From Balamuthia mandrillaris (Eukaryota): a DNA stretch of 53,954 nt. The translations under genes were made by a program, and so were the position numbers. Shown here piece after piece: positions 1 to 53,954 of the stretch. A model generated the notes under the pieces. The model worked only from the letters and a program-made list of their open reading frames with translations. It was not told where the DNA came from and made no database searches. The stretch covers positions 124,001 through 177,954 of the forward strand of contig JAVKOQ020000097.1 of the NCBI GenBank assembly GCA_031835245.2. The letters are read 5' to 3'. The first letter of the stretch is position 1; each line of letters starts with the position of its first letter.

Positions 1-1943
1 TTCAGTCTTCTTCTTTTCCATATCCTTCTTCGGAAACGACGAGACTGAGCACAAGAATGTATGAATTGTTGTGCCGACTTCACGAACTGGGACAAGTCTC
101 TCCTCAAGTGTTGCTCTATCTTGCGCAAATTGCACAACCGTCTTTGCTCTTCTCTCGTCTTCTTTCTTCTCCGTCTTCTTCAACAACAAATACAAACGCA
201 AACAGTAACATTGACGTCGTTTCGGCTTTAGGTTCGATGTTTGAAATCCTTCTTCCTTTTCTTCAAGACCTAAAAGACTTTCAACAACAACGAAGGCGAA
301 CGATAGAAATAGAAGAGAAAGAAGAAAACGTTGAAGAAGCGTTTGAGGCGTTATTGAAGAGATTTTACGATGAAATCGTTTTAATCGAAGAACAACAAGA
401 AGGAGACCAAGAACGTAGAAAAGCCGATGTGGAAGCAGCATTAACAGAACTGTTTCTTATCGGAAGAAAGACACGTTCCACTTTCTTTTGTTTGGAAGAA
501 GCGGAAGGAGAAGAGAAGAACGAGCCGGAAAGGAGAAAGAGAGCAGGAATGGCGTTCGTTTTGATGTTGGGACTTTGGGACGTGACTTTGGTGTTGAATC
601 GCGTTTCTGCTTTACAAGTTTTGCATCTGACGAACGACTCTTTGCCGTACAACGATCATAACGGTGCCAGCACAAGCGTCGCTAAACAGTTTGGATTCAT
701 GGTTGAGCTACAACAAGTTCTTCAGAGTTGGTCTTCTATTCAGGTATTTATTTTCTTTTCTCTGCTTTATTCTCTCCTTTTTTTTTGAAAATTGTCTTTA
801 ACTTTTATTGTTTCTGTTGTTCATTCTTTTCTGTCGAAAAGGTGGAAGATTACTTTCGTATGATAGCAAGCACACCATTGCCGTTTCAAAAACAACAACT
901 AGCACACACGGAACCGCATCTCTCCTTTCTGCTGCTAAACTACATTTTAGAGCTTCTGAAGATGCCGTTGGAAGAGCTGCTTTCCTTTCATCATTGGTTC
1001 ACTTATCTCTCTCGTCGCCATCTTCGTTTCTTGGTTCAACTGCTACACATTGATACTATCACTTTGCTCAACGTACGAAGAAGAGTTGTGACAGCCACTT
1101 CTTCAAACTCTCGTTCTCTTTCTTCGTCTTCATCAACAATACCAAATAATTTCAGACCTGCTTCTTCTTCTTCTTCTTCTTCTTCTTCTTTGACTTCTTC
1201 TGTTCTCTTTTCTCCAGCTGTATCAACGAGAAGAAAAAGACCGGCTGAAGCACAACTTGGTCGAGAAGAACGATTCTCACTTTCGCTGTTATCTCATTCA
1301 TCTTCTTCATCCTCTTCTACTACTTTATCGTCTGCTCCTTCATCCTCATCCTCGTCTTCATCACAACGCCCAACTCTTTCACTCTTTGGACTTCAACAGC
1401 AAATACCGTTATCTGCTTCGACGATGTCGTTGGTTCCACCTTCTTCGTCTGCTTCGCCTCTTCCTTCTTTACCCTCTTCTTTATCATCTTCTTTCAATAT
1501 GGAGCAATTATCATCAACGACAAATGATGATACGAGTCAACCGTTGGACCGAATTTGGGAACATTTTGCACAAGATCTTCCCCCTTCGTTGCTGCCTTTC
1601 TTTTCTTCTCCCTCTACTTCTTCCCCGCCGCGTTCTTCTTCTGCATCATCTTCTCTAACAACATCGACAGAAACAGCACCAACGCTTTTATCAACGGAAC
1701 CTTCGTCATCGGTGTTCCCTTCTCTCTCGCGTGCTTCTCTCTTCCAACAACAGCAACAACAAGCTCAACAATCACCAACTCTCTTATTTCAACGACCGCA
1801 ACAACTTCAAATAGAACAACACCAACCACAAAAAGACGCAGAAGACAGACAACGATTGACGGTCAAAACCGAACAGATGATATCTCCCGTTCGTGCAGCT
1901 AGCTCTTCTATTGCTCGTCCTGTTCCGTCTACTCTCAGGTTGC

Positions 1944-1988
<45 letters not shown>

Positions 1989-3143
1989 ATTTTATTTCTT
2001 TTCTAACCCCTTTTTTGAAAACACAAAACAAGGTATGAAATTCGAATAGCGCGACAACCCCCAGCAGAATGTGTGTATAGACGCATTCTTCGACCGAATC
2101 CCTCCATTATGTTCCTAAACAGACCAAGCGACGTCCAAATGACCAACTTTTTCGTAAAAGCTTCTCTTTGGTGGGAAGATCCTACTCCTTCTGCTGCACC
2201 TCCTTCCTCTACTTCTCCTTCGCTTCAACTGAAAGAGCTTGAAGGCGAGTTGGACGGTATCCTGACAGCTCGTTTCTCTCAAGGCGCCTTTGCCACTTTT
2301 AAACGCCTCAAAGTGCGATCCACGTGTACCGCTTTGAGAGTGCGGCACGTGCGCATGAAGTTCACGCTGATGGAGTGGCGGGAGAATGCCTTTGCCGTTA
2401 TTCACGACTGTGCCGTTGTCTCTGACCCCATTCGCGTCTTCTCTCACAGCAGTTATTTACACAAACGAAAAAAACGGAACTCAATAACTTCTTCAGCGTT
2501 ATCATCGACCGTAACAACAAATACGGACGCAAGTGGAGAAGAAGAGAAAAGCAAAGAGAAAGGAGAAAGCATGACAACCACGACAACGATAACCATGCCG
2601 ATTCCTGTTGTCACAGATGTGTTGCCGGATGTGGTGTCGATTGGAGGTGGCACCAAAGTTGTGGTTTTGGGATCCAACTTTGTGAACAGCCCGTTGCTAA
2701 GGGTTCGCTTTGGGACGATTGTTGTGGAGGCGATCTTTCATGAGGATCGCACCATTGTTTGCGTGTCGCCTTCGTTATTGTCTCTGTTCAACACCTCTTC
2801 CTCAGCCTCAGCCTCAGGTTCTTCTTGTTCTTCTTCTTCTTCTTCTTCTTCTTCTTCTTCTTCTTCTTCTTCTTCTTCTTCTTCTTCTTCAGCTGCAACT
2901 TCTTCCAGTTCGTCTTCCGCCTTTGCAAGAGGAAGAAAGAGAAGCGCGGAAGATAGGAGACGCCTTAATGATGAAGAAGATGACTTTGAAGCAGACAGCG
3001 ACGAAGAAGAACAGCAACAACAGGACAGAGATGAGGAGGAAGTGGCTGCTGAGATTAGAAGAACGCGGAGAGTATCCGTCAGTGTTGCAAACGACGGCGT
3101 CAACTTTTGTGCCACGAACGTCTCCTTTCACATCCAAATGTGA
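1..3143 (+). CDS. IPT/TIG-domain protein with an upstream Rel/velvet-like Ig-fold segment (putative transcription factor); 5' end probably outside the window
   Basis: Exons <1-743, 842-1938, 2033-3143 joined by GT-AG introns. The last exon reads RYEIRIARQPPAECVYRRILRPNP...FKRLKV...SDPIRVFSHSSYL, then an IPT/TIG motif (PVVTDVLPDVVSIGGGTKVVVLGSNFVNSPLLRVRFG...VSVSVANDG) split by a poly-Ser/acidic insert. Confidence 0.75.
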
Positions 3144-3242
3144 TTCTGCGTGGACGGCGATGGAAAAAGAGTTTTTATTGTAATATTTGTAAAAAAAAAC
3201 TTATTTATTATTTTTTTTATTTTATTTACTTGACTTCTTTCT

Positions 3243-5563
3243 TTATGATGGATGGCCAAGAAGAGAACGAAGGCGTTGGTTCTCTTCTTGTAGGGCAGAT
3301 ATCAAGCGTTGGTTCTCTTTGTCTTTGGCTTCCAACGCTTTGATTCGTTGTCGCAGCTCCTCCATTGTTGTTTCGGGCTTCATAGTCTGGTTGTGTTTCT
3401 TCGTTCTTGGTTCGTCGTCTGTCGGTTGTTGGTGTGATGTTTTTGTGATGTTGTTGGTTTCATCTGCTTGTTCCTGGAAAGCAGCTGTATCTCTTCCACT
3501 TTCTTCCGTCACTTGGCTTAATATCTGTTGTTTTTGTTTGATGCAATGAGCAAAACCAAAACGGAAGAGAAGAGAGAAAAGAGAGAAATGAGAGACGGGC
3601 GAGAAGAGGGCAACATACCTGATGAGCATCGTCCAAACTTTTTTGCTTTTCAGCAAGCGGAGAGAGGGGGATAGCTTTGTTGCTAAATTGTTTGGAGATG
3701 GTGACCCGTTGGGCTCCTCCTTCCTCTTTGACTTGCAACGAAATGTTTCCATCCTTTAGTTCTTTCTCTCCTTCTTTTTCTCCTTCTTTTCGTCCTTCCT
3801 TGTCTGCTTCTTTCGTTTCTTTTATCGAGTCGTTTGAAGAATGCTGATGTTTGTGAAAAGAAACCATTTTCTTGAGCGTATTCTTCTTTTTCTTCTTTTC
3901 GTCTTTCTTCTCTTTCTTTTGTTTCTTTTCTTTCTTTCCTTCTTTCTTTTTCTCAGAAGAATGAAGCTCCTCTTTTCGCTTCTTTTCTTCTCCTTCTTTC
4001 CCTTCTGCTTCTCCTGCTTTCTTGGTTTCTTTCTCTTTTTCTTCTGCAGGTTGTGTTCGACGATGAATACCACTAGAAGCGAACGACATCTCTCCTCCAA
4101 TGTTAGAAGCTCTTCTTCTGTTGATCCGTTGTTGGCTTTGTTTTTGTGGTTCGATCTGCACAAAGTCGGAAGGAAAGTAACCTTTCATCCACTGTCCTTT
4201 CTTGTCCAACAGTTCTCCTTTCCACATCTTTATTTTGTTATATTCTTAAAAAGTGAGAAAGAAAGGAAAAGGAATGAAAGAAAGAAAAGTACATACCTTC
4301 AACTCTGTCTTGGCGTGATGCACATAAATCACATCTCCTTTCTTAAATGATAGCCTACCACTGTTCCTATCCCTATCGGCCGCTTCTCCTTCTCCTTCAT
4401 CGTCAAAATCGCGAAGAGCTGTTGCTTTCTGATACATACAAGCTTTCAAGTTGAGTATCTGGCTTTCAATCTTTGTCTTGTAGGCCAAATATCGTTGTGT
4501 CATTTCTCTCTTTCTCTGCAAATCCTCTTGAACTTGTCCTTGCATTAAGTTCTTCTCTTCTTTCGTTGCTATTGTTGCTTCGTTTTCGTTACTAACGTTC
4601 TGTTGTCGAAGACTATTTCGAATGTGTGAAAAGTTCATCTTTGTGCCATAGAGTCGTCCCAAAGTGACCATTGCTTTGCTCTCCTCTTTTAGCTTTTCCA
4701 GCCTAGAGTGAATCATCTCTAATTTCTCGTCCAATTCTCTAATGGCCCGTTTCACTTGTTTGTTGAGGTTTTCGGTTTCTTCTTTCTTTTCGTTTGTGGA
4801 AGTTTCTTTTTGTTGATCTTTTTCAACGTCTTTTGCTAATGAGTCGAGATAGTCCATGTTAATGCTTTCGAGACCATTGAAAGCCATTGTATCACTTTTG
4901 CTGTTGTCTGTTGTTTAAGGAGTGCAAGAAAACATTCTTAGTTGTGATGAGAATATGAGAAAGAGAAAGAAAGAGAAAGAGAACCAATTAAAAAGAGAAA
5001 AAGAAACAACACGTACTCATAGAAGAAGCAGGTGAGTATGAAGGCTCCAGTTTCTTGAGCTCTTCCACTGTTTTCTTGAGAGAATCCCCCACGTCTTCGT
5101 CAAGACTGATGACGAGACTTGATTTCTCGGAAGAATTCTGTTTGCCTTTTTGGAGCCATTCGTGCTGAAGAAGTTGTTTGGCTGAAGGTCGTTTGTTGAC
5201 ATCTTTTTCAAAGCACTGAGTCAAAAAGTCGTGCAAGTCCTGTTTGTGACGTTGTCTGTTAATAAAGGAGAGAAAAGCAGACGAAGAAGAATAAGAAGAG
5301 GAAAAAAGAGACCTCAGTCAGTTCATCAGGAAGAGGAGGACAATCATCTTGCACAATCTTAAAAATGGCTGTCATAGGCGGTAAAGAATAATACGGAGGC
5401 TCCTATTCAACAAAATGACATCAACTTTTTCCAAACCAAAAGACGAAAGAATAGTAAAGAAAGGAAATAGGTACTCCAGTCAACATCTCAAGAAGAGTAC
5501 AGCCAAGACTCCAAATATCGGCAGCAGGTGTCTGTCCACTCATCAAAATAACTTCTGGGGCCA
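3243..5563 (-). pseudogene. STE-group (SepA/Cdc7/MAP3K-epsilon-like) Ser/Thr kinase C-lobe + coiled coil + SH3; 5'-truncated at the MULE junction
   Basis: Exons 5563-5475 ([29 protein letters not shown]), 5402-5313 (EPPYYSLPPMTAIFKIVQDDCPPLP), 5239-5017 (DLHDFLTQCFEKDVNKRPSAKQLLQHEWL), 4907-4297 and 4227-3619 (SH3: ALRDFD...LSFKKGDVI...MWKGEL...GYFPSDFV), 3524-3243. Subdomains I-VII are absent: the upstream intron runs into the transposon TIR at 5669. Confidence 0.8.
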
Positions 5564-5668
5564 CTTTTGAAGAGAATAAGCAATCCGAATGGAAACACGG
5601 ATAAAAGAGAAGAGAAAGAATCTAAGGAGGGACCAAAAGGAGAGAGAGAGAGAGAGAGAGGCAAAAAT

Positions 5669-8600
5669 GGTAGATATCCCACCCCACGACCAAAAACTTC
5701 CCACCCCACCGATAAAAATTCCACCCCTCAGGTAAAAGTCCCAACCTATTAGGGTGACATGAATTATGAGTAACTCTATCGTTACATTGCTACTGTGTTT
5801 CTCTTTGCTTGGCGAGAGGAATAACCGTTGTAAAAGAAACTGTCAGGAATTGAAAGCATGCTGTATCCTTGGTCAACGGTTATTCCTCTCACCATTCTTG
5901 CCCGCCATACTTTTCTTTTTGTTCCCGCCTTTTTTTTTCAATAACGTTACCGTTACTTTTTCTTGGGTTGTAACAAGGTCTTCTTCTTTAACTTTTTTCT
6001 TTCAACTAGAAACAGCTACACACAACCATCACACACCTTTTTTTTTTGTTTGGCTTTTTGTTTTTTCCTTTTTTTTTTTCTCATTATGGAAGCGAAGAAA
6101 AAAAGATTTGCCGAGATTTACGGGTGGATTTTTGAACGAAAGGTTCCATTGCAGCAGCTTTCACGGTTGTACAATGGTGGAGAGGATGCTCCGACCTTTT
6201 ATCGAGTCCAATGGAGATCAACTCGTGGGCTTACAAAGCGAACAGGAGTGAAGGTGCTTAGTAATCCGCGGACCACCCTTGAAGGAGTGAAAGTGTTGGT
6301 GGCGCCTAAAGTCAAGAAGGTGAAGAATGGGGTCCTTGAGGTTGCACTCAGCGAGAATCTTCACTGCTCTGGCGGCTTTGCCTGTGCTCCTCCTGCAAGA
6401 GGAAAGAAGAACAAAAAACTAAAGGACTGTGAAGTACAAAGCCGTTGGGTGGTGTTTAGAGATGAGCTAAACACTGCCTACATCTACATCCAGAAGGAAG
6501 CCCAAAGCCACGGACCTGGGTTTTGCGCGCCTTCCGCTTTGCCTATGACACCTGCGCTTCGGCAGTGGCTCCGCCAGATGGATGGGCAAGGAACAAAAGA
6601 AGACGGAATGAATGGGAGAGGAGGAGCAATGACGGCGCACGAGCTGCAACGAATGTTGCTGGGGGGCGCTTGTGAGCTGGTCAAGGATGCTCGGGATGTA
6701 CCCACTGTGCAGGAGATTGCCACTGTAATCCACAACGGAAGGAAAAAACTGCGAATCGGCAAGAAAGGGCAAACCAGAGCAGAAGCCCTCCAAGAGGCCT
6801 TGAATCGGCCAGAACTGGCTTCTACTATCCTTTTCCCACCTTTGGAGAGCCGTGAAACGTACATCCTTGATCGCACGGCGGCCCGTCGGCCATGGATGAT
6901 TTTTCTGATCGCGCCTTATGCAGTCACTGTGCTTCCGCGATGGGGTAAGGATGTAGTCGGCCTGGACAGCATCTACAAGCTATCCAAGTCACATCACCCC
7001 GTTTGGGCACTGGTGGTGCAAGATGACTTGGGACGGAGCTGGCCTGTTGCCTTCGCTGTTGCTAGCAAGGAACGAGCAGCAGTTGTGCGCTTTTTCCTTT
7101 CGTCTGTTCGTCACTTTTTTGAGCCACAGACGACAACGATCTACTCCCCAAAACCTACGTGGCAACCCTTCGTAATGATCGACAAAGACAAGGTGGAGCG
7201 TAACGGGGCGACAAGTGCTGGCTTTCAGGTGGTGTTGTGTGACTTTCATGCACAACAACTGTGGAGAAAAAAGTTGCGCAGTATGGTTTGTTCTCTCTCT
7301 TTCATGCATCTGCTCTCTCCCTCTCGTTGTTGCTCATACAAGTAGAAACTAACAATAATACCAAACAACAAGGGAAGGATGATGGAAGTGTATTGGGTTT
7401 GTTAAAAAGACTGCAACATGCCATGACAGAAGATGCAGAGGAAGAAGCAACAAAAGTGTTGAAGAACTATTGCCAAAAAAAGAGGATTACCCGTTTTTGG
7501 CAGTACTTTGACAAGAACTGGCTTTCTCCTCCATGGGCATCAACGTGGAAAAGCATTGATCGTCCTGGGTACCGAGAGGGCTTGTGGAATACCAACAATG
7601 CAACAGAGACGATCTTTCGTAGCATTCTTCGTGATTTCCACTGCAAAGGCACCAAAGGGGATCACAACTTGGTCTTAACGCTAGCAGACAATGTGTTTCG
7701 CCGCTACAATGTGGAGCTCAACCGCATCGATGTACTACAGCAACGCCCAAGCCTTGGTGTTTGCCGGCTTTGGAGGAGATATCAAGAGGGATTGCGGCTG
7801 GCACAGCACCAACAGAGTGAGAAACAGAAAGAAAAAGAAGAAATAGAGAATGGCAGCAAAAACGATGACAACAACAACGACAGAGAGGAAAAAGAGGTAG
7901 AAGAAGGATTGAACGCACATTTTGTAGAGCTTGCTGACGGCGTTTTCAAATGGAATGAGTACGACGTGACTATAGAATTGCCTTCATGCCCCTGTCCTTA
8001 CTTTCGGTATTATGGTAGGAGGTGCAAACACGTTTTTGGACTTGCTGCTCATCTACAGAAAACATTTTCAGATCAGAACCTTTTAGAGCTTGGGCTGAAA
8101 AGACAAACAAGACGCACCAACAGCAGCACCTCACAAGTGGCAAGAATAGTTGAAGATGACATCGTTGAAGCAGATGATACTGACTCCCTGGAGCAACGTG
8201 TAGCGCCTGTTACCCTTGATGATGAAGATGTGGAAGGAGAGGAGGGAGATGAACAGGCCGAGGAACAGCAGGCGCTGCTACTGTTGGAGGAGCCATCGAT
8301 GGATGAACTTGGTGAGGACGACGGCGGAGATCTTGAGGAAGAAACTTCTGAAGGAGAAGAACACAACAATAAGAAAGAAGAGAAGGAGGAGAAGGAGGAG
8401 AAGGAGGAGGAGGAGAAGGAAAAGGAGAAAGACAAACTGAATGCAAACAAAAATCAAGGAACAAAGCATCAACATCCAGTGGAGCCAAAAATCGAGTACT
8501 CTAGCAAGGAAGAAGCAGAACAAGCAATCGCATATGCTACAGGGAAGTCATCACCTGGGAGGCCGCGCAAAACAACAAAGAGGCCGAAAGTAGCAACCAA

Positions 8601-9362
8601 CCTGCGACTCACAGAAGAATGTTTGCTTGAATTAAGTTAGTATCTCTTTTTTTTAAACAAAATCTCTCCCTCCTTTCCTACTTTTAGCTAACACCTCACA
8701 CAAACACCAGAAACCGAACGTACCTTTCAATCAAATTTAACAAAACCTGAAACAACAAAGAAAAAGGCAGCGGCGGTGGCGGCGGCTGCACCAAAAAAAC
8801 AACAAAATCAAAAAACAAAAACGCAAAGTGGTATGTTTGTCACTTTTTGTATCAAGCAGATTCTTTTTCTGAAGTTGATGTTTGTCATTTTTGAAGAGTG
8901 CAAAGCAAAGCGTACCTCTCAATGGCAAAAGAACTGTAAAACGGAAGAGATCTATGGCGTCGCACCCGTGGTGAACTACCAGGATCCCCGAGTGGACAAA
9001 AGGAAGCCTCTCTCTCCAAAACGACAACTGAAGCCCAACCCACGGTACCAGAAAACACAGGTCGTGAAGCTCCTCTCTCCTCAAAAAAAGAACAGAACGA
9101 AGAAAAGGTGCCCAGCGTGACAAAGAAAAGACTGGCCAAAAGAACAAAACGAAAAAAAAAAGCCCCCTAAAAAATAAATTTTTGATTTTTCTGATCCCTT
9201 TTCTCCACTCTCTAAAATAATGGCCAGCGCACGCTTTGGTGGCAAAATAGCACAAAAATAATAGGTTGTTATAAATACATATTAGGGTGGGTAAATTACC
9301 TGAGGGGTGGGACGTTTACCGAAGGGGTGGGACTTTTAGCGTTGTGGGGTGGGACGTTTACC
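5669..9362 (+). mobile_element. Mutator/MULE DNA transposon with about 82-bp imperfect TIRs
   Basis: Left 5669-5750 (GGTAGATATCCCACCCCAC...) versus reverse complement of right 9281-9362 (GGTAAACGTCCCACCCCAC...): about 61/82 identity by hand count. Encloses a MULE transposase. No target-site duplication seen. Confidence 0.88.
6086..8640 (+). CDS. MULE DDE transposase with SWIM zinc finger and AT-hook (further small exons to about 9120 possible)
   Basis: D1 GLDSIYK...VWALVVQDDLGRSWPVAF; D2 FVMIDKD; CxxH LCDFHAQQ; E NTNNATETIFR; SWIM CPCPYFRYYGRRCKH; AT-hook PGRPRK. Intron 7281-7372 joins ORFs 5963-7345 and 7261-8640. Confidence 0.9.
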
Positions 9363-9375
9363 CGATTCGCGCAAG

Positions 9376-9804
9376 GTCATCAGCGAGATAGAACGCTACC
9401 AGAAGGCGCCGTACGTGTATTACGTGGTGCCGCCCATCGAAGAGTTTTTGTTGCACAAGCTTCCCATCATGGAAGAGAAAGAGCTTTACGCACGAGCGAA
9501 GGCAAACGAGGAAGCGGCCAACGCCAAAGGCAAAGGTTTGTAACCCTGGATGATTTTCATCGAAGGAGAAACTTTTTCCATTCTTTTTCCTTTCTTTTTC
9601 CATGTTATTATCTAAAACAACAACAACAACAACAAAGGTGGGGACAGCGAAGCCGTTCAAGAGTACGTTTTGGAGGGAAAGAAGATCGAGAGGGACAACA
9701 AGAAGCACTTTAAAGAGATGGAGAAGCAAGAGAAGAAGCTCCTCCGAACCATCTCCTTCAAGACGCAAAAAACGCAACGAAACAGAGCCGCCACCTTCAC
9801 TTGA
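9376..9804 (+). pseudogene. C-terminal two exons of a RasGEF (Cdc25-type) gene; upstream exons missing
   Basis: After an AG acceptor at about 9374-9375: VISEIERYQKAPYVYYVVPPIEEFLLHKLPIMEEKELYARA, resembling the end of the RasGEF catalytic domain. Intron about 9536-9637; last exon GDSEAVQ...RAATFT* ends at TGA 9802-9804. Confidence 0.65.
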
Positions 9805-10007
9805 AGCTTGTTTTTTTGTAATGTTTTTTTTAATTATTATTCATTTCTTCACAATCTAAAGTTTGTCTTATTGTACAAAACATAAAAAAAATCTTTTTTC
9901 TTTAAAGGGGTTGATTGTTCGTTCGTTCGTTCGTTCTTTCGTTTCTTTTGTTTCTTTTGTTTCTTTCTTTCTTTCTTTCTTTCTTCTTCTTCTTCTTTCT
10001 GTTTTGT

Positions 10008-11552
10008 TTAAAAGTACTCCAATTCGGTCATAAACTCCTCTGCCAGTTCGATCAACCGCCTCATGTGCGACAGAGTCCTCAAGTGCAGCCCGTCCTTCCT
10101 GGTGGTGTAGTACTTCTCGACCTCCTCTGGCGTCATGTAGGCCCACTTGGAGACCACCGTGTAGACGAAAAAGTCGATAAAGCAGATCATGAACTGCCTC
10201 CAAAACTGCTTAAAGGGATAGTTGGTGACGCCGTGGTGCAGCAGCGAGCGGTAGTAACTCTTCTTGACCCAGTGCCGCAGGTTGCGTTGCGTGAGGCAGT
10301 CGAGGCTCGCGCTGGTGGCCACAAAGTAGGCAGCATCGATGACGCCAGCCCCTCGGCCCAACCACTGCCAATCGATGGTCCAGACGGAGGGCTCGGCGCA
10401 GCTGCTGTGGTCGACGAAGAGGTTGGTGATCTTAAAGTCGCCGTGGATGAGGGTGCGACGGGGCATGTCGTCGAATTCGCGCATAATCTTGGGGAGGTTG
10501 CGCTCCAGCCGCTCTCCCAGCTTTGTCAGATCGCGGCGAGACAAAGAGTTTCGTTTGATTGGTTCGGAAGCCGTGGCAGTGGGAGAAGAAGCGGCAGAGG
10601 AAGTTGAGGTAGGAGAGGAAGGAAGAAGCGGGATAGACGAGTTGGTGTTTGTGCTGTTGTTGCTCGTGTTGTTGTTGGTAGTCGAAGCAGTATCTGCGTC
10701 AGTAAGGGAAGAGGAGGAAGAAGTGGGGGAGAAGGGCTGCAAACAGCTCTTCCATTCCTTGGTATGTGCAAAGTTTCGCAAGGCTTTAGCCCATTCAGAG
10801 CGGACGAGGAGCTTGTGGTCCCTTCGCTTGTCGCCCGTCCAATAGCCACCCAACTCCCAAACGTTCATTTGCTGCAAGCGGGGGTGATCCCAAAAGGCGG
10901 CATGGAACTCAGCCAGCTTCTTCAGGCAGAGCATGCACTCCTCAAAGGTGAAGCCATCGGGCTGTCCGTCAGCCATGGCTGCAAAGTTGATATCCTGCAT
11001 GACAATGCCAAAGCAGTTGTTGAAGCAGTCCTCAAAGTTATAGTAGACCTTAGGGAGGTGGAAGCCGCGAACATTAGCCGCAATGTCGGAGTAGAACTGG
11101 CTCTCGATTTGATAGCTAACGAGGTACATGGCCTCCTTGTTGAGCAACCCGGTTTGTCGGCGCAGCTCCAACTCGAGGCGTTTCTTCAGAGGGTGATTCC
11201 AGCGAAGGACCTTTACCACGATGGTCTTGGGGGCGGAGGACTCGACGCACTCTCCTGTAAAGTCGAGACTGATCTTGCTGACTTTGTAGTGGCAGCCGCC
11301 CATGAGGGTCTTGGTGAGGAAGGAGGCAACATAGGTAGTGTTCTCGATAGCGCGTTCCTCTTGGAGGATGGTCGTCAGCCATTCCTTCGATAGGTTCTTC
11401 GGGTCGACGGGGAGGGGTTGGCGGGTCAAAGTGGCGGTGCTGCTGAGGCAGTTGAGGTGTAGCACGATCAAGGTGACTTCCAACAAGCGAAGTGTCAAGA
11501 AACGACTGACGATGAACAGCGAGATCTGTAGAGTAAAGCAACGCTTAGCAAC

Positions 11553-11594
<42 letters not shown>

Positions 11595-12011
11595 GCGTAC
11601 CCATTGAGAGGACGGGGAGTCGTCATCAGTGATATGGGAGCTAAGGTAGAGGTAGATGCCAACGACAGTTACAGTCAACATCAAGGAGGCGCACACCATT
11701 GCAGTCTTCCTAGTGAAGGTAGCAAAGCGCAGCACGATGCTGCTGGTAGCCCTCTTTGAGAGTTGGTCGGTGTTTCTCTTATACTTGCCGATGCCTTCCT
11801 CCCAAAACTTGAAGAACAGGAGGACCACGGCAATGATGAGAGGCAACAGGGTCCATTGAATCTCAAAGTTGAAGAATACAAAGAGCGTCGTGAGGTAGAC
11901 TAGCCCGTTGATAATCAACGTATGAGTGGCCACTCTATGAAGCTTTCTCTTCTTGTTTCGGCGAACCACCATGTAGTAGAGTTCCAACCTTCAGTTTTTG
12001 TGCAAGTCAGT

Positions 12012-12054
<43 letters not shown>

Positions 12055-12682
12055 CATACCACATGTGAGTAGTAAGAGTGACTGCCGAAAAGATGAGGAG
12101 ATAAGGCAGGAAGTAGAACATCTGGAAGCACAGAGAAAGCTGGGCCATCGCTGCGTCGAACATTGACAACAGGAGGTAACGCCCGGCAAAAGCTTTTGGA
12201 ATTGAAACAAAGCAAAAGACTGTTAACATCTAGAAATGATAAAGAAGCACTGTAAACAAAGCAACGCGTCAACAAAAATTACCTCCACACGCAACACAGA
12301 GAAGGACATGCAGCACGCATTGCTTAGCAAGTAGCCTTCTCTTGGAATCGAATGGGAATTGCAACAAACGGGCAAGAAAAATGAGGCAGAGCACCCCAAA
12401 CGTGGCTGCCACAATGCCATGAAAGTTGTCGCAAAGCTCCAACTAAAATAGTTTTTTAACACCAGTCAGTCAACACAGACGTGGAGATAAGAACAGGACA
12501 GAGGACAAGGAAATAAGTTCATAGAAAAGAAAGGTAAGGAAGCAAGAAATGAATATAGGCAAGAGAGTGAAAAAACGATATAGAGGGAGGATAGGATAAA
12601 GGAGCAAGAAAGCAAGAGGATAGGAACGTACTCCTAAGGAGCAAAGGTCATCCGCAACTGGAACGGTAAATGGCGTTTGCAT
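10008..12682 (-). CDS. Multi-pass membrane protein fused to an EcKinase/choline-kinase-like (APH-fold) phosphotransferase
   Basis: RTLIHGDFKITNLFV and IDWQWLGRGAGVIDAAYF motifs; IVVK; ESQFY; CLKKLAEFHAAFW. Several hydrophobic exons between 12682 and about 11600, separated by CT-rich introns. Start codon tentative. Confidence 0.78.
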
Positions 12683-14203
12683 GATGGTCTAAATGAAGTA
12701 AAGTCCTAAAAAACCATCAAAGCGAACGATGATTAGTTCAGTAAAATACAAACTTCAAAACTCGTTTCATCGATTTATTAATAATAAAAAAATCGATGAA
12801 ACGAGAGAAGATGGAGAAAGAAAGATCAAAGGGGTCCCCTAGATTTAAGATCCCTTTTGAAAAAAATTAAAAAAATAATAATAATAAAATTGGTTCGATC
12901 GAAAACGAAAAACAAACAAATCTCTTCTTTTTGTGCGTTCGTGCGCAGCAGAATTGATGCCCGTGTTTGACGATTGCGAGGTTGTGTTTTTTTTTTTATT
13001 CATGAAGGATGAAAGGGAAGAAAGAAAAACGAAAAAAAACTGAAGATAACAGAACAAAAGCAACCAACCTAGTGATGAAAAGGTGAATCAATGGGGATAG
13101 TGTCCAAGTGGCGGCGAGGCGCAATAAAACGTGCCAAGGCTAAAGATCAAGAAAAGAGGGTAAGAGAAGGCTATCAAAGAGTTTCTCTTCCCTCTGAACT
13201 CCTCTGTGCAGAGAGTTCGGCGGCTCGGTCCTGCCAAAAAGCTCTGATGTTGTGGTATTGTCGCTGGAAGAAAATGCTGGCGAAAGAGAGGGAAAGAGCT
13301 CTCCTTCAAATCAAAAAGTAAAAAAAACAACGTAGCAGAGGGACCGTGGTCGTGATGAACCCCCCAACAAAAAATAAAATAAAGAAAGTATGAAAAAGAA
13401 CAGTGGCAGAAAGAAAGAAGGCAACGATTGAACAGTGCAACGGTTGTGCTACGTTGGTTCAACACAAAAGTGAGAAAGTTGAGCTTCTTTCTGTCTGACA
13501 CTAGTTTCTCGTGCGGTACGTGCAAAAATAAAAAATATAAACCAAAATGTGTGTGTGTGTTGTGTGCAGCTGCGGTTCAACGAGTGAAGGTAGCAGTAAG
13601 CAGAGAGGGCTGAAAGGAACAAAAAAAAACAGGAAAGGGAGGGAGCAGCAGAGAGAAAGTGGAAAATTACAAAAAAGAAAGAAAAAATAATTTTTAAGGT
13701 GGAAGAAAGAGGCCAGGCCGGAAGGTGAAGAAGGAAAAATGACCAAGGAGGGAAACCGGGGGAAAATTTTTACCTATTAATTAACTCACCTAAAAAAACC
13801 GAAAGACAACCGCGGGGAGTACGCAGAAAATACAGGTTTCGTGTAACGAACGAGGGCTCCCTCCTCACTCCGCAGTTTTTGATTCGATGGTATAAACTCC
13901 TAACGGAGTTCTGGTATCCCTGAAGATCTCGTTGCTATGTTTATATTCCTAATTTGGTAAGCGAGATATATTGCACATGGTTTTTCACGGAAGCAACCTA
14001 GCGAAAATCCTCAGTCTGCGATTTTCTTCTCGCAAAATAGTCATTCGTTCCCATCTTTGAATTCCTATTGAGTGATTGCATGACGATCGATAGTACAAAC
14101 TAACCAGTCAAATGAAAAGCAAGAGATCTCAATTCTATTAGGTTGAGGGAAAGATCACTCAATAAACTAATACTGTAAAAACAAACAAACCCAAAAAGAT
14201 AAA

Positions 14204-16565
14204 ATGGAGACAGAACAGACAAGAGGGGGAGGAGCGCTGCGGCTGCAGCTGCAGATCAATGGGTGCCACTACTACGACCGCATGGTCGTACAGCTCAGTA
14301 GGGACACTTCAGTAATGAAGCTCTATCGCCAGGTGTGGAAGCAACTTGCGCTACCCAACATGGTAATTATATCCCATCATCTCATTGTTTTTTTTGTTAA
14401 CTGGGATACTTCTTTCTCTCTCGCTCGCTCTGCGTCTATCACTTTGTGACACTGCCCAGTTTTTGATCTGGGTGCCGCTTTTTCGTGGAGCGGTATGCAC
14501 CGGATGGAATCTGTTACAACGCGATGTTTCGCTCTCTGAGGCGCTCCTTCACGCGAAGCGGGAGCCCCCTTCCTCCGCCAAAGAGGAAGAGGAGGGGGAG
14601 GGGGAAGAGGAAGTGGAGGTCGTAAACCTACGAATGGACGTGCTGGAAGGAGGTAACTTCACGCTGAGAGGGTACAAAGATCTGAGTGAGTTATCTATGG
14701 AGTTTTTCTTGGACGTCTTTTCTGTCTCAACCTCTTCCTCTTCAAATAAGGTTTTTTTCTTTCTTCCTTACTCCTTTCTCCTCTCTTTTGCTGTTTCTTC
14801 TCACTTTGCTTCTTTCTCTACGGCGGAAAAAAAAACCAGAACAACTCAAACCAACAGCCTCTGCGAAGGACCCTGCTCAAAAGACTAACTCTCAGCCACA
14901 ACGGCCTTACACGCTGCTCCTTCTGCCCCATGAACGCTCAGCTCTTCATAGTCGATCTCTCCTTCAACGCCCTCTCCGCCATCCCCGAGGGATTCTGCCT
15001 CCAGGACCACGCCCCTCTCTTCGCTCATGTCAAAGAGTTGTCTCTGGCCTCCAATCGGTGGATCGAGGAGATCCCCTCCGAGTTTTGCCTTCAGCTCGCC
15101 GCCACCACAATCACCGATCTCGATCTCTCCAACAATGCCATTAGGGCGTTGCCCAAGGAGATGGGTCGCTTGGTCTACCTTCGACGACTAAACCTCAGCA
15201 TCAATCGCATTCGGACTATCCCCACGGAGATGGGTGCACTTCGATATCTCAGCATACTGGATTTGAGTCACAACCATTTGGGAGAAGATGAAAGAGAAAA
15301 GGAGAGCGAGCGGGGTCTCGTTTCTCCGCTTCCCGAGCAGGCACTGCAAGGATGGACGGCTCTTAAGGAACTCGACCTTTCTTGGAACAGACTGACAGAG
15401 TTGCCGCTACGGCTGGGCTGTATGACCGACTTGGAGGTGCTTCGTTTGGAACATAACTGTTTGACTCGTTTTCCGGAAGGATTATCTAACCTGCATGACC
15501 TCCTTTCTCTTGACTTACAAAACAATCGTATCACCACAACGAGAAACACTACTGAGTTTGATGAAAACAAACTAAGGAACCTCCAACCCCTCTTTCACTC
15601 GGAGATGATGTTGGAGAGTCTCAACCTCAACAACAACTGCTTAACAGAGCTCCCCGCTTCCGTTTGTAAGCTTCGTCACCTCAAGAAACTTTATCTTTCC
15701 GCCAATCGACTGACCGCTCTTCCTTCGCGCATCTACAAGTTGCGAGAGAGTTTGATGACTTTGGACCTTTCCTGCAATCATTTGTGCACACTTCCACCTT
15801 CCATCTCCTACATGACTTGCCTTGTTGGCCTCAACATTGCAAATAATAGCGAAACGGAGACTGAGACGGAGGAGAAAGAGAAAAAGGAAAAAGAACGGAG
15901 GAGCAAAGATGAAAACCTGGCTGATAGCCTATTTCTGGCGATGTTGCCTTCTGTTGGGGCTGTTCGACTTTATTACTCGTTTCGGTATGATGATGAGCAA
16001 CAACCAACGGGCAAGATGAATGAAAACGAAGCGCTGAATGCTGTACCTGTAGTAGAAGCAGAAGTACAACGACAAAAACAAGCCTCTCCTCCGTTGTTAC
16101 ATCCCAAATCCAAACAACCATCTCAGCAGTCTCTTTTGGACGAACCCAGTAGTCCATCCCTTATCCCTTCTACTGAAGAAAGCTCTTCCCCCCCTCCTTC
16201 CTTTAAACAACAACAAAAAGAAGAACAAGAAACAGAAGAACAAGAAGAGCTACAGCCTGAACAGCAGCAACAAGACTTGGATTCTCTTCCTGCGCTTTTG
16301 AAACGCGAAACCGATCTTTTGCTCATCGAGTCAGGACGAATGAAGCCAAATCCCTTCCCATACAAAATATCGATGGACAACGTGCAAATACGACGAAAGT
16401 TATATCAAGGTTCCTCTTCTATCGTTTATGAGGCGGAGTGGCGCGGTCTCGATTGCGCAGTAAAGCATTACCTTCTCCCCCCACCGGAAGAAAATTTGGC
16501 AAGAGAAGCGGTGATCTCTAAGTTTTGCAAAGAAGCTGGTCTTCTTAGGTACTTTCTTCATCACA

Positions 16566-16601
<36 letters not shown>

Positions 16602-16925
16602 CTCAACAACGATTCTCTTTTTTCGCACAGTTATCTCAAGAGAAAACACTTGTTCAAGGACCAAACAATATACTTTGTTGGGGCTTCAGTTACTCTTTCT
16701 TATCTCGCCATTATTTCTGAGCTCGCCATATGCAGCCTCCACGATGTTCTTTATCCATCCGAAGAACCTTCTGCTACCTCTTCATCGCTGCAGCTCTCCT
16801 TTGATGAGCGCATGTTCATCGCCTACCAAATAGCACAAGCCCTGGAAGAGCTTCATGATTCCAGCAAACGCGTTCAAGGAGGAGTAGATATCATTCATAA
16901 TGCCCTTCACTCCAGGAATATTCTG

Positions 16926-16972
<47 letters not shown>

Positions 16973-17445
16973 CAATAATTTTTGCTTACTCAAGGACATT
17001 AAAAAAACAAAAGATTATGGACGATAAGTTAACAGTAAAACTCTCAGGCTTTGGTCACAGCAACTTTTTAAGCTACGGCCCAAAGGGAGAATGGTGGGGT
17101 GACGATTTTATTGGTGGTACCACTCTCTCTCGCTCACTTCGTGCTCTTCACCTTCAACGACTTCAAAACCCAATGTGCGAGAATACAACTTCTTCCTTTG
17201 ACTGTCTTGCTCCTGAATGCAAAGCCAAAGGCATCTTTCACGCTTCTTCAGACATGTACAGTTTCGGTCTTCTTTTGCGAGAACTTTTCCGGTTAGACGA
17301 TGAGAAAGGAGAGGGATGGCAGATGACGAACCAGCAACGAGAAAGGGTGGAACAGTTGGTACAAGATCTTTGTCAAGAGCGGTGGGAGGCTCGATGGAAT
17401 GCAGGAGAAGTAGTCGAGTGGATGAAGAAGATGAGCCACAAGTGA
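14204..17445 (+). CDS. LRR protein with a C-terminal TKL-like pseudokinase and a possible N-terminal ubiquitin-like domain
   Basis: About 11-12 LRRs (LxxLxLxxNxL) at 14930-15850. Kinase fold: YQGSSSIVYEAEWRGLDCAVK, KEAGLL, HNALHSRN, SGFG, LAPE, SDMYSFG. Introns near 14362-14459, about 14751, 16549-16630 and 16926-17012. Confidence 0.82.
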
Positions 17446-17698
17446 AGCGACTGACCTAACCTCTTCTTCTCTCCTTTCTTGCTTCCTTTCTTCTTTTATA
17501 TGATGAGGATTAAACAACACAAACAAACATAACAAAGACAACAACAGGAACAACACTAAGTTTTTTTTGAAAAGTACGCCAAGACTCTTCCTTTGGCCTA
17601 TTATTAATGTTTTTTTTGGGGGCTATGCACAGTGTGAAAAAAAATATCTCTAACTTCTCTTTCTCTATCCCACATCACATATGCACACGCAGGGTTCT

Positions 17699-19645
17699 TT
17701 AGACAAGAATCCAGTTGAGCCAGAAAGAACGTTGGGCATCGAGACTGGCAGCGCTATCAACATCCACAATGATGCCACCAGAGGGCAGAGTGGTGCCTAC
17801 CACATCCTGGAAGACCTCCAAGTTGTTGCCACCGGTGGCGAAGATTACCACGGCCTGATTCTCATATTCGGTCAGAGGAACGTTCCTGGTGTAGCCTTCC
17901 GTCAAGCTGTCAGTGCCAAGGGTCATCACGGCAGCTCCGGTGGAAGGCAGGGTCACGAGCTCTGACCTCTGGAAGAGAGGAATGTTCTCATCGATGCCGG
18001 CGGCAGGAGCACCTGCTACGACGAGCTCTGCATCTAGAGAGTCTCCGGCCACGGGAGCCACGTTCCAAATGACAGTGCTGGCATAGTCGGCGGTGGGTGC
18101 CGGGAAGACCACGGGAGAGAAGAGAAGGCGAGCACGGGTGGAAGTGTCACCGCCCAGCTCTCCAGCGATCACAAGATAGTTGACCACACCACGGCCGGAG
18201 AAGAGTGCCACGTTCTCCGAAAAGAAGGTGTTCTTGTGGTGGCTGTGGTCCGTCACTTTCACCTTGGTGAAATCACAGGTGAACTGATAGTCATCGTGGG
18301 TAGAGGAGGAGGAAGAGGAGGAGGAGGAGGAGGAGGACGAAGAAGAATCTGCTTGTGCGGCCAACTCCCCGGTGATAGTGGCGATCTGGCCATACTTCAA
18401 GCCGCTGGCGATGAGCTGTTGGTCAAAGTAGATGTCGACATCGGGTGCGTGCTCGATGGTGTGTACCATCTTCACGATGCACTGCTCCTCGGCTACAACA
18501 GCAGCGGCGGCCTCCTCCGCCTTGGGCGCATGGTCAGGCTCCAAGTAAACTGCAGTGTGCTTGTCTCCAACGATGAACGCCGTGACGGCCTCTCCATCAA
18601 ACTCTCGGTGCAAAGCCAACTCTCTGAAGTAGGCTGTCTCGCCGGTGGCCACCGCGTTGATGTTGGCACCCAGTACGGCGTCGCTGGAGATCGCAACGTA
18701 GCGGTCCGTAGGCGTACGCTCATAGAGATCTAGCACGTTATCCTCAAACTGAGCGGGGGCCAACTCCAAGCGAACGGGCTCCGGCACGGCAGGGGAGACA
18801 TGCCAGACAGCAACGTTGGTGGAGCCGTGAGGGGTCTGCGGGACGACCACCGGCCTGTAGAGAATGCGAATGGAGGTGTCGGCAAAGATGTTGCCGCCCA
18901 CCTGACCAGCCAGCACGATGTAGTTCACCACGTTGGGGCTGGAGGAGAACTCGAAGCGGTCCACCAGGATGAGGCCGTCCTCGGAGCTTTCCGCTGGGAA
19001 AGGATACGAGGCCGAATCGCTGTAGTCAGAAAAGCTGTGGGAGGAGGAGGAGTCATCCATGGAGGTATCGACGACGACAGGAGCGGCGGCGATGGCCTCA
19101 GCGTCGTTGATCACAGCGGGACCGTCGTGCTGGGAGTAGGAATCATCGGAACTGCTATCCCCTCGGCGATTCCTCAGGTTCACGTTAACACCCTCGGTGC
19201 CCAAAAGGTCGAAGACGTCTCCTGCCGTAACCGAAGAGCTGGAATCTCCATCTGCCACAACAACCGGAACGCCAGCCACTTGTTCCTGCGTACCATCGCT
19301 CGAGCTGGAAGAACTGGAAGAACTATCATCGTAGTGGCTAAGAACGACGGCGACCTCGACGGGACCGCAAGGCCCGTGAGAGTGCTCGCTGTGCACGAAG
19401 CTCAAGCCCCTGGCGTGGCGTTGGCCGTTGACGAAGACGTCCACCTTGGGGAAGTTCTCGATGGCGTTGAAGATCTTGAGGGGGCAATCCCTGGCGGCAG
19501 GAGCGGCGGCGATGGCCTCCTCCTCGTGATGCGGCTTGTGGTCGTCTCCCGGATGAACGCCCTCCTCGTGCACCTGCTCGGAGGGAGCGATGCAAAAGGC
19601 CAGCAGCAATGCTAATAGAGCCGAGATCAACCACGTGCGTCGCAT
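17699..19645 (-). CDS. Secreted protein with two DUF4397-like double beta-sandwich repeats and Ser/Asp-rich inserts
   Basis: Uninterrupted 648-aa ORF with signal peptide (MRRTWLISALLALLLAFCIAPS). Repeats CPLKIFNAIENFPKVDVFVNG / CIVKMVHTIEHAPDVDIYFD and VWHVSPA / IWNVAPV. Confidence 0.8.
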   Translation of the reverse strand: MRRTWLISALLALLLAFCIAPSEQVHEEGVHPGDDHKPHHEEEAIAAAPAARDCPLKIFNAIENFPKVDVFVNGQRHARGLSFVHSEHSHGPCGPVEVAVVLSHYDDSSSSSSSSSDGTQEQVAGVPVVVADGDSSSSVTAGDVFDLLGTEGVNVNLRNRRGDSSSDDSYSQHDGPAVINDAEAIAAAPVVVDTSMDDSSSSHSFSDYSDSASYPFPAESSEDGLILVDRFEFSSSPNVVNYIVLAGQVGGNIFADTSIRILYRPVVVPQTPHGSTNVAVWHVSPAVPEPVRLELAPAQFEDNVLDLYERTPTDRYVAISSDAVLGANINAVATGETAYFRELALHREFDGEAVTAFIVGDKHTAVYLEPDHAPKAEEAAAAVVAEEQCIVKMVHTIEHAPDVDIYFDQQLIASGLKYGQIATITGELAAQADSSSSSSSSSSSSSSSTHDDYQFTCDFTKVKVTDHSHHKNTFFSENVALFSGRGVVNYLVIAGELGGDTSTRARLLFSPVVFPAPTADYASTVIWNVAPVAGDSLDAELVVAGAPAAGIDENIPLFQRSELVTLPSTGAAVMTLGTDSLTEGYTRNVPLTEYENQAVVIFATGGNNLEVFQDVVGTTLPSGGIIVDVDSAASLDAQRSFWLNWILV

Positions 19646-19940
19646 GCTTCTTGTTTACGATGTCTGACTTTTCTTTTTTTTTATATAACAAAAAGATATA
19701 TGAAGCGGGTTAACAACCTGTAAAAACAGCGAAGAGAACCGATAGAGAGAAACGGGTACCTTCTCGTTTGTTTGTCTAACAAAAAAAAAAAAATAAGCGA
19801 GCCTTTCTTTCTTATCCAAACTGACTTGTTGTTGTTGGGTGGTGGTGGGGGTGGGGGTGGTGGTGGTTTGGAGTTGTGTGAAGCGTTTGTGTTGTGAAAA
19901 ATGAGAAAAGAGAGAAAGCTTTTTGTGTTTTTTGCAGGCC

Positions 19941-19947
19941 ATTTATA
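19941..19947 (-). promoter_or_regulatory. TATA box upstream of the 19645 gene
   Basis: TATAAAT on the minus strand with GC-rich sequence (CCTCCCGCCC) upstream, about 300 bp before the ATG; a 5'UTR intron is likely. Confidence 0.45.
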
Positions 19948-20653
19948 AAGGGCGGGAGGAGGTCCACCGCCCCTCCGAGAGATTGAGTGAAGAGACGTAG
20001 AAAATAGAGGGAGAGAAAGGAAACGATTGGCCGCTCGCCAATATTCGCTGCCTGGGGGAAGGAGGAAGGGGGAAGGAGGAGTTCGCCTCCGAGGCTCATA
20101 CATGCTGCTGGCGTGGGCTGCAAGGGGAGAGAGCAAGCAGAAATATCACAGGCAACACGGAGTGAAGACAGGTTGAATCGGTAAGTATTCGGCTGAAACT
20201 CTCTCCCTTCCACTTCATTTTTTTCAACCCTTTTCGACAATCGTTTTAAACATTTATTTTTTTATTGTTTTTTGTTTTTATTTTTTTTGTAAAACGTTTT
20301 TTTTATTTATTTTTTTTTATTTATTTTTTATTTTTTATTTTATTTGTGTTTTTTTGACAGTTTTGTTGAACGAAAATAAAAAGGTGGTGTTGAAGGGAGC
20401 CAAACAAGCGGCTCTCCACGGGGACAGAGAAGACCGACTTGGATGACACAGAAATCCGAAAGGTTCAACTCTCTCTCTCTCTTTTCTCATTTATTTTTTT
20501 TTAAACATTTTTTTTTATTTTTTTATTTTTTTATTTTTTGTTAAAACATGTTTTTCTTTTAAGAAAGATCAGAAAAACTTTTTTTTTTTGGGTTTCATAC
20601 ATTATTCTTCGTGGAATAATCATAACTCTTCTCTCTCTCTCACCTCTTTTTTT

Positions 20654-21556
20654 TTAGGCAAGCAGTTGCAAGAGAAGGCTGTCGAGAGAGGCAGCGGAGG
20701 AGGCAGGCGGAGGAGGAGCCGCGGAGGAGGACTCTTCCTCAGGAGGAGGAACGACATCATCCCCATCAAAGCTGGTGGCTCCGTCGAAGAAGTCGTCGTT
20801 GCTCATGCTCTGGCTTCCGCCGGAGGAGGCAGGGGCCTCGTCCCTCTCCACGAACAGCTGCATGGCCTCCGCTCCGGCCAGGAACACGGTGAAGCTGCCG
20901 CCATCCATGGCCAGCACGTCCAACGTCTCGTTCAACAGCTGCTGTTGCTGGTCGTCCAAAACCTCGACTCGCACGGTGGAGGCGGAGGGTATGTTCTGGT
21001 TCTCAGGGGTCCTCTGGAAGAGCTCCACGTTGATGCCACCCTCCTGAGAGGGCGTCTCATCCACGAACACCTGTAGGGTGACTGGAGAGGGGGTCACGGC
21101 AGGCGCCACGTGCCAAAAGCCAACGCTGACGGTGCCTGCCTCCTGTGGGGTCATCGCGACGACCTCCTGGTGCAACAAACGAGGGGCAGTGGCCTCGTCC
21201 GTCCCGTCCACAATGCCAGCCGCCACGATGTAGTTGATGATGCCACCATCCGCCACGGAGAGGGTCAGAGGCTCTTCCAGCAGAGGGGCCTCCCCTTCGG
21301 CTGCTCCTGTGGGGAGGACTCTCAGGGTTTGGCCCGTGCAGGGGATTCCATCGATGACCTGGCTGGTTCCGGGAGAGATGTCCGTTGCCAAAGGTTCAGC
21401 GGGGGGTTCGCCTTCGGCGGGCACGAGGAGCAGGTCTACGTTGGGTCCGTTGGCGAGGGCGTGGAAGAACTTGATGGAGCAGCTCTCCTGGGAGAGCACC
21501 GAGGTCGTTGCGCACAGGAGCGTCACTGCTATCAAGAACAAGTACGTAGTCTTCAT
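20654..21556 (-). CDS. Secreted single-unit DUF4397-like protein, paralog of 17699-19645 and 34730-41076
   Basis: Uninterrupted 300-aa ORF with signal peptide; CSIKFFHALANGPNVDLLL...C, INYIVAAG, VGFWHVAPAVTPSPV, FQRT, FTVFLAG. Confidence 0.82.
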   Translation of the reverse strand: MKTTYLFLIAVTLLCATTSVLSQESCSIKFFHALANGPNVDLLLVPAEGEPPAEPLATDISPGTSQVIDGIPCTGQTLRVLPTGAAEGEAPLLEEPLTLSVADGGIINYIVAAGIVDGTDEATAPRLLHQEVVAMTPQEAGTVSVGFWHVAPAVTPSPVTLQVFVDETPSQEGGINVELFQRTPENQNIPSASTVRVEVLDDQQQQLLNETLDVLAMDGGSFTVFLAGAEAMQLFVERDEAPASSGGSQSMSNDDFFDGATSFDGDDVVPPPEEESSSAAPPPPASSAASLDSLLLQLLA

Positions 21557-22220
21557 TTTTTACAACAAAAACTTTTATTTTCTGTTTCTCCTTCTTTGAA
21601 GATGTTTAATGTGTATTGTGTGTTAACGCAAATGTTATGTTAAAGCAAGAAAGAAAAAGAAGCAGCCCAGATGAAGGACGTTATTTATCTGCAATGTTGC
21701 CGGGCCATTGAGGAAGCATTACAACGGGTTTCGTGTAATGTTGACCAATCAACGCCTTTCATGGGAGCCGTTTCGTAAAGAACATATGAAATTCACGTCG
21801 AAAGGAATGAAGGAGGAAACGCGTCTCTCCCCTATATATGAAGTTTCGAGGAATGGCCCCGCCTGTTATCTCCCTTCGCCCCTATTTGGGCTTTCATCTG
21901 GTGTTGGTGGTTTTCTCTCTGTTCCACGCCGAAAGGCAATGGAGCCGTTGCTTTTTTAGAAACTCGGAGAGAAACAGGAAGAGAAACGAAAGAAACAAAA
22001 CATTATATCATAAAAACGTGTTTCCATATAAAATGACTCACTGTTGCCATAAAAGGAGATGTGGCGCCGCTTGAGCAAACAGCAATAAAATAAAAAAAAA
22101 TAGAAAAACTCTTAGGGCGGGTCTCTTCCCTGGGAGTGCTTCTTTTTTGGGGCAGGTTTCCTTTGTTTCTCAACTATTATCAACTTCTAACGACTGGTTG
22201 TTCTGAAGGAAGTCGCAAAG

Positions 22221-23191
22221 ATGCAGTGCACGGCGTGCAACACAAATGTTACCTCTGACCGGGCGAGGTTCTGCCCCAGTTGCGGCAACATCTGCAAGCC
22301 ATTGGTAGGAGGGAGCGTGATCCTCCAACCTTCTGCAAGTCGGTCCAACACAACGAATAACTTTGGTTCGATGAGAGTTGGAGGCAGTGCTATAGCGTCT
22401 CGTATGGCAGCTTTCCAACAGCCACAAGACTCATCCGACCAAAAACGAGGCAACGTTGCTTCAACCACCAACAAATTCAACACCGTGGGAAGAGCTTCCT
22501 TTGGAGGGACGGGCAACCGGCTGAAAGCGTTTGAGACGTTGGAAGAAAACAAGGAAAGCAGCAACGTTTCATCGGCACCTAAAACCCCTCAAAACTCTCC
22601 AGTCGAACCTCAAAGAACTGTACCTTCTCCAGTATGCCCTACTGCAAAGCAACAACAACAAACCCAACCAAAACCAAACGCCTCCTCTCCTCGACAAAGG
22701 GAGAACTCTCCCCTGGAAGTACGCAAGAAAAATGAACAAGGACAGGAACACATTGGATCTTTGTCCTCCCCAATGAAGGGAGAAAGAATCATAGTCGAGG
22801 AGATCATTGAAGAAATCATAGAAGAAGAGGAGGAAGAGGAGGAAGAAGAAGAAGACGAAGGATTTGGTCCCTGCACCAAATGCAAAAAGAACGTCGTTGG
22901 CAAGGCCTCTTTGGACCACCTTGGAAGAAAGTACCACCCTCCGTGCTTTGCCTGTACGGTCTGCTCGAAGCCGATCGCAGGGAAGTACAGCCTCGATGGA
23001 GATAGCTTCCGTTGCGGCACTTGTGGTCCGCTCAAGGTTCTCGTCTCGAAGAATTGCAGTTCTTGCTTCACTCCGATAGTGAACTCGGACGGCTATAACT
23101 TTGAGGGGAAGAGCTACCATAAGGCCTGCTTTGTTTGTACTGTATGCTCCACTCACCTCGGAGGCATCAAGTTTACTTTCGAAGATGGTAT

Positions 23192-23223
<32 letters not shown>

Positions 23224-23586
23224 ATGCTCTCCCATACTCTCTCTCTCTCTCTCCTCTCTCTTCCTCGCTGATAATCGCTTTTCAAGGACAACTTCGCTGT
23301 AAGTCATGCCTTGCAACCCAAAAGGGTGCTTTCTGTGCTGGTGCGTGCTACACTTCTCTTTCTTCTTTTCCTCCTCCTCGCGCATCTCTAATTCCTCGGT
23401 ACTTAATTGACGTGTTCTCAAGCGTGCGGCAAAGTGGTGGACACGGTCGGCGTAACAGCCTTTGTGAGCCTAGTGTACCACGAACAATGCTTCCGTTGTT
23501 GCGATTGCAAAAGGGTCATCTCCAAGAAGGAAAAGTTCTTGCCCAAAGGGGACAAGCCGTGGTGTTTCGATTGTGCTGCCAAGTAA
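22221..23586 (+). CDS. LIM-domain protein (N-terminal zinc ribbon + 3 LIM domains)
   Basis: CTAC...CPSC; CTKC...YHPPCFACTVC...CGTC; CSSC...YHKACFVCTVC...CKSC; third LIM CGKVVD...YHEQCFRCCDC...WCFDC. Introns about 23188-23287 and 23342-23421; TAA at 23584-23586. Confidence 0.9.
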
Positions 23587-23729
23587 CTTTTACTATAGTG
23601 CCACGTGTTCATTTTAAAATATTCACATTATATTAAAAAAAAAAAAGAAAGACGATTCTTTCTTTGCTGTTGTAACTTTTTATACAAAAGGTGTTTGTTG
23701 TTGTCTACAGGGTTTTTGTTTTTGTATAC

Positions 23730-24836
23730 TTACACTCCATCTTCTCCCTCTTTTGCTTTTGGTTGAAGGTGGTCCTTTGCCAAGTACACCAATATCTCTT
23801 GGAGCAGCGCGTTCCCTCCCAAACTTTCAATCTCTCTCTCCACGTCGTGGTATAATTCCTTCAAGACGTTGAGAGTGTACTCGAACGACTTGGTTTGCTT
23901 CATGTACTGCACCGCGTAGTGCTTGACCTCCAGATCGGTCGTTCGTTGCTTGAGGATGCTGGGGAGACGGTGGTCTCGTGGGTTGCTGCGAATGCTGTGG
24001 ATGATGGGGAAGGAGTATTTGCCTTCGGTTAAGTCCTCGCAGAATCCTTTATTCTCGGTCATCTGTGTTTCGTTACGCGTTTAGGAAGAGGTAGGCAAGA
24101 GAGACGAGAGAAGTGAAGAGAAACAGAAAGAGAGACAAAAAGATGGTACCGTTGTGGATTGGAGATTCATGTAGTCGTCTCTGATTTGGAAGTAAACGGC
24201 TAACTTGTTAACCAAAGGTATAAAGTCCCGCTTATCCTCGCTGAAACACTGCATCATCTTCACTCCAAGTCTGAACAAACCTCCCGTCTCTGTTGTACGT
24301 ATCAACGTTAACATACTTCTTAAATAAAACGGAAAGGGAAAATTAAACTGAGGAGGAGCAAAACATACTGTCGAGAACCATTTTTTTGTATTCTTCTTCG
24401 GTGGGAGCTATTTGGTGATCACGCCAAAAGATATCGTATCCTTGACCATGGTGCAACCGCAGCATTTCCTCTGTACTCATTGCCATTGTTAATAACCAGT
24501 GTTGAACTCTTCTGCTTCTTGTTCTTGTTCTTCTTCTTGTTCTTCTTCTTCTTCTTCTTCTTCTTCTGCTTCTTCTTCTCTCTTCTCTCTCTTCTCTCTC
24601 TCTCTTCTCTCTCTCTCTCTCTCTCTCGCTTCCACTAGTCTCTTTCTGCTTTTGTACGCACTGAAATACAACAGAACGTACCAAGAAAGACTCTGTTTGC
24701 TTCGTGGTTGTGTAGCTCTGAGCATTTCTGCAACGCAACAAAGTAGGCATAATTGGCACAGTTAATAGTGGACGGCACTCCATACACCACATGGGCCACT
24801 GAAAAAACCAAGAGTGAGCGAGCGAACATTCACATG

Positions 24837-24867
<31 letters not shown>

Positions 24868-25299
24868 CCAGGAATGCCTCTTCGGAGCTTTGAGTTGTCT
24901 TCAATGTCATCGATGCTATCAATAGACAGTTAAGTCAGAGAAGCAGAGAACAAGGGAGCAGAACAAAGAGAAGAGAGAGACGAAAGGAGAGAGCGACAAG
25001 ACGAGAGTGAAGATATGAGAGAAGAGCGAAGTGACTTACAGAAGACTGGAATTGTGCAGCATTGACACGATGGTTTTGATCTGCTCCAAAGAGGGTTCCG
25101 GGATCTGCAACCACAGGTTAAACGCATTGATCAGCTTGCTCCGAATGTCCTTGCCAGGCACTTGCAACAAGTATTGAAAAGGTTCCATCAAAATCTATGC
25201 CAGAAAACCGCCCCAAGTCAGCTGAGAGGCCAGACAAAATAACCCGTTCAAAAACGTTCAACAAACCTCTCCGTCATCGTAATCCGGCTTTTGTTCCAT
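23730..25299 (-). CDS. GGPS1: Geranylgeranyl diphosphate synthase (type III)
   Basis: [110 protein letters not shown] across about 7 exons. Confidence 0.95.
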
Positions 25300-25721
25300 A
25301 GTTTGTAACAAAAAAAAAAAAGTGTTTTTACACTTAAACAATATGAGTGATATTTAGAGTGGATGATTTTTTTTTAAAAAAAAAAAATAGCGGTAGTGCA
25401 GAGAGGAGGGGGAAGTGCAGTGCTGCCAAAAATAACTTCTATTTCTTTCAAGGAAGCTTTCGCTAACGACGTGGCGAAACAATGAGACGTGCCCCCGCCA
25501 CTTCCTTTCTTCTCCTCCGTGTTTTGTTTTTTGTCGACGTGAATTGATGTGTGATTGAACTGCGTACCTGAGCGTTCGGACCGCAACGTTTGTCCACCGG
25601 AGGGTAGCATCCCCAAGCGGTCATTTTCTGCTCTGCACCGCCGCCACAAAAATCATTGAGGAGCCATCGGAAACGACTTGGCGTAAAATAAAAGGGCCGA
25701 AGGGAGAAGGAGGAGGCGGCC

Positions 25722-27088
25722 ATGCTAGCGAGGAGGTGCCGATCGACGGCGTCGCCGTTGTTGGGCCGCTTTACTCCACGCCACTCCAAGCCGCTGTCTC
25801 GGCTGACACGACTCGCTGTGACCACACCTTTCACCGAGCAAAGAAGAGGCTACTGCCAGAACGACTTTGATGAAAAGCAGGGCGCGGAGATGGAGCAGCA
25901 GGAAAAAGTGGAGGCAGAAGCGCTTGTCACCGAAAGGTTGACCCAGTTGCTGGAGGACACGGACCTACAGGACGAAACGCTCCAACCGGGCCTCTATGTC
26001 ATCGCCACTCCCATCGGTGCGCTCTCCCTCTCTCTCTCTCCCCTCGCCTCTCTCACCCTCTCACCAACTCAGGCAACCTGGGGGATGTGAGCGTAAGAGC
26101 ACATCACGTTCTGCGTAACGCTGATGTTGTCTGCTGTGAAGACACTCGCATCACGTTACGTCTGCTTCGTCGCTTTTCCATCGTGCCTTCTCTTCCTTCC
26201 CCATCGACAAACAAAACCAAGAAAGAGAGAGACAAAAACAAGAGCACCCCTATAAAAGCAAGCAGTGCCGCAACTTCGACGCGAGCCTTTGGACCAAAGT
26301 TGGTGTCGTATCATCGTCACTCTTCTCCGGCTCGTCTTCAAGCGATCCTCACTCAGCTGGCACGAAGAAAAGTTGTTGCTCTCGTCTCTGACTCTGGTAT
26401 GTTTGTATATAAACTCTCTCTCTTTCTCTTCTCTTCTCTTCTCTTCATCGTTCTCTTCTCTTCTCTTCTCTTCATCGTTCTCTTCATCGTTCTCTTCATC
26501 GTTCTCTTCATCGTTCTCTTCATCGTTCTCTTCATCGTTCTCTTCATCGTTCTCTTCTTCTCTTCATCGTTCTCTTCATCTTCTCTTCATCTTCTCTTCT
26601 CTTCTCTTCTCTTCATCGTTCTCTTCTCTTCATCGTTCTCTTCTCTTCATCGTTCTCTTCTCTTCATCGTTCTCTTCATCGTTCTCTTCTCTTCTTCATC
26701 GTTCTCTTCTCTTTCTCTCTTCTCTTCTCTTCTCTTCTCTTCTCTTCTCTTCTCTTTCTTCTCTTTCTTCTCTTCTCTTCTCTTCTCTTCTCTTCTCTTC
26801 TCTTCTCTTCTCTTCTCTTTCTTCTCTTCTCTTCTCTTCTCTTCTCTTCTCTTCTCTTCTCTTCTCCTTTCTCCGCTCGTCCTTCGTTCTTTCGGCTGGT
26901 TTTGTTCTCCTTTTTTCGTCTCGCTTTCTTCTTTCTGCTTCCTTTTTCTTCCTGTTTAATGTCTTATTCATCTACAATAAGGAACACCGGTGGTTAGTGA
27001 TCCAGGAGCTAATCTTGTAAAAGAAGCACACGCTGAAAAGATACCTGTGTTTGCAATACCTGGACCTTCTGGTATGTGTATAAACTAT

Positions 27089-27123
<35 letters not shown>

Positions 27124-27935
27124 GCTATACAATGTTGAAGTATACGCAATGTTACCATAAAATGAAAAGCGGTGGTGTCAGCGCTGAGCGTGTCGGGCTT
27201 TGCTGGAGACCGTTTTGTGTTTGAAGGATTCTTGCCAAAGCACAGAAAGGACAAACGGGAGCTTCTCCAAAAGCTCAAAGAACAAGATAGAACTGTAGTA
27301 TGTACGTCGACTGGTTTCTTATAATTTTTAATGTCATTGTCATTTCGCATTCTTTTCTCATCTTCTTCATCGTTTGTTTTTAACGCAGTTTTCGAGTCAC
27401 CATTTCGGATAGAACAGACGATGGAGTACTGCTCTGAGATTTGGGGGGCAAGCCATGAGGCCGTTATCGTTAGAGAGTTAACCAAAAGACACGAAGAAGT
27501 TATTCGTGCTCCATTCTCGGAACTTGTGCAACGCGTCAAGGTTCATTTTTGTCTTCTCTCTCTTTCTCTTCTCCAAGAACGCGGCATATAAAAAGGCCAT
27601 CAAGTCATAGTGGCTTGTTGGTAAGAACATATGCCATATCGAAAGTGTGATGTAGCTTTAAAATAAGCAGCACATCTTGGCCACTCGGTCCACTACTTCG
27701 TCCCGTGTTTGGCTCTCCCTGGCTAAATGCGGACAAAAGGACCGCCTGGTACATCCTCTTGTTCTCATTTCCTTGCTTTTTTGTGCTATTAATGCTTTTC
27801 TTGTTCCATATTCTTCGTTTTCTAATGTTTGTTATACAGGATAAAGCTAAAGGAGAATACACAGTGGTGATAGGACCCATTGAAGAGAGAAAGACAGCCA
27901 ACAAAGAGGCACATAGTCAATACGTTCCGAATTAA
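25722..27935 (+). CDS. rsmI: 16S rRNA C1402 2'-O-methyltransferase RsmI-like, with N-terminal organellar (probably mitochondrial) presequence; 3' end may extend via extra exons to about 28224
   Basis: GLYVIATPIG|NLGDVSVRAHHVLRNADVVCCEDTR, VALVSDSG|TPVVSDPG, IPGPS|AVVSALSVSG, FVFEGFLP, FESPFRI, VRELTKRHEEV, KGEYTVVI. Arg-rich N-terminus with no acidic residues in the first 35 aa. Confidence 0.9.
26410..26870. repeat. Compound pyrimidine satellite ((CATCGTTCTCTT)n and (TCTTC)n) in an rsmI intron
   Basis: Directly visible tandem 12-mers and 5-mers expanding an intron to about 580 bp. Confidence 0.9.
27596..27756 (+). ncRNA. Candidate intronic structured RNA (H/ACA snoRNA-like)
   Basis: High-complexity island in intron 27541-27839 with hairpins at 27596-27622, 27649-27676 and 27681-27749, AGAACA (ANANNA) at 27624-27629 and ACA at 27751-27753. 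Confidence 0.4.
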
Positions 27936-28194
27936 GAGGCTTGCTCCTCGCAGTTGATCCGCTCTGTTGTGCCTTTTGTGACGAACAACAACGTTGGGGA
28001 CTTTCAGCATCTCTTACCGAGCAGATTGAAGGTAACCGACGCTGAACTCAGCGCCAAATTTCTAAAGGCTAGAAGCCACCTTCTTTTAAAACTGCTATTT
28101 ATTGTAGCAAGGTGTGTTTGCTTTCTCTCCTCCTCCTCTCTCACACATGTCAACACACATAACACATAAAGGTGTGGTTGATTCAGCTTTTTCT

Positions 28195-31100
28195 TCAAGA
28201 TATAAGCAAGATCTGTTCGTTTGACATTTCTTCTTCTTCTTCCTCTTCTTCTTCTCCTTTTTCTTCTGCGTCTTTTGCAGTTTCAGCCATCCAAAACCAA
28301 CTTTTCTTTGGCGATTGCTTCTTCTTGTTATTCTTCCTCTTGGGTGAAGGAGTGGTAACCGGCGAGGTTGAGGAAGAAACGGAAGAAGAGGAGGAATTAT
28401 CATTTCGTTTTTGTTTTTTGTGTTGCTTTGGCGATGCTGATGCCTCCTCTGCTGAAGCAACATTGTTGCTGCTGTCGTTGTTATTTCTTTTCTTTCTTCT
28501 TGTTAATCGTTTGCGAGTGGAAGGTGAGGGAGACAATGGTCTTTTTGATGAATGTTTGTTGTTTTGTGTTTTGTTGGTGATGGGTGGTGGTGTTACAGTG
28601 GCGGCAGCGCTGGTGTTGCTTGTCGCAGCCAAAGCGGAGGTTGAAGAGGAAGAAACCAGATTAGGAGTGCAGCTGAGAGTCAACTCTTTTTGATGTCTAC
28701 TAAAAAAATGAAATAGCTTCTCCCTCCACTCTTTTCTGTATTATTAGAGAAGACAAATGTGAGTGGAGAGGAGCGAGAGAGAGGCGAGAGAGAGAGAGAG
28801 AGAGAGAAAGGAAGAGGGAAAGAGAGAAGAGAAGAGGGAGAGGGAGAGGGAGAGAGAGGAGAGGAGAGGGAGAGAAGCAAGGAGTACAATTTAAGAGCAT
28901 GAGGACAACAACGCTCTTCAGATGCAGAACGAGTACAACCAAAAGAAGAGGAAGTGCCTGGCGGTGAAAACAGGCGAGTCCTTGGTGACAACGGTGGTAA
29001 AGGAGAAGAAAAGGGCGAAGAAGGCAATGAAAAGGGAGATAAGGAAGAAGAGGCTATAAGAGAAGCAGATAACGAAGACATAAGAGAAGAAGAATCTGCT
29101 TCAGAAAGACCCGTTCGTGTTGTTCCTTTGCGTCTTGTTGTCATTGGTTTTTCCGATTTCACTGTAGTTGAATAAGAAGTCTCTGTGCTTTCGATGTATT
29201 CGGCTGTTTCTCCCATGAGCAAAGCTTCTTGTATTAACTGGCCCAATTCAACCCATCTAAAGTTGTTCTTCGCTTCCTTATTCTCTTCCTCCTCTTCTTC
29301 CTTCTCCTCTTGTTCTTCCTGCTCTTCTTCTTTTATCAATGTCTCAATTTCCCTTTGTTTCTTGGCCTCTAGATCCGCTCTCAGTTTGTTCATATCCTCT
29401 ACATGCTGTCTTTCCAACTCAATCGATCGCTGCGTGAACCTCTGTTTGATAACCTGCTTCGCTTTTTCGAATTGAGCTTCGAGCTCTTTTGAGTACGATG
29501 CAAGGCGTTCATCCATTTCTGCTTTGTATTTAGCGTCCTCTTCTTCCGTTTGTCTGCGTCTTTGTTCCTCTCTCTCTGCTATTTTTCTTTCCCGCTCTGA
29601 TTTCTCCATTCGCTCTTCTTGTTCGAGCTTTTCTTGCAAACGTTTCATGCGTTCCTCTCGATTGCTCTTCCATCTTCTTTCCATATGTTGCAGGTCCTCT
29701 TCCAATGATTTTTCTTTGGCTTCTATCTCTTGTCTTTCGTCCTCCACTTCTTTGCACTTTTGCTCCAACAACCTCCTCTTTCTCTCCACTCGACTCTGCG
29801 CTTCTTCTCTTTGTTGCTTCGCTTGTTGCCATTGTGCCTTACTTGCTTCATACTCTGCTTCTTCGATTTGTTGTTGCTTCTCCATCTCCTCACGTTCCTT
29901 CTTCATTCGCCTACGGCTCTCTTTCAATCGTTTCTTTGATTCTTTGATTTGTATTATTTCCGATTCATGTTTCCTTTGGAGCTGACTCAATGCTTCCTGC
30001 ACCCGTTGTTTCTCCTGTTGCGTCCGCTGTTGTTCTTCTCTTAAAACTTCTCGTTGTTTGCCAATCATTTCACGTTCCTCTTTCATTTGTTTCTGACCTT
30101 CTTCCAGTCTTTTCTTTGCCTCTTCCAGTTGTTCGGTTTCTTTACGCTTTTCTGTTTCCAAGCCACGCAAATATTTTTGCAATTGATGTTTTTCTTGCTC
30201 CCATTCTACGAGTATTCGCTGCTGAACTGCGTTTTCCTCTTCTATCCGTTTTCTTATCTCTTCCTTGTCATTTTTTAGCTGCTGTCGAATCTTTTTTAGT
30301 TGTTTCTTACTTTCTTCCAACTCTTTCATCTCTTCTGCATTTGCTTCTTTCAGCTGTTCTAGCTTTTCTTTAAATAGTCGCTTTTGATCCTCACACTCTA
30401 ATTCGTGTTGTCGCCGTTCATCTTCTTCTTGCTCTTTTTGCTTCTCCAGTTCTATTTTTCGATTTTTCTCTCTGTCTGCTGCTTCCCGCTTTAGTCGCTG
30501 TAAAAGATCTTCCCATTCCTTCTCTTCGTGCTGCATCGTTTGTGTTATGTCTTCCACCTGTTTCATTCTTTCCATTCGAAGCCTTTCTCTTTCAGTATCT
30601 GCTTTGCTCAACAACTCTTTGTGGCGTTCGATTGCAGCTTCTATTTCTTCTCGTTGACGTTGCAACTCAGACATTAATCGCTGCTCTTCTTTCTTCTCGT
30701 ATTCGACTAGCTTTGTTTGTTTCAGTCGTTCCTCTTGAAGCTTTGTCATAGTCTGAGAATGCATTTTTTGTCTCGCCTTTTCCTCCTCCATCTCTGCTTT
30801 GTGCTCTACCTTTCGTTGGATGAAAGCCAACCTGGCATCCTTTCTTTCTTGTTCCCATTGTTGCATTTCTCGTCTCTCTTCCTCCATTTCTCGTTCCATC
30901 TCTGCTTTTTTCAGTTTCCACCGTTCTTGTTCATTTCGTAGTTGTTCTGTCAATATTTGTTCCTCGGTTTGCAGTCGCTGAAGCTCGTTTTCTATCTTGT
31001 TGTTATCCTCTTTTTGTTGTTTTTGTTTACGTTGCTGAAAGGTGATGGAAGAAGAAGCATCAGCAAGAAATAGGTGTGATGGCAAGTATGGAGCCAGAAA

Positions 31101-33284
31101 CGGATGCTGTAGAGCTTGCTCAACTGTCAACCGCTTCTCAGGATCATAACACAACAGCCGTTGTATGAAATCTACCAACCGCTCATTATACTCTTCTGTA
31201 TCCTCCGTTTCTTCCTCTCCTGTCCTGCTCTTCATCCGTTCTCTCAGCATCTTTCGCGTAAATCGATGCTGTGCTGACCTAAAGGTCTCCTTTTCACTCT
31301 CTGGTAACTTTTCTCCAGGAGAGGCACTATAAACGAGTTCCAACATATCAACTGGAACGAGGCTCTTTCTGCCTTTTATCATGCAAAGCCAATAGAGCTC
31401 ATCGGCTTTACCCAAGATGTGAACCGTCTCTCCTTGTCCAACTCGTTCGTAGCTGTACTGAGCTGACGAAGGAGAGTTGCTTGGTGGAGCGCAGACAGCG
31501 TTAAAGTCCTGTACAGCGAGCGCCTCTGCGCCCAACATATTCGTCATCTGCAGGATGAGTTTCTCTTCCAAAGAGGCGCGCATGTAAGACTTAAACTCTT
31601 CCGTTTTGGCCACTGCCTCCATCGTTTCGGTTTCTGTCAATAATGTTCTGGCATCAGCACTGGAATCTTCCTGCATCCGCTTTTCAGACAAGAAGCTTGC
31701 AACAAGAGCCTGGTTGTCCAACATGTCACAGGTTGGGTGAAACAAAAGATCACCTGTATACAACTGTGCAACAGCAGAGAAGAAGTTAGGTCAACAAACT
31801 AGGCAAGAGAGCAGAGAGAGAGAGAGAGAAAGAGAGAGAAAGAATTGTTACCTGGAACAAAATACAACCAAGGGACCACATATCAATGGCCGGGCCGAAG
31901 GGATAACCCCAAGCCACCTCAGGAGCGCGGTAAGGAATGCTTTGCACTTTCAGCTCTTTATTCTGAGCCTCACTTTCTTCGTAGGCTCTGGCAGCGTCCT
32001 CCACGGTCATCGCGTTTCCAAAGTCGATGAGCTTGAGTTCAGCGCTAACTGCAGCTAAAGCATGCAATAATAGGTCGTCTCTTCTCTTCTTTTTCTTCTT
32101 CTTTCCCTTTGTTAGCCCTTCATCACCCGTTGCTTCTCTGTCGTCATCATCATCGTCTTCGTTGTCATGCAAGTAGTATTCAGAGAGTGTGGAAAAGGAG
32201 GAAATATATACAGAAGAAAACAATATGTTGGCCGGTTTGAGGTCAGCGTGAATGATGTTGTGCCGATGAATGACGGAGAGACCTACTAACGCCTCAATAG
32301 CAACTTTTCGTAGTAGAGACAGTCGTAAGTTGAGAGGTGAAGAGCAAAGTGGAGAAGCAGGAGAATCGGAAGAGGAGCAAAGAGATTTTAAGGTGGGTCC
32401 CAATAGTTCTAGTACGAGACAAAAGTGAGGACCAAAGTAAAAGGTTGCCTTGAGACGAACTATGTGATGTGCGTCATAGAGATCAGCTGCATTCAGTTGT
32501 TGCAGCTTCTCAGCTTCCTGCAAGAATAAGAGATGTGATTAGGCAGCCGAAAGGAAGAGAAGAGAATGAGCACAAGAGACGGAGAGAATGAGAAGAGAAC
32601 AGTTGGCCTAAGAGAAAACAAGGACGAAGGAAGAAACGAGAGAAGCAGAGAAGCGAAGCGAGGAGAAGAGAGAGAGGAGGAAACAGCAAGTGAACAGGAA
32701 AATACCATTTTGCCAATTTGAGCAAAAAACTGGGGGCCAGGCGGGAACGGCGGTGCTTTCATGACCTTGATGGCGACGTGCTCTGCCGTAACCTCATCGT
32801 AGGCCCGCAGCAGCTGCGAATGGGTGCCCTCTCCCAACAGCTCCACCACTCTGTACCGGTCGGCCAGCAGAAGGGACTCGTTTAGCCGTTCCAGCGCCAA
32901 CTTCCCTGTCTCCGGCTCGGTCACGGAGAAGTCTTCTTTGTTGTTGAGGAGTTGAGAGAGGAGAAGGAGAAAGCGTTGGCGTTGTTTGTGGGCAGCTGCT
33001 TTTTTTCCTTTGGGAAGAAAGTTAAAGATCTTTTGTTCAGCGGAAGAGAGGATGGTTAAGTGCAGAGAAGAAGAATGTTTGGAGGCATCTTCGTTGTGAC
33101 AGAGAAGAACTTGTGGAAGGGGAATCTCTTCGTTTGCGAAAGCAGAAGAAGAGGAGGAAGCGGCAGGGGAAAAGACCAATCGACCATTCGTAAGAAGGAG
33201 CGTCCCTTCTTGGTTGTTGTGTTGGACACGGCTTTGGAGAAGGACTTCCTCCCCGTCCTTCATGCGGACGTTACCCTTTTGCAT
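28195..33284 (-). CDS. DYRK/HIPK-like CMGC kinase with N-terminal PH/GRAM-like domain, SH3 inserted in the kinase C-lobe, and a long coiled coil
   Basis: LGEGTHSQLLRA, VAIKVMK, HFCLVLELLG, IIHADLKPANIL, LIDFG, QSIPYRAPE, IDMWSLGCI, DFIQRLLCYDPEKRLTVEQALQHPF. About 600 aa E/K/Q/R coiled coil. Introns about 32705-32521, 31851-31764 and 28890-28700. Last exon tentative. Confidence 0.88.
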
Positions 33285-33813
33285 CCTTGCCGTGCCTTGG
33301 TGTTGGCAAAGGGGGGACCCAGGCTTGCTCTTCTGTGTTCTTTTTTCCCCGTTTCACTTTCTTTTCGGGTTTTTGGCATGGTGTGCGGTTCGACTCACGC
33401 CAACAACAACATTCTTTTAATGGTTTATTTTTAAATTCGGTCAAATTCGTGACGACATGAATGGATGGCGCTCGAAGAAAGCTTGGAGCTAAAGGGACAC
33501 CCAACAGTGGAGACATCTCTTGGGCAGTGCAGCCTTGCGCGGTCTGTCTCTTTTGTCTCTCAAGCCGTCATTTTTCTCTCTCTCTACTTTTCGTTTTCAC
33601 GTCCCCATCTCTCTTGGTTATCTTTTCTTCATGCCTCCTTTTTTGATTAACCTTGCCCCTCCCTCTCCCACCAGGCTGATTCAATCTGGCGGGGAAGTAC
33701 TGTGTAGCGACGCTTTCCTCCGTGGTTGTTGGATTATGCCTCCAGTCATGGTTGGTGCGGTGCCTTTCCTATTTTTTGTTCTTCCTCGTTCTTCTATCGC
33801 GTTCTCTGCACTC

Positions 33814-33860
<47 letters not shown>

Positions 33861-34024
33861 TGCGTACCTTTTCTTTTCCATTCTTTCGTCTTTGGGCTTT
33901 CCCTTTCTTTCTGTTTTTCCTTCTCTTCCCTTCTCCTCTCGCTCCAACGTACCCACCATTCTTCCTTACAACCCTTCTCAGCTCTCTTCTCTCTCTGCTC
34001 TGCTCTCTCTCTCTCTCTCTCTCT

Positions 34025-34066
<42 letters not shown>

Positions 34067-34479
34067 CTCACCCTTCTCCCTATCATTGTAAATAAGACAG
34101 AAAATCCACAACCCGTCGGCCGACACTCCAACAAAAGCCGCTTGCGAATTAATTCATCCATGGGCGCCCCACCTCCAAGTGGATGGGTTCGTAATAACAC
34201 CTCCCTTCCTCCCCTCCCCTCTCCTCCCCTCCCTGTTTGGCCCCTTTCAAAGTTTTAATCCTGGCCTTTCGCTCAGCGGCACAAGAACTTGCAGTCACCA
34301 GCAGGGCTGTTGCTTTTGGTTTTTCTGGCTTCGTTCTCCGCCTCGCCATTGGTGGAGCGCCAAGTTTCCGCGGGATTGCCCAATGGCGGGGCGGCATCCC
34401 CACAGGCATATTGGGCAAAGGTCGGTATATGAAAGACCTGGCGTGGCGCATCCGTGAGGATGGGGGAGCAAACGTAGCG

Positions 34480-34487
34480 TATAAAAA
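34480..34487 (+). promoter_or_regulatory. TATA box of the giant DUF4397-like gene
   Basis: TATAAAAA, with CCAAT/ATTGG and GGGGCGG boxes upstream (34348-34393) and a CA-rich initiator-like region about 25-30 bp downstream. Confidence 0.6.
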
Positions 34488-34729
34488 GGTTTGCAGCTTT
34501 CGTTCATTTCAACCACCCACCACAGTTTCACTCACACACTCACACACGCTTTCAACCTTCTCAAAAAATTAGAAGCAATTGAGGAGAGACTCGAGTGAGA
34601 ACAGGACGTTTCTATTTTTTATTCTTCTTCTGATAGCTGAAGAGTTTAACTATATCCTCTCCTGAAGCGCAACCCCTCCTTTTTATTTTTTATCATCATC
34701 ATCACTGAGCGACCACGACAAACCCTAAG

Positions 34730-37700
34730 ATGCGGAGAGAGAGCAACAGGCCATCTTCCCTGTTGTTATGGGCCTCCTTAGCCCTACTAGCTCTGTTGGT
34801 CCATCTTCCAGCGACAACCTACGCTCAACAACAAGCTGAAGGAGAACTCTGTACCGTGAAGCTTGTCAATGCCCTCGATGTCAACGTTCGCTTCAACGTG
34901 CTCTTGAACAACGAGCCGCTGGCCTCCGACCTCGGCTATCAGGACAATCAGATCTTGGGCGGCATCCCCTGCGTCTCAGCCAACTTCCAGGTCGTTCTGG
35001 CTGATTCCCAGGCAGCTCCTGGCGGTGCTGAGCAGGCAACCGTCTTGCAGACCACCCAGAATCTCCAATCGGGGGCGGGCATCGTGAACTACCTCGTCAT
35101 CACGGAGGAGCCACTCGGCAGCCAAGCCGCGGCTGTTGGCGGCAGCCAGGTCCTCTCTAGGAGCTCCGTGACTCTTTTGCTGGGTGAGACCACGGAGCAT
35201 CAGATCGGGCTGGTGCTGTTGGGAGAGGTCGTCCAGGTGCCGGACTTGCCGCCAGAGGGCCAGGCCACCATTTCCTTCTGGCATGTCACTCCCTTCTTGG
35301 ATGGTAATGTACGCGTGGTATTAGAGCCAGCCGCGGCAGGCACCACCGCCACACCCATCACCGAGCCCACCACGACTCTCATAGGAGAGGAACCCACTAC
35401 TGTAATCGTGGACGGCGCTGGCGAGCTGGGAGAGGGAGAACAGACCATCATCTCAACTACCGCGAGCACCCCCTTGGGCGGCACCGGGGGTGGCCTGACT
35501 ATAGAGACAGAGTCGAAGAGACAGGCGGCTCAGGGTGGCAACTTGTTGGATTTCACGTTGTTCCCCTTCCAGCGCTCTCCCTACACCGAGGTTCCCACCG
35601 ACGGCATCGCCGTGCTTCGTATCTTCCAGAACGGCAATGAGATCTTCACCAGAGCCATCGATTTGAGGGACCTGGAACGAGGAGTGACTACCATTTTCAT
35701 TGCTGGTGAGAATCGAGTCGACCTCTACTTGGAGCCTGACATTGCTCCGGCCGCTGCTCCTGCCGTGCGATGCCCCATCAAGGTGGTCAATGCCATCGAC
35801 TCCAAGCTGACCTTCAACCTCTTTGTGGATGATACCATTGTGGCCCAAAACGTGGGTTATCTCAACACCGAGGCCACTGGCGAGGCCTTCACTTGTGACC
35901 AACCAGTCGACATCCGAGTGGTTCTGGCTGGAGCCCCTGGCGCAGGTCTTGGCCCGAACGCTGAGAATGTGATCGAGCTGAACGACGTCACCCTCCAGAG
36001 CGGAGAGGACGTGCTGAACTACTTTGTTCTCACCAACGAAGTCTATGACCAAACGGCCACCCTACAGGCCACTACCGCTGAAGCTGTTGCTGGTGCTGGT
36101 GCTGGTCAAGAGCAACAGCAACCACAAGAAGGAACTGCTACTGGTGGTCCAACTGACACCGAAACTGCTGGTGCTGGTCAAGAGCAACCTCAGGAAGGAA
36201 CCACCCAAGCTGGAATCACCGTTGGGCCTGGTGATGAGGTCGTCACTGACGAAACCCAAACCACAACTGCTACTACTACCGATACTGGCGCTCAGCAAGT
36301 TGACGTTACGGTGGATGTAGGTACTGTCAGCAGGAGGCAACAACAAGCACAAGTAACCCAGCCGCAGGTCCTTGGAACGGGATCCGTCAATGAGGACGTT
36401 GTCATTGCAGGCCAAGTCGTGCAGACTCGCACCATTCCAGTGATCCTCTTGTATGAGGCTGTAACTGTGCCTATACAGGAGCTGAGTGACAACACCGTGG
36501 CCCTCTCTTTCTGGAATGTCGCTCCCTTGGCCAACGGTCCCTTGGAGATCCTGTTGGAGAGGACTACTTCTGTGGCCGCCGAGGTGCCCATCACCACCAC
36601 CGTTACCCCGGGCTTGCAAACCGACCTAACGGACGGATTCCAAGCCAGCATTACGAACAATGCCAACCAGCAACAAACCACGACCACGACCACGACCACG
36701 ACCACAACAACAGACCAACAGGGTCTTCAGGCTGGTGTCGGAGAGCAAGGTGCTGGGTTGAGCATTGGAGGAGATGAAGGTCTTCAGGCCGGAGTTGGAG
36801 AGGACGGCGCTGGACTGAACATTGGCGGAGAGGATGGCCTTCAGGCTGGAATTGGAGATGACGGAGCCAACTTGGATGTGGGCTTCAAGAGACAACAGAA
36901 CCAGAATGAAGTATTGCTTCAAACCACCCTTCCGCAGAACGCCAAGACCGATTATCAACTGTTTGACGCCACCGGCTTCGCTGTGCTCCGTGTCTTCTCA
37001 AACGGAGAGGAGGTCTTCCGTCGAGCCATCATTCTGAGTGACTTGGGAGGGCAAGCTGCTAGCGTCTTCATCACTGGCAACAAGAACTTGGACACCATCA
37101 TGGAGGTGGATGTGGTCCCCAGCGCTCCTGGCTTTGGAGAGTGTAACCTCAAGATCGTCAACGCCCTCGACACTCAGCTACCCTTCGATGTGGACCTGGG
37201 AGGACGCCGAGTAGCCTCCGCCTTGCCCTTCCAGGCAAGTCAGACCACCGAGGGAGTGCAGTGCGGCGAAGCCACGTTGACCGTGCGCCTCTCGGGACTG
37301 CCCTCCAACCAACCGATCATCCAACAGACGGTCAATCTTCAGAGAGGAGACAACGTGCTGAACTACTTCACTTTAACCAACGCCAATGAGGGAGCCACAA
37401 ACCAGCAGAACATCATCGCACAGGGACTGGTCAACGTTGACGTGCTGTTGGAAGGCACTGTCATCTCAACACAGCAGATCGACGTAGTCTTGCTCTTTGA
37501 GGCCGTCGAAGTGCCTCGTCCCGAGTCGGTGAATACGGCCTATGTCTCCGTGTGGCATACCTCCTCTCTTGCCACATCTCCTGTTCAAGTGATCATCACT
37601 AGCCAGCCTCCTACTGCTGCCACTCTTGGCTTGGAGACCACCACTGCTACTCAACAGCAACAACAGGCCCAAGCCGGTGTTTCGGCAGGTGTTGGCATTG

Positions 37701-40700
37701 GCGAAGGCGGCGCTGGAGCCCAACTCGGCGGAGCTTCTGTAGGTGCTGGAACAGGCGGCGCTGGAGCCCAACTCGGCGGAGCTTCCGTCGGTGCCGGCGA
37801 AGGCGGCGCTGGAGCTCAACTAGGTGGAGCTTCCGTCGGTGCTGGAGAGGGCGGAGTTGGAGCTGAAGTTGGTGGAGCCTCTGTTGGCATTGGCAAGCGA
37901 CAACAGCAAGGCCTCTTGCTCAGCCAGTCCGTCGCTCCCTTCGAGAAGACCGGCTACCAGCAGGTCAACGCAGAGAACATCGCCTTCATCCGAGTCATAC
38001 AAAATGGACAGGATATCTTCACTCAGCCCATCAACCTGCCTTTGGCTCGGGGTCAAGCCATCACCATCTTCATTGCAGGTGAGGATAGCCTCAGCATCTT
38101 CATTGAGGAGGACCAAGTGCCTACCGCGGCACCTCAGGTGGGACTTTGTGACATCAAGCTCATGAACGCTCTGGATCTGCCCTTGGGCTTGGACGTGACC
38201 CTTGGTGGTAGTACCTTGGCCTCTGGGCTCGCCTACCAAAGCCTTAGAAGCTTCCGAGGAGTACGGTGCGGCACAGCTGAGATGACCATCAGCTTGCAAG
38301 GCGCCACTGGACGAACTATCATCAACCAGACAGTGACCATCGCGGAAGGCAACAACCTCCTGAACTACTTTGTTATCACCGGAGAGAGCATCAGCGATAC
38401 CTCCTTCAACGGTGCCGGCAGCAACCTCTTGGACTCTGGATACACAGAGAACATCATTGCCAGAGGCCAATTAGAGCTGGAATTGGTGATCGGTACGGAC
38501 CCCTCTGTTCAGGGTGGAACCCTTTTGGAGAGACAGATCGTGGACGTGGCCCTTCTCTACGAATCTGTTATCGTGGACTCTGCTCCCTCCAACGAGGTCA
38601 ACCTAGCTCTTTGGCATGTGGGTCCCGGTGCTGGTCGTCTTGTTCAAGCTACTCTCTTGGTTCCTCTCGAGACCACCACAGGCACCATTGGTGCCACCAC
38701 TGGCACCACTACCGCCCAAACTGGCCTTCAAGTACAAGTAGTAGAACCCGATCTGACCATAGATGCTGGCGAGGACGGCATCGCAGGACTGGACCTCACT
38801 TTGGAGGAACGACGCAGACAGTTCCAGGCCGAAGCTGGCTTGGGTGGTGTTGGTGCTCAAGCTGAATTGGGAGGTGTAAGCGCTCAGGCAGGACTTGGCA
38901 CTACCACTACTGCGGGAGCGACCACCCCCACTCTTGGCGTGTCTCAAGCCGTCGAGCCTGGTACCCGCCCTGCTCTAACCACGGAGGTATTGCTCTTGGA
39001 GAGAGTACCCTATAGAGGCGTGCCCGCTGGTACCGCCATCTTGGTGCTGCAAAACGGTGCCCAGGAAATCTTCCGGCGACTCATCTCTCTCTCGGCTTTT
39101 GCTGGTGAGCCTGTCACCGCCTTCATCACCGGCAACGAAGACAATTTGGAAGTGGTCTTGACAGTGGACGAGGTCACTCCTGGTGAAGAGGAACCCGGAG
39201 ATATCATCGCCGAGGGTGAATGTAGAGTCAAGATAGTTAATGCCATTGAGGACAACATTGCCCTAGATATAAGTTTGAACGACACCGCGATTGCCTTCAG
39301 CCTCTTCAGCCAACAAAGCGAGGAAGTGGGTGGATTGCCTTGCGGCGAAAACCAACAGCTAGTAGTGACGCTAGTGGGAGCTGCCGCCAACACTGTTGTG
39401 CTCAATGAGACCGTAACCATAAATGAGGGCGTGTTGAACTACTTTGTCATTGCGAAGAACATCCCTGGAGCCCTCACCGAAGCACCCAACGTGGACATCA
39501 TTGGCTCTGGTACCGTGCCCTTGATTCCAGCTCAGGCCGCAACCCAGGAAGAAGGCCAAGCAGGAGAACAGCCCATCCTTGAGCCTATTTCTGGCAAGAG
39601 ACAAGCGCAATCGATAGAAGTGGTGCTTTTGTACAGCCCCCTGATCGTGCCATTGCCAACCAATCCGAACAACGTGGCTGTCACATTCTGGCATGTTGCT
39701 CCTGTGGTCCCTAATGAGGTGGTGCTTAGCCTCCAAAATGTGGGATCCTCTCTTTCGACTGGATCGTCTTCTTCCTCCTCGTTCTCTTCTTCCTCTTCTT
39801 CATCCTCCTCTTCTTCTTCATCCTCCTCTTCCTCCTCCTCCTCCTCCTCCTCCTCCTCCTCCCCTCCTCCTCCTCCTCGGACGACTCCTCTTCTACTGGA
39901 AATGGTGTGTTCCTTCCTTCCGACATAGTCGACTCTACGGCTAACGTGGACCTTCTCCTCGTGCCCTACGAGCGAGAGACTTACATTGAGCTTCCTGCCA
40001 ACAACCAGATCCCCGTCAACGTCATCGTAAACAACCGAATTGAGGAGCGAGTGACGTTGAACCTGGCTGAGTTCCGCGGAGGAGCTGTCTCCGTCTTCCT
40101 TTTGGGCGAAGACACTTTGCTCGTCTTCCGTGACAGAGATGCGGACGCTCCTTCTGAGCAGATAGCTGGTCTTGGAGCTGAGAACGTGACTGCCATACCT
40201 ACTGAGAACCAATGTGCCGCCAAGGTGGTCCACGCCATTCCCAATGTGGCCGCTGTGGACGTCTACATCAACAACGAGCTACTCGTCTCTGGCGTAAGCT
40301 ACAAGCAGAGCCGCGTCATCGCCGCTCCCTGCGGTGATGTCCTCATTCAAGTGGCCAGAAGCAACGGCATGGGCCGACTGATCCTCTTTTCTGGCACTGC
40401 TAATATGGCACAAGGCACCAACGGCGGTGTGCTCAACTACATGGTTCTGGCTTCACAGCAACAGCAACAGCAACAACAGCAGCAAATCGGTGGCGTCTTT
40501 GGGGCTGGCGTGAATACCATCAACATCGCGGGGGTAACAACGGAGGATGACCCAGACCTCGTCGTCGTCACCGACCCTCAAGAGACCGACGTCTTTGAGG
40601 AGACAGCCAACTTCCAGGACGGCGGCATTGACCTCAACCTCGATACTGGCCTTGGCAAGAAGCGTCAATTCAGCCGCACTACTCCTCCCTTGTTGTTCGA

Positions 40701-41076
40701 AGTAGTGACCATCCCCGTCTCCATGGATAGCAACAAGGCCTACATAGCCTTCTGGAATGTCTTCTCTGGAGCGCAGAGCCCCCAGATGACCCTTTCCTTC
40801 CCTCAACAAAGCCTGGTGCTCCGGTCCTCTCTTCCTGCTTACCAGCGAGTGGACTACGTGCAGCTGCCAAGTCTCCAAGCAGGAACAATTCAGGTGGCTT
40901 ACCCTGGACTCGGCGCCGTGAATGCGGTCATCAATGTGGATCAGATCAGCGGACAGGCCGCCACGCTCTTCATTGCTGGCTCGACTAGTGATGATGTTTG
41001 GGTGGAGGTTGATCAGAACCCTGCTCAAGTGCTTAGTGGCCAAACCACTGCTGATGAGCCTAATGCTTCACCCTAA
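34730..41076 (+). CDS. Giant secreted protein (about 2115 aa) with six DUF4397-like units and dibasic KR/RR-Q sites; apparent 1-bp frameshift in a TCC repeat near 39862
   Basis: Signal peptide followed by QQQ. Six units beginning C-x-[VIL A]-K-[LVI]-[VM]-[NH]-A, each with NY[FLM] and [FVL]W[HN] motifs. ORFs 34730-39928 and 39907-41076 join if one T is restored in (TCC)n, giving ...SSDDSSSTGNGVFLPSD. Confidence 0.85.
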
Positions 41077-41235
41077 GAACTGTAGATATGCTTTCTCTTC
41101 TTTGAATCTTACTGTTATTTGGTGTTAGGGGGCATTTTTAAACTGTTTTTCCCTCTGTGTTGTATACGCACAGCCTTTTACAAAGCTTTTAGTAAACCCC
41201 ATTTTCAACAAACTACGATTCTCTCCTCGCTCTCT

Positions 41236-41277
<42 letters not shown>

Positions 41278-41328
41278 TGCTTTCTTATCATACTCGGTTC
41301 TGTTTTTTTGCTTGCCAGCCATGTGTGA

Positions 41329-41832
<504 letters not shown>

Positions 41833-41977
41833 GTTGACGGCCCTGCCTTTTGTATTCATCACAAACATAAAACTCACTTGCGTTGAACTGCTCACGCTCT
41901 CTTGTGTTCTCTGTTTTTTTTTTTTTTTTTTCAGCCCTTCCACGCCCATCCATCGTCAACAACAAAAAGACGTTCTT

Positions 41978-43815
41978 TCATTTATCCTGCCACCGCCAGC
42001 GAATGATGTGGGGACGCTTGTTTCGTGCTGTCTTCTTGGATGCGTTTCCTCCTCTGCTTTGTCGACGATTGCTGAACGTATCATTTTCGCTTCCTCTTGT
42101 TCTTCTCTCCTCATCCTCGTGTTCTTCTTCCTCGTCTTCCTCTTTCGCTTCCTCCCCTGCTTCTTTTGTCGTCCTCTTTTGACTCGTTTTGCTGAAGATG
42201 AGTGTAGGGTAGTCCTCTTGCAACATATGAAGGAGGTGCCAGCGTTGCCCCTCGGCAAGGCTTCGCACCGCACTGCGAAGAAGGTTCCGCGTGATCATAT
42301 CTGGTTGCACACCCGTCTCGTCGGAAAAGAGGTCAAGCACTCTCGCCAGCTGCGACCAGCATCGTTTGCGTACGCAGGCGCTGAGGAGCGCGTTGCAAAC
42401 GAGCAAGTTGGGGCGAAGACCATCCTCTTGCATCTTTTGCATCAGCCGCCACTCTTCTCTCATCGGTGGTTCCTTTCTGCGTCGAAGTTTGTCTCCCTTG
42501 CCTTTGCCGTCTCCTTGTTCTTGCGCCCCTTCCTCCGCTTCTGTACCACTCTCTTGCTCCTTGTTGAAAAGTACAGAGTGCCCATCAAGGAGGAGGGCAT
42601 AAATCTCCAAGTTGGGCTTCAGTTCATGCTCCTCCTGCATCTCGTGGAATAGGTCGTAAGCCCTATCTAAATCGCCACCTTTTATACAGGCCTTCATGAG
42701 AGCGCCATAAGTAAAGTGATTGGGAGCCAAGCCAGCCGCTTCCATCCTTTCCTTTAGCTCAAGGGCCATGGTGAGCCCTCCTCGCCGTGAACTGCACGTG
42801 TTGATAAGACTGGTGAAGAGCTTGCCATCAAGCGGCACGGCCTCTTCGTCCATTCGTTCCAGGAGCGCTTTCACTTTGTCTATTGCGTCCACTACAATGA
42901 AAAATGAGAGACTATTAAATAATTGATGAGATTTAGAGAGCGATTTCGTACCACTATCGTGGTAGCCTTGAGCTAAGGTGGTGTAGGTAATGACATCTGG
43001 TTGCAGTTTAATGTCTTGCGTCATCAGTTGAAACAGGTCCTCCATTGCGTTTACTTCTCTGTTCTGTCCCGTCTGATGCAGTACACGATTAAAGGCATGG
43101 ACAAGGGCGGTTGTGTTGGCGCATCGTTTGACGATTTTCTTTAGCGCCTTTACCAACCGTTCTGTAGGAGAAAAAACAGGTTAGGTGTCTTCGTGAATTC
43201 CTTCAGCGTTAGGAAAGAGAACGAAAATGGTACCTCGATCCTGCGATTCAAATGGCACGTTTGCAGAGGAGAGGTTGGACAAAATGGCAGTAAACATAGA
43301 ACTGGTAGGTTCTACCCCATCTGCTTTGGCATTAGCAAGCATTTGTATTGCTTCCTCTGTTTCAGCATTATCAATGAGGCCTTTGATCAACGCTTCATAC
43401 GTTGCTACGTCGGGTTTGACTCGGTTTTCTTTCATCTTTCCCAACAAAGCGAGCGCTTGTCTTGTGTCGCCTGTAGAAGCAGAGCGAAGATGAGTATTTG
43501 TGGAATTGCCGCTGAGGCCATCTACAAACCTTGACGAACACAAGCCTCCATGAATGCGTTGTAACAGGCTGTACTGGGACGAACGTTGTCACTTTGCATC
43601 CTCTGCCAGAGCCTTGGCACCATGGCGTACTCTTTGGACTTCACACAGCAATGCAACAGCGTCCTGTACGACATTGCACCTTTTTTATCATGCAGATGCA
43701 AAGAAACAACAATGTTTGTCTGTGTAAGCATCACCTGTCAGAGCCAAGAGAAGAGAAGAAGAGCGAATAGACAGAGCAGAAAAGAGGAGATAGAGAAGCA
43801 GAGAAGCAGAGAAGC

Positions 43816-43854
<39 letters not shown>

Positions 43855-44518
43855 AAGAGAAAGGAGAGAAAAGAAGAGAACCAAGTGGAAGCATGATATG
43901 AGGTCTTGTTTCGTCCTCCAAAAAGGCCAAAGCTCGGCGCAACTGCCCTGCTGCACCACAACAACGCACCAACAAGGAGAAGAGCGTCTGATCCATCTTC
44001 AGCCCACGAGCACGCACCGCGTCCACCAATCGAAAAGCAGTCTCCACGTCCCTCTGCCGAAGACACTCCGTCATGAGGGATCCAAAGAAAAAGAGGTCCG
44101 GTTTGCGCTGCGAGTGCGGTTGGTGCTGAGCTTCCTCCAAGAGCGCAAACACGCGAGCCCACTGCTCCTCGCCGGCCAGCTGCTTCACCGAGCGAAACCA
44201 ACGACGCTCCGCCTCGGTCATCGGTGCCACACCACCAGAGGCTTCTGTGCCAGAGCTGTGCACTTGCATAGAAAGAGGGGACCGAGAGGCAGTCGAGCGA
44301 GAGCTCTGTTTGCGCTCTTGTCGATGTGGTGGAGAGGAAAAAGGGGGTCGAGAGGCATGATGAACAGTTCTTCGAAGGCTATCGCTGCTGCTTGAGGGAT
44401 GCAACAAAAACCCATGGCCACGAGAAGAAGTACTTGGCAAGAAACAGGTTGGGAGGACAAGGCGGCGCGTTGTCGTTGCACGCCACACCAAGGCTTCGCT
44501 ACTCGAAGCCAACCTCAT
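41978..44518 (-). CDS. P-class pentatricopeptide repeat (PPR) protein, probably mitochondrial
   Basis: Multiple 35-aa PPR motifs ([67 protein letters not shown]); Arg/Ser/Thr-rich presequence; several introns. Confidence 0.92.
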
Positions 44519-44857
44519 CTCTCTTTTACTTTTTCTTTGCGGTTAAATATCGGGACGACACGATATATTGACCTTTCATTTGGCAGAAAAGAAATGGCGA
44601 GGGATAAAAGGGCCAGCAAAAAGGTCCGTCGCGCTTCCCTGCTACTTTTGGCGAGGCAAATTGTCATCCACAAGGACCACCGCCAAACCAAACCATTGCG
44701 CGTTTGCGCGTCGAGGCAAAATCGGAAATTAATGTAATCTAATAGTATTTTGCAAAGGCCACCTAATAGCAAACATCCGTGTCGTCTTGAACAGCGTGCC
44801 ACAAAAGAAAGAAAGAACACCCTTTTTTTCCTCTTCTGAGAAGAAGAGCGCTGGACA

Positions 44858-44953
44858 ATGTCGTCTTTTGCAAACCGCCTTGTCTTTCTTTTGGGGCTTT
44901 TGATAATGGCCAATGCAGCCTACTCGGCCATACAATGTGAGCCCTAACCTCTG

Positions 44954-44985
<32 letters not shown>

Positions 44986-45431
44986 TACAATAAAAAACGT
45001 TGGTTCGATTTTTCGGCGCTGACTCTTTCTCTCTCTTCCTTTCATCAGACAGAAACTTTTTAAAAGTGATGGAAACGCCAGAAGAGCCGCTTCCGTTGGA
45101 CGTTAGTACACTACCCTTTTTTTAAAAAAATAATCTTTTTCGTTCGCTCATTCTTTTTTTTTTGTTCTCTTTCTTGCTTCAGGTACGGTTACAAACGCTG
45201 CTTGCCGTGGCAGTGTGTACCATTGGCGCTATTCAGTGGGCTGGTCACTTCAAGCACATCAAAACTACCTCCACTGCTGCACAAAAGTGCGTGTTCTTCC
45301 TCTTCTCTTTGTCTTTCTCTTTGAACGGAGTGCTGAACTTGCTCACCACTTGCAGGAGTTATGACATGGTTCACTCTCGGTCAGACTTTATGGCTTTTAG
45401 TCATCGTCGCAACCCTGCGCAATTCATCTAA
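44858..45431 (+). CDS. EMC5: ER membrane protein complex subunit 5 / membrane magnesium transporter (MMgT family)
   Basis: Four exons giving MSSFANRLVFLLGLLIMANAAYSAIQ|YRNFLKVMETPEEPLPLD|VRLQTLLAVAVCTIGAIQWAGHFKHIK...|SYDMVHSRSDFMAFSHR, matching MMgT motifs AAYSA, LP.D..LQTL and F..F.HR. Not recovered whole by the ORF track. Confidence 0.88.
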
Positions 45432-45744
45432 TTCAAAGACTTATTTATAACTTTTGGCCTTCTCTTCTGCTCTCTGCTCTCTGCTCTTTGCTCCTCTCTT
45501 TCTCTCCACTGAAAAGAACGCAGTGAGGCTTTTAGGGAGAAGCGCGCCACATGAAGGGACGTTTATTCTCTTTGCTTTGGCTAACATTAAAACCAAAAAC
45601 AAAAAAACAAAACAGAACGCAAAGCAAACACTTAAAAAAATCAGAAAAAACCAAAAAAAAAAAAAAAAAACGTCCTTCACGCAAGGAGAATTCCCTCAAG
45701 CGCTTTCCCTCTTTGTGCATCTAAGCCCGCACAGGAGACATGCT

Positions 45745-46830
45745 CTACAGCCAGAAGGCTACCACAGAGGCAGCAGCAGAGGCATCACCAGTGTTGTAGG
45801 CTACAACATCTCCACCGTCATAGGCAGCGCCATCGTACGCAACGTCTCCGCCGCCGTACTCAACGTCACCACCGTCATACTCAACATCACCTCCATCGTA
45901 GACAACGTCTCCGCCATCGTAGGAAATATCGCCACCATCGTAGGCTACATCTCCGCCGTCGTACTCAACGTCACCTCCATCGTAAGTGACATCTCCTCCG
46001 TCATACTCAACGTCACCACCATCGTAGGTCACATCCCCGCCATCATACTCCACATCACCTCCATCGTAGACAACATCTCCTCCGTCGTAGGAGACATCAC
46101 CGCCATCGTAGGTCACATCCCCGCCATCATATTCAACGTCTCCACCATCGTAGGTCACATCCCCTCCATCGTAGGAGACATCCCCGCCATCATAAGCAAC
46201 GTCACCTCCATCGTAAGAGACATCCCCTCCATCGTAGGTCACGTCTCCGCCATCATATTCAACGTCACCGCCATCATAAGCGACATCACCACCATCATAC
46301 TCTACGTCTCCTCCGTCGTAGACAACATCTCCTCCATCGTAGGAGACATCACCGCCATCGTAGGCCACGTCGCCTCCATCGTAGGAAACGTCACCTCCAT
46401 CGTAGGTCACGTCTCCACCGTCATATTCAACATCGCCTCCACCATAGACAACATCTCCTCCATCGTAAGAGACATCACCGCCATCGTAAGAGACATCACC
46501 GCCATCGTAAGTGACATCACCGCCATCATACTCCACGTCACCGCCATCATAGGCAACATCTCCTCCATCGTAGGAGACATCACCGCCATCGTAGGTCACG
46601 TCGCCTCCATCGTAGGCTACATCTCCACCGTCATAAGCAACATCCCCGCCATCATAGGCCACGTCTCCTCCATCGTAAGTCACATCACCACCATCGTAAG
46701 CCACGTCTCCGCCATCGTAAGTCACGTCGTCACCGTCGTAGGTCACATCGCCAGACCCATACTTCATAGGCTTTGCCAAGCCAGCAGTGGCCAGCAAGCC
46801 AAGGAGCACCAACGCAGCAAACGCCTTCAT
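45745..46830 (-). CDS. Secreted Tyr/Asp/Gly heptad-repeat protein (YDGGDV[ATSEV])~45
   Basis: Signal peptide MKAFAALVLLGLLATAGLA. The 21-bp repeat varies mainly at synonymous positions and the seventh residue in this frame. TATAAAA at 46901-46895. Confidence 0.88.
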   Translation of the reverse strand: MKAFAALVLLGLLATAGLAKPMKYGSGDVTYDGDDVTYDGGDVAYDGGDVTYDGGDVAYDGGDVAYDGGDVAYDGGDVTYDGGDVSYDGGDVAYDGGDVEYDGGDVTYDGGDVSYDGGDVSYDGGDVVYGGGDVEYDGGDVTYDGGDVSYDGGDVAYDGGDVSYDGGDVVYDGGDVEYDGGDVAYDGGDVEYDGGDVTYDGGDVSYDGGDVAYDGGDVSYDGGDVTYDGGDVEYDGGDVTYDGGDVSYDGGDVVYDGGDVEYDGGDVTYDGGDVEYDGGDVTYDGGDVEYDGGDVAYDGGDISYDGGDVVYDGGDVEYDGGDVEYGGGDVAYDGAAYDGGDVVAYNTGDASAAASVVAFWL

Positions 46831-46894
46831 CTCTTTGCTTGTTTGTTTGTTTGTTTTGTTGGATGAAGAACAGACTAACAGTTACGCGCTGCTA

Positions 46895-46901
46895 TTTTAT
46901 A
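46895..46901 (-). promoter_or_regulatory. TATA box of the YDGGDV gene
   Basis: TATAAAA on the minus strand, 65 bp upstream of ATG 46830. Confidence 0.55.
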
Positions 46902-47291
46902 GTTTTCAATCAAACTTGTTCTGGCTAGCGATTCCACGGCTACACGCCATTGGAAAGCTCAGGTACGTTTCAAAAGTGGAAGAAAAGGAGAGGAGAGATG
47001 GATTCGCTTTGAAAAGTACGAGAAGGGTTGGCTGGACACTAGCCATGAATTCCCTTTCTTTTCTGTTTTAAAAAGAGAGAGAACTTGCTGACGGATCCGA
47101 GGCGATCAACAGGTTGCATGGATCCCTTGCTCATTTCATTGAAGCCTCGGGGACATTTCCGTATCTGGCCAAAGAGAATTGAACGACGAGACGAAATCTG
47201 CATGTTGTCACGTGCAACATGAAGAGAGAAACGGTAACTTGCTCTTTCAGTGTTGCCTTTCATTTGTGTTTGCATGTTTGAGAGAGAGAAA

Positions 47292-47338
<47 letters not shown>

Positions 47339-47713
47339 TGATGTTTTTTAATTAGCTTGTTCGTTTAGGAAAGAGGATTAACAAGAAGGCGGCCTCTCGC
47401 CAGACTCCTTATGGCCCCGACCGGTTGAACACGTTGGCTCGTACTCTGCGTTGGATGATCCGCTCCCTCATTCACTATACGCCACCTATACCCACCCATC
47501 GAAGCGGCGAGCTCTCCATTCAAGAATTCCTTTTTTTTTTTGTTTCTTCGAAAAAAAGTAAAAACGACGCTTCGGCCAATTATCTTTTAAAGGTAATAAC
47601 TGACGTAAGCAATACCTCTATCTGTAATCTACGTCATCTCCTTTCTAAAAAAGGTTAATTAAACAGAAAATTCGAAAAAGTGAAAAAAGTTTGTGAAAGA
47701 AAGCGAAGCCCCC

Positions 47714-50390
47714 ATGGAGGGAGAAGACGATCCGGAGAGGGGTTGGTGCTGCCTCCCCTCCGATGCAGAAGAACTGGAAGGCCATGGCACGCCCACGAAA
47801 AAATCTGCCTCGAACCAACAACACTCCTCCAACAGCACGCCACTCCTGTGGCAGAGGGAAGCAAGCGGAGGAGGAGGAGAGGCGTTGCCACCGCCATTCT
47901 TGGAGGGCAAGCAAGGGCTCGACCTCTACATCGCCTATTGGTACTGCTGCTGCGGGGATGCACGCTCTCCGTTGCTGCGGGAGCAACAGAATGACTATCC
48001 TTCGTTTGTGCTGGGCCTTGGTTCTTCTTCCACCTCGTCTGCTCCGTCTACCTCCGATGGACCACTGCAGCAAGACCGTTTTGTAGCGCTCCTGCTGAAC
48101 GGTATTCGCAAAGCGGTTCGTCATTCTTCTCTTTGCTTTTCTCTCATCGTGAAACGATGCCAAAACGTAACAAACTGGAAAAAAAAAACGCAGACCACAA
48201 CAGTAGCTGCGTTTGCAGCACAACTGCATGACAGCGCGGAGCAAGAGCTAACCCCTGGCCATGGCTCCATCTCTAGGCACATTCCTCTGTACGGTTTTTT
48301 TGTTCTTGTCCTTCTTGTTCGTTCTCTTCTTCGTGTTCTTCGTCGTTCTTCTTCGTTCTTCTTCGTTCTTCTCTCCTTCTTGTTCTTCTCCTTCTCGTCC
48401 TTCTTCTTGTTCTTGTTCTTGTTCTTGTTCTTGTTCTTGTTCTTGTTCTTGTTCTTGTTCTTGTTCTTGTTCTTCTTCTTCTTCTTCTTCTTGTTCTTGT
48501 TCTTGTTCTTCTTCTTCTTCTTCTTCTTCTTCTTCTTCTTCTTCTTCTTCTTCTTCTTCTTCTTCTTCTTCTTCTCGTTATCAACCCTCTTGCCCTTCTC
48601 CGTTTGCCACTCCTTGTGGCCTTTAAGGTGACCTTCGCTCTTTCATTCTGCTAGAGCGGACATGAATGAAGACCGAAGCGGACTTGCATTGCTTGCGCTG
48701 ATGCAATGCGACTTTGTGGACTATGCCCCTCTTGTCTTTCATCGGTTGCGGTTACTCTATGGCTTTTCTGCTGATACTTTTCTGGTACATCGAACGCACC
48801 TTGTCTCTTTCTCTCTCTCTTTCTCTTTCTCTCTCTCATCTCCAAGTTATGTTCACAAACAACAAAAAGGATTCCTTCGCTACAGAAACGAACCAACTGG
48901 AAAGCATGAGCTCTCCTGGAAAAAGTGGTTGCAGCTTTTATTTTTCTGTTGACCGACGCTTTGTCCTAAAAACTATACACAAGGAGGAGTTTAAATTCTT
49001 CAAAACCAACATTTATTCCTATTATGAGGTTTGGCTCTTCTCTTGTTTTTCTTCTTCGTTGCTCACCGCAGTGATTCAATAGCACATGAAACAGAATCCA
49101 AACTCTTTGTTGGTGCGGATATTTGGTTTATACACTTTGAAACAAGGTACTATCAAGAACCTGTTACAGAGAGAGTCTCGGCACGTGGTCATCATGGAGA
49201 ACTTGGTGCCGGTTGACAGAAGCATAAGCGAATGTTATGACCTGAAAGGCAGCACTCACGGTCGCGTTACGCTGAAACCAACTGAAGAAAGGAAGGGGCA
49301 AGATAGACGAGGATCTAGTGTTGATAAACGTGAAGGAGAGGAAGTACATAGCAGCGGTGGGGGTGAGGGACGGTCGAAGTTAGTGGTTCTGAAAGACCTT
49401 GATTTTCATGATAGAAGAACCATTTTGTTGGTAGCATCCAGAAGGCAACTCTTTCTTGAACAGTTGGAAGCCGATGCAACGGTCTGTTTTCTCTTTTTTT
49501 GTGCTTCTCCTTCGTCGCCTCTCGTCTATTTCCTTTTTGCTTCTCTTCTCATATGACGAAAACGTTTGTGCAGTGGCTTTATTCTAGAGGATGTATGGAC
49601 TACAGTTTGTTCCTTCTGGTTAGCAAAACGAAGCCACCATCTGATCGTCATACAACTTCATCGCACCATCAACAAACAAGGTGAGAGACTTGTTGTTTCC
49701 TTCTGTCTTCTATTATCATACATCCTAATTCTCTCTTAGTGGTGAACGTATGAACAAACGAAGGTGGCGAGAAGCCATCACTGTCCATAACAAGTCTCAC
49801 TTAACGAATCCGTTCCGGTCACAACATTCAGAAGAAGAGGGAGAAGAACCTGAAGAAGAACCCCAAAACGAAGGCGGTAAGCGTCGTCATCATCTCTTCA
49901 AACGCCGTCAACGGAGAAATCAGCACCAACAACAAAGCAACAGTAAACGTAGTCGTGATGATGGAGAAGACGACAATGAAGAGGAGGAGGAAGGGGAGGA
50001 AGATAGACTGTCTACCAAAATGTCTGTCTTTCGGCTTGACGAAGGAGGATTCGCTGCTAGTAATGAGCTCCTCTCGAGCATTCGAGAGGGAGAGATCTAT
50101 TACATGGGCATCATCGACATTCTTCAACCTTACAACTGGCGGAAGCAGCTGGAGAACGCGTATCGCAAGCTCTTTGTGGAGGAGGAGGCGATTTCCTGCG
50201 TCGACCCTTACAAATACTCGTAAGTTCTGCATTCTTTTCCACCTCATCTCGCTCTACTCTACTCTGCTCTACTCGCGTTTTCCTTTCTCTCCTCTCGTCT
50301 CATTCGTTTGTTTGGTTTGTCTCATGCAGGCAACGCTTCCAGCACTTTCTTCGGGTGCACACTGGGCCTTCTCTGCATCTTCCTCCTTGA
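47714..50390 (+). CDS. Phosphatidylinositol-phosphate kinase (PIP5K family)
   Basis: DYAPLVFHRLR, SPGKSGCSFYFSVDRRFVLKT, NSLLVRIFGLY, VIMENL, YDLKGSTHGR, LKDLDF, MDYSL, YYMGIIDILQPY, ISCVDPYKYS|QRF. 5' exon structure around the 48300-48580 satellite is uncertain. Confidence 0.9.
48400..48575. repeat. (TTCTTG)n / (TTC)n microsatellite
   Basis: Direct inspection. Confidence 0.9.
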
Positions 50391-50584
50391 CCCTCTCTCT
50401 CGCGCCTTTGTACAGAGAAATGAACAGAGATGTTTCATTAAAAACACACACGTGAAGAACCACGTGAAACATTCTTTAGCTTCTTCTCCTTCTTCTCTCC
50501 TTTTTTCTCCACAACAAAATCACTATAGCAAATAGGCTTCTCTTCTCTTGGCTTCTAGCTTTCTCTTTTAGGTGTGAAGAAGTA

Positions 50585-51189
50585 ATGGAACGAGCAAAGG
50601 AGACTCAACAAGAGGTAGCGGAGGGTCCTGGCCCCTTCCCCCTGCCAGCCGGCAAGGAGACCCTCTTTGGCCGCCTGCGCGAGGCCTGCAGGCAGGACTG
50701 GGAGGACTACCTCCACCACCCCTTTGTGCAGCGGCTGGGCGAGGGCACGCTCGAGCCCGACAGCTTCACTCACTACCTCAAGCAGGACTTTCTCTTCCTG
50801 AAGCACTTTGCCAGGGCTTGGGCCTTGGCTGTCTACAAGAGCGATACCCTCGAGGAGATGCAGTTTGCTTCTGCTGGACTCAAGTTCATGATCGAAGGTT
50901 GTTGTTTTGAGGTCCTAACTTTTTGATGTCAAGTGGGTGTGGGTGAGTCTGATGAGGATTACGAAAACACACCACGCACAGAGCCAACGCTGCACATCAA
51001 CTATTGTGCCAAATGGGGCATCACCAAGTCGGCCATGGAGCAAGAGCCAGAGGCCACGCACAACCTCGCCTACACTCGCTACGTTTTGGAGAAAGGCCAC
51101 AGCGGTGACTTGTTGGACCTCTACGCCGCCTTGGCCCCGTGCGTGCTTGGATACACCGAAATAGGTCTCATCTTGAAGGTCTGCCTCTC

Positions 51190-51230
<41 letters not shown>

Positions 51231-51519
51231 CTATGCTTCTCATCTGATGTAATCGCTACTTTTTTTTCTTCTGCAGAAGAAATACGCGGAACGGCTGGAA
51301 GCGGATGGAGGAGCCGAACAAGCACACCCCTACAAGGACTGGATAGAGACCTACGCGGACGCCACCTTCGCCCTCTCCATGATCCAACACCTGGACCAGG
51401 TGGCCACGGCCAGAGGGGGCTTCACCCCCGAGCGGTGGAGGAGCCTGACGGCCACCTTCCGCCAGGCCACCCGCCTGGAGGTGGGCTTCTGGCAGATGGG
51501 GTTGACCAGGAGCTTCTGA
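50585..51519 (+). CDS. tenA: Thiaminase II / TenA aminopyrimidine aminohydrolase
   Basis: HPFVQRLGEGTL...FTHYLKQDFLFLKHFARAWA, AYTRYVL, AALAPCVLGY (catalytic Cys), PYKDWIETY, ATRLEVGFWQMG. Introns about 50898-50981 and 51179-51276. Confidence 0.93.
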
Positions 51520-51831
51520 GTATATTAGGTTGATGCATGAGTGTCTTAACAACCTAATATTTTTAAGAAATATTTCCAGGAAATAATTGTCGACAAAATT
51601 GGTATATTGGGCTGAAATCACAATGAAAATTCGTGGAGAGAATTAGGAAAGAGAAAAGTTGGACGAAAGAAAGTTGCCGCGGGGGCTTTCATTACTACGT
51701 TTAAGTTTCTTCACCACTTGAAATTAAGAATCTGGGTCGTCATGAGATTTTAGAAACTTGCAAATAACCGAAATTTCAGGACGACACGACCTAGCTGAGT
51801 TCGAGCGAGAAAACAGAAAAGAAGAGGCGGG

Positions 51832-52257
51832 ATGGAAGGAGAGAAAGAACCGTTGATGGAGCTTCGTTTTTATCGCTCAGAGCTCCCTATTATTCAAAGA
51901 GACTTGGTTGTATTGGAACGTGGCGTGCTTGTACAAATTGTGGGGGACATCATTTGCCCGCAACTGCAGAGACGAATCAAGCGAAAAGCGCAAAAGTTGC
52001 CCCTGTGTGTCTCTGTTCCCCTTCATATACACCTTCACTTGGCTGTGTTTGGGGCTGCTGAGCGTGAATTTTCCTCCCTCGAAGAAATAGGAAATCTGTT
52101 TGGTCCACCGCCAGTTAAGACTTTCCGGTTGGGTTCTTATGCCATCCTGCAACCCCCCCTTACCATTGCCCGCACAAGCAACGGCGAAACCCGAGTCAAG
52201 GTCAATTATTGCGTTTACAACAAACAAAACGTTTTACTATGGCCAGAAGAAGGTTAG
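51832..52257 (+). CDS. Unknown 141-aa ORF carried by the RAG1/Transib-like element
   Basis: ATG-initiated, normal-complexity ORF inside the TIRs, convergent with the transposase; no recognisable domain. Confidence 0.55.
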   Translation: MEGEKEPLMELRFYRSELPIIQRDLVVLERGVLVQIVGDIICPQLQRRIKRKAQKLPLCVSVPLHIHLHLAVFGAAEREFSSLEEIGNLFGPPPVKTFRLGSYAILQPPLTIARTSNGETRVKVNYCVYNKQNVLLWPEEG

Positions 52258-53724
52258 CTACAGCGTTGTTCTTCGTTTTCTTCCTCCTCTTCACCGCCGT
52301 TTTCCGGTTGTGACTTACTTATTCCTTCCAGAGGCAGATACTGATGAATCTCAGGATGAGCTTTGAGACCTTTTGATGCCCAGGTCACAGGTTCTTTCCT
52401 CTTTGTTCGCCGTCGTTTTTGTTGCGGTTCAGGCAGCGTTCCTTCTGCGCGATACAGTTCTTGGCGGTAGGAATACGCCAGTTGTTGATAGCAAAAGTTT
52501 TTTTTTGTCACTTCCTTGAATGCTGTGGCCATTAGTTGGTATGTGCTTGTTCTGAAAGTGACGACTTTCTGTTGCATAATTGGCAAATCGTTCCACTGAC
52601 CCATACTTCTCTAGGAAGAATCCAAGGTGATAAATGAAGACATGGATATAAGGGGTAACTTCCTCATCGCCAAACGCCTGTGTGAACTTTGTTCCAAATT
52701 CCCTAGCTAATTCTAACCACTCGTTCTCTGTAATAGTCACCTTAGGTTGGGAAGCAAGGCTAGCAAGCAAAGCAAAGCGATCCCACAGTTGTTTTATGTT
52801 TGCTGCCCGTTCTTGTGATTTTCTTCTCCTTGCTCGTTTTTCAACAGCTTTCAAGAATAGAGCTTGGTTCTCAAGAATACGAATGTAGTCTGGGCGGCCA
52901 AATCGTGCTTTTGCTACACGTTGCTCCAAGGTCTTCATTTTATCATTCCTCTTCGGCAGTGTTATCTTTGCAGCCACAAAACACTTCTCCACTTCCTTGC
53001 CCAGTTTTTTCTTGCCATGCGTGTACTCTGCTAGTTGCTCAACCAGCTTTCGCATGACGCCCATGAAGCAATGCAACTGGCATGGGATCACATGATTGAA
53101 CAGAATCCTTAGAAGAGGTTTGTCTTGAATCCCAAAGTTTGTTGCAGCAAAGCGCTTTTTTGCACTGTTTGACTTTAACTTTGCAGCTTCCTCTCCCTTT
53201 GTCCACATTTGGGTTTTATCTCGGAATGGCCACATCTCTCTTGTGAAATCAGCAATATTATCCATGTCGACAAGGCACCACGGGCATTTCCATTGCGACT
53301 TTGGGTGATAGCAGGTATACAGCCCAAGGACTTTGATGAGTGCGGCCATATCACACACAAGCACCGGTTCAAGAGCATAGTCAATGCCATGAGCTTTAAT
53401 TGTCCCTCCGTTGATCAGGTATTCTATGCCTTTCACAGCATTTTTCAATTCTTTTTCCAACTCCTCTCTACTTTCCTCTCCTATGTAGACAATGTACTGA
53501 CGAGCGTTGTAAACTGATTTTGCCTTTGCCAACTCCAAGGAGGGTGGAGCTTTTCCGGGGGTCTTTCCGTCCCACCGTTCACAGGCAGCACAACTCTGAC
53601 CACAGTTATGATAGTGGCGGGTCCTTTCATGCCTCCAACTGGCATATTGACTCGCATATTGGACACGTTGACCTGTTTTTCCGGTGTGTGTACAGTTTTC
53701 ATGTGTACAGCACCAGCCTTCCAT
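52254..53724 (-). pseudogene. RAG1-core/Transib-type DDE transposase, apparently internally deleted and frameshifted
   Basis: VCDMAAL (second D), CPWC, PCQLHC, TPYIHVFIYHL, YGSVERFANYATESRH (E), in the order of RAG1 D708, C727/C730, H795, H937/H942, E962. Frameshift in the T9 run 52498-52506 continues into ORF 52254-52604. Confidence 0.75.
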
Positions 53725-53935
53725 CCGTGCCAGTCTTTCTCTTAGCTATTTTTTTTTTGTTAAACGAGTAAACGAGTTCCAAGAAAAAAATTTCGAAATT
53801 TCGTAAAAAATTAGCAGGTTCCTAAATTGCGTATGGATCCAAGGGTACTGCTAAACTTGCCATATAACTTTGATTGGCAAAAATTCCAAGGTGACGTCAC
53901 TTAGAAACCTGCTAATTTCAAGTGAAGAGGAAGCC

Positions 53936-53954
53936 ATGGCGGCGTTGTTCTCAG
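53936..53954 (+). CDS. Possible start of the next gene (MAALFS...), 11 bp beyond the transposon end
   Basis: GCCATGG Kozak-like context at the window edge; too short to confirm. Confidence 0.3.

Follow-up and report, generated by a model that had tools for sequence, protein, structure and literature searches.

The window analysed here, a 53,954-nucleotide stretch of a Balamuthia mandrillaris contig, quite probably contains an internally deleted and frameshifted copy of a CAC-ended cut-and-paste transposon, whose family encodes a transposase of predicted RAG1/Transib fold and a conserved, convergent partner protein of 151 amino acids, and which has likely been moved in trans and likely inserted without a target-site duplication (TSD). 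A sequence-only reading of this DNA had called it a RAG1/Transib-type element of a protist. That it is a protist DNA transposon was upheld by its exact ends, by several different flanks and by an empty site in another sample. The RAG1/Transib assignment stands as far as the predicted fold is concerned, whose best matches are RAG1, RAG1L and Transib, but the motifs that had been cited are not diagnostic of RAG or Transib because they are common to the whole CMCT clade, and we found no RAG2, no RAG-type heptamer beyond CAC and no TSD. Within the RAG1/Transib/CMCT group the element is a variant with two genes, as opposed to a RAG transposon that bears RAG2, and its most novel part is the convergent second gene.

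Table 1. Features of the element, in coordinates of the window
Feature	Position	Strand	Remarks
Whole element, 2210 bp	51715..53924		Internally deleted non-autonomous copy; flanked by ..TTCAC (left) and AAGAG.. (right)
Terminal inverted repeat CACTTGAAATTA, second-gene side	51715..51726	+	X1 and X2 show other flanks abutting 51715 exactly
Second gene, exon 1, 140 codons	51832..52252	+	Product is annotated Balamuthia protein P0163, 151 aa
Second-gene intron, GT..AG, 79 nt	52253..52331	+	Splicing seen in X20 reads and in one X7 contig
Second gene, exon 2 and stop	52332..52366	+	
Family C-terminal transposase tail, other frame	52254..52497	-	QQL..R.E motif, basic stretch, acidic tail; overlaps 3′ end of second gene
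Transposase ORF, 431 aa	52429..53724	-	Cys/His-rich N-terminus fused to second half of the predicted RAG1-fold core
T9 homopolymer run with one-base frameshift	52498..52506	-	Removes the conserved family C-terminus
Four GT..AG joints inside the transposase gene	52537-52614, 52653-52736, 53115-53185, 53416-53538	+	X20 reads, X7 contigs
Internal-deletion junction	53538..53539		Missing part equals residues 72-340 of full-length relative P0012, including FDG Asp317
Subterminal inverted repeat, 25 bp, 84%	53808-53832 and 53894-53918 (arms)		Overlaps right terminal inverted repeat
Terminal inverted repeat CACTTGAAATTA, transposase side	53913..53924	-	Different flank past 53924 in X2; contigs stop at 53924 in X1 and X4

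The perfect 12-bp inverted repeat beginning with CAC that had been proposed to bound the element was found as an exact pair, CACTTGAAATTA occurring exactly twice, at the two positions and on the two strands given in Table 1. When up to one mismatch is allowed, 0.24 chance matches are expected and 2 of 100 shuffles reach two, and a perfect 12-bp inverted pair arose in flanks of such size in 1.2% of 5000 Markov simulations, so that the repeat by itself gives weak support for the element ends. Copies elsewhere are known through sequencing runs (X1, X2, X3, X4, X7 and X20), and the ends are proven by contigs from these runs in which other flanks abut 51715 and 53924 and by empty-site joints that skip the element. 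Two contigs in run X1 have different left flanks abutting 51715 exactly, run X2 contains one different left flank and one different right flank at the element ends, and a contig from run X4 lacks the element, its empty-site joint running from 51712 to 53924. Other copies thus end at the same CAC repeats. Depth, a rough guide only, was 105-139 on the element against 48 on the flank of the window copy in X1, and about 430-457 against 35 on the flank in X4.

The family looks to have been active recently in Balamuthia, so that filled and empty sites can be compared in existing genomes. Since the deleted form in X1 has a depth of about 106 against 48 on the flank of the window copy (again a rough guide), this form has probably itself been amplified in trans. 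Shorter derivatives also occur in the runs, with joints that skip 455, 1282 and 383 bases. Two X1 joints, 51897-52353 and 52486-53769, would describe a short non-autonomous derivative of roughly 470 bp if one molecule holds both, and a further joint omits 53381-53765. If this were a host gene that had been domesticated and had inverted repeats by chance, it would be transcribed, as this locus is, and the 12-bp repeat alone could be accidental at the frequency simulated above; the polymorphic insertion, the several flanks at exact ends, the deletion derivatives and the lost catalytic Asp all speak against it. This explanation has next to no probability, and the empty sites rule it out.

All the motifs named by the sequence-only reading are present, in the order it gave, in the 431-aa minus-strand ORF, which retains D125, C147/C150, H218, H361/H366 and E386. 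Its reading of this ORF as a transposase has to be amended, however, because the ORF is not intact. About 269 residues are missing at 53538/53539, where the window protein goes from residue 62 directly to the equivalent of P0012 residue 341; the first catalytic Asp, which full-length relatives carry on a strand with the sequence F-D-G/N, is among them. The second lesion is the frameshift in the T9 run, at a place where the relative P0004 reads through. At 53538/53539 the X3 and X4 contigs and five X20 RNA reads continue into extra sequence, whereas an X1 contig spans the junction unchanged at a depth of 106. The T9 run is one letter shorter in X3, in X4 and in all seven X20 reads, and has its full length in the main X1 form. 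Both lesions are missing from another sample. Judged by its residues, the window copy cannot catalyse transposition because the first Asp is gone, yet its two ends are still there and its partner gene is intact.

The nature of the complete enzyme was examined in full-length relatives. A search among representatives returned 442 proteins at E 0.001 or better; of 20 that were looked up, those named as transposases come from Balamuthia, Planoprotostelium, Heterostelium and Acytostelium, most of the 20 being unnamed, and named proteins of Balamuthia are the nearest transposases. Public annotation misnames the full-length Balamuthia transposases P0012, P0156 and P0158 ('unconventional myosin-VIIb-like', 'Caldesmon 1'). 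P0012, a 782-aa full-length relative modelled with a pLDDT of 88, has D403, C425/C428, H632/H637 and E657, that is, C(2)C and H(3-4)H, both placed after its second D and before its E, and the transposase N-terminus contains two Cys/His repeats. One family member, P0014, is fused to a Ulp1/Peptidase_C48 domain (E 9e-19), and another has a SAP domain.

The full-length transposase core is predicted to have the RAG1/Transib fold. The best Foldseek match of the P0012 model was RAG1 (E 8.5e-15), and in VIA the model aligned to RAG1 with Z 25.9 (449 residues, rmsd 4.2), to lancelet RAG1L (BbRAG1L) with Z 23.9 and to HzTransib (6pqx) with Z 23.7 (422 residues, rmsd 4.2), so that the comparison with RAG1 and HzTransib proposed by the sequence-only reading gave a match to both. 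Had another DDE superfamily matched best, its proposal would have failed; P (12.4), MULE (10.7) and Hermes of hAT (8.5) lie far below RAG1, and the zinc residues are present. The structural match spans RAG1 459-1008, from the DDBD to the C-terminal domain, at about 14% identity, and begins at residue 459-460, which we take to be just past the nonamer-binding domain. A 52-member family profile matched RAG1L (E 1e-4) and RAG1 (E 0.002). RAG1/RAG1L was matched by both the close-group and the distant-group profile and HzTransib by neither. A PDB sequence search with a single protein or a 9-member profile gave no match, and the window proteins had none in Pfam. Pfam scans of 52 members, single-sequence scans being insensitive at such distance, gave no RAG1 match and, among the 25 of 42 families listed, no CACTA/Plavaka or other transposase family; equally insensitive scans of 13 locus proteins gave no CACTA or Plavaka family and one weak RAG1 match (E 0.007). 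A pattern search of viral contigs gave 157 matches, none of them confirmed. Modelling thus confirms the predicted fold, which does not by itself show membership in RAG or Transib.

One alternative explanation of the structural matches is that the element belongs to one of the CMCT lineages catalogued before (Chapaev, EnSpm/CACTA, Mirage, Lanisha, ESTA or Plavaka) and appears RAG1-like only because RAG1 and Transib are the solved structures of the clade. RAG1 may win the structural ranking partly by default, since no other CMCT lineage was among the structural matches. Passages of PMC12730594 unite EnSpm/CACTA, Mirage, Chapaev, Transib, Plavaka, ESTA as well as Lanisha in the CMCT clade, ascribe C(2)C, H(3-4)H, CA..TG ends and TSDs of 2-5 bp to its lineages, and state that ESTA likewise matches RAG1 by HHpred. 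The present family has both C(2)C and H(3-4)H in the stretch from its second D to its E, its termini are 5′-CA..TG-3′, with ends CACTT/CACTG that are similar to CACTA, and two distant relatives weakly match DUF1280 (E 6e-4 and 6e-3). In contrast, the 52 members and 13 locus proteins matched no CACTA or Plavaka family among the Pfam families listed, one of the 13 weakly matching RAG1 instead, and the close-group and distant-group profiles both match RAG1/RAG1L. The C-terminal tail CX2CX3GHX4C, a RAG1L feature according to part of Martin et al. (PMC10462144), is present in the distant relatives L025-L029, and the TSDs reported for those lineages differ from the result for our element, with a TSD at 0 of 7 bracketed pairs (several of them weak) and none at one empty site. 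A catalogued CMCT lineage is in our opinion a distinctly improbable source of the element.

The sequence-only reading had expected a 5-bp TSD, and none was seen in seven bracketed copies or at the empty site. The flanks of the window copy contain no direct repeat. In X4 the empty site reads ..TTC CCG AAG.. and the filled site ..TTC AC (element) AAG.., so there is no duplication; the two differ by a one-letter loss or a shared terminal G and by one substitution. This empty site, the sole close one, is from another sample, and 1-2 of its letters next to the junction differ. Another empty allele, in X1, has 25 other letters and 10 gaps over the 233 bases of 51465-51697 (more than 10% diverged); at the point of insertion it carries roughly a dozen additional letters, which lie in a short inverted repeat, and its flank is a strongly diverged haplotype or a paralogue. 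The other flanks in X2 allow a TSD of at most 1 bp if both belong together. None of the 7 bracketed elements has an exact repeat of 1-8 bp or a repeat of 4-8 bp with one mismatch. Three of the seven have weak terminal-repeat calls (L006, L012 and L016, only 4-7 perfect bases), the pairs in L003 and L005 have a 3-nt flank at a contig end, and metagenomic contigs may be chimeric across repeats; L040 is the strongest pair besides the window, with a perfect 20-bp terminal inverted repeat and long flanks. The 49-bp inverted ends of L007, which we assume to be adapter-like, were set aside. Taken together, insertion without a TSD is likely. Part of a preprint by Ilin and Mannervik (bioRxiv 10.64898/2026.08.26.747230) gives TSDs of 2-5 bp within Transib and cautions that transposase homology outranks TSD length. 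For a DDE transposon that leaves no TSD there is an analogue in Spy (PHIS), going by the title of a work cited in PMC12730594; Spy belongs to a different transposase group.

It could also be argued that this is an ordinary Transib or RAGL transposon whose 5-bp TSD was lost or is masked by chimeric assembly, the second gene being a RAG2L remnant. RAGL/ProtoRAG elements (BbeRAG1L-RAG2L, Aureococcus AanRAGL) and RAG1 resemble P0012 in predicted core fold, D-D-E, CxxC and HxxxxH, and resemble the family in a long ZnB insert, CAC ends and a linked, tail-to-tail second gene. Transib (HzTransib; subgroups I and II of Tao et al. 2022) resembles it in fold (Z 23.7 to 6pqx) and CAC ends. The best folds are RAG1, RAG1L and Transib, the convergent layout is ProtoRAG-like, the spacing from the second Asp to the Glu (254-264 in the family) is like the 254 of RAG1 (D708, E962), and the preprint has TSDs of Transib elements varying from 2 to 5 bp. 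However, the second gene of RAGL/ProtoRAG encodes a six-bladed kelch-PHD RAG2L and here a 151-aa alpha/beta protein of three helices and mixed strands; the 5-bp TSD found there was not found here and would require that at least three letters had been lost to the left and to the right of the window copy. The nonamer-binding-domain motif GRP[RK] occurs in 0 of 12 long family transposases and the CCGHC tail of RAG1L in 0 of 175 proteins searched, being confined to the distant L025-L029, and the element ends CACTTGA, CACTTCG and CACTGCG have nothing but CAC in common with the CACAATG-like heptamer. From Transib the family differs in its two genes, in profiles that match RAG1/RAG1L and not HzTransib, and in having no detected TSD as opposed to one of 2-5 bp. 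We consider an ordinary Transib or RAGL element highly improbable.

The partner gene is conserved, spliced and evolves with a coding pattern. The second ORF of the window is the annotated Balamuthia mandrillaris protein QOT17_022744, and its gene (51832-52366, +) faces the transposase and overlaps its tail. Our survey covered 53 metagenomic loci, 17 of a close group and 36 of a distant group. A partner homologue is present in 12 of the 17 close loci, representing 7 distinct elements, and is always convergent and adjoining the transposase stop; every partner match in the loci lies beside a transposase. The five close loci in which none was found are L002 and L009, where fewer than 300 bases downstream are too short for a partner, and L006, L007 and L018, which have room. 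No amoebal-type partner homologue was found in any of the 36 distant loci. Acanthamoeba castellanii has one, ACA1_023090. Partner proteins of different elements are 20-30% identical, and in three of three gene pairs the third codon position differs most, then the first, and the second least. At L006 a PD-(D/E)XK_2 gene (PF12784, E 5e-14; 4477-5412, minus strand) lies beside the transposase that apparently has no partner.

The partner is predicted to be a 151-aa alpha/beta domain, the model being confident over residues 20-140 (mean pLDDT 80.6) with helices at 30-48, 66-73 and 83-90 interleaved with strands. Because of this length and mixed alpha/beta model it is not the kelch propeller of RAG2. 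No match to the protein was found in Pfam, PDB sequences, Foldseek PDB or viral proteins, and its best Z among 48,161 chains in VIA was 4.2, with none at 5 or above and several weak rows being winged-helix, an outcome that for this model shows neither a new nor a known fold. All its Atlas look-alikes scored under 0.8. A prediction of the complex of transposase and partner, run without alignments, scored 0.00, which speaks neither for nor against a complex.

Transcripts also cross the transposase gene. The first two of the antisense joints in Table 1 are covered by 11 and 9 X20 reads, and X7 contigs show all four; their strand is read from GT..AG alone, as the reads do not otherwise fix it. The joints are likely spliced read-through of the second gene, antisense to the transposase. 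In principle, the transposon could be real and its second gene have no part in transposition as a factor, being only a passenger or regulating by antisense. Such a role would suit the spliced plus-strand transcripts and the overlap of the two 3′ ends, the closing of L006 apparently right after its transposase with no such gene, and a partner in amoebae that has no detectable homology to the partners of the distant group. It fits poorly with the same place and orientation being kept across elements despite partner identities of 20-30%, with coding-type substitutions, and with the finding that all partner matches in the loci are beside a transposase. We therefore regard a passenger or regulator as somewhat unlikely, and lean towards the partner being an accessory nucleic-acid-binding or targeting factor that occupies the place of RAG2 in the layout without being RAG2. 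Kolobok elements have a transposase with a convergent accessory gene, KolX, as well as a TTAA TSD and RR ends. They offer an analogy only, belonging to a different transposase group, and TTAA TSD and RR ends are absent here.

A plausible course of transposition can be drawn from these observations by analogy with RAG and HzTransib. A full-length copy of about 3 kb would make the transposase, which could also move the deleted window copy in trans. The transposase would introduce nicks at the CAC ends, form hairpins on the flanks and carry out strand transfer, and we think it likely that the transfer would have little or no stagger. The partner may help in binding the ends or the target, a task in which RAG2 assists in a different way, and antisense read-through of the partner gene might damp the transposase. 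Insertion by a RAG-fold transposase with no TSD left behind would widen the range of strand-transfer geometries known in the clade (2-5 bp).

The transposase has relatives in the distant loci, the group of L025 being linked to the amoebal family by hhalign (E 8e-55). A quick tree of 38 rows, containing no RAG1 or Transib reference protein and no outgroup, put amoebal and distant members on opposite sides with an SH-aLRT of 100. Two types of distant locus also have a convergent gene, and we label them, by assumption, 'fungal-type' and 'animal-type'. In the first, six loci have a C2H2-finger gene in this position, and in the second, five near-identical loci have a gene with a weak chromo match (E 0.14); other distant loci show no convergent gene. 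The amoebal partner is not detectably related to these, its hhalign probability against distant partners being under 1% and its score in the shuffle test being equalled in 16 and 20 of the 60 shuffles. Compared with each other, the two types of distant partner beat 60 of 60 shuffles but reached only 0.6% in hhalign. Atlas look-alikes of the partner domain at L025 (4272-4955, minus strand) are small giant-virus (Nucleocytoviricota) proteins at 0.75-0.78, leads only.

In Tao et al. 2022 (PMC9435367), 'bacterial Transibs' serve as the root of the RAG1L/Transib tree, and one of them, CthTransib_0091 (supplement entry 17), comes from a 4.6-kb contig with a coverage of 5.4. Compared by eye with L025, it shares GDG, GGD.KFL, C..WC, LHLFLR, TGPEK, TPYMH, QQGLEKLND and the CCGHC tail, and its DNA, also by eye, has an apparent convergent ORF that is missing from the gene prediction in the supplement. 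By this comparison, a distant member of the lineage appears to be the 'bacterial Transib' of Tao et al., which suggests that the lineage has already been glimpsed once under that name and that the 'bacterial Transib' lineage may be eukaryotic. Amoebal members differ from CthTransib_0091 in their separation in the tree (SH-aLRT 100), in their introns, in having no CCGHC tail and in a partner that is not detectably related. Our pattern search of prokaryote genomes, in which 1 of 18 hits was confirmed (a weak 44-aa match), is no test of 'bacterial Transib' because the pattern would miss TPYMHAFAMH. The earlier suggestion of an undescribed family is thus partly sustained: we found no description of the element in amoebae in the literature, although Repbase and bioRxiv supplements may contain the family, and the portion of the Tao et al. 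supplement available (PMC9435367) has none of our six taxon names, whereas the distant member had apparently been published already.

The usual account of the origin of RAG1-RAG2 is that a one-gene Transib captured RAG2. Tentatively, and as a possibility rather than an expectation, the amoebal and distant elements, including the 'bacterial ancestor' of RAG, may form a widespread eukaryotic sister group of RAG1/Transib, made up of two-gene transposons with a RAG1-fold transposase, a small convergent partner and no TSD. The partner would contain a C2H2 or chromo-like module in the distant branches, and the hosts would be amoebae and other eukaryotes. If this is true, the tail-to-tail two-gene layout is older than RAG2, which replaced an earlier partner, and the bacterial root of RAG is likely a eukaryotic element in a bacterially labelled assembly. 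A deep RAG1-fold, CAC-ended lineage with a different convergent partner offers a comparison for the role of the partner and the timing of the two-gene layout, and because its distant members look like the published 'bacterial Transib', the claim of a bacterial root can be checked directly.

Some other features of the window were noted ahead of the element. A three-exon TENA/THI-4 (thiaminase II, TenA) gene at 50588-51519 on the plus strand stops 195 bp short of it, 49083-50223 on the same strand holds part of a PIP5K gene that is spliced, and a long TTC/TTG low-complexity tract at 48340-48575 gives spurious ORFs in several frames.
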